In this document: in pieces, positions 1 through 64,000 of the stretch
How the letters are laid out: every line of letters begins with the position of its first letter
How positions within the stretch are numbered: the stretch's first letter is position 1
The notes under the pieces: model-generated
Seen by the model: only the letters and a program-made list of their open reading frames with translations
Database searches by the model: none
What the model was told of the DNA's origin: nothing
Source: Dehalococcoidia bacterium
GTDB taxonomy: Bacteria; Chloroflexota; Dehalococcoidia; UBA6926
Assembly (NCBI GenBank): GCA_965220565.1
Contig: CBDCQG010000001.1
Coordinates: 462,030-526,029 of the forward strand
Direction of reading: 5' to 3'
DNA length: 64,000 bases
Position numbers and translations under genes: made by a program

Positions 1-267
1 ACGAGGAACGGGCCAACCTCAAAGATCGTGGGGTCAATTCCAATGTTGATGGCGGCAAGAACGTTCAAGCTGTACTACCTCGCTGGTTAGAATCGGCCGG
101 GTCATGCGCCCTGCGGCTCCATACCCGTCCTCACTATTCTATGCCCCCGCCGTCACATCTGCGAGTCGGCGATCTGTGGCAACGGAGCGCCTTACCTATC
201 AGACTTTGTGATATTATTCTCTAGACGTGACGTAACACATCCATAACCAGTCAAAGGGACGGCCCGG

Positions 268-1212
268 ATGCTCGATCAACGCGTACGAGATTTCCTTGTG
301 TACCTCACTACTGTCAAAGGCTTCTCCGCCAACACGTCGGAGGCGTACCGCAGTGACATAACCCAGCTCACGGAGTGGCTCGCGACCCCGTCTGAGGGTC
401 TGGCGGCTCCGGAATCGTGGACTGATGTCTCACGTGACCATCTCCTCGAATTCATCAGCCACCTCAAGTCCCGGGAGTACGCCACCACCACCATCGCGCG
501 GAAGATTGCCGCCGTGAAGTCGTTCTTCTCCTATATGACCACACATGACCTCGTTGAATCCGATCCCTCTGAGGGACTCAGTTCACCAAAGGTGGGCAGG
601 GCGCTGCCGTCACCTCTCGGCGTCGATGAGGTCGAATCGCTCTTGAATCAGCCGAGAGGCAAATCAACGCCGGAGGCCATGCGCGCATCCGCCATGCTTG
701 AACTCCTGTATGCGACGGGAATGCGTGTCTCGGAACTCGTCTCCTTGAGCGTTGCGGACGTCAATCTCGATGAAGGTTATGTACGATGCCGTGGCAAGGG
801 GTACAAGGAGCGCATCATTCCCGTCTACCCGGAGGCCATCCGCGCCCTGCGCCTCTATATCGATGAAGCCCGACCACGGCTCCGCCGACGGCGTGACGAG
901 CCTGCGTTGTTCCTGAATCGACGCGGCAACCGCCTGACCCGGCAGGGCTTTTGGCTTCTCCTCAAGTCGCTTGCCGCCGAGGCCTGCATCACGCACAGCA
1001 TCACGCCGCACACCCTTCGCCATAGTTTCGCAACACACCTGCTGCGCGGCGGCGCTGCTCTCCGCCACGTCCAGGAGTTGCTCGGGCACTCAAGCATCTC
1101 CACCACCCAGATCTACACGCGCCTGGCCCATGACCAGCTGCGTGACGAGTACGACCGTGCCCATCCACGCGCCCGCTACGGCCGTGAGCGCGACGCCGTC
1201 ACCGCCGGATAG
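268..1212 (+). CDS. site-specific tyrosine recombinase, XerC/XerD family
   Basis: 314 aa; C-terminal catalytic motifs HTLRHSFATHLL ... LLGHSSISTTQIYT typical of XerC/XerD integrases. Confidence 0.85.
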   Translation: MLDQRVRDFLVYLTTVKGFSANTSEAYRSDITQLTEWLATPSEGLAAPESWTDVSRDHLLEFISHLKSREYATTTIARKIAAVKSFFSYMTTHDLVESDPSEGLSSPKVGRALPSPLGVDEVESLLNQPRGKSTPEAMRASAMLELLYATGMRVSELVSLSVADVNLDEGYVRCRGKGYKERIIPVYPEAIRALRLYIDEARPRLRRRRDEPALFLNRRGNRLTRQGFWLLLKSLAAEACITHSITPHTLRHSFATHLLRGGAALRHVQELLGHSSISTTQIYTRLAHDQLRDEYDRAHPRARYGRERDAVTAG

Positions 1213-1326
1213 CCTCTCCTGACAGCGTCGGCGCTCCTATCGCCTAAAGCGACACAGCATGGCATGATGGGGGCGTCCGCGAGGCGAGGCCGCACGCCGT
1301 AGGATTCGCGGTGGACTGGGGGTGCC

Positions 1327-2040
1327 ATGGCTGTTGTAGCGATTGCAGGGCAGATCGGCAGTGGCGGTCAGGATATCGGTCAGGAAGTCGCCAAAGAGCT
1401 TGAAGCTGAATTCGTCGATAACTTCCTCCTCAGCGAGGCTGCAAGCCGCACCGGTATGAGCATTGAAGAATGGGATGCGCGCGATATGCGCGTTGACAGC
1501 CTGACGGATCGCATCGCCCGCGTCTTCCAGACATTCATTCAGCGATCCGCTGCCAGCTACACCGCCGACCCGTACATGAGCGGCGAGCCGATCCTCTCAC
1601 GCACCTATGAACAGGCCGCCGCCGAGCCGCGCACTGATGAGCAGACGCTCGATGATCAGCGCTTCCTCGAGGTGACGACGGAGATCATCCAGGAGCTTGC
1701 CCGCCTGCCCAGGGTCGTCATCATCGGTCGGGGAGCGACGTATATCCTCAGGAACAGCCCCCGTGTCTTCAACGTCCTCGCGCTTGCGCCCCGTGACGCG
1801 CGCATTGAACGCTGGGCCAACCGGAACGGTTTGTCGGAGGACGCGGCGCGCAGGGAGGTCGACGATCAGGAACATCACCGGCAGGCGTTTCTGAGAAAAT
1901 TCTTCGGTGTCGATCCGTTCGATCCCAGCTGGTTTGATATGGTGCTCCGTGTCGATCGGCTCGATATCAAGCACTACGCGCAAATGGTCGCGACAGGCGC
2001 ACGCGCGCTGGACGAACAGCTGCTTTGCGACGACACTTAA
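1327..2040 (+). CDS. cytidylate kinase-like family P-loop protein
   Basis: 237 aa; N-terminal IAGQIGSGG P-loop, overall similarity to cytidylate-kinase-like/AAA family. Confidence 0.6.
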   Translation: MAVVAIAGQIGSGGQDIGQEVAKELEAEFVDNFLLSEAASRTGMSIEEWDARDMRVDSLTDRIARVFQTFIQRSAASYTADPYMSGEPILSRTYEQAAAEPRTDEQTLDDQRFLEVTTEIIQELARLPRVVIIGRGATYILRNSPRVFNVLALAPRDARIERWANRNGLSEDAARREVDDQEHHRQAFLRKFFGVDPFDPSWFDMVLRVDRLDIKHYAQMVATGARALDEQLLCDDT

Positions 2041-2084
2041 TGTGACCTCCAACGAAACGACGCAGGAATGGAGGAACGAAAGTA

Positions 2085-2477
2085 ATGCCTGGCAAACCAA
2101 GTAGAAAAGATAGAAAACGACGTGGCACTCCGGCTGAGCGTCGGCCCCGTCCGGCCCCGCCCGTTTCACCGGGACGCATCGTGAGGGCCGCGCGTGCCGG
2201 CACTCCTCCTCCTGCAGCACCTGAAGAGACTCGAACGACTGCGTCTGAGCCTGCCCCGGCGGTGCCGCAGCAAACGCCCTCAGCCGCGCAGACGGGTGTG
2301 CGGACACGAGGCAGGGGAGTCGGCGCGCTCCGACGCGGAGCGACGTCATCCGCACGCGCGCTTGACGCGCAGCGCGAAGAGCGGATCCGCCGTGATTCCA
2401 TCAAGGATCTTCGTTCCATCGGCCTCGCCGCCGTTGTCACCGCCGCCGCCCTTGTCGCTGCCGCATTCTTCCTCTAG
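2085..2477 (+). CDS. hypothetical Pro/Ala-rich protein with C-terminal transmembrane anchor
   Basis: 130 aa ORF preceded by GGAGG about 10 nt upstream of ATG; basic N-terminus, hydrophobic C-terminus (LAAVVTAAALVAAAFFL); antisense alternatives are junk. Confidence 0.35.
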   Translation: MPGKPSRKDRKRRGTPAERRPRPAPPVSPGRIVRAARAGTPPPAAPEETRTTASEPAPAVPQQTPSAAQTGVRTRGRGVGALRRGATSSARALDAQREERIRRDSIKDLRSIGLAAVVTAAALVAAAFFL

Positions 2478-2485
2478 CGCCCTCG

Positions 2486-2514
2486 CTGTCATTCTGAGCA
2501 CAGCGAAGAATCCC
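2486..2514. repeat. dispersed hairpin repeat, family 2 (GTCATTCTGAGCRCAGCGAAGAATC)
   Basis: near-identical copies at 44157-44185 and 55309-55340. Confidence 0.7.
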
Positions 2515-2555
2515 CCAACTCATACCATGTCGTGGCGCGATAGAATGAGCGCACG

Positions 2556-4499
2556 ATGAGTATTGATCTCGCCAAGGTCGCCCGCGGCCTGCCCACACAG
2601 CCCGGCGTCTACATCTTTCGTGACGCGCGCGGCAAGCCGATCTACGTCGGCAAGGCCGCCGTCCTCCGCAACCGCGTGCGTTCCTATTTCGGCTCGGACG
2701 CCCTGACGCCGGGAACCAAGGCATTCCAGATCGCTCAGCGCGCTTCCGACCTCGACTGCATCGTCACGACGACCGAGGCGGAGGCCCTGATCCTTGAGAA
2801 CACGCTCATCAAGCGCCACAAGCCGCGCTTCAACGTTCGCCTGAAAGACGACAAGACCTATCCCTATCTGAAGATCGACGTGCGTGAAGAATGGCCGCGC
2901 GTGTACATCACCCGGCGGATGCAGGACGACGGCGCTCGCTATTTCGGCCCGTACGCCAGCGCGTCGAGCGTCCGCAAGACCCTTGACCTGCTCAACAAGC
3001 TGTTCCCCTACCGCTCCTGCACCAAGGAGATTACGGGCACGGATCCGCGTCCGTGCCTTGATTACCACATCAAGCGCTGTCTCGGCCCCTGCATCGGCGC
3101 GGTATCCAACGAGGACTACCGCGAGGTCATCGGGCAGGTCTCCGCGTTCCTGGAGGGCAAGCAGGCCACCATCGCGAAGGACATCAAACGCAAGATGATG
3201 GACGCGTCCGACAGCCTTGAATATGAACGCGCAGCGTTCTTCCGCGACCAACTCAACGCCATCAACCGCGTCTCCGCTGAGCAGAAGGCCGTCTCCACGC
3301 ATGCCGTCGACGAGGACATCATCGCCATCGCCCGCGCCGGCAACGAGGCATGGGCGGAGGTGTTCTTCGTGCGCGGCGGACGGTTGCTGGAGCGCGACAA
3401 TTTCCTGCTGGACGGCACGCTCGGCGAAACGGACGGTGAGGTTCTTGCCGGGTTCATCAAGCAGTTCTACGTGAACAGCCCCGTCGTGCCGCCTCGTATC
3501 CTCACGCAGTCGCCCGTCGCGGACGGCCCTGCCATCACGGAATGGCTTGAGGAGCGACGAGAGGGCAGAAAAGTACGCCTCATCGTCCCGCAGCGCGGCG
3601 AACGCAAGAAGCTGCTGGAACTCGTTGCTGAAAACGCCCTGCAGGGCCTTGAGGCGCTGCGCATCAAAGTGCTCGCGGATGAGGCGGCGACGGAGACGGC
3701 GCTGGCGGAACTCAAGGAACAGCTCAACCTGCCGGAACTCCCGCGCCGCATTGAGTGCTACGACATATCCAACACGCAGGGAACGAACTCCGTCGCCTCC
3801 ATGGTTGTGTTCCAGGACGGGCAGCCGCTCAAGGACCACTACCGTCGTTTCAGGATAAAGACGGTGGAGGGCGCGAACGATTTCGCATCGCTGCAAGAGG
3901 TCATCCGGCGGCGATTCCGACGCTCCGGCGCGCTTGGCAGCGCCGCGCGCGGGCTTGCATCGACAGCCGAGGACGCCGAGGAGGTCATCGCGCAGTTCAA
4001 GTCGGCCCCGTCCCGCAGCAAGGACGAGCGTGATGCCAACAAGAAGGAAACGGCAGACGGCTCGTTCATGACGCTGCCTGACCTCGTGCTGATCGATGGC
4101 GGAAAAGGGCAGCTGAACGCCGTCGCTGAGGTGATGCGTGTTGAGCTGGGTCTTCACCAGATCCCGCTCGCGTCGTTGGCCAAGCAGGAGGAGGAGGTCT
4201 TCCTGCCGGAGATGGCGGAGTCGATCATGCTGCCGCGGACCTCGCCCGCCCTCTACCTTGTCCAGCGCGCCCGCGACGAGGCCCACCGCTTTGCCATCAC
4301 GTTCCATCGCGGCGTCCGCCAGAAGAAGGGGATGGAATCCATGCTGGACGCGGTGCCCGGCATCGGCCCGCGCCGCAAGCGCATGCTCATGCGCCACTTC
4401 GGCAGCCTTGACGCCATCCGTGAGGCTTCAATTGATGACTTGTCCGCCGCGCCTGGCATGACCAAACGCCTCGCCGAACGCGTCAAGGAATACGTGTAG
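2556..4499 (+). CDS. uvrC: excinuclease ABC subunit C
   Basis: 647 aa; N-terminal GIY-YIG motif (GVYIFRDARGKPIYVGKA...LRNRVRSYF), UvrC central and C-terminal HhH regions. Confidence 0.9.
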   Translation: MSIDLAKVARGLPTQPGVYIFRDARGKPIYVGKAAVLRNRVRSYFGSDALTPGTKAFQIAQRASDLDCIVTTTEAEALILENTLIKRHKPRFNVRLKDDKTYPYLKIDVREEWPRVYITRRMQDDGARYFGPYASASSVRKTLDLLNKLFPYRSCTKEITGTDPRPCLDYHIKRCLGPCIGAVSNEDYREVIGQVSAFLEGKQATIAKDIKRKMMDASDSLEYERAAFFRDQLNAINRVSAEQKAVSTHAVDEDIIAIARAGNEAWAEVFFVRGGRLLERDNFLLDGTLGETDGEVLAGFIKQFYVNSPVVPPRILTQSPVADGPAITEWLEERREGRKVRLIVPQRGERKKLLELVAENALQGLEALRIKVLADEAATETALAELKEQLNLPELPRRIECYDISNTQGTNSVASMVVFQDGQPLKDHYRRFRIKTVEGANDFASLQEVIRRRFRRSGALGSAARGLASTAEDAEEVIAQFKSAPSRSKDERDANKKETADGSFMTLPDLVLIDGGKGQLNAVAEVMRVELGLHQIPLASLAKQEEEVFLPEMAESIMLPRTSPALYLVQRARDEAHRFAITFHRGVRQKKGMESMLDAVPGIGPRRKRMLMRHFGSLDAIREASIDDLSAAPGMTKRLAERVKEYV

Positions 4500-4597
4500 A
4501 AGTCGTTCGCCCGCTCCTCTCCCTTTCCGTCCAGTACCGTATACTCAATGAGCGGCTGAGGATGGCCGCCACGTTCATTCCGGGGAGGGATTTCCAC

Positions 4598-5413
4598 ATG
4601 GCTGATTTTGAGACTGTTATCTACGAGGTTGGCGACGACGGAGTCGCGCAAGTCACCCTGAATCGACCGGAGCGCCGCAACGCGCTCAATCCGCAGTTGC
4701 TCCACGAACTCGAAGAAGTCTTCGATGCCGTTGAGAGCGACGACAATGTGCGCATCGCCGTTATCACGGGTGCAGGCCCCGCGTTCTGCGCGGGCTACGA
4801 CCTCACCCCGAACCAGGAGAGGCCGACCTATAGCGCGACGGAGCGCTGGGAGCACACCCATTGGCAGGCCATTCTCGTCTCGCGTCCGTGGTACTCCCGC
4901 GTGCCGTGGATCGCGGCGGTGGACGGTCCCGCGGCCGCGGCGGGCAATGTCCTCGCCATGAGCTGCGATCTTATTGTCGCCTCTGAGCGAGCGCAGTTCG
5001 GCGAACCGGAGATCCGCCATGTCGCGCACTCGCCCCACGTTCTGCTGCCGTTCATCACGAGCAATCGCCACCTGCGGGAGTTCTATTACACGGGTGATTT
5101 CATCGACGTGGAAACCGCTGAGAAGTGGGACCTGGTCAACAAGGTTGTTCCGGCGGGAGAGGCGCTCAACGAGGCGATGGCCATGGCGCGTCGCATCGCG
5201 CAGGTGCCGCCGTTCGCTCTCCAGATGATGAAGCGCTCCATCAACGCCGTCTATGACGCGCAGGGCTTCAAGAAGGGGCAGGACGAGCACCTCATGCTGC
5301 GCATGATTGAGTCGCTCACCCCTGACGTTCCCGAGCGTGAGCACCTCGGCAATGTGCGTGTTGAGCAGGGCATGAGAGCGTTCCTCGATGCGCGCGACGG
5401 CCCGTTCCGCTAG
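4598..5413 (+). CDS. enoyl-CoA hydratase/isomerase (crotonase) family protein
   Basis: ORF from 4562; ATG at 4598 preceded by GGAGGG; crotonase fold motifs (VITGAGPAFCAGYDL). Confidence 0.8.
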   Translation: MADFETVIYEVGDDGVAQVTLNRPERRNALNPQLLHELEEVFDAVESDDNVRIAVITGAGPAFCAGYDLTPNQERPTYSATERWEHTHWQAILVSRPWYSRVPWIAAVDGPAAAAGNVLAMSCDLIVASERAQFGEPEIRHVAHSPHVLLPFITSNRHLREFYYTGDFIDVETAEKWDLVNKVVPAGEALNEAMAMARRIAQVPPFALQMMKRSINAVYDAQGFKKGQDEHLMLRMIESLTPDVPEREHLGNVRVEQGMRAFLDARDGPFR

Positions 5414-5460
5414 GGCAGAGACGTAACCGGGACGAATTGGCTCGGTCGTGAGGCTGATGG

Positions 5461-6012
5461 ATGGCCGATAACCAGCAGGGCGGGCACCCGCCCATCATGC
5501 ACGGGCATGGTAAGGCAAAGTTCTGCCTGAACTGTGGCGACGAACTCGCTGAGCGTGAGATTGACGGCGCAATGCGTCTTGCATGCGATTCCTGTGGATA
5601 CGTCCACTACACGGATCCCAAGGTTGCCGTCGGCGTCTTGATCGGTGACGACGAGGGACGCGTGCTCCTCATGCAGCGCGCCCACCATCCCCGCAAAGAC
5701 CTGTGGTCGTATCCGGCGGGATTCGTCGATGCCGGTGAAAAGGTGGAAGACGCCGCGATCCGTGAGACGCAGGAAGAGGTCGGCGTCACCGTCGAATTGG
5801 ACGACTTGCTGGGGATCCATTCAGAGACGGGCAACCGCGTGATCCTCGTCGTGTATCAGGGACACATCGTGGAGGGTGAGCCAAAGCCGGGCGACGAGAG
5901 CCTGGCAGTCGAGTACTTTGGCCCCGACGAACTCCCGGACATGGCCTTTGAACGGGACATCAAGATTATCCGGGACTGGCATCAGCGATTCACCGTGGCC
6001 GCGCCGCACTGA
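5461..6012 (+). CDS. NUDIX hydrolase with N-terminal zinc-ribbon
   Basis: 183 aa; CLNCG...CDSCG zinc ribbon followed by Nudix box GFVDAGEKVEDAAIRETQEEVGV. Confidence 0.8.
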   Translation: MADNQQGGHPPIMHGHGKAKFCLNCGDELAEREIDGAMRLACDSCGYVHYTDPKVAVGVLIGDDEGRVLLMQRAHHPRKDLWSYPAGFVDAGEKVEDAAIRETQEEVGVTVELDDLLGIHSETGNRVILVVYQGHIVEGEPKPGDESLAVEYFGPDELPDMAFERDIKIIRDWHQRFTVAAPH

Positions 6013-6073
6013 CAGACAACATGTGAACGTGAGAGGATTGCAAGAGACCGGGGGATAAAGAAGGAGGGAAGAG

Positions 6074-6964
6074 ATGGCGGACTACGAGAACATCATCTAT
6101 GAACTGCGTGAAGCAGCAGGCGGCAACGTCGCCTACATCACGCTGAACCGCCCTGAGAGACTGAACGCGCTGAGTCGCGGCCTGCTCGCAGACCTCGGCG
6201 GCGCGCTTGAAGAGGCGGACAAGGACGAGACCGTCCGCTGCATCGTCATCAAGGGCGCAGGCCGGGCGTTCTCCGCGGGCTATGACATGAACGTGCAGTC
6301 AGAGGGCAACCTGCCGCGTGACGCCCTGACCATGATCACCAGCGACCACCCCACCACCATGTATCGCCGCTGGATCTGGAATAACCGCAAGCCGGTCATC
6401 GCGCAGTGCCACTCGTTCAGCCTCGCCGGCGGCGGCCAGCTGGCTTGCCACTGCGACATCACCATCGCGGCTGACGATGCGCTCTTCGGCTACCCGCCCG
6501 CGCGCTACGCCAGCGTGGCGACGTACATGATCTGGCCGGAACTGGTCGGCATGAAGAAGATGAAGCAGCTCGCTTTCACCGGCAACATGATGGACGCGCA
6601 GGAAGCGCTTCGCGTCGGCCTGGTAAGCGAGGTTGTCGCGCGAGATGAGCTTGACGATTATGTCTGGACGCTCGCCAACACCATCTCCAAGCTGCCGCCC
6701 GCATCCACGGAGCTCAACAAGCGCGCCATCAACTACTACTACGAGTCACAGGGCATGTTCCAGGCGTACGAGTACGCGGAGAACCTGATGTACGTGTCCT
6801 ACGCCTCCTCGCCGGAGGACTTGCCGAAGGGCCTGCAGGACGTGGATCGTGTGACGGCAGAGCAGGGGATGCGCGCCGGGTTCCAATACATGAACGACGC
6901 GTTCACCGAGGAAGATCAGGCCATCGCCGCCGAGCAGATGGCGCGCCCCAGCCGCGCGCCATAG
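6074..6964 (+). CDS. enoyl-CoA hydratase/isomerase family protein
   Basis: 296 aa; AAGGAGGG SD; crotonase motifs (VIKGAGRAFSAGYDM). Confidence 0.8.
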   Translation: MADYENIIYELREAAGGNVAYITLNRPERLNALSRGLLADLGGALEEADKDETVRCIVIKGAGRAFSAGYDMNVQSEGNLPRDALTMITSDHPTTMYRRWIWNNRKPVIAQCHSFSLAGGGQLACHCDITIAADDALFGYPPARYASVATYMIWPELVGMKKMKQLAFTGNMMDAQEALRVGLVSEVVARDELDDYVWTLANTISKLPPASTELNKRAINYYYESQGMFQAYEYAENLMYVSYASSPEDLPKGLQDVDRVTAEQGMRAGFQYMNDAFTEEDQAIAAEQMARPSRAP

Positions 6965-6988
6965 GGGTCCGCCTACACAGCCAAGAGA

Positions 6989-7020
6989 TAGAGGGGCGGG
7001 TCGCCGCTCGCCCCTCTATT
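6989..7020 (+). terminator. rho-independent terminator candidate
   Basis: GC-rich hairpin AGAGGGGCGGGTCGCCGCTCGCCCCTCT followed by ATTTA, 25 nt after stop of crotonase gene. Confidence 0.5.
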
Positions 7021-7194
7021 TACCCATGACGCCCACGCCTGCCGTGTGCTACATTGGGCGAACCGGGCGGTGCGCCGCGTCACGGCCATAACCCGGTGGG
7101 TGGGGTAGGTGAAGAGTACTCGTTTCGCGCGCCCCTGAAGAGACTCGTGATACATCGTCGTGCGCTGCACTGACGCTAAGGGAGGGAAATTGGC

Positions 7195-8208
7195 ATGAAG
7201 GCACTCGTCTTTGATGAGTACGGCGGCCCGGAAGTCCTCCAGTGGAAGGACATTGATGACCCCAAGCCCGGGCCGAATGACGTCGTGATTGAGGTTAAGG
7301 CTACGGCCATCAACTACAACGATGTCTGGGGACGCCGCGGAGCACCTATGGAGGTGGCTCTGCCCCACATATCCGGCAGTGACGCATCCGGCATCGTCGT
7401 TGACAAGGGCGCCGAGGTCACGTCGCATTCCATCGGTGACGAGGTTGTCGTCCACTGCGGCCGCCCGGCTTTCAACAATCGCACCGGGCAGGAGTGCAAC
7501 ATCTGGGGCTATGACTGGCCCGCGCTCGATGGCGCGCACGGCCAGTATGTGAGAGTTCCGGCGGAGAACGCCGTTCCCAAGCCCACCAATCTCACGCATG
7601 AAGAGGCCGCTTCATTCCCGCTTGTTCTCGTCACCACGTGGCGCAAGCTGGTTGAGAAGTCCAACATCAAGCCCGGCGACCACGTCCTCATCTGGGGCGC
7701 TGCGGGCGGTCTGGGCGTCATGGCCATCCAGATTGCGAGGCTGTTCCGGGCGCATCCGATCGCCGTTGCTTCCAGCGATGAGAAGCTGGAACTGTGCAAG
7801 GATCTCGGCGCGGAGTACCTGATCAACCGCAAGACGCAAGATGTCCGGCAAGAGATGCGCAACATTGTGGGGCGGCGCGGCGCAGAGATCGTTTTTGAAC
7901 ACCCCGGCCAGGCCACCATGGGCCTCAGCGTCCAGCTCGCCAGTTGGGGCGGCACCGTGGTCACCAGTGGCGCAACCAGCGGCTACGACTCCAACATCGA
8001 CCTGCGGCACATCTTCTTCCGACAGGTCAAGCTGGTTGGGTCCACCCTGGGTACGGTCCACCAGCTGCAGGACGCGCTGGACCAGGTGCAGGCAGGTCAC
8101 ATCAAGCCGGTTATCGACCGCGTCCTGCCCATGAAGGATGCAGGCGAAGGTCAGACCCTGCTTGAGACCGAGGCCGTGGCGGGCAAGGTTGTGCTTGTTC
8201 CCAACTAG
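7195..8208 (+). CDS. zinc-binding MDR-family alcohol dehydrogenase / quinone oxidoreductase-like
   Basis: 337 aa; GroES-like N-domain and Rossmann GAAGGLG; AGGGAGGG SD. Confidence 0.8.
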   Translation: MKALVFDEYGGPEVLQWKDIDDPKPGPNDVVIEVKATAINYNDVWGRRGAPMEVALPHISGSDASGIVVDKGAEVTSHSIGDEVVVHCGRPAFNNRTGQECNIWGYDWPALDGAHGQYVRVPAENAVPKPTNLTHEEAASFPLVLVTTWRKLVEKSNIKPGDHVLIWGAAGGLGVMAIQIARLFRAHPIAVASSDEKLELCKDLGAEYLINRKTQDVRQEMRNIVGRRGAEIVFEHPGQATMGLSVQLASWGGTVVTSGATSGYDSNIDLRHIFFRQVKLVGSTLGTVHQLQDALDQVQAGHIKPVIDRVLPMKDAGEGQTLLETEAVAGKVVLVPN

Positions 8209-8231
8209 ACCTCGAAAATACGGTCACGAAC

Positions 8232-8262
8232 AGGGGCGCCCGCAAAGGGCGCCCCTTTCATT
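8232..8262 (+). terminator. rho-independent terminator
   Basis: perfect hairpin AGGGGCGCC-CGCAAA-GGGCGCCCCT followed by TTTCATTTCC directly after MDR gene stop. Confidence 0.6.
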
Positions 8263-8296
8263 TCCCTCATGTCGGCGAGAATGAGAAACTGGGCGC

Positions 8297-9037
8297 ATGA
8301 AAGCCCCGGATAAACTCACCCGCGCCATCGTCCTGATCGATGGTCTTGACCCGCGTGCCGTTCTGCCCGCTGCGGGCCCTCATCCGGCGTTCAGGGACGT
8401 GAACGGCATGCCCGCTGCGGACGCGCTTCTCCGACATCTCGCAGAGCAGGGAATAACCGAGGTATGGCTCGTTTCCCGCGCCTTGCCGGGCATGGTCGTT
8501 CACTATTTTGGCGATGGAAGCCGGTGGGGAGTCAGGGCGACGCATATCCGGCAGGACGGCCCGCCCGGCTCAGGCGGCGCGCTCATGGCTGCCCGTCAGC
8601 ATATAACGGAATCAACGCTCGTTATCGACGGCGCTCTCGTCACGGATATCCGTCTCGGTGCCATGTATGATGTGCACCACTCCGCAGATGCAGATGTCAC
8701 CATGTGCCTGGCCGCTGAAGTAGAGGAAACGGCGGGGCTGCCCCGCGCGCAAACGGATTCCTCCTCTCGTTCCGTGCAACAGGTCCTGGTTGATCCGCCG
8801 TTCCCGGCCGACCCGCAGATTCTTGTCGGGGTCGGCGTCTACATCATCGAGCCGGAGACAGTGGAACCGCTGCAAGAGGCAGGAGTGAACGCGGATTGGG
8901 TGACGGATATCCTGCCCGTCCTGGCCCGGCAGAATCGCGTTCGGGGATGGCAGGCCAACCCGGGCGCCCAGTTCGATCTCCCGCGGCGTGTCCGGGTGCT
9001 GCATTCCCAGACCGGCCGCGCGCTTCCCACAATCTGA
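8297..9037 (+). CDS. nucleotidyltransferase-fold protein (sugar-phosphate NTP-transferase-like, signature degenerate)
   Basis: 246 aa; N-terminal AIVLIDGLDP in place of canonical LAGGxGTRL loop; overall GlmU/RmlA-like N-domain pattern. Confidence 0.5.
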   Translation: MKAPDKLTRAIVLIDGLDPRAVLPAAGPHPAFRDVNGMPAADALLRHLAEQGITEVWLVSRALPGMVVHYFGDGSRWGVRATHIRQDGPPGSGGALMAARQHITESTLVIDGALVTDIRLGAMYDVHHSADADVTMCLAAEVEETAGLPRAQTDSSSRSVQQVLVDPPFPADPQILVGVGVYIIEPETVEPLQEAGVNADWVTDILPVLARQNRVRGWQANPGAQFDLPRRVRVLHSQTGRALPTI

Positions 9038-9049
9038 ACGCCTGAGCGA

Positions 9050-9078
9050 TTGACCAGAGCGTCAAACGAGCTTATAAT
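9050..9078 (+). promoter_or_regulatory. sigma70-type promoter (TTGACC-N17-TATAAT)
   Basis: TTGACC 9050-9055, 17-nt spacer, TATAAT 9073-9078 in an AT-rich patch upstream of 9199 gene. Confidence 0.5.
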
Positions 9079-9126
9079 CCAAACTTGGTTCAAAACAAAT
9101 TTTAGGTTTCGTTTTGAATTTGGTGG
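9079..9126. promoter_or_regulatory. AT-rich imperfect palindrome (candidate operator) overlapping predicted transcription start
   Basis: CCAAACTTGGTTCAAAAC ... GTTTTGAATTTGGTGG; core arms TTCAAAAC (9089-9096) / GTTTTGAA (9111-9118). Confidence 0.4.
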
Positions 9127-9198
9127 CCCGGAGGGGCCAAAGCGCGGGATACGGGAGCGGTTGAGATAGTGGGCTGCGGCCCAAAGAGGAGTGGTGTC

Positions 9199-9969
9199 AT
9201 GCCATGGACGCATGCGGGCGTAAGCAGACGCCTGAAGTTGCTCGGCGTGCTGGGAATCGTTGGTGGACTGCTGTTGGCCTCCATTACCGTCGCCCTGGCG
9301 CAAGAAGCCCCGGCGGGCGAAGAGAACAGCGTTTCCGCAAGTTTTGAATATGACTCAGGGATCAACCTGAACATCCCGGGATCATTCTTCCCCGGCTTTG
9401 ATGCAGCGGGGTCCCTGATGATTCAGCCTCGCGCGCTGCAAGTGGACGGCAATGAGATGCCGGCGGCCTCCATCACGATTGAGCCGCTTCAGCTGGAAGA
9501 AAGCCAGACGATGCCCACGCTGATTGCGCCCAATCCGAGCAAGCCAAGCGGCAGCACGGCAGAGTACCTGCACCGCGCCGTTTCCGTGTCTGTCAGCATT
9601 GACGGCCAGGATGCGAGCGAAACGGCCCGCTTCAACCCCACCATGATGCTCAATCTGGACCTGACGGATGCCGAATGGGAAGAGGCGGACAATGACCCGG
9701 ATGCGTTCGTCGTTCGCGCTTGGGATGCCGGCAGGAATATGTGGTTGACCGTTGAAACATCCACGAACCCGTTCGATATGGTCGTGACGGCCAAGGTCGC
9801 CCGGGCCGGCCAGTTCGCCCTGTTCAGGGAGGAGCCGCCGCCGCCCATCCAGGGTGGAGACGTTTCACTGAGTTCCATGACCCTGCTGTTCATCGCCATG
9901 CTTGGATTCGCCCTGGCCGGTACCGGCGTCATGCTGGCGCGCGGCACGTTGGGTCGGCGCTCCCGCTAG
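9199..9969 (+). CDS. secreted/anchored hypothetical protein (N-terminal signal peptide, C-terminal TM helix plus basic tail)
   Basis: AGAGGAG SD before ATG 9199; LKLLGVLGIVGGLLLASITVALAQEAP signal-like; C-terminus LLFIAMLGFALAGTGVMLARGTLGRRSR. Confidence 0.55.
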   Translation: MPWTHAGVSRRLKLLGVLGIVGGLLLASITVALAQEAPAGEENSVSASFEYDSGINLNIPGSFFPGFDAAGSLMIQPRALQVDGNEMPAASITIEPLQLEESQTMPTLIAPNPSKPSGSTAEYLHRAVSVSVSIDGQDASETARFNPTMMLNLDLTDAEWEEADNDPDAFVVRAWDAGRNMWLTVETSTNPFDMVVTAKVARAGQFALFREEPPPPIQGGDVSLSSMTLLFIAMLGFALAGTGVMLARGTLGRRSR

Positions 9970-9990
9970 ATTCAGACACGCACGGACTCA

Positions 9991-10035
9991 CGGGGCGCGG
10001 TGGGCCGGGCAGGCCCTCCACGCCCCGTTCCGTTA
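9991..10035 (+). terminator. GC-rich stem-loop, weak terminator candidate
   Basis: CGGGGCG...CGCCCCG stem enclosing GGGCC/GGCCC inner pairing, followed by TTCCGTTATTG. Confidence 0.3.
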
Positions 10036-10045
10036 TTGTGGATAG

Positions 10046-10498
10046 GTGCACACTGATCCCACTGTCGTCGTTCGTGTCGCCTTGCTGCGTGAGGGCGCGC
10101 GCCTGCCGTTCCGTGCCACACCCGGCTCAACGGGCTTTGACGTCTATGCCTGCCTCCACGACGGAGAAGAAGAGATCGTCGTTGGCCCTGACCCGGTACT
10201 GATTCCAACCGGCATCGCCCTTGAGTTCCCTCCAACTCTCGATGTCCAGGTTCGCCCACGCTCCGGCCTCAGCAGCAGGGGAGTGATGAGCACCGTCGGG
10301 ACCATCGACAGCGACTATCGAGGAGAGGTCTTCGTCACCATGTATACCGTGGGGAACCGCCCGCCCCACGTCGTTCGCAGCGGTGACAGGATTGCGCAAA
10401 TGGTCGTCGGAGTCCGCGCCGACGTTTCACTGGAGATCGCGGAAAGCCTTGGGGAGACCGAGCGGGGCGGCGGCGGACACGGCTCGACCGGCGCCTAA
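10046..10498 (+). CDS. dut: dUTP diphosphatase
   Basis: 150 aa, GTG start; dUTPase motifs (ATPGSTGFDV, RSGLSSRGV, GTIDSDYRGEV, GDRIAQMVV). Confidence 0.85.
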   Translation: MHTDPTVVVRVALLREGARLPFRATPGSTGFDVYACLHDGEEEIVVGPDPVLIPTGIALEFPPTLDVQVRPRSGLSSRGVMSTVGTIDSDYRGEVFVTMYTVGNRPPHVVRSGDRIAQMVVGVRADVSLEIAESLGETERGGGGHGSTGA

Positions 10499-10508
10499 CT
10501 CCCGCCGC

Positions 10509-10547
10509 TCATCCTGAGCCTGTCGAAGGGCATGAGCGCCCTCACAC
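10509..10547. repeat. dispersed hairpin repeat, family 3 (CTGAGCCTGTCGAAGGGC core)
   Basis: second copy at 43395-43430; shares CTGAGC...GAAG architecture with family 2. Confidence 0.6.
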
Positions 10548-11369
10548 CTCAAGCGGCGTATCGTCCCGGTTCGCCCATTCCCGCATGGAACCGTCGTAGT
10601 TCCGCGTGCTTTCGTAACCCACAAGCCGCATCACGAATACTCCGTGCGCCGCACGGATGCCGCCCTGTCAATACGTGTAGACGTTCTTGTCCGGCGTGAT
10701 GCCGTGTTCCGAAAGGAGTCGCCGTATCTCGGATGCCGACTTGAACCGGTGCGTCTCGCGGTCCATCAGGTTCAGCCATTCAAGGTGAACGGCGCCGGGG
10801 ATATGCCCCGCTCGCGCGTTGGCGCGGTTGTTGGACCCGTCCCATTCGCCGTCTGTGCGAACGTCCCAAACGACGGAATCCTCAAGCGTGCACGCCTCTT
10901 TCAACCCGTCCACCGTCACCAGCATGGAGTCGTCAAGGTTGGGGGTGAACGTCACGCCCTCCGCCCGCGCCGGTCGCTGGAAACTGATTGTGTGGCCGCC
11001 TGTGACCCAGCCACGCCAGCCGCCGTTCAGGACCCGCGCGTTGCGGTGCCCATACGTGTTGAGCACCCACCACAGGCGCGCTGCCGTCACACTCTGCGCA
11101 TTGTCGTACGAGATCACCACTGTGTCATCGCCGATGCCGAGTCCCTCACACATCTCCTTGAACTGCGCGGGCGTCATCATCAACGTGCGATTCGTGTCGG
11201 GGTCTTTGACGAAGTTGTCCGGGATCAGAACCGAACCCGGGATATGCCCCCGGTTGTAGCCTGCGTCCACGTCGCAATCCACGACGACGACGTTGGCGTC
11301 GTCCAGGTGCTCCGCCAGCCAGTCCGCCTCCACCAGGTATTCCGGATGGGCATAGTTCTCGGTCGTCAT
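10542..11369 (-). CDS. tandem-domain rhodanese sulfurtransferase with in-frame TGA at catalytic Cys codon (candidate selenoprotein; alternatively nonsense pseudogene)
   Basis: ATG at 11367-11369 (MTTENYAHPEYLVEADW) with AAGGGGGG SD; two rhodanese domains; TGA at 10668-10670 falls where RhdA/SseA-type enzymes have active-site Cys (..NVYTY-TGA-QGGIRAAHGVF..); 41 further in-frame codons complete the domain (..GSMREWANRDDTPLEV) to TGA 10542-10544. Confidence 0.6.
10628..10660 (-). promoter_or_regulatory. SECIS-like stem-loop immediately downstream of in-frame TGA
   Basis: mRNA: UGA-CAGGGCGGCAU-CCGUGCGGCGCACGG; hairpin begins 11 nt after UGA; outer GCAUC/GAUGC pairing possible. Confidence 0.35.
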
Positions 11370-11480
11370 CGCGTCCCCCCTTGGCGAGTCTTCCCTGCGC
11401 CCAGGATTCGTCATCGACAGTATGCCACCACAGTGACACTCACCCGCCTGCCTTTTGTGCCGCGCATGTAGAATTGAGGT

Positions 11481-12092
11481 ATGAGCATTATCGACAAGGC
11501 GCAGCGGATGTTCGGCGGCGCGGCAGCAGTGGACAAGGATCGCGTTCCGCCCGGCCAGACCGTCACGCAGAAGTTCCCGGTACTCTCGTACGGAAAGATC
11601 CCCGAGATCGACCTCGCCACGTGGACATTTGAGGTCATCGGCCTCGTCGACAACCCGATCAGCTTCACGTGGGAGCAATTCCTCGCTCGCGCCAACGATG
11701 GCGTCACCGCGGACTTCCACTGCGTCACGGGGTGGTCTCGCCTCGACAATCGATGGGAGGGCGTCTTCGTCCGCGATCTATTCGACGAGGCCCGCATCCG
11801 CCCAACGGCCACCCACGTCATGGCCCACTGCTACGGCGGGTACACAACGAATCTGCCGATAGCGGCGCTGCTGAATCCCGATGTCCTGATTGCTCACCGG
11901 CATGACGGAATGCCGTTGGAAACCGAACACGGCGGACCTGCCCGCCTCATCGTGCCCGACCGTTACGCCTACAAGAGCGCCAAGTGGATCAAGGCGCTGG
12001 AACTTATGCCGGAGAACAAGCGCGGCTTCTGGGAGCTTCACGGCTATAACGGCAACGGAGACCCGTGGCGCTCAGAACGCTACGACTTCTAG
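11481..12092 (+). CDS. sulfite oxidase-family molybdopterin oxidoreductase (MsrP/YedY-like catalytic domain)
   Basis: 203 aa; oxidoreductase molybdopterin-binding domain pattern (FHCVTGWS..., HRHDGMPL, GGPARLIVP); GAGGT SD. Confidence 0.8.
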   Translation: MSIIDKAQRMFGGAAAVDKDRVPPGQTVTQKFPVLSYGKIPEIDLATWTFEVIGLVDNPISFTWEQFLARANDGVTADFHCVTGWSRLDNRWEGVFVRDLFDEARIRPTATHVMAHCYGGYTTNLPIAALLNPDVLIAHRHDGMPLETEHGGPARLIVPDRYAYKSAKWIKALELMPENKRGFWELHGYNGNGDPWRSERYDF

Positions 12093-12096
12093 GCTC

Positions 12097-12471
12097 CTAT
12101 CGCCGCCGCGTGATCTCTACCCAGGCGCTGTCCAGCGTTCCCCTGATGGGCGCGGACGGCTTGCTGACGCGGATGCGCACCTGCTCAATCGGCAGCTCAT
12201 CGAGCAAGCGTTGGGCTGACTCCTCCGCGATGCTCTCCAACAGCGCGTGCGGCGGCCCCTCCACCACTGCCTGCACGATCTCGAATGCCCGTCCATAGTC
12301 GGCCGTGTCATTCAGATCGTCGGAATGTCCCGCGACGGAAAGGTCCGTGGCCATTTCAAGATCGACGACAAATCGCTGTCCGACGGCCTGTTCTTCCGCC
12401 GTCGCGCCATGATGTCCGTAGAACACCATGCCCGCGAGTCCAATGAGGTCCTGCGGTTCGTATTCGTTCAT
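12097..12471 (-). CDS. folB: dihydroneopterin aldolase
   Basis: 124 aa; MVFYGHHG...EQAVGQRFVVDLE signature. Confidence 0.85.
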   Translation of the reverse strand: MNEYEPQDLIGLAGMVFYGHHGATAEEQAVGQRFVVDLEMATDLSVAGHSDDLNDTADYGRAFEIVQAVVEGPPHALLESIAEESAQRLLDELPIEQVRIRVSKPSAPIRGTLDSAWVEITRRR

Positions 12472-12492
12472 TGGAGCGTGCCTCCTGAGAAA

Positions 12493-13353
12493 CTAACGCC
12501 GCCGATAGGGCGGATACCGCGGCGGCATCGGCGGCTCGTAGTAGTCGTCATCATCGTCGTCATCGTACCGGTAGAGCCTGGATCGTCTCGTCTCATACTT
12601 GTTCGGCTGCCACACGCGCTCCCGCCTCAGGATGCGCCATCCTGCAACGATCCCCGCGCCCGCAACAAAGCCGCCAACGTGCGCCCAGTACGCCACGCCT
12701 CCACCGCCTCCGGCCACGACAAGCCCGCCGACGCCCTGGAAGAGCTGAATCACCATCCACATGACCAGCAGCCACACTGCCGGTATCTCCATCACCGTGA
12801 TCAAGCCCATCATGAACAGCGTCCGAACCCGGCGGCGCGGGAATAGCAGCAGATATGCCCCCAGAACTCCGGCGATCGCGCCGCTCGCGCCGATGGCCGG
12901 GATGCTGCTGTCCCAGTTGAACAGGATGTGCGTGGCGGACGCGAGAATGCCGGTTGCCAGGTAGAAAACAAGAAACCCCACGCGCCCGAAATGGTGCTCA
13001 AGGTTGTCGCCGAACACCCAGAGGAAAACCATGTTCCCCAGGATGTGCGCCCATCCGCCGTGCAGGAACATCGACGTGAACAGCGTCATCCATGATGGGA
13101 CGAGAGGCGCGATCGCCGCGTATTCGGGCAGCGACATTATCTGGTCGAACAACTCTCCGTGCGTGAATTCGTAGGGAACCACGCCAAAACGGAAATGGAA
13201 TATCGCCCGCTGCTCCGGGTCGAGGATGATCGTGTACAGGAACGCGAGAGCATTGATGACGATCAGCGTGATGGTCAACCACGGCGCGCCGTGCCGCTCA
13301 CCGGCGTTATCCGAAAGAGGAATCATGACCGCTCCGCTCCGCTGCGGCTGCAA
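12493..13353 (-). CDS. rhomboid family intramembrane serine protease with acidic/Pro-Tyr-rich C-terminal tail
   Basis: 286 aa; GWAHILGNMVFLWVFG, GASGAIAGVLGAY (catalytic Ser), His-containing TM; tail YRYDDDDDDDYYEPPMPPRYPPYRRR. Confidence 0.8.
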   Translation of the reverse strand: MQPQRSGAVMIPLSDNAGERHGAPWLTITLIVINALAFLYTIILDPEQRAIFHFRFGVVPYEFTHGELFDQIMSLPEYAAIAPLVPSWMTLFTSMFLHGGWAHILGNMVFLWVFGDNLEHHFGRVGFLVFYLATGILASATHILFNWDSSIPAIGASGAIAGVLGAYLLLFPRRRVRTLFMMGLITVMEIPAVWLLVMWMVIQLFQGVGGLVVAGGGGGVAYWAHVGGFVAGAGIVAGWRILRRERVWQPNKYETRRSRLYRYDDDDDDDYYEPPMPPRYPPYRRR

Positions 13354-13433
13354 CGCGTCGGCGGCGCTCCCCCGTCTACAATGAAACCCGATGCGCTTTG
13401 GCGCGCGACTCTAACGATGGAAGGCATACACGT

Positions 13434-14642
13434 ATGAGTGGACCACTGGAAGGTCTCCGAATCGTCGATTTAACCCGCATCCTCGCGGGGCCGTTCGCAA
13501 CCATGATTCTATCCGACATGGGCGCGGAGGTCATAAAGGTCGAACGCCCCGAGGGCGGCGACCTCTCTCGCGGCACAGGCCCGTTCTTCGAAGGAGAGAG
13601 CTATTACTTCGTCAGCGTCAACCGCGGCAAACAGAGCGTCAGCATCAACCTCGCTCACCCGGATGGGCAGCAGGCGCTGAAAGACATCGCCGCCGAGTGC
13701 GACGTGCTCGTCGAGAACTTCGTCCCCGGCACGATGGCCAATTTCGGCCTCTCCTACGACGACCTGCAGGCGGTGAACCCCCGCCTCGTCTATTGCTCCA
13801 TCTCCGGCTTCGGCCAGACCGGCCCCTACGCTCAGCGTCCTGCGTTGGACATCATCGTGCAGGCGATGGGCGGCATCATGAGCATCACCGGCGAGCCCAA
13901 CGGCGGCCCCGTCCGCCCCGGCAGCTCGCTCGGAGACATGATTGCCGGTCTCTTTGCAACAACCGCCATCCTCGCCGCCGTGCAGGAACGGGAGCGGAGC
14001 GGGCAGGGGCAGTACATCGACGTTTCGATGCTGGAGTGCCAACTCGCCATCCTTGAGGCCGCCGTCGGGCGATACGTCTCGACAGGCCACGTCCCCGGCC
14101 CCATCGGCACCCGCCACCCCTCGTTCACACCGTTCCAGGCGTTCAAGACGGCGGACGACTGGATCGTTGTGGCGATTGTCGGCGGCGTGAACGACCAGTG
14201 GCCGCTGTTCTGCGCCGCCATCGACCGCGTGGACCTGATCGATGATGTCCGCTACGTCGATGGCTACCACCGCACCCTGAATTACGACCAGCTGATTCCC
14301 GAACTGGAAGCGGCGCTTGCCGCCAAACCCGCCGAGCAATGGCTGCGCGAGCTTGGGCGGCTCGGCATCGCATGCGGCCCCGTCAATCGCATCGACCAGG
14401 TGCTGGCGGACGAGCAGGTCCGGGACCGCGGCGCGATGGTGGACGTTCCTCACTCGCGCGTCGGCAGCATCCCCGTCGTCAACTCGCCCCTGCGCTTCTC
14501 CCGCACCCCCGTCGGCAACCTCGGCCCCGCCCCCGACCTCGGCGAGCACAACGAAACCGTCCTGCAAGGCCTAACCGGCTACACGGAAGAAACGCTGGAA
14601 CGCCTACGCACAGAGGGCGTCATCGTGGCAGAGGAGGGGTGA
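13434..14642 (+). CDS. CoA-transferase family III (CaiB/BaiF) protein
   Basis: ATG 13434 with GGAAGG SD (track ORF begins at upstream TTG 13398); LEGLRIVDLTRILAGPFATMILSDMGAEVIKVE motif. Confidence 0.85.
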   Translation: MSGPLEGLRIVDLTRILAGPFATMILSDMGAEVIKVERPEGGDLSRGTGPFFEGESYYFVSVNRGKQSVSINLAHPDGQQALKDIAAECDVLVENFVPGTMANFGLSYDDLQAVNPRLVYCSISGFGQTGPYAQRPALDIIVQAMGGIMSITGEPNGGPVRPGSSLGDMIAGLFATTAILAAVQERERSGQGQYIDVSMLECQLAILEAAVGRYVSTGHVPGPIGTRHPSFTPFQAFKTADDWIVVAIVGGVNDQWPLFCAAIDRVDLIDDVRYVDGYHRTLNYDQLIPELEAALAAKPAEQWLRELGRLGIACGPVNRIDQVLADEQVRDRGAMVDVPHSRVGSIPVVNSPLRFSRTPVGNLGPAPDLGEHNETVLQGLTGYTEETLERLRTEGVIVAEEG

Positions 14643-14655
14643 TGGGGTAGGGACG

Positions 14656-15726
14656 CTAATCCCCGTTCACTTCGTCACAGATTTGCCTAAGCAGGTTGAT
14701 GACAGCGTCATCAAAAGGGCCTGTTTTATATGGCCGAGGATTAGATGACGGCCAACCCCAAGCGAACTTCTCAGATAACGCTTGCCAGGCTAGGGGCGCT
14801 CTTTCTTGCGCATTCGAAGAGGTCTCTAAAGCCACAGCACCGTTAAGGCAGTAAATGGTGTAGAGAAAATGATTGTCTTGTGACCGCACACTAAGGGTGG
14901 CGCCTCGCTCTATACGGTGGCTCCAGACCCTGATGGATTGCTTCTCTGACAGTTCCTTTACAAGACTGATCACGTTTCTAAAGTCGTCTTGTTGTGTGGA
15001 CGCAAGCTCATTGACGGTATCGACGAATTTGTCAATATTTTCCACCAACGGATCCGAGGATGTGTTCCGTTGCTGAGCCTGCGTCTCCTGCTCACGGTTA
15101 CGTGCCGTGACCAGATAGTCTTGAGCCTCCGGCAACGGAATGACTTGATCAATGTCTAGTAGAAGCTTGCCCTCATGCCGGTACGCTCGGACTCGGACGC
15201 ATCTGATATCCAACCCCATCTCGTTCAGCCAGAGGACTGATGTTGTGATTTCCTTGTTGAAATCCTCGGAGACGAGAATAATGCGCGGGCGCTCTGTGGC
15301 GATCGAGAAGTCGCCATCTTCTGCCGTCAGGTTAAGATGTTCACGGATTCGTTCTTCAGCCGACTCATTGATGTTCTTGTTTCTCAAGTAGCGAGCGTGA
15401 CCGTCAATGATGCTCTGTGTCTGGAAATTTGCCAGCATCGCCGCATAGCGAATTGCCTGCAACTCCATATGAACGCCGTCACCGCGTTTCAACTCGACAA
15501 CGACCAAATTCCCGGATGAGTCAATGCAAAGCAGGTCAATGTATCGCCAGGCGTCCTCCCAATCCGTGAATTCGTCGGCGATAACGAATAGACCTTCCTC
15601 AATGAATTCTGGGTGCTCGCGGAGAGCTTCTTGGAGGTCCGCCTCTGCGACACTTTCTTCGTGGAATGACGTCCGGTCAATCCCAGTCAAAGTCTTGTTA
15701 GTCATTTCATAGAGCATCCGCTTCAC
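14656..15726 (-). CDS. PD-(D/E)XK nuclease, DUF91/NucS-like N-domain plus about 190-aa C-terminal domain of unknown function
   Basis: 356 aa in a 42-52% GC patch; IDLLCIDSSGNLVVVELKRGDG...ELQAIRYAAM resembles RecB-like D..(D/E)xK nuclease core; no recognisable motifs in C-terminal half. Confidence 0.6.
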   Translation of the reverse strand: MKRMLYEMTNKTLTGIDRTSFHEESVAEADLQEALREHPEFIEEGLFVIADEFTDWEDAWRYIDLLCIDSSGNLVVVELKRGDGVHMELQAIRYAAMLANFQTQSIIDGHARYLRNKNINESAEERIREHLNLTAEDGDFSIATERPRIILVSEDFNKEITTSVLWLNEMGLDIRCVRVRAYRHEGKLLLDIDQVIPLPEAQDYLVTARNREQETQAQQRNTSSDPLVENIDKFVDTVNELASTQQDDFRNVISLVKELSEKQSIRVWSHRIERGATLSVRSQDNHFLYTIYCLNGAVALETSSNAQERAPLAWQALSEKFAWGWPSSNPRPYKTGPFDDAVINLLRQICDEVNGD

Positions 15727-15775
15727 TTCCTTGTTCGCAATTGCCGATCCCCAAACACTTTACTGCCCCCCCTAT

Positions 15776-16090
15776 TCATGAGACTCCCATCCCCTCCCGC
15801 GGCCGTATCTCCTGTAACTGATCCGCCTCAGCGTGTTCAGCATGATAAAGGTCCCAGCGTAGTTGCAGATTCATCCAGAAACCCGGGGAATTGCCGAAGA
15901 ACCGGGCAAGTCGCAGGGCAGTGCTTGGTGTCACACCTCGGCGGCCCCGCACAATCTCATTCACTCGTTGATACGGCACCCTAATCGCCTCGGCCAGGTC
16001 ATGCTGAGTCATCTCCATGGGGTCGAGGAACTCTTGCAACAACATCGCGCCGGGGTGCGTCGGCTCCCTATCTGTCGGAATGCGTACCAT
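15776..16090 (-). CDS. HigA-family HTH (XRE) antitoxin-like protein
   Basis: 104 aa; PTHPGAMLLQEFLDPMEMTQHDLAEAIRVPYQRVNEIVRGRRGVTPSTALRLARFFGNSPGFWMNLQ matches HigA/VapI antidote family. Confidence 0.75.
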   Translation of the reverse strand: MVRIPTDREPTHPGAMLLQEFLDPMEMTQHDLAEAIRVPYQRVNEIVRGRRGVTPSTALRLARFFGNSPGFWMNLQLRWDLYHAEHAEADQLQEIRPREGMGVS

Positions 16091-16112
16091 GTCTTTTCAC
16101 CATTGATGTAGA

Positions 16113-16191
16113 TGGCGTCCCCGGTGGGACTCGAACCCACAACCTGCGGATTAGAAGTCCGCTGCTCTGTCCGGTTGAGCTACAGGGACGC
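16113..16191 (-). tRNA. tRNA-Arg (anticodon TCT)
   Basis: reverse complement gives GCGTCCCTGTAGCTCAACCGGACAGAGCAGCGGACTTCTAATCCGCAGGTTGTGGGTTCGAGTCCCACCGGGGACGCCA; 7-nt anticodon loop CTTCTAA; CCA encoded. Confidence 0.85.
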
Positions 16192-16299
16192 GCTGAGGTC
16201 GCGGCATCCCATCCATGATAGCGCCGCGAATCTACGGGCGAAGCCGTGTGTGTTTCGCAGCCTGTCGGTAAAGGACCAGGTCGCGGCAGCCTTGCGCTC

Positions 16300-16842
16300 T
16301 TACGCGCTGGATTCGGCAGACTCGTTCTGCGGCGGCGGAGCGTCCACCACGTCCGGCAGCCACGTATACACGCGATGGAGCGGTCTGCCTGCCCCTCCCA
16401 ACTGGGACACGCTCTTGATCTCCAGCCCGCCGATGTCGGCTTTCGTCGTCCACTTGCGCTGGACGACCGCGCCCGCCCTGAACGAGCCGATGAGCGCCAG
16501 GGCCGACAGCCCCATCGCCTGCGGCAGCCGCCCAACCCGGTTTCGTGTGCCGAGGATCATCCCCGTCAGCAGGGCAGTCGTCATGCCGCCAAGCAGGAAA
16601 TTCGTGCCGCAGAACGGCGAAATCGCCAGGTGGGATTCCCCCGCCCGCAGCCGCTCGACGGCCTCTTTCGCCGCGTCCTCGATGCGGTCTGCCGTCGTGG
16701 GGCCATAGACGAAGAACCCGTCCTGCTTGGCGCTGCCGCCGAGCCGGCCAAACTGGTCATATTTGCGACCGAGCACGGCAATCGTCGCGTGCTCAATCGC
16801 GTGGTTCTGTCGGATGCGGTCTATCAACTCAAGAATATCCAT
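16300..16842 (-). CDS. hypothetical protein
   Basis: ORF 16300..16881; probable start at MDILELIDRIRQNHAIEHATIAVLG (16842); no recognised motifs. Confidence 0.4.
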   Translation of the reverse strand: MDILELIDRIRQNHAIEHATIAVLGRKYDQFGRLGGSAKQDGFFVYGPTTADRIEDAAKEAVERLRAGESHLAISPFCGTNFLLGGMTTALLTGMILGTRNRVGRLPQAMGLSALALIGSFRAGAVVQRKWTTKADIGGLEIKSVSQLGGAGRPLHRVYTWLPDVVDAPPPQNESAESSA

Positions 16843-16909
16843 CGCACTTTCGAGTATGGGAACCGCGCCAAACAGGGTCAAGAAAGACGACGCGATTTGA
16901 TACAGCTAT

Positions 16910-17179
16910 CTAGAAGCGACGGATTACTCTGTCATATTCCGCGTGCGGGCCAATCCAGAACCAGACAACATCTCCATCCACCATAAGAGCCAGGGCACGA
17001 TAGTGCTCTCCGATCCGCACGGAATAGAGCGGCTCCCTCACTCCAACTCTCTTGAATGCGAGACTCCGGTGATATGGGTCTGTGCGAAAGAATTCGTATG
17101 CGCGCTTGGCTTGCTCTTGTACGGACTCAGGCAGTCGCCTGAACTCAATCCAGAAGTTGCGCTCAGTGAACGAGCGCAC
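16910..17179 (-). CDS. type II toxin, RelE/ParE superfamily
   Basis: 89 aa, GTG start; FWIEFRRLPESVQ...SVRIGEHYRALALMVDGDVVWFWIGPHAEYDR typical of RelE/ParE-fold toxins; start overlaps antitoxin stop by 1 nt. Confidence 0.7.
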   Translation of the reverse strand: MRSFTERNFWIEFRRLPESVQEQAKRAYEFFRTDPYHRSLAFKRVGVREPLYSVRIGEHYRALALMVDGDVVWFWIGPHAEYDRVIRRF

Positions 17180-17406
17180 TAGCCAAAATCTTCCTCACGA
17201 AGAGGCTTGGTGCGCCCGGCTTTATGCTCAGCGCGAACCTTTTCTGCCATCTTTTCGAGCCACTCTTGGGATTCCGGGGACGCAAGCAATTCGTCCCACT
17301 TCTTGTCTGCATCCATTTCTTCGAGGATTACCGCCGCGAGAGTTTCTTGCTTCTCTTCAGGCAGTTCCGCTGCCTTTTCAAACGCCTGTTGAAGTAGCTT
17401 ATTCAT
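17179..17406 (-). CDS. type II antitoxin (addiction-module antitoxin paired with RelE/ParE toxins)
   Basis: 75 aa from ATG 17404-17406 (MNKLLQQAFEKAAELPEEKQETLAAVILEEM...); track merges it into an over-long 244-aa ORF. Confidence 0.65.
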   Translation of the reverse strand: MNKLLQQAFEKAAELPEEKQETLAAVILEEMDADKKWDELLASPESQEWLEKMAEKVRAEHKAGRTKPLREEDFG

Positions 17407-17469
17407 CACAGTGCCCCTTAGCTCTGCATCAAGTATACGCCGCTTACTTGCGTCCGCTATGCTTTTACT

Positions 17470-18084
17470 ATGGCCTCCGGCACAGAGAAAACCCGGCGGA
17501 CTAGCGGCCTTGCAGGCCCCGCCGCCAAGGGCGTCGACCGCGTCCTCATCAGCAAGACGCGCCTCCAACGCCGCGTGAAACAACTGGCGGCGCAGTTGAG
17601 CGCGGAGTATGCGGACGGAGAGGTCGTCTGCGTCGGCGCTCTCAACGGCGTCATCTGCTTTCTCGCGGACCTTGTGCGCGAGATGGACATCCCCGCGCCG
17701 GTGGAGCTTGTCCACGTTGACCGGTTCATCGATGAACGCGGCCACACCGTTGAGATGCCCAACCCGTTCCGCGAAAGCTTGCGCGGCCGCGACATCCTCA
17801 TTGTTGAAGACATCGTGGACACCGGCGTCACGCTCAAGCTGCTGGTCGATAAGGTTCTCGCGGAGAATCCCGCCTCGGTCAAGGTCTGCACGCTGCTGGA
17901 CAAGCCCGCGCACCGCGAAGTTGACGTTCAGCTTGACTTTATCGGCTTCTCGATAGACCCGGTCTTTGTCGTGGGCTATGGCCTCGACTACGAAGGCTTC
18001 TACCGGAATCTGCCGTTCGTTGGTGTTGTGGACAGCGCCGTCTGGCCGCCCGCGCTGCTGGAACGTCCCAAGATTGACTCCTAG
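17470..18084 (+). CDS. hpt: hypoxanthine-guanine phosphoribosyltransferase
   Basis: 204 aa; PRPP-binding motif ILIVEDIVDTGVTL. Confidence 0.85.
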   Translation: MASGTEKTRRTSGLAGPAAKGVDRVLISKTRLQRRVKQLAAQLSAEYADGEVVCVGALNGVICFLADLVREMDIPAPVELVHVDRFIDERGHTVEMPNPFRESLRGRDILIVEDIVDTGVTLKLLVDKVLAENPASVKVCTLLDKPAHREVDVQLDFIGFSIDPVFVVGYGLDYEGFYRNLPFVGVVDSAVWPPALLERPKIDS

Positions 18085-18216
18085 TTACCCTCTCCATGGG
18101 GGAGGGGGCTGGCGTGAGGGAGGAACATCGTTGACACGGCGCATTGCCATTGGCCACACTCGCGGTACAACTGATGAACAGGGAAAGCGCCACAACGGCG
18201 CGGGGAGAGGGAGACG

Positions 18217-18660
18217 ATGATTACGGATATTCGCTACAACGCCGTCATGGTGGAGGACCTGGAAGAGGGCGTGCAGCTGTGGAAAGACCTGTTCGGTCTT
18301 GAGGAACTCAACCAGGCCCGCGGCAACCAGTTCGGCATCCGGGCGCAGATGCTCGGTTACAACGGCCAGCCCGTCATCGAAGTCATGACGCCCGCAGGCC
18401 CCGAGACCGCCCTGGCCCGCATGATGGAGGAGCGCAAGAACGAGCGAAACCCCAAGGGCGAGGGCATGTACATGGTCTGCCTTGAGGTCGACGATATCGA
18501 GGCGACCATCAAGAACATCGAGGAAAAGGGCGGCCGTATCCAGCGTGAAGAGGGCAATGCCAACGTTGCGTGGGTGCATCCCCTCGGCACCAAGATGGTC
18601 TTCATCGAGTTGCAGCAGCGCGGAGCGGGCGGCATGGGCGCAGCCGGCGGAGGCAGCTAG
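18217..18660 (+). CDS. VOC (glyoxalase/bleomycin resistance/methylmalonyl-CoA epimerase-like) family protein
   Basis: 147 aa; two beta-alpha-beta-beta-beta modules, MYMVCLEVDDIEAT. Confidence 0.7.
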   Translation: MITDIRYNAVMVEDLEEGVQLWKDLFGLEELNQARGNQFGIRAQMLGYNGQPVIEVMTPAGPETALARMMEERKNERNPKGEGMYMVCLEVDDIEATIKNIEEKGGRIQREEGNANVAWVHPLGTKMVFIELQQRGAGGMGAAGGGS

Positions 18661-18748
18661 GCACGGCTGGGCCGCCGCATGGCGTCGGCGCTGGTGTTGA
18701 TCAGTACGCGAGCCGCCCTGGCCTCCACGATTCTCCGGAGGCGCGAAC

Positions 18749-19720
18749 GTGCAGAATGAGAACGCATTCCCTCAGCGGGGAATAAATGAGATCTTTGCGG
18801 AGCTCTGGTCCGTTTATCTCGCGCGGGTTGTGCGCCTGCTCATCATTTCTTTCGTCAGTGCCGCTGTCGTCTTTGGAGCAATGTCCGGCATCGATGCCAT
18901 TCTGCCCGAGGGAAATCAGCCCGCGATCAACGAGATCCTCACAAGCGTGCCGGAGGACGAGAGTCCAACCAATGAGCAACTCCAGGAGATAGCCGAGTTG
19001 CAGTTGGAGGACCTGCCGCTGGAACTCCTCAGGTCTGCACTTGTTGTCGCCGCCGCGTTGCTGGTTTCCGCCGTGGCTGCGGGCGCCTACATGTTCGTCA
19101 TCGGCGCGCACTATGTCGTTGGCCGCGTTCTGATCTCGGAGGCCCTGACCTTTTCCGTACAGCGTGTTGGCGGCCTGGTCATCACGACGCTGATAGCGCT
19201 GGCCGTGGTTTTCGCCGTCTGGGGCGTCCTGTTCATTGCGCCGTTCATGATTGCAAACGCTACGATGGACACCACCCTGGTTGCCGCCCTGTTCGGACTG
19301 CTGTCCCTGACCGGTTTTGTGGGCGCGGTGGTCATCACGCTCTATACGGCCATCCGCTGGACGTTCATCTGGCCTGTCATCGCGTTTGAAGGCCTCATCG
19401 GGGTTGCCGCCCTAAGGCGTAGTTGGGAACTGACGGAGAATTTCTGGTGGTGGACATTCGGCTTCGTCGTCATCGCGACGCTCGCCGTCTTCGCGGTCGG
19501 CTTTCCCGGCCTCATCGCAACCGCCGCCGGTCTGGAGACCGTTGGCACGTGGTATTCGAACCTCGTCGCCCCCACGATGGCGGGACCGATCCAGGCGATT
19601 ATGATATTCCTGCTCTACGCAAGCCTCCGAACGCGCAAGGAATCCCCGCCCGGCTACGGCCCCGACCAGATCGCGAATGAGCTTGGCTTCCAGCGCCAAG
19701 TTTGGGACGACGCGCCGTAG
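18749..19720 (+). CDS. polytopic membrane protein, hypothetical
   Basis: 323 aa with 6 or more hydrophobic segments. Confidence 0.5.
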   Translation: MQNENAFPQRGINEIFAELWSVYLARVVRLLIISFVSAAVVFGAMSGIDAILPEGNQPAINEILTSVPEDESPTNEQLQEIAELQLEDLPLELLRSALVVAAALLVSAVAAGAYMFVIGAHYVVGRVLISEALTFSVQRVGGLVITTLIALAVVFAVWGVLFIAPFMIANATMDTTLVAALFGLLSLTGFVGAVVITLYTAIRWTFIWPVIAFEGLIGVAALRRSWELTENFWWWTFGFVVIATLAVFAVGFPGLIATAAGLETVGTWYSNLVAPTMAGPIQAIMIFLLYASLRTRKESPPGYGPDQIANELGFQRQVWDDAP

Positions 19721-19751
19721 CGCGGGATCGCGAGTTTGAGGCGTAGCGCAG

Positions 19752-20027
19752 CTACCCGCCGATCACCACGTTCCATTTCCTGATTCGCCATGAGGCGACC
19801 AGGCCGTTGTTGATGTACGGGTCCTTCGAAACAAAGTCGTCGATGACGGACGTATCATCAGTGCGGAAAACGATCGATGCGCCGTCGACAGGATCATCGT
19901 ACGCCCCGGCTATGGGGACAACCCCGCGGGCATGGAGGTCTCTCAGGAGAGCCAGGTGCTCATCGCGATGCGCCGGCCGCCGTTCCAGCACGTCCGCCAC
20001 ATAGTCATAGATCAGGATGTAGTACAT
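19752..20027 (-). CDS. YciI-family protein
   Basis: 91 aa; MYYILIYDY...HLALLRDL typical YCII-related domain. Confidence 0.75.
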   Translation of the reverse strand: MYYILIYDYVADVLERRPAHRDEHLALLRDLHARGVVPIAGAYDDPVDGASIVFRTDDTSVIDDFVSKDPYINNGLVASWRIRKWNVVIGG

Positions 20028-20030
20028 CGC

Positions 20031-22862
20031 TCAGCCTAATCGCGCCAGTTGTTCCTCGATGCGCTGCACGCGTTGGCGTGATTCCTCAAGCCGCTCCTCT
20101 TCCTTGGCCACAACCTGCGGCGGCGCCTTGGAGCGGAAACTCTCGTTCGCCAACCGCTGTTCAAGGCCGGTCAGGCGTCCACGCGTTTCGTCCAATTCCT
20201 TTGAGAGCCGAGACCGCTCCGCGTCCGCGTCCACCAGCCCGGCCAGCGGCACCATGACCGTCACCCCATCGAGAATGGCTATCATTACCGACGCGGGGTC
20301 GGGCCGCTCATCCTCAGGCGCAAGCACGTTCAGAGAGGACACGCGAGCGAGCACGCCGATCGCCTCGCGCGAATCTGCGATGGCCCCCTGTGATTCCGGC
20401 ACGGCGTCGACGATTGTCTCGATCATGCGCGAATGCTCAACGTTGCCCTCGGCGCGCGCGTTGCGGATAGCCCGGACCACGTTGATAACGTCGGCGACCT
20501 CGGACTCCGCCGCCCCGTCGACACGACCTGTGTCTGCCTCCGGGTAGGCGCTGATCATGATGGAGTCCACACCCCGCGCCAACTCCGGCGCGCGGGCAAT
20601 CAGGCTCTGCCAGATTTCCTCTGTCACAAACGGCATGAACGGATGGAGCAGGCGCATCGACTGCTCAAGCACGCCAACCAGGTAGTGAACGGGTCTGTCA
20701 TCCCCGTTGCGAATACGCACCTTGGCAAGCTCGATATACCAATCCGCGAACTCATCCCACAGGAAATCACGGATGATCTGCTCGGCCTGTCCCAACTGGA
20801 AGTCCTCAAGCAGCCGGTTCACGTCGGCAGTGACGCTCGCCATACGAGAGGCGATCCACCGGTCCTCGCGGTGTTCCGGCGCAGGCATCTCGCCGCCAAC
20901 CTGCGTGTCCGCCTGTTCCATCGACCGCACGACGAACCGCGCAGCGTTCCACAACTTGTTGGCGAAATTGCGCCCCGCCTCCATGCGCCCCGGTGTCAGC
21001 GCAAGATCATTCCCCGGCGTCGTGGCAATCGTCAGGGCCATGCGCAGCGCGTCCGTGCCGTACTCCGCGATGCTCTCCAGTGGATCGATCACGTTCCCGC
21101 GTGTCTTTGACATTTTTTGTCGTTGGGCATCACGCACCAGGCCGTGCAGGTAAACGGTGCGGAAGGGAATCTCCCCCGTGTTCTCCAGTCCCATCATGAT
21201 CATCCGCGCGACCCAGAAAAACAGGATGTCGTAGCCCGTTTCCATCACGGATGTCGGATGGAAATACGTGTAGTCCTCCGTCTCGTCCGGCCAGCCGAGC
21301 GTGGAATGCGGCCACAACCCGGAGGAGAACCACGTGTCCAGCACGTCCGGATCCTGCACCAGCGCCGCCGGGCCGCACTCCGGGCACGCGGACGGACCAT
21401 CCAACGCCACGATGGGCGTCGCATCCTTGTCGGCGTTCACCCGATCGGCTCGCGTGACGATCTCCTCAGGGGTCAGCCCAATCTCCCGCAACTCCGAATA
21501 CGTCGCCTCCCACAACGGCTGCCCGTCAGGCCCCGTTATGGCATCTCGCAGGATGATTTGGAGCCGTGCGCCGTCGCATTCGCCGCAGAACCACGCCGGG
21601 ATGCGATGCCCCCACCACAACTGGCGGGAGATGCACCAGTCACGGATGCCGTCCATCCAGTTGAGATACGTGCCCGTGAAACGTTCCGGCACGATGTTGA
21701 TCCGGCCGTCACGCACGGCCTCCGCGGCGCGCTCGGCCAAGGGCAGAATGTCGACGAACCACTGGATGCTGATGCGCGGCTCAATGATGGATTGGCACCG
21801 GTAGCATCGTCCCACACGGTTCTGATAGTCCTCCGTTTTTTCGAGGAAGCCCTGCGCCTCAAGGTCGGCGACGATGCGTTGCCGCGCCTCGAATCGCTCC
21901 AGCCCCTCGAACGGCCCCGCGTGTTCATTCATCACGCCGTCCGCGTCGATAACTTCTATTGCATCGAGGCCATGCCGCTGACCGATCTCAAAGTCGTTCT
22001 GGTCGTGCGCCGGCGTCACCTTGAGCGCGCCCGTCCCGAACTCCATGTCCACGTAGTCATCCCCGACGATGGGGATTTCGCGGTCGATGAACGGCAGGCG
22101 CACCGTCGTGCCGATGGCGTCTGCGAATCGCGGGTCGTTCGTGTTCACGGCGACGGCCGTATCACCCAAATACGTCTCCGGCCGCGTCGTGGCTACGGTC
22201 ACATAACGTCCTGAGCCGTCAGTATAGGGGTAGTTGATGTGCCAGAGCTTGCCCTCGGTGTCCTCGTATTCGGTTTCAAGGTCAGACAGGGCAGTGTGGT
22301 CGGTTGGGCACCAGTTGATCATCCGCTCGCCGCGGTAGATGCGCCCCTTGTTGAACAGGTTTACGAACGTGGCTCGGACAGCCCGTGACGGCCCCTCATC
22401 GAGCGTGAACCGCTCGCGCGTCCAGTCGCATGACGCGCCGAGACGCCGGTGCTGATTCTGGATTGCGCCGCCGTACTCCCTCACCCACTCCCACACGTGC
22501 TCCAGGAATCTCTCGCGCCCGATCTCGCGCCGGTCCATGCCTTGTGACGCAAGGTGATTCTCAACGACGTATTGAGTCGCGATGCCTGCGTGATCCGTCC
22601 CGGGCAGCCACAGTGTCGGGTCGCCCCGCATCCGATGCCACCGCACCAGCGTGTCCTCAACCGACGCCGTCAGCGCATGGCCGAGATGCAGCTGCCCCGT
22701 GACGTTGGGCGGCGGCATGATGACGACGAAGGGCTGCCGCTCGTGGTCGATACGGGGTTGAAAATACCCGCGGTCCTCCCACCACTGGTAGCGCGCCTCT
22801 TCGAATCGCGCCGGGTCATACGCGGGCGGCATCTCAGCCGCAGAGTTCGAATCGATCGCCAT
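20031..22862 (-). CDS. valS: valine--tRNA ligase
   Basis: 943 aa; HLGHALTASVEDTL (HIGH), KMSKTRGNVIDP (KMSKS), C-terminal coiled coil. Confidence 0.9.
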   Translation of the reverse strand: MAIDSNSAAEMPPAYDPARFEEARYQWWEDRGYFQPRIDHERQPFVVIMPPPNVTGQLHLGHALTASVEDTLVRWHRMRGDPTLWLPGTDHAGIATQYVVENHLASQGMDRREIGRERFLEHVWEWVREYGGAIQNQHRRLGASCDWTRERFTLDEGPSRAVRATFVNLFNKGRIYRGERMINWCPTDHTALSDLETEYEDTEGKLWHINYPYTDGSGRYVTVATTRPETYLGDTAVAVNTNDPRFADAIGTTVRLPFIDREIPIVGDDYVDMEFGTGALKVTPAHDQNDFEIGQRHGLDAIEVIDADGVMNEHAGPFEGLERFEARQRIVADLEAQGFLEKTEDYQNRVGRCYRCQSIIEPRISIQWFVDILPLAERAAEAVRDGRINIVPERFTGTYLNWMDGIRDWCISRQLWWGHRIPAWFCGECDGARLQIILRDAITGPDGQPLWEATYSELREIGLTPEEIVTRADRVNADKDATPIVALDGPSACPECGPAALVQDPDVLDTWFSSGLWPHSTLGWPDETEDYTYFHPTSVMETGYDILFFWVARMIMMGLENTGEIPFRTVYLHGLVRDAQRQKMSKTRGNVIDPLESIAEYGTDALRMALTIATTPGNDLALTPGRMEAGRNFANKLWNAARFVVRSMEQADTQVGGEMPAPEHREDRWIASRMASVTADVNRLLEDFQLGQAEQIIRDFLWDEFADWYIELAKVRIRNGDDRPVHYLVGVLEQSMRLLHPFMPFVTEEIWQSLIARAPELARGVDSIMISAYPEADTGRVDGAAESEVADVINVVRAIRNARAEGNVEHSRMIETIVDAVPESQGAIADSREAIGVLARVSSLNVLAPEDERPDPASVMIAILDGVTVMVPLAGLVDADAERSRLSKELDETRGRLTGLEQRLANESFRSKAPPQVVAKEEERLEESRQRVQRIEEQLARLG

Positions 22863-22945
22863 TAGCGGGCGCTCCGACGGCTCAAAAAGGCAAGATGATA
22901 GAGGCGGTCATTCATAGCAGCTTCTATTGTAGCGAATGAATGAGA

Positions 22946-23581
22946 CTAGCCCGCCGTCTGCCCCGTCACCGCAAGCGCCCGCTCATAGTCCTCAGGGCTG
23001 TTCATGTTCACGATGACGATCGGGTCTGCAAACTCGACCCTGTTGACGCGATCAGGGTCTCGTTCCGTGATTTCACGCAGACCGCGCTTTGCCTCCGTGA
23101 TTGCCTCGATCTCGGAACGAAGGGAGGAGTTCATCACCGGCGGGTGTCCTTCGATGCCGCCGTGCCATGGATACGTGATCGGCAGCCCGCCTGAGTGATG
23201 CGCCTCCACCAGCATGTCCGTGACGTGAGCAGGCTTCGGCGAGTCCATCGCGAGAAAGATCCACTCAGTGGCACGTGGGTCGGCTGCAGCCAACCCGGCC
23301 AGCACGGACGTCGTCTTGCCGCGTTCGTAATCCGCGTTCTCGATGATCTTGTAGACGGGCACGCGCTCAAGCGACTCCGGCAAGAGAGGCCGATAGTCCC
23401 CGGCGTCCTCCCCAAGCACGACGATCAACTCATCCACGCCCGAAAGCCCGCCCTGCTCAACTTGATACGTCAACAAGTCCTTGCCCATCCAGGGCAGGGT
23501 CTGCTTGGGACGGCCCATGCGCGATGAACTGCCCGCGGCGAGAATAACCAGGGAAACGAATCGGGTACCCGTTTCGGTCAC
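22946..23581 (-). CDS. MobA-like NTP transferase (molybdenum cofactor cytidylyl/guanylyltransferase family)
   Basis: 211 aa; LAAGSSSRMGRPKQ signature. Confidence 0.75.
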   Translation of the reverse strand: MTETGTRFVSLVILAAGSSSRMGRPKQTLPWMGKDLLTYQVEQGGLSGVDELIVVLGEDAGDYRPLLPESLERVPVYKIIENADYERGKTTSVLAGLAAADPRATEWIFLAMDSPKPAHVTDMLVEAHHSGGLPITYPWHGGIEGHPPVMNSSLRSEIEAITEAKRGLREITERDPDRVNRVEFADPIVIVNMNSPEDYERALAVTGQTAG

Positions 23582-23598
23582 GCGAGTTCCTTAGGTGA

Positions 23599-24810
23599 TC
23601 ACCCGCTGAAAAGGGCGCACACGCGATCCAGCACGGTGTCCGCCACCTCGCGCTTGGACATCAGCGGCAGGTCCTCCTGGCCGCCGGACTTGTCGAGAAT
23701 GACAACGCGATTCGTATCGACCGCGAAGCCGGCATCCGCCGCCGAAACGTCGTTGGCGACGATCATGTCCAGCTTCTTGCCCTCCAGCTTGGCGCGGGCG
23801 TTCTTGAGCAGGTCCTCCGTCTCGGCGGCAAAGCCGACCTTGATGCCGGGCAGGCTGCTAACCTGCGCGAGGATGTCCGGCGTTTTCTGCATCTCGATGG
23901 TCAGGCGGTCCTGTCCCTCGACCTTTTTCATCTTCTGACCCGCCGCGGAGATCGGCTCCCAGTCCGCGACCGCAGCCGCCATGACCAGCGCATCTGCCGC
24001 GTCGTTCAGAGCGTCGGAAACCGCCGCAAGCATCTGGCGCGCGCTCTCCACCTTGACCACCTTGATGCCCGTCGGGTTGGCCAGGCTTGCCGCCGTTACG
24101 AGCGTCACGCGCGCCCCCCTGTCCCGCGCAGCCTCCGCGAACGCATAGCCCTGCTTGCCTGATGAACGATTCGTCACCACGCGCACGGGATCGATCGGTT
24201 CCTGTGTTCCGCCTGCCGAGACGACGATATGCCGTCCTGCCAGGTCCTGGTTCGCCGAGAGGATCCCTCCCAGCGCTTCGAGAATATCCGTCGCCTCGAC
24301 GAGCCGGCCGCTGCCGACCGCGCCTGAGGCAAGCCGTCCTTCATTCGGCCCGGCGAACTCGAAGCCGCGCTCTTTCAGAGCAGCCACGTTCGCCTGCGTC
24401 GCCGCGTTCGCCCACATGTGGTGCTCCATCGCGGGCGCGATGAGAACGGGGGCCTCCGTGGCGAGAACGATCGTCGAGAGCGCGTCGTCCGCAAGGCCGT
24501 GCGCAATCTTGGCCATCACGTTCGCCGTTGCGGGCGCGATGACGATGGCATCCGCCTGCCGCGCAATCTCCACGTGCTCCAACGGGTCCTCGGAGTTGGC
24601 GTCGAAGAGGTCGGTTATCACGAGGCGGTGCGTCAGGGAACGGAACGTGAGCGGGGTGATGAACTCCTGCGCGGAACGTGTCAGCACAACGTCAACAAGC
24701 GCCCCCGCCTGCATGAGCTTGGAGGCGATGTCCGCCGCCTTATAGCTCGCGATGCTGCCGGACACACCCAGCACGACTCGCTTACCCGCTATCGCGTCTA
24801 CCCTACTCAT
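23599..24810 (-). CDS. coaBC: bifunctional phosphopantothenoylcysteine decarboxylase / phosphopantothenate-cysteine ligase
   Basis: 403 aa; flavoprotein N-domain GKRVVLGVSGSIASYKA and DFP C-domain. Confidence 0.9.
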   Translation of the reverse strand: MSRVDAIAGKRVVLGVSGSIASYKAADIASKLMQAGALVDVVLTRSAQEFITPLTFRSLTHRLVITDLFDANSEDPLEHVEIARQADAIVIAPATANVMAKIAHGLADDALSTIVLATEAPVLIAPAMEHHMWANAATQANVAALKERGFEFAGPNEGRLASGAVGSGRLVEATDILEALGGILSANQDLAGRHIVVSAGGTQEPIDPVRVVTNRSSGKQGYAFAEAARDRGARVTLVTAASLANPTGIKVVKVESARQMLAAVSDALNDAADALVMAAAVADWEPISAAGQKMKKVEGQDRLTIEMQKTPDILAQVSSLPGIKVGFAAETEDLLKNARAKLEGKKLDMIVANDVSAADAGFAVDTNRVVILDKSGGQEDLPLMSKREVADTVLDRVCALFSG

Positions 24811-24835
24811 CTCCTACCTTCTCACCCGTCATTCC

Positions 24836-24877
24836 CACCCATCAACCGTCATTCCCGCGAAAGCGGGAATCTGAATC
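24836..24877. repeat. dispersed hairpin repeat, family 1 (GTCATTCCCGCGAAAGCGGGAATC), with partial upstream half-copy
   Basis: perfect 8-bp stem ATTCCCGC/GCGGGAAT with GAAA loop; copies at 44211-44240, 49001-49030, 53781-53871, 36523-36549 (inverted), 37421-37452 (variant). Confidence 0.7.
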
Positions 24878-24891
24878 GTGATTTGCTCAGT

Positions 24892-25659
24892 CTATCCCTG
24901 ATTAAGCTCCCAGATCAGCCGCAAACCCTGCAGCGTCAGGTCCGGCTCCAGCTCATCGATAATCGTCGTTCCCTCCGCGATCGTTTCAACAAGCCCGCCC
25001 GTCGCAATTACTCGAGCATCCGAACCGATCTCAGCGCGTATCCGCTGGATCACACCCTCCATCAGACCAAGATACCCGTACATCAGACCTGAGCGCATCG
25101 CCTGATCCGTGTCACGTCCGATGACCTTTTCGGGAAACACCGGTGCAATGGGCGGCAGCTGCGCCGCTCTCTGTGTCAGCGCCGCGGACGCCAGCGCGAT
25201 CCCCGGGGCGATCACGCCCCCGATGAATACCCCGTCCCCTGTCACCACGTCAAACGTTGTCGCCGTACCGAAATCGACCACGATGCCCGGCCCGCCGTAC
25301 AGCCCGTACGCCGCCGCCGCGTTCACGATCCTGTCCGTGCCGACGCCGTCCGGCTTGTCCACGTCTACTGCCACGCCCCGATGCGTTGCTGTCTTGGCGT
25401 CCAGTGCCGTGACGCCGAACGTGTCCGCTGCCGTCCGCTCCATCATCGTTGTCAGGGGGGGCACGACGGAACAGAGGGAAACGCCGTCTATATCGGCTTC
25501 ACGGATACTGTGGCGCGCCAACTCGGCGCACATGTACTCAGCCGTGTCGGACGGCGAATAGCTTTCGCCTGTCGGGAGGCGGGCAGACACGACAATTCGC
25601 TCACCGTCAAAAACGGCGAACTTCATGTTCGTGTTCCCGATATCAACCGCCAACAGCAT
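24892..25659 (-). CDS. coaX: type III pantothenate kinase
   Basis: ATG 25657-25659 (MLLAVDIGNTNMKFAV) preceded by GAGGTGG; track ORF extends to 25722. Confidence 0.8.
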   Translation of the reverse strand: MLLAVDIGNTNMKFAVFDGERIVVSARLPTGESYSPSDTAEYMCAELARHSIREADIDGVSLCSVVPPLTTMMERTAADTFGVTALDAKTATHRGVAVDVDKPDGVGTDRIVNAAAAYGLYGGPGIVVDFGTATTFDVVTGDGVFIGGVIAPGIALASAALTQRAAQLPPIAPVFPEKVIGRDTDQAMRSGLMYGYLGLMEGVIQRIRAEIGSDARVIATGGLVETIAEGTTIIDELEPDLTLQGLRLIWELNQG

Positions 25660-25790
25660 CCCGTACCACCTCATTCCGGCGACGGCCGGAATCCAGCCGG
25701 TCTGCCCAAAAGACACACGCAATTATACGCGTCGGGTCTATCCATCTGAGCCGCGAATCTGAAACAATCTGAAAACAAGGAGAATCACAT

Positions 25791-26654
25791 ATGACCAACC
25801 CGACCCGCACAGTCCTCGTCATCGGCGCAACCGGCAACCAGGGCGGCGGCCTTGTCGGCCACCTGCTGTCGTCCAAGGACTGGCACGTCCGCGGCCTCAC
25901 CCGCTCCCCGCAGAGTGAAAAGGCGCAGGCGCTTGCCGCGCGCGGCGTGGAGATTGTCGCAGGCGACATGGACGACGCTGCGTCTCTTGACGCGGCCATG
26001 GAGGGCGCATACGGCGTCTTCTCCGTGCAGGGGGAGGCGAGAGGGGACGATCCCATGCACGAGGCGCGGCAGGGCATCGCCGTCGCCGACGCCGCAAAGA
26101 GGGCAGAGGTGCAGCATCTTGTCTACACCTCCTCCTGTGGGGCAAAGGAGCCGGATCGTGGCGTTTCGTATTGGGACGCCAAGCGGGAGGTCATTGCCCA
26201 CGTCCGGGAGAATGGCGTTCCGTATACGATCCTCCGCCCTGTGTCGTTCATGGAGAACTACGTCTCCGACCGTAACGGCCTCGCCAACGGCGTCGTTCGC
26301 GGTCTGCTGACGCCGGACAAGACCCTGCAGGTTATCTCGGGCCACGACATCGGCGCATACGCTGCCGCCGCATTCAACAACCCTGCCGAATATCAGGGGC
26401 AGGAGATTGATATCGCCGCCGAAACCCTCACGATGACCGACATCGCCGCCGCCCTCACCCGCGTTATCGGGCACGAGATCGCCTACCAGGAGATACCTGA
26501 GGAGGCGCGGGCAAAGATGCCGGAGTCCGGCGTCGCGATGGGCAAGTGGTACCAGGCTTACGGCTACGACGAGGATATTCCTGCCCTGGAAGCCAGGTGG
26601 GGCATCCCCACACTTAAATTCGAGGAATGGCTCCGCGCCATCGGCTGGCGCTAG
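25791..26654 (+). CDS. NmrA-family NAD(P)-binding protein
   Basis: 287 aa; VLVIGATGNQGGGL Rossmann motif; AAGGAGA SD. Confidence 0.75.
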   Translation: MTNPTRTVLVIGATGNQGGGLVGHLLSSKDWHVRGLTRSPQSEKAQALAARGVEIVAGDMDDAASLDAAMEGAYGVFSVQGEARGDDPMHEARQGIAVADAAKRAEVQHLVYTSSCGAKEPDRGVSYWDAKREVIAHVRENGVPYTILRPVSFMENYVSDRNGLANGVVRGLLTPDKTLQVISGHDIGAYAAAAFNNPAEYQGQEIDIAAETLTMTDIAAALTRVIGHEIAYQEIPEEARAKMPESGVAMGKWYQAYGYDEDIPALEARWGIPTLKFEEWLRAIGWR

Positions 26655-28225
26655 GCGAATAGAGGCGGAACCGGGCCCTCTCCCCGCCCAATCAGTGCCA
26701 TCGCCGCCGGAATCTTCTCGATCAAGTCGGACGCCAACAGCCCCGAGGTCATGTTGCCGTTGTCCTGAGCCGCCAGCGCCGCTGCCGTGCCATGCACGTA
26801 TACACCGGCCCGCGCCGCCGCGGAGGTCGTCAGCCCCTGGGCCAGGAAGCCCGTGATGATTCCCGCCAGCGCGTCCCCCGTTCCGCCCGACGCAAGGGCG
26901 GGCATGGCGAGCGGGCAGATGGATGGCGGCTCATCAGGGCTCGCAACGACCGTATACGCGCCCTTGAGCACCACGGTCACGCCCCACTCATTTGCCTTCT
27001 CAGCCGCGAGTTCAATGCGGTTTGCCTGAACATCCTGCACGGATATGTCGCACAAGGACGCCATTTCACCCGGGTGGGGCGTGATGACAGTTGGGCCGGA
27101 CAGTGATCCCCACCAGTCCGACTTCTCGGCCAGCATATTCAGACCGTCAGCGTCGATAAGCGTCGGTGTATCCGCAGGAAGTTCTCGCAGCAGCACGTCC
27201 ACGAACATATCGCTGCCGACTGATCGACCCAAACCCGGCCCAACGCAAAACGCGTCCGGCGCTTTTGTCTGCAACGAGGCCATGAGTTGTGAAACGGCGC
27301 CTGCCCCGGTCAGACCGGTCTGTGGGTGACTGGTAAGGGGAATATGTGTTGCCTCCGGCGCGGTAGTGGCCAGAGAAGCCGTGATCGAATCGGGCGCTGC
27401 GATGGCGGTCGTTCCCCCGCCCGCCCGTGCCGCTGCCAACGCCGCCAGCGCGGGCGCGCCGCGATACGACTCACTGCCTCCGACCACTACGGCGTGCCCA
27501 AACGTGCCTTTATGGCCTGTCGCTCGCCGCTCCGGCAAGAACCCCCGGATGTCTCCGGCGGTCAGAACGCGGACGCCGCCACCGTCATCCCCATCTCCGC
27601 CAAGCCCGATTCCGGCAACGCGAATCTGCCCGCAGATCTCCGCGCCTTTCACCGTCAGGCAGCCGATCTTCACGTTGCCTAGGGCCACCGTCACATCGGC
27701 CGGCAAGGTGGCCGGGTCTACCTCTCCCGTGTCTGAATCAAGTCCTGATGGCACATCGACTGCAACGATTGTCGCCTTGCTCGAAGCCTCACGCACCGCG
27801 GTCAACGTCTCCAACATCGGCCCTTCGATGGTTCGCGACCGTCCAGTGCCGAGCAGGGCGTCAACAACAAGTTCCGCCTTTGAGAGCGTCTCGCCTAAAT
27901 CAGCCAGGTCACCCTGCGTGATTGAGCAACCGGCTGCTGCACAGTCTTCAAGCAGTGGGTCGTCCGCTCGTGGAATGGGACAAACAATCGAAACGCTTGC
28001 CCCGCGCTGCCGCAGCAACCGCGCAGCGATCAGGCCGTCGCCGCCATTCTTGCCCGGGCCTGCCAGCACAAGAATCCGCCGCCCTGCACCACGGCCGTCG
28101 AGTGCCTCACCCACGCCATCCGCCACGGCTCGCCCGGCGCGCTGCATCAATTCCTCAACGGTCGTGCCCGCCGCGATGGCTCTGTCCTCAATCTGCCGCA
28201 TCTCCGCGGCTGTGACGGCTCTCAT
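26651..28225 (-). CDS. nnr: bifunctional NAD(P)H-hydrate repair enzyme (epimerase/ADP-dependent dehydratase)
   Basis: 524 aa; YjeF N- and C-terminal domains. Confidence 0.85.
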   Translation of the reverse strand: MRAVTAAEMRQIEDRAIAAGTTVEELMQRAGRAVADGVGEALDGRGAGRRILVLAGPGKNGGDGLIAARLLRQRGASVSIVCPIPRADDPLLEDCAAAGCSITQGDLADLGETLSKAELVVDALLGTGRSRTIEGPMLETLTAVREASSKATIVAVDVPSGLDSDTGEVDPATLPADVTVALGNVKIGCLTVKGAEICGQIRVAGIGLGGDGDDGGGVRVLTAGDIRGFLPERRATGHKGTFGHAVVVGGSESYRGAPALAALAAARAGGGTTAIAAPDSITASLATTAPEATHIPLTSHPQTGLTGAGAVSQLMASLQTKAPDAFCVGPGLGRSVGSDMFVDVLLRELPADTPTLIDADGLNMLAEKSDWWGSLSGPTVITPHPGEMASLCDISVQDVQANRIELAAEKANEWGVTVVLKGAYTVVASPDEPPSICPLAMPALASGGTGDALAGIITGFLAQGLTTSAAARAGVYVHGTAAALAAQDNGNMTSGLLASDLIEKIPAAMALIGRGEGPVPPLFA

Positions 28226-28252
28226 GTCGCACCGCTGAACTTGCGAACCCGC

Positions 28253-28645
28253 TTACTCCGGCGCGTGATAGGGCGACGGATACTCCGCCGTCCCCACCAC
28301 GATCGACAGTGCGTATTCAATCGAATGCGTCTGGCTCACGGTTAGATCAGTCAGTCCGATGCGTTCCGCGACGGCTTTCGCCCGACCGTGCAGCCGCACC
28401 TCCGGCTTGCCGCCGCGCATCGGCAGGATCTCGATATCCTTCCAGCCCACGCCCCGCGCCCCCGTGCCCAGCGCCTTCATCACGGCCTCCTTGCTGGCGA
28501 ATCGCGCCGCAAGCTCCGGGTCCCGCATCCGGCTCGTCCGCTGTTCTTCCGGCGTGTAGACACGATCAAGGAACCGCTGTCCGAACCGCTCGCGAGCCTC
28601 TCTGATTCTCCATACCTCACACATATCGATTCCGGTGGTCAACAT
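28253..28645 (-). CDS. acpS: holo-[acyl-carrier-protein] synthase
   Basis: 131 aa from ATG 28643-28645 (MLTTGIDMCEVWRI...); track ORF over-extended to 28765. Confidence 0.8.
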   Translation of the reverse strand: MLTTGIDMCEVWRIREARERFGQRFLDRVYTPEEQRTSRMRDPELAARFASKEAVMKALGTGARGVGWKDIEILPMRGGKPEVRLHGRAKAVAERIGLTDLTVSQTHSIEYALSIVVGTAEYPSPYHAPE

Positions 28646-28668
28646 TACGGGTAAATGCTCCTCTGTCC

Positions 28669-29643
28669 ATGCAGTCCCCAGATTATCGCAGAACGGAATA
28701 TGCGCCGTCCCTGCCGTATACTCACAGAGGGACAGCCTGGAGACGGAGAACGCCATTGACCGCACGCATCATCGACGGCCGGAGCATCGCGGCAGACATT
28801 CGCAAGGAAGTCGCGCGTGATGTGGCCGCGCTCAAGGCGAAGGGCATCATGCCCGGTCTTGCCGCCGTCGTCGTGGGTGATGACCCCGCCTCCCAAACCT
28901 ATGTCGCCAACAAGGAACGCGCCTGCCGGGAAGTTGGCATCTACACGGAGATCCACCGCATAGATTCATCCGTGTCGCAGGACGGCCTGCTCGACATGGT
29001 GCAATCCCTCAACAATGCGGCGCGTGTTCATGGCATCCTCGTGCAGCTCCCGCTGCCTCCCCACATCGAGGAACACGCCGTCATTGAATGCGTCCGACCG
29101 GACAAGGACGCGGACGGTTTTCACCCCCTCAACATCGGACATCTTGCCATCGGCGACTCACAGTTCGTGCCGGCCACTCCGTTCGGCGTCATGGAGATGC
29201 TGCGGCGAGAGGGCGTGCAGCTTGGCGGCAAGCACGCCGTCATCGTTGGCCGCAGCAACATTGTCGGAAAGCCCATCGCGACGGCGTGGATGCAGGGCGA
29301 TCCGGTTTCGTATCCGCGCGTCACCGTCTGCCACAGGACGGACCCGAACCTCCCTGAAGTGACAAAGCAGGCGGACATCCTCGTTGTGGCCGTTGGTATT
29401 CCTGAAGTCATTACCGCTGAGATGGTCAAGCCGGGCGCCATTGTCATTGACGTGGGCATCAATCACGTTGAGGACAAGAGCCAGAGGAGAGGCTACAAGA
29501 TCGTCGGTGACGTTGACTTTGACGCTGTGTCTCAGGTGGCGAGCGCCATCACGCCCGTGCCGGGCGGTGTTGGCCCCATGACCGTGGCAATGCTGCTGCG
29601 CAACACGGTCTCTGCCGCGAGGGCGCAGTTGGAAAACAGGTGA
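28669..29643 (+). CDS. folD: bifunctional methylenetetrahydrofolate dehydrogenase/cyclohydrolase
   Basis: IIDGRSIAADIRKEV...AVVVGDDPASQTYV motifs; true start may be TTG 28756 rather than ATG 28669. Confidence 0.85.
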   Translation: MQSPDYRRTEYAPSLPYTHRGTAWRRRTPLTARIIDGRSIAADIRKEVARDVAALKAKGIMPGLAAVVVGDDPASQTYVANKERACREVGIYTEIHRIDSSVSQDGLLDMVQSLNNAARVHGILVQLPLPPHIEEHAVIECVRPDKDADGFHPLNIGHLAIGDSQFVPATPFGVMEMLRREGVQLGGKHAVIVGRSNIVGKPIATAWMQGDPVSYPRVTVCHRTDPNLPEVTKQADILVVAVGIPEVITAEMVKPGAIVIDVGINHVEDKSQRRGYKIVGDVDFDAVSQVASAITPVPGGVGPMTVAMLLRNTVSAARAQLENR

Positions 29644-30131
29644 GGGGGGAAAGCGATGGGCAGCGCAGCAAAGGGAGCCCATTGGGACGTTTGGCGCGCC
29701 CGCAACTGAAAGCTCAATGGCTCGTGCCTGTCCGGCTAGCTGCCCTCGTATGCGTGCTGCTCGCCCTGGCGCTCGCAGCCGCCTGCGGAAACAACAATGA
29801 CCTTGGCGCGAGAGACCTGCAGCCGGATGGCACCTATATCATCGTCGGAACGGAATTCGCCTTTGAACCGGACACAATCGAGATTCCCGTGAACCAGGAA
29901 GCCGTTATCGAGTTCAGGAATCTTGGCACCGTCGACCATGATCTCGTCATCGAGGAGTTCGGCGTTGCAACGGGGTCGATGCGCATCGGTTCAAAGAAAA
30001 CAGTCCGCTTCACGCCTACTGAAGTCGGCGAATTCGATCTCATCTGCTCGATCCCCGGCCATCCGGAGGCCGGTATGACGGGAACCGTCCTCGTTGTAGA
30101 ATCACCAGTACAGACAGGCGCGCAAGGCTGA
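29640..30131 (+). CDS. cupredoxin (type-1 blue copper) lipoprotein
   Basis: LALALAAAC lipobox; C-terminal Cu ligands CSIPGHPEAGM; start codon uncertain (possibly internal GTG about 29724). Confidence 0.65.
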   Translation: MRGESDGQRSKGSPLGRLARPQLKAQWLVPVRLAALVCVLLALALAAACGNNNDLGARDLQPDGTYIIVGTEFAFEPDTIEIPVNQEAVIEFRNLGTVDHDLVIEEFGVATGSMRIGSKKTVRFTPTEVGEFDLICSIPGHPEAGMTGTVLVVESPVQTGAQG

Positions 30132-30139
30132 CATATCTC

Positions 30140-31249
30140 ATGACATCTGACGATACCGGCAACAACGACTCCACCCCCTTGATGGTGACCGATTATGAGT
30201 TCGAACTGCCGGAACACCTGATAGCCCAACAGCCTGCTGAGCCGCGTGACCATTCCCGCCTCCTCGTCATCCACCGTGACTCCGGCCTGATCGAGCACAA
30301 GCACTTTTACGACCTCGGTTCCGTGCTCACCGAGGGAGACGTCCTGGTTGTCAATGAAACGCGCGTCATCCCCGCCCGCCTCTTGGGAACGAAGCGAGAC
30401 GGCGGCGGGCGTGTTGAGATCCTCCTCATCCGCCCCGTCGCGGGAACCGGCGAGGGCGTTGAGGCAAATGAGCGCATGTGGACCGCGATGGTGCGGCCTT
30501 CCCGCCGCGTGGCCGCGAACACGATCGTTGAATTGGACGCCCCCGGCGCGCCACGCGTCCACGTTGGCCAGCAATACACGGACGGCACCCGGCTCGTCAC
30601 CCTTCCGGAAGGCTTTGTCCTCGATGATGTCGGACAGGTTCCTCTGCCACCGTACATCCGGCAGGAGATCCCAAACCTTGAGCGGTATCAGACCATCTAT
30701 GCCTCAAAGCCCGGCAGCGTGGCTGCGCCAACCGCCGGCCTCCATTTCACGCCGGAACTGATGGAGAGCTTGCAGGAGCAGGGCGTCCGTGTCGCCCGCC
30801 TGACCCTGGATGTGGGCCCCGGCACATTCCGACCCGTCAAGGTGGATGATCCACGTGAGCACGTCATGGGACAGGAGCGCTACGAGCTGCCGGATGACGC
30901 CGCAGAGACCATCTCCCAGGCTCTTGCGGATGGCCGCCGCGTGGTCGCAGTCGGTTCAACTCCCGTCCGCGCCCTTGAAACAATCGCCATCAACCAGGAA
31001 GTGGCCGCCGGCCAAGGCGAACCGCGGAGAATCGCTGCTGAGATCGGAGAAACGGAACTCATGATCCTCCCTGGGTTCGAGTTCAAAGTGATCGGCGCGA
31101 TGATTACCAACTTCCACCTGCCGCGTTCCACCCTCCTCATGCTTGCATCCGCATTCGCGAGCAAGGAGCTTGTGGATCGCGCCTACCGTGAGGCAATCGC
31201 CCGTGAATACCGCTTCTACTCCTTCGGCGACTCCATGATCATGCTTTAG
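30140..31249 (+). CDS. queA: S-adenosylmethionine:tRNA ribosyltransferase-isomerase
   Basis: 369 aa; full-length QueA pattern (LPEHLIAQQPAEPRDHSRLLV...). Confidence 0.9.
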   Translation: MTSDDTGNNDSTPLMVTDYEFELPEHLIAQQPAEPRDHSRLLVIHRDSGLIEHKHFYDLGSVLTEGDVLVVNETRVIPARLLGTKRDGGGRVEILLIRPVAGTGEGVEANERMWTAMVRPSRRVAANTIVELDAPGAPRVHVGQQYTDGTRLVTLPEGFVLDDVGQVPLPPYIRQEIPNLERYQTIYASKPGSVAAPTAGLHFTPELMESLQEQGVRVARLTLDVGPGTFRPVKVDDPREHVMGQERYELPDDAAETISQALADGRRVVAVGSTPVRALETIAINQEVAAGQGEPRRIAAEIGETELMILPGFEFKVIGAMITNFHLPRSTLLMLASAFASKELVDRAYREAIAREYRFYSFGDSMIML

Positions 31250-31257
31250 GAGGTTCA

Positions 31258-32334
31258 ATGATCGACAGAGACCGCCTCGTCAAAACGTTCACTGATCTCG
31301 TCCGCATTGACAGCCCGTCCGGCGAGGAAGCCGCCATCGCGGATGTTCTCATGGGCCGCCTCACCGAGCTGGGATTCACCGTCTCGCGTGACGCCTACGG
31401 CAACGTCATCGCGTCCGAACCCGGTGACTCCCCCGTCCTCCTCTCCGCCCACATGGACACCGTTGAGCCCGGCCGGGGCGTGAACCCCATCATCGATGGC
31501 GACGTTATCCACACGGACGGCTCCACCGTCCTTGGCGGCGACTGCAAGGCCGGCCTCTCCATGATCCTTGAAGCAATCGAATCTCTGCGGAACGATGGCG
31601 TGGCGCGCCGTCCTGTTGAGATCGCTCTCACGCGTGAAGAGGAGATCGGTCTTGTCGGCGCAAAGAATCTCGACTTCTCCATGCTTCGCGCCAAGCAGGC
31701 CGTCGTCTTTGACGGCGAGGGCCCCGCATATCACGTGACAACGGGCAGCCCCACGTACATCGCCTTTGACATCGACATCACCGGACGCGCCGCGCACGCG
31801 GGCGTTGAACCTGAAAAGGGCATCTCCGCCATCCAGATTGCCGCCGAGATGATCGTCCAGATGCGGCTCGGCCGTCTCGATGAAAACACCACGTTCAATG
31901 TCGGCCTCATCGAGGGCGGCAGCGTCCGCAACGCCGTGCCCGAACATGCCCGCGTCACTGGCGAAACCCGCAGCCATGACCCGGAGGCCCTGGAGCGCGT
32001 CCGGGCGTATCTCCTCAACGTCGTCCAGGACACGCAGGGGCGGTGGGCGGACGCCACCATCAACTGTGAACTCCAGGAGCAATTTGTCGGATATCGCCTG
32101 GATGAGAACGCCGGCTTGCTCGCCCGCGTCAAGGAAACGCTGACCGGACTTGGCATGACTGCAGAACTGGCGATTTCCGGCGGCGGCACGGACGGCAACG
32201 TTTTCGTCCTCAATGGCATTGAGGCCGTCGTCGTTGGCGCGGCCATGCATGATGCTCACACCGTTCGTGAGAGCGTCAGCATCTCGGAGCTTGAGCAGGG
32301 CGCCCAATTCTGCCGCGCGCTCATCGAAGCCTGA
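31258..32334 (+). CDS. M20-family metallopeptidase (PepT-like)
   Basis: 358 aa; SAHMDTV, GGDCKAG, metal-binding His/Asp/Glu pattern. Confidence 0.8.
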   Translation: MIDRDRLVKTFTDLVRIDSPSGEEAAIADVLMGRLTELGFTVSRDAYGNVIASEPGDSPVLLSAHMDTVEPGRGVNPIIDGDVIHTDGSTVLGGDCKAGLSMILEAIESLRNDGVARRPVEIALTREEEIGLVGAKNLDFSMLRAKQAVVFDGEGPAYHVTTGSPTYIAFDIDITGRAAHAGVEPEKGISAIQIAAEMIVQMRLGRLDENTTFNVGLIEGGSVRNAVPEHARVTGETRSHDPEALERVRAYLLNVVQDTQGRWADATINCELQEQFVGYRLDENAGLLARVKETLTGLGMTAELAISGGGTDGNVFVLNGIEAVVVGAAMHDAHTVRESVSISELEQGAQFCRALIEA

Positions 32335-32351
32335 CCTCCCCACTTTTCGCA

Positions 32352-32381
32352 TTGACATGCGCTTCTCGCCATCCGTATAGT
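32352..32381 (+). promoter_or_regulatory. rRNA promoter (TTGACA-N18-TATAGT)
   Basis: TTGACA 32352-32357, TATAGT 32376-32381, about 130 nt upstream of 23S 5' end; leader hairpin CCCGTCC/GGACGGG follows. Confidence 0.6.
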
Positions 32382-32511
32382 GGTAGTCCGCGCCCGTCCT
32401 CGGACGGGTGCTGGATGGTTGGCGCCTTAACAAGTGAATAGGTCAAGAAAGGTCAGTATGTACTGACCGCGGTTCTTCAATGAATGAGAAACGAGTCAAG
32501 AACGATAGTAG

Positions 32512-35503
<2,992 letters not shown>

Positions 35504-35611
35504 ACCTACTACTTACCTCGTTTCTACCCCACAATGGATGACCGCAATGGTCAGCACATGAAATCCCTTTTCTTGACCCGTTCACTTGTTTCGGCGCCAA
35601 CCGCCTACCCC

Positions 35612-35640
35612 CACTCTCCTTTGCCACCGCACAACGCGGC
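35612..35640 (+). promoter_or_regulatory. promoter candidate for tRNA-fMet (TTGCCA-N17-TATACT)
   Basis: TTGCCA 35612-35617, TATACT 35635-35640, about 30 nt upstream of tRNA 5' end. Confidence 0.45.
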
Positions 35641-35671
35641 GCGTATACTTACCAAGTCCCATCCGTTCCGA

Positions 35672-35746
<75 letters not shown>

Positions 35747-35759
35747 ATCTCTTTCACTC

Positions 35760-36545
35760 ATGTCCCGCTCTCTGAAGATCTTCACCCTCTTCGGCACCCC
35801 GGTACGGGTCAATTACACGTGGCCCATCGCCCCCATATTCATCACCATCGTCCTTGGCACGGTGCTTGTTGAAGACCTGGAATTCTCAGGAGGTCTCGCC
35901 CTCAGTTACGGGTTTAGCGCAATCATTGCCCTCAGCCTCACCGCCGCTATCCTGCTGCACGAATTCGCTCACGTCCTGGTCGCCCGCCGATTCGGCATCC
36001 GCGCGTCCGCCATCACCCTGTTCGCCCTGGGCGGAGTCTCTCACATCGACGATGAGCAGAAAGGCCCCGGCAGTGACCTGGCCATCTCCATCGCCGGCCC
36101 GCTGGCGAGCATTGTGCTTGGAGTCGCCTCGTACCTTGCCTCGGTACTTTTGACCGCCCCGTTCGCGGTCGCCTGCCAGGATGTTTACTCCGAATCGCTC
36201 GCGTGTGCCTCAGGCCCTTCGCTGCTCGGCCTCCCGTTTTACTACCTCGCCATCGCCAACATCATCATCGGGGTCTTCAACCTGCTGCCCCTGTTTCCCC
36301 TCGACGGCGGCCGCATCCTCAGCGCCATCCTTTGGGCAATAACGAACAACCGGCAGCGGGGGGTCAGGATCGCATCACTGGTGGGCCAACTCGGCGCGGG
36401 CGCGATGATCATCTACGGCGCCCATAACCTCTTCTTTGGCGAGCTGCTCGTCGGCGTCTGGCTCATCGCCATCGGCGTCTTCCTCATGGAAGCCGCGGTG
36501 GGGGCTGCGCCAGGCCGTGCTGGATTCCCGCTTTCGCGGGAATGA
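35760..36545 (+). CDS. M50-family (site-2 protease-like) membrane metallopeptidase
   Basis: 261 aa; HEFAHVLVARRFG (HExxH) and NLLPLFPLDGGR motifs; C-terminal codons run into a family-1 repeat. Confidence 0.8.
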   Translation: MSRSLKIFTLFGTPVRVNYTWPIAPIFITIVLGTVLVEDLEFSGGLALSYGFSAIIALSLTAAILLHEFAHVLVARRFGIRASAITLFALGGVSHIDDEQKGPGSDLAISIAGPLASIVLGVASYLASVLLTAPFAVACQDVYSESLACASGPSLLGLPFYYLAIANIIIGVFNLLPLFPLDGGRILSAILWAITNNRQRGVRIASLVGQLGAGAMIIYGAHNLFFGELLVGVWLIAIGVFLMEAAVGAAPGRAGFPLSRE

Positions 36546-36549
36546 CGGG
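36523..36549. repeat. dispersed hairpin repeat, family 1 (inverted orientation)
   Basis: GATTCCCGCTTTCGCGGGAATGACGGG. Confidence 0.65.
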
Positions 36550-36553
36550 AATT

Positions 36554-36778
36554 CTAAGTCGCTGCCGAGGCCGTAGTCGGCGCGAGGGAGTCAAGAAGAG
36601 TCGCGGAAACACGGGCGATGTCCTGGACGGCCTGATCGAACGCCGGTCGATTGCGCTGTGACGGCACGCGATAGCCGCTGATCTTCCGCACGAACTGCAG
36701 CGCCGCCTCCCGGACCTCATCCTCGGACGCTGCCGGCCCGTCGCTGACCCTCAACCGCTTGATACTCCGGCACATCAC
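36554..36778 (-). CDS. DUF2277-family protein
   Basis: 74 aa; MCRSIKRL...ALQFVRKISGY pattern characteristic of DUF2277. Confidence 0.65.
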   Translation of the reverse strand: MMCRSIKRLRVSDGPAASEDEVREAALQFVRKISGYRVPSQRNRPAFDQAVQDIARVSATLLDSLAPTTASAAT

Positions 36779-37053
36779 CCAATCTCCTTACGCTGTAGCC
36801 ACATCCAAATGCCGCCCCACATGGCGGATGATTCATGCGCTCTCTTGTTCAGACCAAGCCAAATGAATCCTCATAATCTGTTTGCCGCTGCCGCCTAACT
36901 GCACATGCGGAGAGATGCTAGCGGATTGGTTGCAAGCGCCGTCTCTGACAGTGCGCCCGAATTTCTGACGAGCCTGCTGACCTTCATGTGGCTCGTAATC
37001 GACGTTGCGCATGGCCCGCCAATTCTTAGGAGATGTATCTAGAGTCCCCTTCA

Positions 37054-37267
37054 TTACTCCGTTGTCATATAGAGCGTCTCATCGTCAAGCTCACCACGCC
37101 GCTTCAAAGCATCGTACTCTTTCTGTGTTATAACCTTCATCGGCATGATTTCGAGATAACCTCTGACTGCAGACTTGATTCTCCTGAGTTTTAGAACACT
37201 CCAAACGACACCCACTAAAGCGGCAATCGTAGCAAAGAGATCTACTATGTCGATGAACTCAGCCACC
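37054..37267 (-). CDS. small membrane protein, hypothetical
   Basis: GTG 37265-37267 preceded by perfect GAGGAGG SD; single TM helix (FIDIVDLFATIAALVGVVWSVL) then charged tail; low-GC islet. Confidence 0.35.
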
Positions 37268-37420
37268 GTGCACCTCCTCACAGCCCCCTCTGAGGTGTCT
37301 TGACTCTCACGGGCAGGATGGCCAGTTACCACTTGGGGCCAGCACTTTTTGTGTCAGTTTACCATCGCCCTCTTTTCTTGCTTTTGTGACAAGCTCCCGT
37401 CATACACCCAGCCCTCATTC

Positions 37421-37452
37421 CGGCGAAAGCCGGAATCCATCATCCCCGTCTA
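37421..37452. repeat. dispersed hairpin repeat, family 1 variant (CATTCCGGCGAAAGCCGGAATC)
   Basis: same architecture with CCGGC/GCCGG stem. Confidence 0.55.
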
Positions 37453-37564
37453 ACGGATAGTCTTGGCCAAACTGCTTGCCGATCCTCGATCCGAAGACCA
37501 TATTCAATTGATGGCAAGCCCAATACCTAGGAACACGGCACAAAGGGACTATAGGAGAAAACAC

Positions 37565-38449
37565 ATGGTTGACGGCCTAAACATCTTCATCAATGAAGAC
37601 CTTAGCAAGCCAGAGAATCGCGTAAACCTCGCATTGTTCTCACTAATGCAACAAGACTGGTTCCGCGTATGGTTCTTGGAACAACTTGGCCTTGATGTGA
37701 ACGCTGTTGTTTATCCGCCAGTGAATGTACGGGGTCGGCGTCCAGACTTGAAAGTCGAGCGGGATGGGAAGCCCGTCGCATGGATCGAAATCGAGCTTGG
37801 CAAGAATGAGAAACAAGTTCGAGATTACCAAAGCATTTTCAGAGAGACGGTAAAGACGGTATGGGGCAAGAGAGAAGATAAGGGCGACCTCAGCTTAGAG
37901 GAGGTTAGGGAGTTTGTCATCGAGAAGCGCGACCAAGGGTCCCTGTCCTTGCAGGACAAACTTCATTGTGAGTATCTGGCGAAACTGATTGAGAAAGGAC
38001 TGAACGGACATACAGCGGCTCAACCCCGCGCAGGCGTGTCAGAGATAATGCGCAAGGAGCATCTAATCGTGGCGCTGGAGGGAGCCCTTGGAGACCGGCT
38101 CCACTACACCATTGGGCCTGTTGGCAGGGATTTCATCAGAGCTGATACCGTTGGGCAAAATGGAATCTCGCTCAAGGTGAATCGACGCGATAGGTCGGGT
38201 TACGTAGCGATATTCTCCATCTCGGCAGGCTCTCGGATTATCTTTCCAAGCAGGCAAAAGCTCGAGCGTTGTCTGCGAGGGAAAGATAATGCAATTGGCG
38301 ACTATTTGCGCTTTATTCAAGACGAAATGCGCTGTGACGTAGACGTTGATCGAAACAACGCTACTCCTCAGCCAAGCCTGGAAGAGCACAGGAGTCAGCT
38401 CGTGGATTCTGTTGGCGAACTCTCTAAGCTGATCTTGGCGCTGGCCTAG
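37565..38449 (+). CDS. hypothetical protein (possible PD-(D/E)XK-like motif)
   Basis: ATG 37565 with AGGAGA SD (track ORF from 37463 overlaps repeat); about 50% GC; RPDLKVERDGKPVAWIEIELGK segment loosely resembles nuclease core. Confidence 0.45.
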   Translation: MVDGLNIFINEDLSKPENRVNLALFSLMQQDWFRVWFLEQLGLDVNAVVYPPVNVRGRRPDLKVERDGKPVAWIEIELGKNEKQVRDYQSIFRETVKTVWGKREDKGDLSLEEVREFVIEKRDQGSLSLQDKLHCEYLAKLIEKGLNGHTAAQPRAGVSEIMRKEHLIVALEGALGDRLHYTIGPVGRDFIRADTVGQNGISLKVNRRDRSGYVAIFSISAGSRIIFPSRQKLERCLRGKDNAIGDYLRFIQDEMRCDVDVDRNNATPQPSLEEHRSQLVDSVGELSKLILALA

Positions 38450-38483
38450 CAAGAACCCTCCCGCTCTCTGCTATTCTGTCCAC

Positions 38484-38957
38484 ATGACGGCATCCAATCG
38501 GTCAAACGGCGCCAATCCGGACGCCCGCCAACAGGCGCGTGACATCATCACCGGCTACGTCGGCCACAAGGGCGCGCTCCTCATGGCCCTGCTGGACGTC
38601 CAGTACCAGCTCAACTACATCCCGGAAACGACCGTCGATGACGCCGCCGAGATCCTTGGCTACTCGAAGCCGGAGGTGTGGGGCGTTCTCTCCTTCTACT
38701 CCGATTTCTCCGTGGGGCAGGGCAGCGACCACTTCATCGACGTGTGTATCGATGCCCCGTGCCACGTCACCGGCGCGCGGTCCATCGAACGCGCCATTCG
38801 CGACGCCGTGGCTGATTCGGATGTGGAGGTGCGCCCTATCTCATGCCCACGCCTCTGCAACCAGGCCCCCGTCGTCGCCTACGACCAGCAATGGCGGGGC
38901 CAACTGACGCCTGATACCGCCGCCGAATTCGCCCGAAACATGGGAGTTGCTTCCTGA
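38484..38957 (+). CDS. nuoE: NADH-quinone oxidoreductase subunit E-like [2Fe-2S] thioredoxin-fold protein
   Basis: 157 aa; Cys ligands in CIDAPCHV and CPRLCNQAP. Confidence 0.8.
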   Translation: MTASNRSNGANPDARQQARDIITGYVGHKGALLMALLDVQYQLNYIPETTVDDAAEILGYSKPEVWGVLSFYSDFSVGQGSDHFIDVCIDAPCHVTGARSIERAIRDAVADSDVEVRPISCPRLCNQAPVVAYDQQWRGQLTPDTAAEFARNMGVAS

Positions 38958-38959
38958 CT

Positions 38960-40651
38960 ATGTCCTCTGATATCTACACCACACTCAAGCAAGAAGCTGA
39001 CGCCGCGTGGGCGGAGTGGGATGACCCGTCCATTGCCCGCGTCAGCGTCGGCATCTCTGCTGCCGCCCTCACCGTCGGCGCAGGCGAGACGCTTGAGGCA
39101 ATCCAGTCGACACTAGGGGAACTCGATATCGACGTTCGGCTGCTGGAAGTCGGAGACATCGGCTTCTCGTGGGCCGATCCCGTCGTTCACATTGCCCCGC
39201 CCAACATGCCGCGCATCACCTACGGAAAGGTGACGGCCGATGCCGCGCCCCAACTGATCCGTGATGTGCTTGTGGACGGCAACCTGCGACCGGATCTTGC
39301 GCTCGGCGTACAGGGCGATACACCCATCGACGGCGCAGACATCCCTCTCCTCGATGAGCAGAACTGGATGCGCGACCAACTCCGCCTCCTGATGACCAAT
39401 TTCGGCCATATCGAGCCGGGCAATTTGATGCACTACGTGGCCCGTGGCGGCCTGGAATCGCTGGACAAGGCGCTGAATGAGATGTCGCCGCAGGACGTTG
39501 TGGATACCGTCCGCAACTCCGGCCTGCGCGGGCGCGGCGGCGCGCTTTTCCCCGCCGGCGTCAAGTGGAGCTTCATGGGCCCGCCCGGCCCCGGAGACCG
39601 CTATCTCGCCATCAACGGTGAGGAGGGCGACCCCGGCGCGTTCACGGACGCTGCCATCGTCGAGAATGATCCACATCGCCTCTTGGAAGGCATCCTGATT
39701 GCCTCCTATGCGATGGGCGCAAACAAGAGCTATATCCACATCCGCGCCGAATACCGGCTACCCCTTGAGCGGCTCCGCCGCGCGCTCCATGAGATGGAGG
39801 AGCGGGGACTCGTTGGCGATAACATCATGGGCACCGACTTCTCCCATGAGGTCGAGATCGAGGCCACCGGCCACGCCTATATCTGTGGTGAAGAGACGGC
39901 GCTGATGGAGTCCGTTGAGGGCAAGCGCGGCGCGCCCCGCCCACGCCCGCCGTTCCCCGCCGCCTACGGCATCTTTGGCCGACCGACCACCATCAACAAC
40001 GTCAAGACGATTTCCTATGTTCCGCATGTGCTTGAGATAGGCGCGGAGGCATTCGCCGCCATCGGCACGGAGAACGCGTCCGGCACGGCGATGTTGTCAC
40101 TTTCCGGCCATATCAATAAACCCGGAATTGCAGAAATCCCCGTTGGAATTAATTTGGCCGGAGTTATTGAAAACGTTGCGGGCGGCATTCGCGGCGGCAA
40201 GAAAGTGAAGGCTCTCCAGTGCGGCGGCCCGCTCGGCGGCATCATGCCCGCTTCCGAGATGGACATGCCGGCTGAGTTCCAGGCCATGACCGCCAAGGGC
40301 AGCCCGCTCGGTTCCGGCGGCATCCTCGTGCTTGATGAGGACACCTCCATCGTGGATCTCGTCAAGAACATCGCTGAGTTCATCGACGCGGAATCGTGCG
40401 GCAAGTGCTTTCCGTGCCGCAAGGGAGCGACCCATATCTCCCACCTGCTTGCCAATATCATGGAGGGCTACGGGCAGGAGGGCGACCTCGACAAGATACA
40501 GAACGTTGGCACGTCGATGGTGCAGGGCTCGCTGTGCGGCCTGGGGCAGCTCGCGCCCGGCGTCCTGAACAGCGCCATCCGCTATTTCCGTGAGGAATTT
40601 GAGGAGCATATCAGGGCAGTTTCTGCCGCGCCGGCCCACGCGCAGCCCTAA
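38960..40651 (+). CDS. nuoF: NADH dehydrogenase flavoprotein subunit F-like (NuoF/HoxF/FdsB family) with N-terminal extension
   Basis: 563 aa; GLRGRGGALFPAGVKW (FMN/NADH site), ESCGKCFPCR 4Fe-4S; about 130-aa N-terminal extra domain. Confidence 0.85.
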   Translation: MSSDIYTTLKQEADAAWAEWDDPSIARVSVGISAAALTVGAGETLEAIQSTLGELDIDVRLLEVGDIGFSWADPVVHIAPPNMPRITYGKVTADAAPQLIRDVLVDGNLRPDLALGVQGDTPIDGADIPLLDEQNWMRDQLRLLMTNFGHIEPGNLMHYVARGGLESLDKALNEMSPQDVVDTVRNSGLRGRGGALFPAGVKWSFMGPPGPGDRYLAINGEEGDPGAFTDAAIVENDPHRLLEGILIASYAMGANKSYIHIRAEYRLPLERLRRALHEMEERGLVGDNIMGTDFSHEVEIEATGHAYICGEETALMESVEGKRGAPRPRPPFPAAYGIFGRPTTINNVKTISYVPHVLEIGAEAFAAIGTENASGTAMLSLSGHINKPGIAEIPVGINLAGVIENVAGGIRGGKKVKALQCGGPLGGIMPASEMDMPAEFQAMTAKGSPLGSGGILVLDEDTSIVDLVKNIAEFIDAESCGKCFPCRKGATHISHLLANIMEGYGQEGDLDKIQNVGTSMVQGSLCGLGQLAPGVLNSAIRYFREEFEEHIRAVSAAPAHAQP

Positions 40652-40669
40652 CCCGCCGGGAGCAATCCG

Positions 40670-41614
40670 TTGCCTAAAGTAATCCTCGATATGGACGTCG
40701 GCGTCGATGATTCGCTCGCCATCCTCCTCGCCCTCCGTTCCCCGGAACTGGAAATCCTGGGCATCACGGCAGTCGCGGGCAACGCTCCACTGGCAAACAC
40801 CGCCAACAACGTCTTGCGCGTGCTGGAGGCGGCAGGAAGGACGGAGATTCCGGTAGCAAAAGGCGCGGCCAAACCGCTTACCCGCGAACCGGAGGCTGCC
40901 CTGCATGTTCATGGCAACGATGGCCTTGGCGGCGCGCCCGTTCCCCAACCCACGCAGATGACCTTTGATGCACGCCCCGCCGTTCAATTCATCTCTGACA
41001 TCGTTATGGCGCACGAACCGGGCGAAATCACCCTGATCCCCACGGGCCCCATGACAAACGTCGCCCACCTCATGCGAGAAGCTCCTGACGCTTTCGCGCG
41101 CCTGAGCAACATCGTCCTCATGGGTGGCGCATTCGCGCTCACGCCGTACGGCCACGGCAACGTCACCACCGTCTCCGAGTTCAACATCTGGGCCGACCCT
41201 GAGGCCGCCGCCGAACTCGTTCAGGCGGATATTCCCATCACGGCAGTCGGGCTCGATGTCACCACCGATCCCACCGCATCCATCAACCCCGAGCGCCACG
41301 AGATGCTCCGCAACAGCGGCGATCCCTACGCGCAAACCGCCGCCCTCATCAGCACGCAGGTGCTCGAACGATTCGGCGTCGTCAATATCCATGACGCGCA
41401 GGCCGTGGCCGCCGTCATCGACCCCACACTCATGCGGCTCGAAACCTACCCGATTGAGATCATCACGCAGGACGGGTCAGTGCGCGGCCAGACCATCGTT
41501 GACCGCCGCCCCGGACCTCGCCGCAGCAGCGGCCCGGAAATAGCGGTTGCGACCGCCGTTGACGGCCCGCGCTTTCTTGAACTCTTGTTGGGACGGCTGA
41601 CGCAGGAGGCGTAA
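40670..41614 (+). CDS. nucleoside hydrolase (inosine-uridine preferring family)
   Basis: 314 aa; N-terminal DMDVGVDDSLAILLA Ca-binding aspartate motif. Confidence 0.85.
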   Translation: MPKVILDMDVGVDDSLAILLALRSPELEILGITAVAGNAPLANTANNVLRVLEAAGRTEIPVAKGAAKPLTREPEAALHVHGNDGLGGAPVPQPTQMTFDARPAVQFISDIVMAHEPGEITLIPTGPMTNVAHLMREAPDAFARLSNIVLMGGAFALTPYGHGNVTTVSEFNIWADPEAAAELVQADIPITAVGLDVTTDPTASINPERHEMLRNSGDPYAQTAALISTQVLERFGVVNIHDAQAVAAVIDPTLMRLETYPIEIITQDGSVRGQTIVDRRPGPRRSSGPEIAVATAVDGPRFLELLLGRLTQEA

Positions 41615-41676
41615 CGACTACGCAAGCGCCCCTCGTCGTTGCCTTTGGGGCCATCAACTGGGACATCACCCTGTTC

Positions 41677-42603
41677 GTGGAGTCGCTGCCGACCCCCGGA
41701 CAGGAGGTAACAGTTTCTGACGTTGCCCGCGTTCCGGGCGGCACTGCCGCCAATGTCGCCGTCGCGGCTGCGCGGCTGCTCACCCCGGACGCCGTCGCCT
41801 TTGTCGGCGCGCTTGGCGATGACGCCATCGCGGAGCAACAGCGTGACATCCTGCGTTCAGAGAGAGTGTCCGCAGACGGCATCGTGACGATTCCGAACAC
41901 CGAGTCCGGCCAGGCGTTCATCCTTGTTGACGCGAACAGCCAGAACGTGATTGCCAGCGCGCTTGGCGCAAACGCCCTGCTCGCTCCTGGCCATATCCGC
42001 CAACCCATTGTGCGGAACACGATCGCAAATGCCCGCAACTGCGCCATCACCGATCCGCCGCTCCCTGTCATTGAGGAAATCCTGAGCAGTACGGAGAACA
42101 CGGGATGCCGTGTCTCATGGGACCCGGGCGTGCTGGCAACAGACCGTGACGCCGTCCGGCCTCTGGCGCGGCGTGTTGACACCCTGCTCCTGAATGAAGA
42201 AGAAACGGCGGCTCTCTTTGGCGAGGACAACCCTCCCGCTATCGCCCGGCGGCTGCGAGACGAGGGCTGGACCAACCGCATCATCCTCAAGCGGGGCGGG
42301 CAGGGAGCAACCGTCATTGACTTTGCAAACGGTCGACTCATCGACGTGCCGCCACTCCCGCTCATGGAGCTCGGGATGAATCCGGTCAACAGCGTTGGGG
42401 CAGGGGACGCCTTTCATGGCGCGCTCGCCGCCCTCGAAGCCGAAGGACAGGCATTCACCGATGCGCTGCTCGGCGCAACGGCCGCCGCCGGCATCAATGT
42501 CTCTCGCTCTGGGACACGCGACGCCCCAACATCCGATGAACTGGCACAGGTTCTCGCTGCGTGGCGCGAGATGGGTGGAGCCGTCAGCACAAGCCCGCTA
42601 TGA
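41677..42603 (+). CDS. PfkB-family carbohydrate kinase (ribokinase-like)
   Basis: 308 aa from ATG; C-terminal AVGAGDAFHGAL; conserved N-terminal segment (LVVAFGAINWDITLFVESLP) lies in frame upstream of first ATG/GTG. Confidence 0.75.
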   Translation: MESLPTPGQEVTVSDVARVPGGTAANVAVAAARLLTPDAVAFVGALGDDAIAEQQRDILRSERVSADGIVTIPNTESGQAFILVDANSQNVIASALGANALLAPGHIRQPIVRNTIANARNCAITDPPLPVIEEILSSTENTGCRVSWDPGVLATDRDAVRPLARRVDTLLLNEEETAALFGEDNPPAIARRLRDEGWTNRIILKRGGQGATVIDFANGRLIDVPPLPLMELGMNPVNSVGAGDAFHGALAALEAEGQAFTDALLGATAAAGINVSRSGTRDAPTSDELAQVLAAWREMGGAVSTSPL

Positions 42604-42668
42604 GGTGGCGCTATAGTGGGAGAAGCACGTGAGCCTGAAGACACCCCTTTGGTCACAGGAGGAAAAAC

Positions 42669-43349
42669 GTGAAGGTAACGACTGAATTCGATCCGGCATA
42701 TTCGTATCTGACGGTGGAACTGGATCAGGGCGAGTCCATCAAGGTTGAACCCGGCGCGATGGCCACGTCTCAAGGCGTCGATATGCAGACGGGCATGACC
42801 GGCGGCGGCCTTTTCGGGAAAGTGCGCCGCATGGTCGCCGGCGAGTCCTTTTTCGTCAACACGTTTACCGGCGGGCCCGGCGGCGGCTGGGTGGGCATCG
42901 CCTCGACCGTCCCCGGAGACGTGAAGTCGTTTGATATCGAGCCGGGCCAGAACCTCTATATCCAGGGCGGTTCGTTCCTTGCGTCCGATTTGAACGTTGA
43001 ACTGGACACCAAGTTCCAGGGGATGCGCGGCCTGTTCAGCGGGGAGAATCTCTTCTTCCTGCGCGCCTACACGGAGCGCGCGACAGGCACCGTTTTCTGC
43101 AACTGCTACGGCGCGATCAAGGAACTGACCGTCTCGGGCGGCCAGGAGCTTGTTGTCGATACCGGCCATCTTGTCGCGTTCACGGATGGCGTTGAATACT
43201 CCATCGGCAAGGTTGGCGGGCTCGTCTCGCTCATCGGCGGCGGCGAGGGTCTGGTGATGAAGTTCCGCGGTGAGGGCAAGGTGTGGGTGCAGAGGCGCAC
43301 CATCGCCACGCTGGCCGATTTGCTGAACCCCCTCATCTCCAAGAACTAA
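42669..43349 (+). CDS. AIM24-family (DUF124/TIGR00266) protein
   Basis: 226 aa; beta-rich, Gly-rich repeats characteristic of AIM24 family. Confidence 0.7.
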   Translation: MKVTTEFDPAYSYLTVELDQGESIKVEPGAMATSQGVDMQTGMTGGGLFGKVRRMVAGESFFVNTFTGGPGGGWVGIASTVPGDVKSFDIEPGQNLYIQGGSFLASDLNVELDTKFQGMRGLFSGENLFFLRAYTERATGTVFCNCYGAIKELTVSGGQELVVDTGHLVAFTDGVEYSIGKVGGLVSLIGGGEGLVMKFRGEGKVWVQRRTIATLADLLNPLISKN

Positions 43350-43372
43350 ACGCCACCCAGGGGAGGAGACTA

Positions 43373-44140
43373 ATGGCAACAAACGGACAACACGCCGCTC
43401 GCCCTGAGCCTGTCGAAGGGCGATCTCGCCCATGGGACGCATTCATCAGCGACCGCGACCGTGAGATCTACGCCAAGAGCGGCTTCGGCGCGAGCGTCGG
43501 CGTCGGCGAGCGTCCCGCGCTCCTGATCATTGACGCGCAGTACCGCACCACCGGTGAGGGCCCCGTCCCCATACAGGAGGCGATGAAGCAGTACGCCACC
43601 GCCGTCGGCGAGGATGCGTGGCGCGCCGTCGACAAGATTGAGCAACTGGTCAAGGTGTTCCGGGGCAAGGGCTGGCCGGTCATGTACGCGCAGGGTGAGC
43701 GCACCGGCGCGCAGGAGGGCGCGCGCTACACCGACAAGATTCCGTCGCTCTCCGCCGACTACAACCTCCCCGGCAGCCACGGCGCGCAGATTGTCGAGCC
43801 GCTCACGCCGGAGCCCGGGGATGTCATCATCTACAAGCGTTTCCCCTCCATCTTCTTTGGGACCAACCTCGTCACCCAGCTTGTTGCAGCCGGCGCGGAC
43901 ACGCTCGTTGTGGTCGGCTGCACCACCAGCGGATGCGTACGTGGCACGGTCGTTGACGGCATGAGCTACGGTTTCCGGTGCATCGTCCCCGAGGACTGTG
44001 TTTGGGATCGCGGGCAGGCGTCGCACGCTATCAACCTGTTTGACATCGCCCAGAAATACGCAGATGTCATGCCGCTGGACGAACTCGAACCCATCCTCGA
44101 CTCCGTCCCCGCTCGCACGGAAAGCGCCGCCACCGTCTAA
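43373..44140 (+). CDS. isochorismatase-family cysteine hydrolase (N-carbamoylsarcosine amidase-like)
   Basis: ATG 43373; LLIIDAQY (Asp), K, VVGCTTSGCVRGT (Cys) catalytic triad pattern; family-3 repeat embedded in first 20 codons. Confidence 0.75.
   Translation: MATNGQHAARPEPVEGRSRPWDAFISDRDREIYAKSGFGASVGVGERPALLIIDAQYRTTGEGPVPIQEAMKQYATAVGEDAWRAVDKIEQLVKVFRGKGWPVMYAQGERTGAQEGARYTDKIPSLSADYNLPGSHGAQIVEPLTPEPGDVIIYKRFPSIFFGTNLVTQLVAAGADTLVVVGCTTSGCVRGTVVDGMSYGFRCIVPEDCVWDRGQASHAINLFDIAQKYADVMPLDELEPILDSVPARTESAATV
43395..43430. repeat. dispersed hairpin repeat, family 3
   Basis: CGCTCGCCCTGAGCCTGTCGAAGGGCGATCTCGCCC; lies inside 5' end of isochorismatase-family CDS. Confidence 0.6.
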
Positions 44141-44156
44141 CGGCATTTCGCTTTGT

Positions 44157-44185
44157 GTTGTCATTCTGAGCGCAGCGAAGAATCC
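44157..44185. repeat. dispersed hairpin repeat, family 2
   Basis: GTTGTCATTCTGAGCGCAGCGAAGAATCC. Confidence 0.7.
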
Positions 44186-44210
44186 AAAGACACGGAAGTA
44201 GAATCAACAC

Positions 44211-44240
44211 GTCATTCCCGCGAAAGCGGGAATCTGAATC
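44211..44240. repeat. dispersed hairpin repeat, family 1
   Basis: GTCATTCCCGCGAAAGCGGGAATCTGAATC directly abutting ATG of next gene. Confidence 0.7.
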
Positions 44241-45113
44241 ATGACCACTAAGCCCAACACCCTTCGCCAACTGCTGGACACCCGGTCTCCCCTTGTCGTC
44301 CCGTTCGCCTATGACGCCTTCTCCGCCAAGCTGATAGAGGCTGCCGGTTTCCCCGCCGCGGGCATCAGCGGCTCTTCCGTCGCCGCCTCCGCATTCGGCC
44401 TGCCGGACGTTGGCCTTCTTTCACGCGAGGATGTTGTAGGACAGGCGCGCCGCATCGCGGCAGCCGTCACCATCCCTGTCATCGCGGATGCCGACACCGG
44501 CTACGGCGGCCCGCTACAGGCTGCGCACACGATACGAGCCATGGAGGACGCCGGACTCGCCGGTCTCTTCATGGAGGATCAGGAAGACCCCAAGCGCTGC
44601 GCGCACCTCGCCGGAACAACCGTCATCCCGGTAGAGGCGATGCTGGGCAAATTGAAAGCCGCGCTCGGCGCGCGCCGCGACAACGACTTTCTCATCATCG
44701 CCCGCACCGACGCTGTCGAGACCGAGGGAGTCGAGGGCGCGGCGAAACGCGCCCGCGCCTATCTTGACGCCGGCGCAGACATGGCATTCCTGGCAGGCCC
44801 GGGGACGGTGGACGAACTGGAGAGATTCCCGAAACTGGTTGGGCAGGGTACGTTCATGGTCGTCCTGACGGAGGGTGGCAAAACACCGCTCCTGCCCGCC
44901 GCCAAACTCGCCGACATGGGCTACGGCTTAATCGGCTACTCCGGCCTCGCCATCGGTTCCGCGGCAAAGGCCGTGCAGCACAGCCTGAATGCCCTGAAAG
45001 AGCAGGGCAGCAATGTTGACCTCATCGACCGCGTCATGCCGCTCAACGAGCGTAACGAGGTCCTCGAACTGTTGAAGTGGCAGCAGCTGGAAACGGATAC
45101 GCTGCCACCATAA
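44241..45113 (+). CDS. isocitrate lyase/PEP mutase superfamily enzyme (methylisocitrate lyase / carboxyvinyl-carboxyphosphonate phosphorylmutase-like)
   Basis: 290 aa; VVPFAYDAFSAKLIEAAGF, ADADTGYGG motifs. Confidence 0.8.
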   Translation: MTTKPNTLRQLLDTRSPLVVPFAYDAFSAKLIEAAGFPAAGISGSSVAASAFGLPDVGLLSREDVVGQARRIAAAVTIPVIADADTGYGGPLQAAHTIRAMEDAGLAGLFMEDQEDPKRCAHLAGTTVIPVEAMLGKLKAALGARRDNDFLIIARTDAVETEGVEGAAKRARAYLDAGADMAFLAGPGTVDELERFPKLVGQGTFMVVLTEGGKTPLLPAAKLADMGYGLIGYSGLAIGSAAKAVQHSLNALKEQGSNVDLIDRVMPLNERNEVLELLKWQQLETDTLPP

Positions 45114-45198
45114 TCCGACTCGCAGAGAGTAGGCCCGTGAAACAGCTCCTGTTTCGAGATAGCGTGTCGGATGCTCTGCAATCTGCTATAAAGGTGAC

Positions 45199-46110
45199 AT
45201 GCAAGCTGAGTCGTTACTCGAAGCCACAAACCTCACCAAGCGCTATGGCAGAGTCCTCGCCCTCGACAATGTCACCTTCAACGTCGGTGATGGAATAACG
45301 GGCCTTCTTGGCCCCAACGGCGCGGGCAAGAGCACCGCGATCAAGCTCTTTCTCGGCCTGCTTCAGCCGACGGAGGGCGTCGCCCAGGTCATGGGCGCCC
45401 AGCCCTACCACGATGTGAATGCCCGGTCCCTGATTGGCTATATGCCGGAGCATGACTGTCTCCCAACGTCCGTCAACGCCTCGGAGTTCCTCACCCACAT
45501 GGCGCAGGTCAGTGGTTTGCCGCCTGCCCAGGCCCGCACACGCGCTGCGGACACCATGCGCCACGTCGGCCTTGATGAAGCCCGCTACCGCAGCATCGGC
45601 GAGTATTCGACGGGCATGAAACAGCGCGTCAAGCTCGCGCAGGCCATCGTCCATGACCCGCGCCTTGTTCTGCTTGATGAGCCGACGGCGGGCCTTGACC
45701 CGGGCGGTCGCGATGAAATGCTCGACCTGGTCAGGCGCACGGGGCGCGACTTCGGCATCAGCATCGTCTTTTCCTCGCACCTCATGGGCGAAGTGGAGCG
45801 CACCTGCGACAACATCATCGTCCTGGAGGCGGGCCGGGTGACGCACGAGGGCAGCGTCTCCGGATTCACGGAGAACACAGATGTCCTCTCTGTTGATATC
45901 GACTCCCGCCATGATGAATTCATGGCGGCTCTGACTGCCCGCGGCATGGACGTGGAGCGAGACGGCAACTCCGTGTTGATCGCGCATGAGAGCGGCGAGC
46001 ATCTTGCGGCCATCCAGGAGGCGCTCATCGAGACGCAGGCGCCGCTCCGCCGCATGGCCAACCGCCGCCGCATGTTGACCGAGATCTTCCGGGACGAACC
46101 CACGGACTGA
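45199..46110 (+). CDS. ABC transporter ATP-binding protein (ABC-2 type exporter)
   Basis: Walker A GPNGAGKST, signature YSTGMKQRV, Walker B LLDEP. Confidence 0.85.
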   Translation: MQAESLLEATNLTKRYGRVLALDNVTFNVGDGITGLLGPNGAGKSTAIKLFLGLLQPTEGVAQVMGAQPYHDVNARSLIGYMPEHDCLPTSVNASEFLTHMAQVSGLPPAQARTRAADTMRHVGLDEARYRSIGEYSTGMKQRVKLAQAIVHDPRLVLLDEPTAGLDPGGRDEMLDLVRRTGRDFGISIVFSSHLMGEVERTCDNIIVLEAGRVTHEGSVSGFTENTDVLSVDIDSRHDEFMAALTARGMDVERDGNSVLIAHESGEHLAAIQEALIETQAPLRRMANRRRMLTEIFRDEPTD

Positions 46111-46116
46111 ACAGGT

Positions 46117-47247
46117 ATGGAATCCCGTCCGTCAGGCCAACTCTTTGACATCGGCTATCAGCGCTATGACGGCCCCCGGCAGGGTCGAAATCGCGCGCGC
46201 CTTGCCCTGTTCGTCAGCGGCGTCCGCCAATCCCTCGGCCTGGGCCGCGGAGGGCGCTCAAAGATCCTGCCCGTCCTCATGGTGTTGGTGTCTGTCGTTC
46301 CGGCAGCGGTCATCCTTGTCATAGCCGCCATAGGGGGCGGAATCATAGATCGTCCCGTTGAACTGGGCGACTATTTCCCCATAAACGCCTTGCTCCTCAT
46401 GATCGTTGCGGCCATCCTCGCGCCGGGACTCATCGTCTCCGACCGGACGGAGAATGTGCTGAGCCTCTATCTTGTGAGGCCGATGGGCGTATTTGACTAT
46501 CTCGCCGGACGCTGGCTTGCGTTCTTCCTCGTGACGGCCGTCATTATTTCCAGCGGCCCCCTGCTCCTGCTCCTCGGCTACATCCTCCTGTCGAACAACG
46601 CGGCGCAGGAATTCCGCGATAACTGGCTCGATTTCCCCAGGATCCTCATTGCCGCTGCCGCCATGGGCGCATTCATTACATCCATACCACTGGCAGTCGC
46701 CGCCTTTACACCCCGTCGCGTCTATGCGGCGGCAGTCGTCATCGGTGGTGTTCTTGTGCTGAGCACTGCGGTGGGGGTCTTGACTGAACCCATTGATTTC
46801 GATGGATCGTCATTTGAAACAGTCGAAGAACGGCCGATCACGGATGAAGAGCTCGCCGCGGCTGAACAGTTCCTGGATGCGACACGATCCATGCCGGACA
46901 ACGTGGAAGTCATGATATCTGTGGAACTTGAATCGGGAGAGACGAGGCAGTACCTGATGTCGCGGGCTGATGTTGAAGAAGCCCTCGATGGCGGCAATGT
47001 CCGTGTATTTGGATCAGAAGAGCCTGAATCCCTTCTGGGCGCTGAAACCAGTAAGTGGGTTGTCTTTACTGATCCGACGGGAGCAACCGTATTCGTGACC
47101 GATCTCCTCTTCGAGGATGTGCAGTCGAATAACTACCGCCGATTGGTCGCCCAACATCCGGATTACTACCCTGTAGCCGCCTATCTCGTCTGGATCCTCG
47201 TTCCCCTCTCGCTCATGTGGTGGCGGTATCGGAGGTATGCGGCATGA
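46117..47247 (+). CDS. ABC-2 type transporter permease with large extracytoplasmic loop
   Basis: 376 aa; 6 predicted TM segments, acidic about 150-aa loop. Confidence 0.65.
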   Translation: MESRPSGQLFDIGYQRYDGPRQGRNRARLALFVSGVRQSLGLGRGGRSKILPVLMVLVSVVPAAVILVIAAIGGGIIDRPVELGDYFPINALLLMIVAAILAPGLIVSDRTENVLSLYLVRPMGVFDYLAGRWLAFFLVTAVIISSGPLLLLLGYILLSNNAAQEFRDNWLDFPRILIAAAAMGAFITSIPLAVAAFTPRRVYAAAVVIGGVLVLSTAVGVLTEPIDFDGSSFETVEERPITDEELAAAEQFLDATRSMPDNVEVMISVELESGETRQYLMSRADVEEALDGGNVRVFGSEEPESLLGAETSKWVVFTDPTGATVFVTDLLFEDVQSNNYRRLVAQHPDYYPVAAYLVWILVPLSLMWWRYRRYAA

Positions 47248-48206
47248 GCACTGATGAGGCCAACATGGACAGCACCATCCAACCCTCTTCGGACGCCACC
47301 ATCGTCGTTGACAACGTCTCCAAGTGGTTCGGCAATGTCGTTGCCGTCAACGAGGTGTCGCTGGAATTCGGCCCCGGCATCACCGGCCTTCTTGGCCCGA
47401 ACGGCGCGGGCAAGACCACGCTCCTGCATATGATGACCGGCCTCTCCGCCACCTCGCGCGGCAACGTCACCATCCTTGGCCGCCCGGTGCGCGGCGACAC
47501 GCAGTTGTATCGGCAGATCGGCGTCATGACGGAGCATCAGGCCGTGTACGATTTCTACACGGGCCGCGAGTTCGTTGAGCTGTCCGCCCGCATGCACAGG
47601 CTCGAGAATATCGGTGATGCGGTTGACAAGGCCATCGAGGCCGTCCGTATGGCGGATGCGCAGGATCGACGCCTCTCCACGTATTCACGCGGGATGCGGC
47701 AGCGGATGCGCCTGGCCGCCACGCTTGTGCACGATCCGCCCATCCTTGTGCTCGATGAGCCGTTGAACGGCACTGATCCCCGCCAACGGCTGGAGTTCCA
47801 TGACCTCGCGCGGAGCCTTGCGGCAGAGGGACGCACGATTGTCGTTTCTTCGCACATCCTTGAAGAGGTGGAGACGCTTGCCGACAACATCGTTCTCATG
47901 GTGAGCGGCAAGCTCGCCGCCTCCGGCGATTTCCGTTCCATACGCGCCCTGCTGGACGACCGCCCGTATCAGATCCGCGTCACATCCACCAATCCGCGCG
48001 CACTGGCCGGCGGCCTCATCGGCAGTGATGCTGTCACGTCCGTCACCATGGAGGATGACGGCTCGATTCTCTTCCTGACGAATGACCTGCCGTCCGTGCA
48101 GGTGCAGCTTGCCGACGTGGCGCGTGACGCGGGCGCGATCCTTCAGACCGTTGAACCGCAGGACGAATCGCTGGAAAGCGTATTCACGTACATCGTGGAG
48201 CGGTAG
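47244..48206 (+). CDS. ABC transporter ATP-binding protein
   Basis: ATG 47244 overlaps upstream stop (ATGA); GPNGAGKTT, YSRGMRQRM, VLDEP. Confidence 0.85.
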   Translation: MSTDEANMDSTIQPSSDATIVVDNVSKWFGNVVAVNEVSLEFGPGITGLLGPNGAGKTTLLHMMTGLSATSRGNVTILGRPVRGDTQLYRQIGVMTEHQAVYDFYTGREFVELSARMHRLENIGDAVDKAIEAVRMADAQDRRLSTYSRGMRQRMRLAATLVHDPPILVLDEPLNGTDPRQRLEFHDLARSLAAEGRTIVVSSHILEEVETLADNIVLMVSGKLAASGDFRSIRALLDDRPYQIRVTSTNPRALAGGLIGSDAVTSVTMEDDGSILFLTNDLPSVQVQLADVARDAGAILQTVEPQDESLESVFTYIVER

Positions 48207-48209
48207 CAG

Positions 48210-48971
48210 ATGATCACCGTCTTTTCGCTCACCCTCCGCCAACTCACCGGCACGCGCCGGCAGGTCATTCTGTGGCTCTTTGCGCTCCTGCCGTTGGCTT
48301 TCGCCATCCTCATCCGTTACCTCACGGATGATTACGTTGACGTGATCCTCGGGCCTGCTATGAGTCTGCTCCTCATTCCTGTTGTCCTGCCCCTCGTTGT
48401 TGCAATCCTTGCGACAACCGCGCTTGGCGAGGACGTGGAAGACCGTACGCTGTCCTACATCGTCCTGAGACCCGTCCCCCGTTGGCAGATCATTGCGGCC
48501 AAGTATGCTGCGGTCGTCATTCTCGCCGCCGTCCCGCTGCTTCTGCTGGGCGCGGCAACCGCCGCCGTGGCATTCATCGGCGACCTCAACGGTGAATCGG
48601 CCTTCGATTATGAGAGCGTCGTCAAACCAATCATCGGAATCGTTGCGGGCCTGGCCATCGGTGTCCTCGCCTATGCGGCCGCCTTTATGTGGCTCGGCCT
48701 GATCTCCGGGCAAGCACTCGGTATCGCCATCGTCTACGTCTTCGTCTGGGAGGGCGTTGCCGCCGGCATCTTTGGAGGCATTAGGTACCTGAGTGTTCGG
48801 AGTTATAGCATCACCACCATGAAAGAGATTGGCGGAGACTCGCTTGACCTGGTCGGCGCTATCGCCGGCTCGGAGATTGCCCTTAATGTTGCGCTCGGCA
48901 GCGCAGCAGCCGTCGTCGTCGCCTTCCTTGCCCTCACCCTCATCCAACTCCGCAACATGGACGTCCCCTGA
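48210..48971 (+). CDS. ABC-2 type transporter permease
   Basis: 253 aa, 6 hydrophobic segments. Confidence 0.65.
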   Translation: MITVFSLTLRQLTGTRRQVILWLFALLPLAFAILIRYLTDDYVDVILGPAMSLLLIPVVLPLVVAILATTALGEDVEDRTLSYIVLRPVPRWQIIAAKYAAVVILAAVPLLLLGAATAAVAFIGDLNGESAFDYESVVKPIIGIVAGLAIGVLAYAAAFMWLGLISGQALGIAIVYVFVWEGVAAGIFGGIRYLSVRSYSITTMKEIGGDSLDLVGAIAGSEIALNVALGSAAAVVVAFLALTLIQLRNMDVP

Positions 48972-49000
48972 ACCCAACCTGACATTTCCGCCCCGTGCCC

Positions 49001-49030
49001 GTCATTCCCGCGAAAGCGGGAATCTTGATC
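49001..49030. repeat. dispersed hairpin repeat, family 1
   Basis: GTCATTCCCGCGAAAGCGGGAATCTTGATC. Confidence 0.7.
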
Positions 49031-49130
49031 TACATGTCTCAGCCAAGTCTCACTTTGCCCGTGTGCCAACCGCTAACCCCTGATTTCCCCTATCATTCCC
49101 CTATAGAAATCTACCCAATCGGAGTTCCAT

Positions 49131-50492
49131 ATGCCTTTCGACACACTCATCCGCGGCGGCGACGTTGTCCTGCCGTACAGCGGAGTTCACCGCCTCGATC
49201 TCGCCATCACGGACGGGCGCATTGCTGCCCACCTCGGCCCGAACACTGACGTAGACGCCAATGAGGTCATCGACGCCGCCGGCAAGGTCATCCTCCCCGG
49301 CGTCATCGATCCCCACACGCACCTCAACCTCGGTGATGCCGAGACCGCCTTTGAGACCGAAACACGCGCCGCCGCCCTCCACGGCATCACCACCCTTATC
49401 CACTTCCTCATGTCCAACGACCCGTATGAGGCCGAGTACAAGCAATACCGCGAGTGGGGCGACTCCCAGAGCCTGATTGACTACGCTCTCCATGCGATTA
49501 TCTCGACCCGGGACCAACTGGCGGAGGTCGACAGGTATATCGACGAATTCGGCATCGGCAGCTTCAAGTTCTTCATGAGCTTCCGCGGCGAGGAGGGCGC
49601 CTACATTGGCCTGCCGCCAATCGATGACGGCCTGATGTACGAGCTGCTGGAGAAACTCGGCCAGCGCCCCGGTACCGTCCTCTGCGTCCACACGGAGAAC
49701 ATCGAGGTCGTCTGGTCGATCCGAAAACGTCTCGAAGAATCGGGCCGTGACGACCTCAAGGCGTGGCATGAGTCGCGTCCGCCGTTCACGGAGGCGGAGG
49801 CCGCCGTCCGCGTCATGCTCTTTGGGCGTGAAACCGGCTCCACGCCATACATCGTTCATACAACGTCGGCGGATACTCTCGCAGCCGCCCGCGCATTCCG
49901 TCGCGACGGCGGCAGCATCTACATCGAGACGTGCCCGCACTACCTCTCCCACACGTATGAATCCCTGGTCGGTACCTTCGGCAAGCAGAACCCGCCCCTT
50001 CGCAGCCCTGAGGACCAGGACGCGTTGTGGGAGGCCATCGCCGACGGCACGGTCGACACCATGGGTTCAGACCACGCCGCCCGGTTGGGCGACCGCAAAC
50101 AGGGCACGATCTGGAGCGCGTCGCCCGGCCAGCCCAACATGCCCATGCTCTTGCCCGTCATGCTCAATGATGGCGTCCTCGCTCGCGGACTCCCGCTTGA
50201 GCGTGTGGCGGAGGTGACGTCCGCCAATGTCGCGCGCATATTTGGCATGTGGCCGCAGAAGGGTTCTCTGCAAGTCGGCGCGGATGCCGACATCGCCATC
50301 GTTGATATGGACGAGACCCGAACCGTCACCGCGGCGGGCCTGCAGGGCCGCGCCGACTACTCCATCTATGAGGGCATGTCCTACACCGGCTGGCCCGTCC
50401 GCACCCTCGTCCGCGGAAAAACAATCACTGAAAACGGCAAAGTTGTAGCATCTGGGGGTGACGGTCGGTATATTTATCGTTCAGTGGGGTAG
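49131..50492 (+). CDS. cyclic amidohydrolase (dihydropyrimidinase/hydantoinase/allantoinase family)
   Basis: 453 aa; metal-binding VIDPHTHLN, carbamylated-Lys region, HTENIEV... Confidence 0.8.
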   Translation: MPFDTLIRGGDVVLPYSGVHRLDLAITDGRIAAHLGPNTDVDANEVIDAAGKVILPGVIDPHTHLNLGDAETAFETETRAAALHGITTLIHFLMSNDPYEAEYKQYREWGDSQSLIDYALHAIISTRDQLAEVDRYIDEFGIGSFKFFMSFRGEEGAYIGLPPIDDGLMYELLEKLGQRPGTVLCVHTENIEVVWSIRKRLEESGRDDLKAWHESRPPFTEAEAAVRVMLFGRETGSTPYIVHTTSADTLAAARAFRRDGGSIYIETCPHYLSHTYESLVGTFGKQNPPLRSPEDQDALWEAIADGTVDTMGSDHAARLGDRKQGTIWSASPGQPNMPMLLPVMLNDGVLARGLPLERVAEVTSANVARIFGMWPQKGSLQVGADADIAIVDMDETRTVTAAGLQGRADYSIYEGMSYTGWPVRTLVRGKTITENGKVVASGGDGRYIYRSVG

Positions 50493-50521
50493 GCCGACGA
50501 ATCCGGCCAAAGGGGGCGCTC

Positions 50522-52933
50522 ATGTCAGGTCCACTGTCGCATCTGCGAGTTGTCGATGTTACCGCATCGCTTGCCGGAGCCTACGCCGCCCGCCTCCTCG
50601 GTGAGTTGGGCGCGGACGTTGATCGCGTCCGCCGCATGAGGGATCTCTATGTCCGCCTCAAGGGACGGGAGATGCCGGAGTGGGATCCGCTCCTGCATCG
50701 CTCCCTCAACGCCAACAAGTCTCACCGCTCTGACACCGACGCCGAGACTGTCACGCCCGAATCCCTTTTGGCCGCGTTGGACGGACAGAATGTCCTTGTT
50801 GAGGACGTTGGGATGTTCGACGGCGATAAGCCCTTCCTTGATTGGGATGCCGTTCACGCTCGCTACCCTCATCTGTCCGTCGTTTCTCTGACACCCTATG
50901 GCAAGGACGCTCCATTGGCCGATCTGCCGCCAAGCGACCTCGCAACGTGGGCGCTCTGCGGCATGGCGTGGACAACCCCGGGCCCGCCCGACACCACCTT
51001 TGATCTCCCTGAAGAGCCCCCGCTCATGCCCACCGGCGCGTCCGTTCCCTCGCTCATGGCCGGGGCGGTCAGCGTCGTGGGAACACTCGCCACGTTGTAT
51101 GCCGACTCCGGCAGCGGCAACGGCACGGGGCCGGGAGTGACCGGCACGCGCATCGAGATCTCTGAACTGGAGGCCATCACCGCCCTCAACTACCATCCCG
51201 TCACACAGCGCGAATACCTGGAATACGTGCTTGACCGCGGCCCCAACATCCTTGCGCGGCAGCCGAACTGCTACATCCCATGCAAGGACGGCTACATCGT
51301 CATCGTCGCCATGAGCCCCCGCCACTGGGAGCAGTTCGCGGAGGTCATGGGCAGCCCGAAGTGGGCATACACCGAGGACTTTGACGACGGCACGAAGCGC
51401 GCCATGAACTGGGACGCCGTCAGCGTGCTCATGACCAACTGGACGATGGAGCACACTGGCGAGGAGATCACCACTCAACTGCAGGCCCGGAACATTCCCG
51501 CGTTCTGGGCAACCTCTCTTGAGGAGGTCATAACCCACGAACACGTCAAGGCGCGGCGCTACATCCGCCACGTAAAGGCACAGGACGGACAGGAGATCCC
51601 GTTCACCGGCGCGCCGTTCATCCTCACCGGCTACCCGCGGAACGAGGACGGCAAGCCGGAAGCCGATGGCTCTGTCCCCGCACCAACGTCTGTGAACGGC
51701 GCTGCTGCGTCGCACATGGGCTCAACGCCCAGTCTCCCGCTTGCGGGCCTCCGCGTCGTTGATTTCGGTCAGTACATCGCGATCCCGTACTGCGCCAAGT
51801 GGCTCGCCGCCCTCGGCGCGGACGTGATCCAGGTGGAAAGCCGTGAGAATCCCGCCGATTTCCGCAACTCCCCGCCGTTCGCCGGTCAGATTCCGGGCAT
51901 GAACCGCGCAGGCGCGTACAACACCCTCAGCATGGGCAAGCGCGCCATCCCCATCAACCTCCGCACCGAAGAGGGCAGGGACGTTGCCCGCCGACTGTGC
52001 GCGACGGCCGACATCGTGCTCGAGAACTTCTCAACCGGCCTGATGGAGCGATGGGGGCTTGGCTACAGCGACATCGCGCCGCTCAACCCGCGCGTCATCT
52101 ACACGTCCGTCGCCGCGTTCGGCAGGAGTGGCCCGCTCAAGGACTACAGCGGCCTCCACAGCATCATCAACGCCTTCTGCGGCCTCGCGGACGTTACCGG
52201 ATATACGGACGGCCACCGCCGGCTGCTCGGCTCCTACTTCCCGGATGTCGTGTCCGCTACCTACGCCACCATGGCCACGCTGACGGCCCTCCACGACCGC
52301 AAGCGCACCGGCATGGGACATCACGTCGACGTCGCGATGACCGAGGCCCTGATGACGCTCATCACGGAACCGATGGTCGCTCGCGCCATCGGCAGCTACG
52401 AACCCGTCCGCGACGGCTCGCATCACCCGTTCCATGCGCCGCACAACGTCTATGCAACGAGCGGCGATGACCAATGGATCGCCATTACGGCCCGGACCGA
52501 CGCCGAATGGGCCGGCCTGTGCGGCATCATTGATGGCCTTGCCAACGATGATCGTTTTGCCACACCTGAATCCCGCAAGCAGAACGAGGCCGCGCTGGAT
52601 GAGATCATCGCGGCATGGGCGGCATCGCGTGACAAGTACGAGACGGCCGACCAACTGGCCGGCGCGGGCGTGTCCGCCGCCCCGATCCTCGACCCGCTTG
52701 AAGTTGTCGAGCACCCGCATCAGCGGGCGCGCGGCTTCTTCGCCACGATTGACCACCCGGAGGCCGGTCCACGCCGAACGGCCAAAGTGCCCTGGCAGGT
52801 GAACGGCGAGTACGCGGGTGAACTGCGCCGCGCCCCTATGCTCAATGAGCACACGGACGCCATCCTCACCGAGATCCTCGGCATCGGCCAGCAAGAGACG
52901 CAGGAACTGGTAGCCGCCGACGCCCTGAGATAA
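50522..52933 (+). CDS. fused tandem CoA-transferase family III protein (two CaiB/BaiF-like domains)
   Basis: 803 aa; domain 1 LSHLRVVDVTASLAGAYAARLLGELGADVDRV; domain 2 LAGLRVVDFGQYIAIPYCAKWLAALGADVIQVE. Confidence 0.75.
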   Translation: MSGPLSHLRVVDVTASLAGAYAARLLGELGADVDRVRRMRDLYVRLKGREMPEWDPLLHRSLNANKSHRSDTDAETVTPESLLAALDGQNVLVEDVGMFDGDKPFLDWDAVHARYPHLSVVSLTPYGKDAPLADLPPSDLATWALCGMAWTTPGPPDTTFDLPEEPPLMPTGASVPSLMAGAVSVVGTLATLYADSGSGNGTGPGVTGTRIEISELEAITALNYHPVTQREYLEYVLDRGPNILARQPNCYIPCKDGYIVIVAMSPRHWEQFAEVMGSPKWAYTEDFDDGTKRAMNWDAVSVLMTNWTMEHTGEEITTQLQARNIPAFWATSLEEVITHEHVKARRYIRHVKAQDGQEIPFTGAPFILTGYPRNEDGKPEADGSVPAPTSVNGAAASHMGSTPSLPLAGLRVVDFGQYIAIPYCAKWLAALGADVIQVESRENPADFRNSPPFAGQIPGMNRAGAYNTLSMGKRAIPINLRTEEGRDVARRLCATADIVLENFSTGLMERWGLGYSDIAPLNPRVIYTSVAAFGRSGPLKDYSGLHSIINAFCGLADVTGYTDGHRRLLGSYFPDVVSATYATMATLTALHDRKRTGMGHHVDVAMTEALMTLITEPMVARAIGSYEPVRDGSHHPFHAPHNVYATSGDDQWIAITARTDAEWAGLCGIIDGLANDDRFATPESRKQNEAALDEIIAAWAASRDKYETADQLAGAGVSAAPILDPLEVVEHPHQRARGFFATIDHPEAGPRRTAKVPWQVNGEYAGELRRAPMLNEHTDAILTEILGIGQQETQELVAADALR

Positions 52934-52965
52934 GGGGAACGCCAACTGGCACAGGGGCCGATCAG

Positions 52966-53775
52966 ATGACAACCCTCATCGGCGTAGACTTCAGTGGGTC
53001 GCAGGCCGACAACGCCACGTGGATCGCAATGGCCACCGTTGGTGACGATGGCGGCATCGATTGGCAAACCCCGTTCCCCATCCGCCGCGCCGATCTTGAA
53101 CAACTGCTGCTGACCATTGAGGGCCCCGCTGTCGCCGCGCTGGATTTCCCCTTCGGACTGCCGGTTGACTTTGCCGTCACGCAAGGTTTCATCAGGTGGG
53201 GCGAGGGCCAGATGGACTCCTGCGACCGCACGGCGCAGATTTCCCAGGCCGAATTCGAGCAGGTTGCGCGGGAGTATGTTGCCGCGTATGGGGAACCCCG
53301 CCGCGCCAGCGACGCAGCGCCCGCCTTCTCACCCCTCCACACCACCAACCCCAACATGGTTCCCATGACTTACCACGGCATGAGGATGCTTGGCCGCATC
53401 CTCGCTCGTGCCCAGGGCCGATTCCACATCCCGCCCATCCCCGCCAATGCCGCAAATTGGGACGTGACTCTCGTGGAGTTGATGCCGGGCCAGCTGCTGC
53501 GTGCCAGGGGCGACTCGGGCGTCGGCTACAAGAACGGCGACAACAACCTCCAACGCCGCCACCAGATCCTCTCAATCGTTGAAGAGTGGATCGGGACAGA
53601 ACTCCCTGAGCACGTTCGCCTCGCGTGCCGTGCCAACCACGATTGCCTCGATGCCGTCGTGAACCTGGCGGGCGCGCTCCAATGGCATCGCGACCCCGGC
53701 GCTTTCGACCATCCCGATGATGTCCAACGAGGCTTCGCCCACGACGAAGGCTGGCTCTACACCCTCCGCCCTTAA
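52966..53775 (+). CDS. DUF429-domain protein (RNase H-like fold)
   Basis: 269 aa; N-terminal LIGVDFSGS characteristic of DUF429. Confidence 0.6.
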   Translation: MTTLIGVDFSGSQADNATWIAMATVGDDGGIDWQTPFPIRRADLEQLLLTIEGPAVAALDFPFGLPVDFAVTQGFIRWGEGQMDSCDRTAQISQAEFEQVAREYVAAYGEPRRASDAAPAFSPLHTTNPNMVPMTYHGMRMLGRILARAQGRFHIPPIPANAANWDVTLVELMPGQLLRARGDSGVGYKNGDNNLQRRHQILSIVEEWIGTELPEHVRLACRANHDCLDAVVNLAGALQWHRDPGAFDHPDDVQRGFAHDEGWLYTLRP

Positions 53776-53780
53776 CCCTC

Positions 53781-53871
53781 CCGTCATTCCCGCTGTACTC
53801 CGCCATTCCCATACACACGCCGTCATTCCCGCCCCCCTCCGTCATTCCCGCGAAAGCGGGAATCTGAATCA
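53781..53871. repeat. tandem cluster of family-1 repeat half-copies plus one full copy
   Basis: CGTCATTCCCGC x3 partial, then GTCATTCCCGCGAAAGCGGGAATCTGAATC. Confidence 0.7.
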
Positions 53872-53964
53872 CATTCCGCCTTCCCACATACCCAAACAGG
53901 GGGTTGACAGGCTCAGAGAGTCCTCTATGATATAGAACATTAGTTCCATACAAGGAGGCCCGCC

Positions 53965-55304
53965 ATGCTCATCAAAAGCACTCCGGACGTCTACGAGAAG
54001 CTCCGCCACCTTGGCGGAATGGCCACCGATGATATCCTCTCGCCGGCCGAGCGGTCGGACGGGATCACGCGGCCGGGTGTTGGCGGGGAACGCGTGGGCC
54101 CGCGAGGCGGTGCAACTCCTCATGCCGGCGTCTACAAGGCCGCCATGCCGAACGGCAAACGCATTTCATTGATGCGCGTGATGTTCACCGATCACTGCAT
54201 CATGGACTGCCACTACTGCCCCAACTCCCACTGGGTCCCGCGCAGGCGCTACGGGTTCAAGGTGGATGAACTCGCGCGGCTGTTCAATGAGATGCACCAG
54301 CGCCACATGGTTGACGGACTCTTCCTCAGCTCCGGGATCTTCAAGAATCCCAACGCCACGCAGGAGCGCCTGCTCGATGTGGTGGACGCGGTCCGCTCTC
54401 GCTACGGATTCCGCGGCTATGTTCACCTGAAAGTGATGCCCGGCACGAATGACGACTCGCTCCTGGAAGCCAGCCAGCGGCTCGGCGCGCGCCTCTCCAT
54501 CAATATCGAGTCGCCGTCGCCGAACACCTCCGCAAAGTCAGCAAGATGAAGGACTTTGACAAGGGCATCATCGACCCGATGGGGCGCATCAGCGACCTCA
54601 TGCAGGAGAAGTACGGCGGCGCGGTCGGCCAGGCCACGCAGATGGTCGTCGGCGCGGCGGATGAGTCGGACTGGGACATCTACAACCGGATGACGAGCCT
54701 CTACGGAAACTACGGGTTCAAGCGCGTCTACTACTCGGCGTTCCGCCCCGTCAGGTACACGCCACTGGAGGAGCACCCCGCAACGCCGCCCGCGCGGGAG
54801 CATCGCCTCTACCAGATGGATTGGCTGTCGCGCATCTACGGCTACGACTCCGAGGAATTGCGCCCCGCCTTCAGCGACGAGGGCTTTCTTGACACGCGCA
54901 CCGACCCGAAGCTCATGATCGCGATGACCAATTTCGAGCGCTTTCCGGTGGACGTAAATCAGGCGACCGAACAGGAACTGCTGCGTGTCCCCGGTGTCGG
55001 TCCGTTGGCGGCCAGCCGCATCATCGGGCAGCGGCGCGAGCACTCAATCACACAGACCAGGGAACTCAAGGCGATGGGTGTGGTGATGAAGCGCGCGCTT
55101 CCGTTCCTGCGCTTCCCGGGCCACAAACCCAGCCCCGCCAAGCAAGCTGAGATGCCCCTCTTCCAGGAGCAGCCCGCGTCTCCCCTCATCTCGGCGAAAG
55201 CCGGAACCCGGCCATCCAGACGCACGATGGAACTGCACAACGCGTCGGCGGCCAACTGCTCCACGTGCCCCCTCAACCCCGGCACCTGCGGCATGGCAGC
55301 GTAA
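53965..55304 (+). pseudogene. putative DNA modification/repair radical SAM protein (TIGR03916-like) interrupted by a frameshift
   Basis: ORF 53965..54549 has CIMDCHYC radical-SAM cluster motif and stops mid-domain; ORF 54546..55304 in another frame continues the core (QMVVGAADESDWD) and ends with HhH (LLRVPGVGPLAASRI); frames switch within 54500-54548. Confidence 0.55.
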
Positions 55305-55308
55305 CAAG

Positions 55309-55340
55309 GATGTCATTCTGAGCGCAGCGAAGAATCTGAC
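55309..55340. repeat. dispersed hairpin repeat, family 2
   Basis: GATGTCATTCTGAGCGCAGCGAAGAATCTGAC. Confidence 0.7.
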
Positions 55341-55417
55341 AACTCGCCCCAACCCCGCGTGTGTTACGATTTCTTTACGTTTTGAATACGATCTCTGTCC
55401 TCATGGCTTACAGGTAG

Positions 55418-56779
55418 GTGTTCCGACTAAGAAGCGGCAGTCGATTCAATCCCAGCCAGGTCTTCTTCGGCTGGTGGATTGTATTGGGCGCGTTCCTTAT
55501 CCAGGTTCTCAACGGCGGGCTGTTCTTCCAGGCGTTCCAGGTCTACTTCAACCACCTCCTGCTGGAATTCGGGTGGACACGACGGCAGATAGCTCTGGCA
55601 TTCACCCTCGCGCGCGCCGAGAGTGGCGTTCTTGGCCCGTTCCAGGGCTGGCTGGTTGACCGGTTCGGGACGCGCCGCGTTCTCCAGGTTGGCGTGCTGC
55701 TCTATTCCGGCGGTTTCTTTCTCTTCGCGAACATCGAGGAACTCTGGCAGTACTACGGCGCGTACCTGATTATCTCCATTGGATCGAGCCTCGGCGGGTT
55801 TATCACCATCAACGCCGCCATCGCCAACTGGTTCGACAAGAAACGATCCCGCGCGATGGGACTGGCCGCCGTTGGATGGGGGGTATCCGGCTGGGCGGTG
55901 CCGGCCGTCGTCTTCGGGATGGACGCGTTGGGGTGGCGTGGTCTCGCCATGTGGTCCGGTGTGATCGTCCTTTGTCTTGGCTTGCCTCTGACCTTCCTCT
56001 TCAGGCATTCTCCTGAGCCATACGGCTATTTGCCGGACGGCGAAAAACCGGACAATGGCGGCCGGGAGGAAGACGGAATTCCTGCGACGGCGCGGCCGAT
56101 TCTCAGCCTGGTTGCACGGGGATTCACTGCCCGTGAAGCGCTTAAGAATCCGTCCTTCTGGTTCGTTTCCTTCGGTCACGCCAGCGCGATGTTTGCCGTT
56201 TCGGCCATCAATGCCCAGTTCATTCCATATCTTGAGGAAGACCTGGGCATATCGAGGGCAACCGGAGCGTGGATCTATACCTTCTTGACCACAATCATGA
56301 TCGGCGCACAGCTGGCGACAGGATTCCTCGCGGAGAGGGTCGAGATGCGACTCATCATCGTCGCCTGCATGTTTGGCCACACGCTCGCCCTTATCCTGCT
56401 TGTCCTGCCCACGGGAAATCCGGAATACGCCATCCCGCTGCTGTTAATGTTTGCAGTCGTTCAGGCCCTGTCGTGGGGATTCCGGGGGCCGCTGATGACG
56501 GCAATTCGCGCAGAGTACTTTGGCCGAGGCTCCTTTGCGACGATCATGGGATTCTCCTCGCTTGTCGTTCAGGCCGGGACGATGTTTGGCCCCGTGGTGG
56601 CAGCGGAATTCAAGGATGTATTTGACTCGTATGCCGGCGCGTTCATCCTCATGGCTTTCGTCACAACCGCAGGCGCGTTCCTGTTTGCCGCGGCCCGCAA
56701 ACCGCCCCTGCCTCCCCGTTCTCCGGATGAGATGGTCGAAGGAGAACGCGGCGACTCAAATGTCTACGCGGCCCACTAA
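55418..56779 (+). CDS. MFS transporter
   Basis: 453 aa; 12 TM segments, G..DRFGTRRV motif. Confidence 0.8.
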   Translation: MFRLRSGSRFNPSQVFFGWWIVLGAFLIQVLNGGLFFQAFQVYFNHLLLEFGWTRRQIALAFTLARAESGVLGPFQGWLVDRFGTRRVLQVGVLLYSGGFFLFANIEELWQYYGAYLIISIGSSLGGFITINAAIANWFDKKRSRAMGLAAVGWGVSGWAVPAVVFGMDALGWRGLAMWSGVIVLCLGLPLTFLFRHSPEPYGYLPDGEKPDNGGREEDGIPATARPILSLVARGFTAREALKNPSFWFVSFGHASAMFAVSAINAQFIPYLEEDLGISRATGAWIYTFLTTIMIGAQLATGFLAERVEMRLIIVACMFGHTLALILLVLPTGNPEYAIPLLLMFAVVQALSWGFRGPLMTAIRAEYFGRGSFATIMGFSSLVVQAGTMFGPVVAAEFKDVFDSYAGAFILMAFVTTAGAFLFAAARKPPLPPRSPDEMVEGERGDSNVYAAH

Positions 56780-56852
56780 CCCCAAACTTGAGCGTCTCCC
56801 CCGCGTGGGATAGTCTGAACACAGAAACGTAAACTCCCGGGAGGTTTCGGAC

Positions 56853-59171
56853 GTGACCCAGGCATCTCCTGCCAACACAATCACCATTACGATTGACGGA
56901 CGGCAGGTCACTGCCCCTGCGGGGTCTACCATCCTCGAGGCAGCCGCAGAGGCCGGTATCTACATCCCCACCCTCTGCTACGACGAACGCCTCAAGGCCT
57001 ATGGCGCCTGCCGCATGTGCATGGTTCAGCAGGTCGACCGCCCCGGCTTCGCCGCCGCGTGCGTCGCCCCCGCCATGCCGGACGCCGCCTACAAGACCAA
57101 CTCCGACGAAACCGTCGAACTCCGCCAATCCGTCCTCAACCTGCTCATGTCCGAGCACCCGCACGGATGCCTGACGTGCGACCGTATCGTTCACTGCGGC
57201 CCCAACGATATCTGCTTGCGCAACGTCTCAGTCACAGACCGCTGCGTCGTCTGCCCGCAGAACCAGCGATGCGAGCTGCAGGCCACCGTCGAGATCGTCG
57301 GCGTCACGGAACAACTGCTCCCGTATACCTACCGTGAACTGCCGATCCGCACCGAAGACCCGCACATCGACCGCGACTACAACCTGTGCATCTCCTGCGC
57401 GCGCTGCGTGCGTGTCTGTGATGAGGTCATCGGCGCTGAGGCCATCTCCATGGTGGATCGCGGCGACCGCATCCTCCCCGGCACGCCGAATGACGTGCCC
57501 CTCTCTGACCCGCTGACCGGCTGCACCTTCTGTGGCGCGTGCGTGGATGTCTGCCCCGTGGGCGCGCTCACGGAAAAGGACAACAAGTGGGCCGGCCTGC
57601 CGGACACCGGCGTCACAACGGTCTGCACGGAATGTGAGATCGGCTGCCAGGTCACTGCGGAACTCCAGGACGGTCGCCTGCTGCGCGTGACTCCTGACAT
57701 TGATGGCGGCGCGAACGGCGGCTTTGCCTGCATCCACGGCAAGTTCGAACTCGCGAACGAGTCCAACAATGAGGCCCGCCTCATCAGCGCCATGATCCGG
57801 GATGCCAACGGCGCGCTTGCCGAAGCGTCCTGGGACGATGCGATCACTGCCGCTGCGGACGGTCTCGGCGGCCATGCCGCCGGTTCTGCTGCCGTCGTGA
57901 TTTCTCCCCGCGTCGCAAATGAGGACGCGTGGGCATTGAATCGTCTCGCACGTGAATCCCTGCAGACCGAATTTATTGCGATGGCATCGTCCGCGCCAAT
58001 TCAGGCGGGCAGGGAACTCGCCGCAATGTTCGGCAGCGCCGCCAATGCCAACCCTATCCGGGACATCGCCAAGTCCCGCGCCGTTCTCGTGATCGGTTCA
58101 GATATCGAAATCACCCATCCCGTCGCGTCCTACCAGGTTCACAAGGCCATCAACTACAACGATGCCGCTCTCATTGGCATCGGCCCCGTCGCCTACCCGG
58201 AGCTTGGCCGCGCGTCTGAGCGATGGCTTGCCTGCGCGGAGGGAACTGAGCCCGCCGTCTTGCGCGGCATCCTCCGCGCGCTGCTCGATGCCAATCTTGT
58301 GCATGATGAATTCACCGAAGAGTCGATAGACGGCCTGCCTGCCTTGTCTGAGAGTCTTGAGAACACGACGGTTGAAGACGCGGCGGCTCAGGCAAACGTC
58401 TCAGCCGACGATCTCCGTTGGGCTGCCCGCATCATCGGCACGTCTGCCCCCGCTGCTCTCATCTACGGGGTGAGCGAAAATGATGCGCCCGGCCTGGCCA
58501 CGCTGATTGCCTCAATCGCCGCGGTGACGGGCAACGTCGCAAACGCGCAGGGCGGCGGGCTGCACGTGCTGCGGCCCGGCGGCGGCAACGTGCAGGGAGT
58601 CAGTGACGTGCTTGGCGCAGACGCCGCTACGCTTGACGACGTCATTGATTCCATCGAGTCCGGCGCCGTCAAAGCCCTCTACTGGACGGGCGGCATCCCC
58701 GCTGAAATGAGTGACTCTTCCCGCGCACGGCTGCTCACCGCCCTGGGTCGCCTTGAGTTCCTGGTGGTGCAGGGCCTTGTCATCGATGACGAGCTTGCCG
58801 CGCTGGCCAGCGTGATGATTCCCGCCGCGGCTGCCGTCGAGCGTGAGGGCACCTACACGAATACCGAGCGGCGCGTCCAGCGCGTCCGCCCCATCAAGGA
58901 CGCCGCGGGTGAAGCGCAGCCGGTTTGGCGCGCTCCGGTTGAGATTGCAAACCGACTCGGCGCATCGGGTTTCGGCTATGAGAATGCTGACGCGATCCTT
59001 GCCGACATCGTTGCGGCTGTTCCCGGTTACGCCGGCATCACCGCCGAGGCGCTGGAATCTCGACTCACCGGCCCCACGTGGCCGCTCCGGGACGATGGCG
59101 CGGATGAGCGCCTCTACCAGGGCGGCGCGTTCGGCAACGCCAGTGGCCGCATCCGCCTCGCCGCCGTTTAA
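56853..59171 (+). CDS. nuoG: NuoG-like Fe-S molybdopterin-fold protein (formate dehydrogenase alpha-like, lacking Mo-ligand Cys/Sec)
   Basis: 772 aa; N-terminal 2Fe-2S, HPHGCLTCDR His-ligated cluster, two CxxCxxC(P) ferredoxin motifs, CTECEIGC...C cluster; position equivalent to FdhF Sec140 is Ser/Ala. Confidence 0.8.
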   Translation: MTQASPANTITITIDGRQVTAPAGSTILEAAAEAGIYIPTLCYDERLKAYGACRMCMVQQVDRPGFAAACVAPAMPDAAYKTNSDETVELRQSVLNLLMSEHPHGCLTCDRIVHCGPNDICLRNVSVTDRCVVCPQNQRCELQATVEIVGVTEQLLPYTYRELPIRTEDPHIDRDYNLCISCARCVRVCDEVIGAEAISMVDRGDRILPGTPNDVPLSDPLTGCTFCGACVDVCPVGALTEKDNKWAGLPDTGVTTVCTECEIGCQVTAELQDGRLLRVTPDIDGGANGGFACIHGKFELANESNNEARLISAMIRDANGALAEASWDDAITAAADGLGGHAAGSAAVVISPRVANEDAWALNRLARESLQTEFIAMASSAPIQAGRELAAMFGSAANANPIRDIAKSRAVLVIGSDIEITHPVASYQVHKAINYNDAALIGIGPVAYPELGRASERWLACAEGTEPAVLRGILRALLDANLVHDEFTEESIDGLPALSESLENTTVEDAAAQANVSADDLRWAARIIGTSAPAALIYGVSENDAPGLATLIASIAAVTGNVANAQGGGLHVLRPGGGNVQGVSDVLGADAATLDDVIDSIESGAVKALYWTGGIPAEMSDSSRARLLTALGRLEFLVVQGLVIDDELAALASVMIPAAAAVEREGTYTNTERRVQRVRPIKDAAGEAQPVWRAPVEIANRLGASGFGYENADAILADIVAAVPGYAGITAEALESRLTGPTWPLRDDGADERLYQGGAFGNASGRIRLAAV

Positions 59172-59176
59172 CCCGC

Positions 59177-59407
59177 ATGGTCGCAACTGCCGCAACGTGG
59201 TACCTCCGCGCCCATGACGACGGTCGGCCCCTCGGTATACACATCCGCGATGACGAGCCTCTCGAACCCGCTCCCGGCGTCGTCATCACTGCCGAAGACC
59301 CGGGCCAGGCGTGGCGCAGCGCTGAAGTTGTCTCCTTTGAAGCTCTCCCCCACGCGTGCTCCATGCCGCGCTACACCGTCATCGTCAAGGTCCTGGTTGC
59401 GGCATGA
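59177..59407 (+). CDS. small hypothetical protein
   Basis: 76 aa; stop overlaps tag start (ATGA at 59404-59407) suggesting translational coupling. Confidence 0.3.
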   Translation: MVATAATWYLRAHDDGRPLGIHIRDDEPLEPAPGVVITAEDPGQAWRSAEVVSFEALPHACSMPRYTVIVKVLVAA

Positions 59408-60006
59408 CTGACTCTCAAACTGACCCAGACCAACCGACCCGCTGCTGGCCTGATGTAGACGTCGATTCGCAGATGATCGCCTACCACGATGAGGAGTGGG
59501 GCACGCCGCTCCATGACGACGACAAGCTCTTTGAATTCCTGATCCTCGAGGGATTCCAGGCTGGCCTCTCATGGCGCATCATCCTCAACAAGCGTGAGGC
59601 GTTTCGGAAGGCGTTCGCCGATTTCGATGTTCAGAGAGTCGCTCAATTTGACGACGATGATGTTGCGCGCCTGCTCGAAGACAAGGGCATCGTTCGAAAC
59701 CGGCTCAAGATCCTCGGCGCAATCACGAACGCCCAGCGATTCATTGAGATCCAGGAAGAGTTCGGCTCATTCGACCGCTACATCTGGCAGTTCACCAACT
59801 ACAAGACCCTGCGTAGCCCCAGGCCCATTACAGGCTGGGAGGACGTTCCTGCTACCTCGCCGGAATCGGACGCCATGGCGAAAGACCTCAGGGCGCGCGG
59901 CTTCAAGTTCGTTGGATCAACCGTGTGCTACGCCCACATGCAGGCCACCGGCATGGTCAACGACCACCGTGACGGCTGCTTCAAGGCCACCCTCGGCGAC
60001 TGGTAG
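59404..60006 (+). CDS. tag: DNA-3-methyladenine glycosylase I
   Basis: start MTDSQTDPDQPTRCW; YHDEEWGTP, EGFQAGLSW motifs. Confidence 0.85.
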   Translation: MTDSQTDPDQPTRCWPDVDVDSQMIAYHDEEWGTPLHDDDKLFEFLILEGFQAGLSWRIILNKREAFRKAFADFDVQRVAQFDDDDVARLLEDKGIVRNRLKILGAITNAQRFIEIQEEFGSFDRYIWQFTNYKTLRSPRPITGWEDVPATSPESDAMAKDLRARGFKFVGSTVCYAHMQATGMVNDHRDGCFKATLGDW

Positions 60007-60030
60007 ACCCCACCCTCGTCATTCACGCCC

Positions 60031-61104
60031 TTACGGAATCCGGCTGTCTGGCATGTTCACCCACGCGCTCATCTCGTGCGGCGGCGTTACCGGGTACCCC
60101 TCCGTCACGTAGGCCCCATCGATCTGATCGATCCTGGACACGCCGATCAGCGCCATCGCGCTCAGCATCTCGTCTTCCATGATCTCCAGCGAACGCACGA
60201 TGCCGTCGATGCCGCCCGCCGCGAGGCCCCAGCCCTGCAGTTTTCCAACCGCCACGCAGTCCGCGCCCAGCGCAAGAGCCTTGACCACGTCGCTTCCGCG
60301 GACGATCCCGCCGTCCAGCACGATCTTGGCGCGCCCGTCAACGGCCTTTGCGATCTCCGGCAGGGTGTCGAGACTGCCAAGCGCATGATCGATCTGACGC
60401 CCGCCATGGTTGGACACCCAGATGATGTCAAAGCCGCGCTCGACTGCCATCTCCGCATCCTCCGCCGTCTGGATGCCCTTCACCGCGAACGGCAGACCAA
60501 TCAGGTCGCGGATGCGCTCCGCCAGCTCCCACGTGACCGACGAGCCGGGCGAGACTCTCTGAACGTTCAGATTCGCCGGTACTGAACGCCCGACGATTGG
60601 CCGCTCGCGTCGACTGTACCGGGCGTTGTCCACGGTCAGGACGAATGCGTGATAGCCGGCGGCCTTGATGCGCGGCGCCATGCCCTCGATCCAATCCCAG
60701 TCGCCCTGGATGTACATCTGGAACAGCTTGGGGCCGCTGGCGGCCTCCATCGTGCCCTCAAGACCCGGCTCTGAGACTGAACTGACCGTCTGTATCGTGC
60801 CGAATGCCTCAGCCGCCTTTGCAGACGCGCCCGCCCCCTCAGCGTGAAGTCGCTGCATTCCTCCAACCGGCGCGAGCATCACGGGTATACGCATCGTGTG
60901 GCCCAGGAAATCGACGGATGGATCCATCTGGGAAACATCGCGCAGCACCCGCGGACGGAACGCGACGCGGTCGAACGCGGCACGGTTGCGCCGCATCGTC
61001 GTCTCGGACTCCGACCCGCCGACCAGGTAGTCCCACCCCGCCTGGTCAAGGTTCTTGCGCGCCGCCTGTACCGTCTCCTCGTTGCTTACAAAATCCACGG
61101 TCAT
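60031..61104 (-). CDS. FMN-dependent alpha-hydroxy acid dehydrogenase (L-lactate dehydrogenase/glycolate oxidase family)
   Basis: 357 aa; SNHGGRQID catalytic motif, TIM-barrel FMN-binding pattern. Confidence 0.85.
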   Translation of the reverse strand: MTVDFVSNEETVQAARKNLDQAGWDYLVGGSESETTMRRNRAAFDRVAFRPRVLRDVSQMDPSVDFLGHTMRIPVMLAPVGGMQRLHAEGAGASAKAAEAFGTIQTVSSVSEPGLEGTMEAASGPKLFQMYIQGDWDWIEGMAPRIKAAGYHAFVLTVDNARYSRRERPIVGRSVPANLNVQRVSPGSSVTWELAERIRDLIGLPFAVKGIQTAEDAEMAVERGFDIIWVSNHGGRQIDHALGSLDTLPEIAKAVDGRAKIVLDGGIVRGSDVVKALALGADCVAVGKLQGWGLAAGGIDGIVRSLEIMEDEMLSAMALIGVSRIDQIDGAYVTEGYPVTPPHEMSAWVNMPDSRIP

Positions 61105-61214
61105 TGCCGAATATCCTCCGGTTTATTGAATTGCCCCACACGCGCTGTATGAACCGTCACGCGCCTGGTGTCTTCAGATTGTAGCGCCCACGTTCCTCAT
61201 TGGGCATCTCTTTC

Positions 61215-62489
61215 TTACGTCGTGCCCCGTTCCGGCGTCACCAGCAACGGAATCTGCCGCCGTCGGAACCCCCACCACGCGATAACCAGCGCCACCCCCG
61301 CCGTCAACGCCAGCCCGAGGAACGCCGCCGTGAAGTCCAGCCGCTCGCTCACCTCGCCGACGAATACCGTTCCCGCCGCCGAGCCGAATGAGAACCCGCC
61401 CATCATCATCGCCATCGCCCGTCCATATTTCTCCGGTGGCGTCCAGTCCGCGGCGACGGCCTGCAGCATCGGCTGTCCCGTTCCGAACCCCAGCCCCAGC
61501 ATGAACGCCGCCGCCAGGAATCCGACGGTCGAATACGTGAACGCCAGCGTGATCATGCAACCGACGGTGAGGATGAGCGACGGCAGCAGGATGATCGCCC
61601 GGCCGTACGTGTCCGAGATGCGGCCGGTCAGCAGCCGACCGGCTATAACCACGACCGCGTACATCACGAAGAACCACTCGTAATTCGGGACCTCTCTGGT
61701 CTCACCGAGGATGGACACGAATGTCGTCGTTGCCAGGTACGCTGCCGCTATGAGCAGCACCGTGATTCCCGGCACCAGCGCCTCCGGAACAATCAGTTTG
61801 TCCACCCACGTCTCCCTGCGCGACTCTCTGTCCCCTTTTCCTGCGGCGCCGGAGTCTCCTCCTCCCGTGCGGGACACGGTTGAGGTGGAGGGTGGGGCAG
61901 GTCGCTGCGCCCTGACAGGGAAGAGAAAGAGGGTCGCCCCGGCCATCAGCGCCGCGCAGGCAAGGAACAGCTCCGTCGACCCGAAACCGTGGTAGATCCA
62001 CAGCCCGACCGCGGGCCCAAACGCGATGGCGATGTTGTGTGACGTGGCGAAATTCGTCATCGCCTCGCCACGCCTGTTGGGCGGCGCGATGTCAAGGATG
62101 AGCGTCCGCGTCGCAGACCCGGTGGCCCCGCTTCCCACGCGCCGCAGAATCGTCGGCAGCAGCATCGTCAGCGGCGACACGACGATGATCATGACCAGCG
62201 CGCCGATCACGTTGATCCCGAGGCCGAGGGTCGCCATGCCCTTGCGGCTCCACCGGTCAACACCCAGCCCGTATAGGGGAACGCCGAACGCCGCTATCGG
62301 CCCCGCGATGCCGATGACCAAACCAACTGTCGAATTCGTGCCGCCAAGCTCCTTGATATAGAGGGGAACCGTCGGCAGCAGCATGTAGAACGTCACGAAG
62401 ATCGTGAACTCCATCAGGAACAACAGGACGAAAGAGCGTGTATAGAGGCGCTGTCCCGCCGCCGCCCCGCGTTCAGCGTCAACCGTCAT
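61215..62489 (-). CDS. MFS transporter
   Basis: start at MTVDAERG (ATG 62487-62489); 12 TM; track ORF extends to 62678. Confidence 0.75.
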   Translation of the reverse strand: MTVDAERGAAAGQRLYTRSFVLLFLMEFTIFVTFYMLLPTVPLYIKELGGTNSTVGLVIGIAGPIAAFGVPLYGLGVDRWSRKGMATLGLGINVIGALVMIIVVSPLTMLLPTILRRVGSGATGSATRTLILDIAPPNRRGEAMTNFATSHNIAIAFGPAVGLWIYHGFGSTELFLACAALMAGATLFLFPVRAQRPAPPSTSTVSRTGGGDSGAAGKGDRESRRETWVDKLIVPEALVPGITVLLIAAAYLATTTFVSILGETREVPNYEWFFVMYAVVVIAGRLLTGRISDTYGRAIILLPSLILTVGCMITLAFTYSTVGFLAAAFMLGLGFGTGQPMLQAVAADWTPPEKYGRAMAMMMGGFSFGSAAGTVFVGEVSERLDFTAAFLGLALTAGVALVIAWWGFRRRQIPLLVTPERGTT

Positions 62490-62631
62490 TCCGCACCCGA
62501 TTCCCGTTGCATTCCATCCACGAATCCTAACCCGCGGCTTAGCGCCTGTATATCCGCCGCCCTCCTCCGCTATACAATGTTCCATCGGGGGTAGGCAGCG
62601 TGGCAGACTGCAAAAAGGTTGGGATCGGTCG

Positions 62632-64000
62632 ATGACGACTAGGGGTTCTCCCCTCAAGCAACAATACGAGCGGATCAAGGCTGAATTTCCTGACGGAATC
62701 CTGCTCTTTCGACTCGGCGATTTCTATGAGACGTTCGGCGAGGATGCCAAGATCGTCTCGCGTGACCTCGGCATCGCCCTCACGTCAAAGGAGCTTGGGC
62801 GCGGCCACCGCGTCCCGCTTGCCGGCGTCCCAACCCACTCCCTTGATGCTTCGCTTGCGCGACTGCTGGAGAAGGGACACCGCGTCGCCGTCTGTGAGCA
62901 GTTTGGCGACCCCAAGACGGCAAAAGGCATCCTCGACCGTGAGATCATCCGTGTCGTCACGCCCGGCACTGTTCTCCAACACGATTTGCTGCCTGAGAGC
63001 GCAAACAATTTCCTGGCCGCGCTCATCATTGATGGCGAACGCGCCGGCCTGTCCTACGCCGATATCTCCACTTCCGAGTTCGTCACCCTCGAGGTGCCCG
63101 TCGATGACCTACAAACCGAACTCGCCGCCCTCTCCCCGGCGGAGTTGATCGTTCCGGAAAACCTGCACGTGCCGCCGACCCTGGAGAGCACAGCCCTCGT
63201 TGCCATCGATGCCTCCGGCTTTGGCGAACACGACGCCCGTCAGCGCTTGCTAAAGCATTTCGGCGTCCACTCGCTTGAACCGTACGGCTGCGACAACCTG
63301 CCCCTTGCCGTCTCGGCTGCAGGCGCCGTTCTTTCCTACTTGCAGGAAACGCAACGCGGCGCGCTTACGCAGGTTCAGTCCCTCTCCACGCGACAAACTG
63401 CGGAGACGATGGTCCTTGATCCCCAGACCGTCCGCACCCTTGAACTCTTTGAGGGCAGTTCCGGCACACGCGAAGGCGGGTTGCTTGACCTCCTTGACAC
63501 AACGCAGACCCCCATGGGACGCAGGCTGTTGCGCCAATGGCTCGGACGCCCCCTCCTCAACCGCGAGGCCGTCATCGAGCGGCATGACAACGTGGAGGCC
63601 CTCGTTCAGGACCCCATGCTCCGCTCACGACTCCGTACGGCCATGCACGGACTTCCGGACCTCGAGCGCCTCATCAACTTCATCCGCTCCGGCTCCGCCG
63701 CGCCGCGTGACGTTGTTGCCGTCCGCCGCGGCCTTGAGGCCGTCGCCGGCATCCATACCGTGCTCACCGCCGCCTTACCCGGGATTCAGCGGGACGATGA
63801 GACCGTCAGCCCACTCACGTGGACTCTCAACGACGTCGAAACGCATGATGAAATCCGCAAGCTGCTGAACGAGGCCATCGCCGACGAGCCCGGCGCAACA
63901 CTCTCCGCGGGCGGCGTCGTACGCAAAGGCTTCTCGCAGGAACTCGAAGACCTGCGCGCGATTTCCTCTGATGCCCGCGTCGCCGTCGCTGCCCTCGAAA
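62632..64000 (+). CDS. mutS: DNA mismatch repair protein MutS (5' part; continues beyond window)
   Basis: ATG 62632; MTTRGSPLKQQYERIKAEFPDGILLFRLGDFYETFGEDA... mismatch-binding domain; open to window end, so absent from ORF track. Confidence 0.85.
   Translation, partial: MTTRGSPLKQQYERIKAEFPDGILLFRLGDFYETFGEDAKIVSRDLGIALTSKELGRGHRVPLAGVPTHSLDASLARLLEKGHRVAVCEQFGDPKTAKGILDREIIRVVTPGTVLQHDLLPESANNFLAALIIDGERAGLSYADISTSEFVTLEVPVDDLQTELAALSPAELIVPENLHVPPTLESTALVAIDASGFGEHDARQRLLKHFGVHSLEPYGCDNLPLAVSAAGAVLSYLQETQRGALTQVQSLSTRQTAETMVLDPQTVRTLELFEGSSGTREGGLLDLLDTTQTPMGRRLLRQWLGRPLLNREAVIERHDNVEALVQDPMLRSRLRTAMHGLPDLERLINFIRSGSAAPRDVVAVRRGLEAVAGIHTVLTAALPGIQRDDETVSPLTWTLNDVETHDEIRKLLNEAIADEPGATLSAGGVVRKGFSQELEDLRAISSDARVAVAALE

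Follow-up and report, generated by a model that had tools for sequence, protein, structure and literature searches.

A predicted stand-alone nuclease of the PD-(D/E)xK superfamily in a variable slot between the DUF2277 and nuoE genes of a Dehalococcoidia bacterium

We found that the 64-kb stretch of Dehalococcoidia DNA analysed here (the window) carries a short islet of strongly atypical composition between a DUF2277 gene and a nuoE-like gene, and that the sole demonstrable gene of this islet, gene A, codes for a protein of 294 residues with a nuclease fold (Table 1). The explanation that we favour, with confidence that stands about midway, is that the islet is foreign DNA lodged in a replaceable slot and that A is a stand-alone metal-dependent DNA endonuclease from an undescribed family.

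Table 1. Features of the islet and its flanks, in positions of the window
Feature	Position	Strand	Basis
Canonical hairpin-repeat copy, flanked by the M50 peptidase gene and DUF2277	36518..36548	+	repeat family match
DUF2277 gene, left flank, host	36554..36778	-	Pfam PF10041, E = 3.9e-25; syntenic in L001 and L048
DUF2277 upstream/leader, conserved; host DNA rather than cargo	36793..36880	-	alignable between window and L048 despite differing cargo
Segment of 644 nt (DUF2277 leader, C, B and hairpin), with 54 nt instead in L001	36793..37436	.	blastn, alignments
ORF C, 73 aa, probably not a gene	36833..37054	-	no homologue; weak frame discrimination
Variable slot, marking how far the islet really extends	36881..38462	.	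L048 homology stops at ~36870-36880 and resumes at 38463; GC 0.51
ORF B, 70 aa from a GTG; orphan of unproven coding status, putatively a single-pass membrane protein	37054..37266	-	RBS, hydropathy, frame
Variant copy of the REP-like hairpin, at the right end of the stretch that L001 lacks	37412..37442	-	3 mismatches to family consensus
RBS of A, AGGAGA	37552..37557	+	7 nt before ATG; sequence reading
Gene A, stand-alone protein of 294 aa with two domains and a nuclease fold	37565..38449 (stop codon included)	+	homologues, frame, dN/dS, AF2
PD-(D/E)xK nuclease domain, A residues 1-104	37565..37876	+	E17, R59-P60-D61, E75-x-E77, Q84-xxx-Y88
A residues 105-294: helical linker (~105-150) and C-terminal alpha/beta module (~153-294)	37877..38446	+	no known relative
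NuoE-like 2Fe-2S thioredoxin-like ferredoxin, right flank, host	38484..38957	+	Pfam PF01257, E = 3.5e-23; syntenic in L001 and L048

The islet departs from its surroundings in all three of GC content, codon usage and tetranucleotide frequencies, the measures by which the preliminary description had proposed to check it. First, the GC content of 36779-38460 is 51.3% compared to 61.9% for the window; no other 1682-nt window is as low, and the value falls about 4.4 sd short of their mean (61.9%, sd 2.4%). Second, its tetranucleotide distance ranks first among 312 windows, exceeding even that of the 23S rRNA. Third, its GC3 is 0.57, as against 0.75 +/- 0.07 in the host genes. The low-GC islet claimed earlier is real, being both the lowest-GC and the most tetranucleotide-deviant 1.7-kb stretch of the window; the figure of 45-50% GC then given for it is slightly low, as 400-nt windows across it range from 0.497 to 0.535 and 45.5% is reached by ORF B only. 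Such atypical composition and codon usage, together with variable content at the locus, are features of genomic islets, from which this one differs in the absence of the hallmarks of integration. The slot boundaries show neither att-like direct repeats nor terminal inverted repeats, there is no integrase or transposase in the ORF list or Pfam matches for the slot, and no tRNA junction marks it, the tRNA-Met gene lying 1.1 kb away with two host genes in between. An Rfam scan of 36700-37600 recovered no match, and promoter and terminator scans stayed at chance level. A NucS_C-like protein from the first low-GC islet of the window was considered as kin of A and found to be unrelated by BLASTP.

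Several lines of evidence establish A as a real gene. Of the six possible frames the annotated one is best, the N-termini of its homologues align to its ATG at 37565, and its dN/dS relative to the version from the close relative L001 is 0.33. We recovered 89 homologues, mostly full-length, and the family comprises 308 representative clusters among 1.84 billion proteins. The coordinates 37565-38449 and the AGGAGA Shine-Dalgarno sequence originally proposed for the gene hold; the product is one residue shorter than the 295 aa initially counted.

The AF2 model of A (pLDDT 92.6), a structure prediction that had been suggested at the outset, displays the core alpha-beta-beta-beta-alpha-beta arrangement of the restriction-endonuclease-like fold. 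Its best structural match in BFVD is a PD-(D/E)XK nuclease, and the repair nucleases Bax1 and NucS are also among its top structural matches; the PD-(D/E)xK superfamily (Bax1, NucS, NgoMIV/Cfr10I, AF1548) is its closest known superfamily. An early impression of such a core, drawn from the segment RPDLKVERDGKPVAWIEIELGK, is backed by both this structure and sequence conservation. Among 149 members of the family, with identity down to 22%, E17, N18, R19, N21, R59, P60, D61, E75, E77, Q84, Y88 and Q130 are 94-100% conserved: Y88 in 94% (otherwise F) and the remaining ones in 97-100%, with P60-D61 at 100%, E75 and E77 at 99% each and Q84 at 99%. In the model, D61 is placed at the start of a strand, E75 and E77 on the next strand, and Q84 and Y88 in the following helix (H82-91); for P60-D61 and E75-x-E77 these are the secondary-structure locations expected of the superfamily motif, from which the glutamate at E77 nevertheless departs. 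The N-terminal 105 residues would accordingly constitute a PD-(D/E)xK catalytic domain, with a predicted acidic triad of D61, E75 and E77, in which, as in BamHI, a glutamate stands where lysine is usual, and with E17 contributed by the first helix.

The preliminary description could assign A to no family, and the profile searches bear this out, with no match in Pfam, NCBIfam, PADLOC or PHROGs; ORFs B and C were equally without a match in these four collections. Specifically, no Pfam model was matched at E <= 1, the PDDEXK_1, Cas4 and YqaJ HMMs included; at the same cutoff of E <= 1, PADLOC-DB v2 had no family that matched A, B or C; and PDB profile searches with both the full-length and the N-domain alignments returned noise only. 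The C-terminal module shows none of the known reader folds, SRA, YTH and winged-helix included. An internal duplication was rejected upon comparing the N and C domains by hhalign (probability 0.3%). A RusA-like C-terminal extension of one family member (P0072) was unsupported by Pfam and PDB sequence searches, and an apparent link to DUF6508, on which we found no literature, traces to a single protein (P0089) in which a DUF6508 domain runs into a truncated A N-terminus; other long members carry a different, unnamed N-terminal domain. A represents a new, rare and unnamed family of predicted nucleases within a known superfamily.

The phyletic pattern of the family is sparse and scattered. It is present in just 37 of 185,579 species genomes, distributed among some 10 lineages of phylum or class rank, namely Chloroflexota, Actinomycetota, Binatia, Desulfobacterota, Bacteroidota, Ignavibacteria, Cloacimonadota, Gammaproteobacteria, Myxococcota and Planctomycetota, and the GC content of A lies below that of its flanks in 28 of 33 loci. 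All-against-all clustering of the ORFs from 42 loci detected no shared neighbour gene, and when two genes on either side of A were taken from 29 genomes (103 neighbours), every Pfam or PADLOC family was represented at most three times. The neighbours of A homologues include a Gabija-like pair, GmrSD, SIR2-HerA, ThsB-TIR, PIN, HicB, Phd/YefM, Fic, integrases and transposases. The homologues are often surrounded by genes of defence, of toxin-antitoxin systems and of mobile elements, a qualitative observation made without a background control. Some contexts consist of plain metabolic genes (L046, L009).

A different origin for these patterns would be that A is a housekeeping or stress-related enzyme of nucleic-acid processing (DNA repair, recombination or RNA processing) that is merely AT-rich, and neither defensive nor selfish. 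This would fit with Bax1 and NucS being among the top structural matches, with a UvrA-like gene adjoining A in L046, and with the fixed position of A downstream of a HisKA_3/GerE two-component pair in one clade. We regard it as rather unlikely, since the family is very rare and scattered, its composition is foreign in most hosts, and an unrelated gene replaces A in a relative.

This last point emerges from a comparison of the slot across relatives. The close relative L001 has A in the same slot, without ORFs B and C, while in the more distant L048 (about 84% identical) the slot is occupied by an unrelated ATLF-like metalloprotease. The presence of homologues in all relatives at this locus had been named as an outcome that would speak against acquisition; a homologue sits there in the single close relative that was found and is missing from the next. 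Between the window and L001, A is 98-100% identical over 37461-38360 and the flanks are 88-96% identical, with a dS of 0.046 in A versus 0.20-0.45 in the flanks. This low divergence of A next to more diverged flanks points to a recent exchange. At the same time, the high-identity tract stops inside the 3' end of A and does not reach the flanks, and the divergence of that 3' end indicates that the gene predates the split of the two strains and is not a very recent arrival. The extreme composition, the differing slot content, the patchiness and low GC of the family and the recent exchange together support the horizontally acquired cargo postulated in the preliminary description.

The same comparison, which rests on the one strain pair of the window and L001, bears on whether A might be a selfish, homing-type free-standing endonuclease, with the unoccupied DUF2277|nuoE site or a related allele as its cleavage target and repair as the means by which the gene is copied into it. 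Homing would account for A being in the same place in two strains and for its being far more similar between them than are its flanks, and a solitary gene with no partner and a patchy distribution would also suit it. However, homing co-converts flanks, whereas the high-identity tract ends within A; the homologues occur in many unrelated contexts instead of in one target gene; and the slot of L048 is neither empty nor occupied by A. This makes homing quite unlikely.

To the left of A, the two strains differ by the 644-nt segment of Table 1. As the left ~90 nt of this segment are common to L048, a deletion in L001 is likelier than an insertion in the window. Homology to L001 resumes at 37437, the edge of a hairpin in the intergenic region between A and B, and the variant copy of a hairpin repeat that had been reported there was confirmed: the repeat occurs 6 times in the window, versus 0.00 expected by chance, and ATTCCGGCGAAAGCCGGAAT at 37417-37436 represents a variant form of it. 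Two of the three mismatches of this copy form a compensatory stem swap from C:G to G:C, and its folding energy is -13.6 kcal/mol (z = -3.7). With the canonical copy at 36518-36548, the variant makes up a 31-nt inverted pair that is 87% complementary. These elements resemble REP-type repeats in being short GC-rich intergenic palindromes with 6 copies in 64 kb, compensatory pairing and a location at an indel edge; they differ in that the hairpin family is here defined within this window only.

Restriction-modification systems offer another frame for a solitary nuclease. Unlike Type II systems, A has no adjacent cognate methyltransferase: in the window none lies between DUF2277 and nuoE, and among the 29 genomes methyltransferases were found near A (two neighbours on each side) in only 2-3, with none common to the loci. 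That A is nonetheless a Type II-like restriction endonuclease, orphaned or remnant, whose methyltransferase is elsewhere or lost, appears highly unlikely: no methyltransferase adjoins A in ~26 of the 29 genomes, an unprotected Type II enzyme would be lethal, and the lone gene keeps its catalytic residues under purifying selection. In the absence of a methyltransferase or any other fixed partner, A is most likely a single-gene accessory nuclease.

The configuration of the putative active site combines features of two groups within the superfamily. Motif III of A is ExE, with the canonical lysine replaced by glutamate, a variant that is rare among restriction endonucleases (PMC3025578). The order E17...D61...E75-x-E77 parallels E77, D94, E111 and E113 of BamHI, and, as in BamHI and OkrAI, the last position is a glutamate (PMC3025578). 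The helix directly after motif III bears Q84 and Y88, the QxxxY signature that is a hallmark of the RecB family at this position (PMC2475608). The family includes RecB, AddAB, Cas4, lambda exonuclease and the nuclease domain of Type I HsdR; A differs from these in having ExE and not ExK, in lacking a match to the PDDEXK_1 and Cas4 HMMs, and in standing alone, without a helicase partner or the cysteines for an Fe-S cluster. The replaced lysine raises the prospect that A is a catalytically dead nuclease fold whose sole role is DNA binding or regulation, given that K/E swaps in EcoRI, EcoRV or BamHI severely impair cleavage (PMC3025578). Yet BamHI and OkrAI are active enzymes with an E...D...ExE site and thus the ExE arrangement seen here (PMC3025578), and all acidic metal ligands as well as the QxxxY of A are retained across the family, whereas inactivated nuclease folds normally lose such residues. 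The near-invariance of E77 in particular argues for function despite the missing lysine, and we accordingly give the loss of activity a very low probability.

The islet had been described as cargo of three ORFs, of which A alone can be demonstrated; B and C are orphans. ORF B has its GTG at 37264-37266, preceded by GAGGAGG at 37273-37279, 6 nt upstream; the GAGGAGG-GTG start and the single transmembrane segment stand as first read, with the GTG shifted by one base and the spacer lengthened from 5 nt. It has one hydrophobic segment (19-residue Kyte-Doolittle maximum 2.28) and the best frame of six, and its codon usage is atypical; searches of 5.8 billion clusters and of JGI metagenomes, plasmids and phages found no homologue of it. 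A candidate paralogue at 16594-16728 (tblastn, E = 0.033) was dismissed because it matches a DUF6391 gene outside the coding frame. ORF B may be a strain-specific small membrane protein. ORF C, already thought questionable, is probably not a gene: no homologue was found, frame discrimination is weak, and its last ~16 codons fall in the L048-conserved segment upstream of DUF2277. The sole point in its favour is that its ATG overlaps the stop of B as TAATG. The B-C segment as a whole has no relatives in the protein database, JGI metagenomes, plasmids or phages, and Pfam was likewise without a match for an extended version of the B ORF and for every other small ORF in 36905-37564. Since A stands without B and C in L001 and in every other genome, they lie outside the function of the nuclease. 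It is extremely improbable that B, with or without C, forms one module with A, for instance as a membrane-anchored partner, antitoxin or abortive-infection effector: the two are divergent around a common 298-nt intergenic region, both are low in GC, and B has a strong RBS and one transmembrane segment, but in L001 A is intact and under purifying selection with neither of them present, which largely refutes the module, no B- or C-like neighbour is found in any of more than 40 other loci, and neither has a homologue anywhere. This sets A apart from toxin-antitoxin and other two-gene modules, as there is no conserved A-B/C pairing across genomes.

Among known systems, A resembles the Type IV and other single-gene nucleases (Mrr, GmrSD, PvuRts1I-like and MspJI-like), which similarly combine a solitary PD-(D/E)xK domain with a separate non-catalytic domain. 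Like the Type IV enzymes, A has no methyltransferase, is patchy and AT-rich, and resides in variable islands beside defence genes; it differs from them in having no match to the HMMs of Mrr, McrBC, GmrSD or SRA-like domains and no known reader fold. The favoured stand-alone endonuclease would most likely act as a Type IV-like modification-dependent enzyme or in another form of defence against mobile elements, and might possibly be selfish. Its RecB-type Q84xxxY88 helix would grip the DNA backbone, the helical linker and C-terminal alpha/beta module may serve in target selection or signal sensing, and the gene would move between lineages by recombination through conserved flanks. Going further, we tentatively suggest, as a possible though doubtful extension, that the family is an unrecognised single-gene anti-phage or anti-plasmid nuclease that joins a new C-terminal sensor or recognition fold to a centre with BamHI-type ExE and RecB-type QxxxY, and that is concentrated along the borders of defence islands in uncultured Chloroflexota (Dehalococcoidia, SAR202) as well as in Ignavibacteria and Bacteroidota.

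Uncharacterised PD-(D/E)xK families are common, so the finding is of moderate surprise at best and touches no long-standing open question. The locus itself is a compact, replaceable cargo slot between conserved housekeeping genes, with three contents in three relatives and no integrase. If our reading of A is right, it adds an uncatalogued stand-alone nuclease family with an unusual catalytic signature and a domain without a solved structural relative, found mostly in uncultured lineages that are poorly covered by catalogues of defence systems. It would then be one more single-gene defence or selfish nuclease, possibly with a new DNA-recognition module.

Our analysis showed the low-GC islet between DUF2277 and nuoE to be foreign-composition DNA in a replaceable slot. 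The GC dip that the preliminary description claimed for it was borne out: positions 36779–38460 have 51.3% GC, below every other 1682-nt window (mean 61.9%, sd 2.4%), and deviate most in tetranucleotide usage from the average of the window (rank 1/312, exceeding the 23S rRNA), making them the top compositional anomaly of the window. The three ORFs reported there, here termed A, B and C, are all present, with small corrections to the length of A and to the spacer and GTG position of B (tabulated as corrected). Their GC3 values are 0.57, 0.51 and 0.55, respectively, versus 0.75 ± 0.07 for host genes. The window features another low-GC islet (14400–17200, ~54% GC), whose NucS_C protein showed no relationship to A in BLASTP; thus, there are two separate low-GC islets, each with one lone nuclease-fold gene. 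The 23S rRNA gene is followed by tRNA-Met(CAT), with no 5S or 16S rRNA gene beside it within the 64-kb window, which points to an unlinked rRNA operon.

Features of the islet, its surroundings and related loci (window positions unless a contig is named)
Feature	Position	Strand	Remarks
A	37565-38449	+	294 aa; AGGAGA 7 nt upstream of ATG
B	37054-37266	-	70 aa; GTG 37264-37266; GAGGAGG-N6-GTG; one hydrophobic segment
C	36833-37054	-	73 aa; ATG overlaps B stop as TAATG
23S rRNA	32512-35505		left of islet
tRNA-Met(CAT)	35672-35746		left of islet
M50 peptidase gene	35760-36545		left of islet
DUF2277	36554-36778	-	left flank
NuoE-like	38484-38957		right flank
563-aa ORF	38960-40651		NuoF-like label by position alone
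NucS_C PD-(D/E)xK protein	14656-15726	-	356 aa; Pfam E = 8e-9
HTH_3 (HigA-like) gene	15776-16090	-	directly abuts tRNA-Arg(TCT)
tRNA-Arg(TCT)	16113-16189	-	
ParE-like toxin	16910-17179	-	
REP-like palindromic copies	24846-24872, 36522-36548, 37412-37438, 44209-44235, 48999-49025, 53839-53865		consensus GGATTCCCGCTTTCGCGGGAATGACGG
Metalloprotease, contig L048	2527-3510	-	ATLF-like (anthrax lethal factor-type) domain, Pfam E = 2e-7
Two-component subclade loci	L045 4085-7029; L049 3949-6879; L051/L052 3822-6879		

Two relatives define the slot. L001, a collinear 2.6-kb Logan contig from a close relative, retains A at 97.9% nucleotide and 97% protein identity, beside DUF2277 (87.6% nucleotide identity), nuoE (94.9%) and a nuoF portion (90.8%), and has 54 nt in place of the 644 nt at 36793–37436 (leader, C, B and hairpin). 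The JGI metagenome contig L048, from a more distant relative, is syntenic from the 23S rRNA to nuoF (~84% identical on the nuoE–nuoF side); its DUF2277–nuoE gap holds an unrelated 327-aa ATLF-like metalloprotease gene on the other strand, also of low GC. Homology between the window and L048 covers ~90 nt upstream of DUF2277, ends at ~36880 and restarts at 38463. Together, these comparisons place the true variable slot at ~36881–38462 and identify 36793–36880 as host DNA (the DUF2277 leader) lost by L001, which favours a deletion in L001 over an insertion in the window as the source of the B–C difference. No direct or inverted repeats were found at the slot boundaries. A is very probably accessory, horizontally exchanged cargo. 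The order 23S–tRNA–M50–DUF2277 is common to the window and L048, and the metalloprotease has a signal/anchor-like N-terminus followed by a long Pro/Thr-rich linker.

At synonymous sites, the window and L001 diverge by 0.046 in A, versus 0.20 in nuoE, 0.37 in nuoF and 0.45 in DUF2277. Identity is 98–100% across 37461–38360 and 88–96% in the flanks; however, window 38361–38457 and L001 1251–1349, comprising the last ~100 nt of A and the first post-stop bases, are only 84% identical, so that the 3' end has diverged further than both the gene body and the nuoE flank (93–96%). This apparently marks a recombination breakpoint inside A at its 3' end. As the two 3' ends have diverged, A would have been at this locus before the window and L001 split; the simplest reading, from this single sequence pair, is that most of the gene was lately exchanged by recombination thereafter.

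The right edge of the indel relative to L001 is the copy at 37412 of a REP-like palindromic repeat that occurs six times in the window versus none expected; its hairpin (37417–37436) is a variant with a compensatory stem change and a stable fold. Two looser hairpins lie at 25673 and 55188. The start of L001 falls exactly within the copy at 36522, as would be expected if the assembly broke at a repeat.

B and C match no family in Pfam, NCBIfam, PADLOC or PHROG and have no homologues in a 5.8-billion-cluster database, a search that relies on shared 5-mers and that very distant relatives could escape. B, as sole query, had no relatives in a JGI metagenome scan, and the 644-nt B–C segment matched nothing in plasmids or phages. 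For both, the host codon model ranks the annotated frame first among the six, in C by a small margin. Its strong ribosome-binding site and single transmembrane-like segment make B a putative, conceivably young or orphan, small membrane protein. C terminates within the conserved DUF2277 leader, looks unprotein-like and is unlikely to be a genuine gene. Both are missing from L001 and every other A locus; A needs neither, and a B–A module is the less likely arrangement.

A is a real gene of a small unnamed family that is rare, solitary and widely scattered. A matches no model in Pfam, NCBIfam, PADLOC or PHROG. The 5.8-billion-cluster database yielded 89 homologues, mostly full-length. Those with a named source are labelled hypothetical, save one partial match that takes its name from DUF6508; such sources are few and belong to Dehalococcoidia or Chloroflexi. 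When 1.84 billion representatives were searched exhaustively by HMM, only 308 clusters were recovered at E <= 1e-3, the complete proteins among which share its two-part architecture, and the family occurs in 37 of 185,579 species genomes scanned, namely in Dehalococcoidia, SAR202, an Acidimicrobiia relative, Binatia, Desulfobacteraceae, Bacteroidota, Ignavibacteria and Melioribacter, Cloacimonadota, Methylococcaceae, Myxococcaceae and Sedimentisphaerales. These counts across distant lineages indicate a rare, phyletically scattered family; a housekeeping nuclease is a less likely identity. Across all phyla, the gene has a lower GC content than the flanking DNA at 28/33 loci (mean deficit 4.9 points).

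A displays a PD-(D/E)xK fold (full-length AlphaFold model, mean pLDDT 92.6, 36-sequence alignment) with an invariant E/D/ExE/QxxxY signature. Aligned with MAFFT, 149 full-length members with identities down to 22% conserve E17 (98%; first helix), N18 (97%), R19 (99%), N21 (98%), R59 (99%), P60-D61 (98% and 100%; at the start of strand 62–66), E75 and E77 (99% each; the ExE closing strand 69–77), Q84 (99%) and Y88 (94%, otherwise F) as Q84xxxY88 within helix 82–91, and Q130 (100%). On the model, these follow the classical motif I/II/III layout, and the secondary-structure positions suggest that E17, D61, E75/E77 and Q84/Y88 would converge in space. The final catalytic residue is glutamate in place of lysine, as in BamHI, its isoschizomers and BtsCI, the only restriction enzymes known to have this variant, in which it is active (PMC3025578). 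Like RecB-family nucleases, of which this is a hallmark (PMC2475608), A has QxxxY in the helix directly after motif III. We are highly confident that A has a nuclease fold and that its active site is intact, a dead nuclease being less likely.

The C-terminal module (residues ~153–294) has no known relative. It occurs in tandem duplicate (~135 aa) in one family member, P0090, and as ~140-aa stand-alone or fragmentary proteins. In one subfamily (P0107, P0124, P0125, P0128, P0133, P0137 and P0139), the N-terminus (residues 1 to ~125–150) is an additional domain of ~125 aa that is conserved, bears an INP(H/Y)Y motif, matches nothing in Pfam and has no name. P0072 and P0094 bear an unexplained C-terminal extension of ~160 aa.

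Clustering of all ORFs from 42 A loci recovered no conserved partner gene, the recurrent "neighbours" being only antisense shadow ORFs of A. The 103 neighbours (two per side, 29 genomes) include no Pfam or PADLOC family with more than three occurrences, and DNA methyltransferases lie beside A at just 2–3 loci. Thus, A is solitary and not a classical R–M endonuclease; an orphan Type II REase is also less likely. Many annotated contexts contain defence, toxin–antitoxin and mobile genes: HicB immediately downstream (L002, L043); two PIN genes, ThsB-TIR, integrase and transposase (L003); an OLD-TOPRIM + UvrD pair (Gabija-like), PDDEXK_1 and GmrSD_C (L045); SIR2-HerA and transposase (L051, L052); NYN, an HhH-GPD/DNA-methylase fusion and an ORC/Cdc6-like gene (L049); recombinase and transposases (L053); and Fic, Phd/YefM, CARF-RtcR, SNF2 helicase and integrase elsewhere. 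At L046 and L009, it lies among purely metabolic genes. With no background control behind it, this association is suggestive only. In one subclade, whose members are 52–55% identical to A, a HisKA_3 histidine kinase and a GerE-type response regulator always precede the gene, and a different defence system lies on its 3' side at each locus: the Gabija-like pair and GmrSD at L045, SIR2-HerA at L051/L052, and the methylase fusion with the ORC/Cdc6-like gene at L049. At these loci, the content of the defence island varies, and the edge where the gene lies is fixed.

We infer that A may be an active metal-dependent DNA endonuclease whose C-terminal part would select the target, and which would serve either a selfish role or one akin to defence (Type IV-like or of another single-gene kind). 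This composite has about an even chance of being right; defence specifically is a more tentative proposal, and a homing-type selfish endonuclease is less likely. The family, new to catalogues, though inside a very large, well-known superfamily and of putative functional role, joins two motif variants seldom found together.
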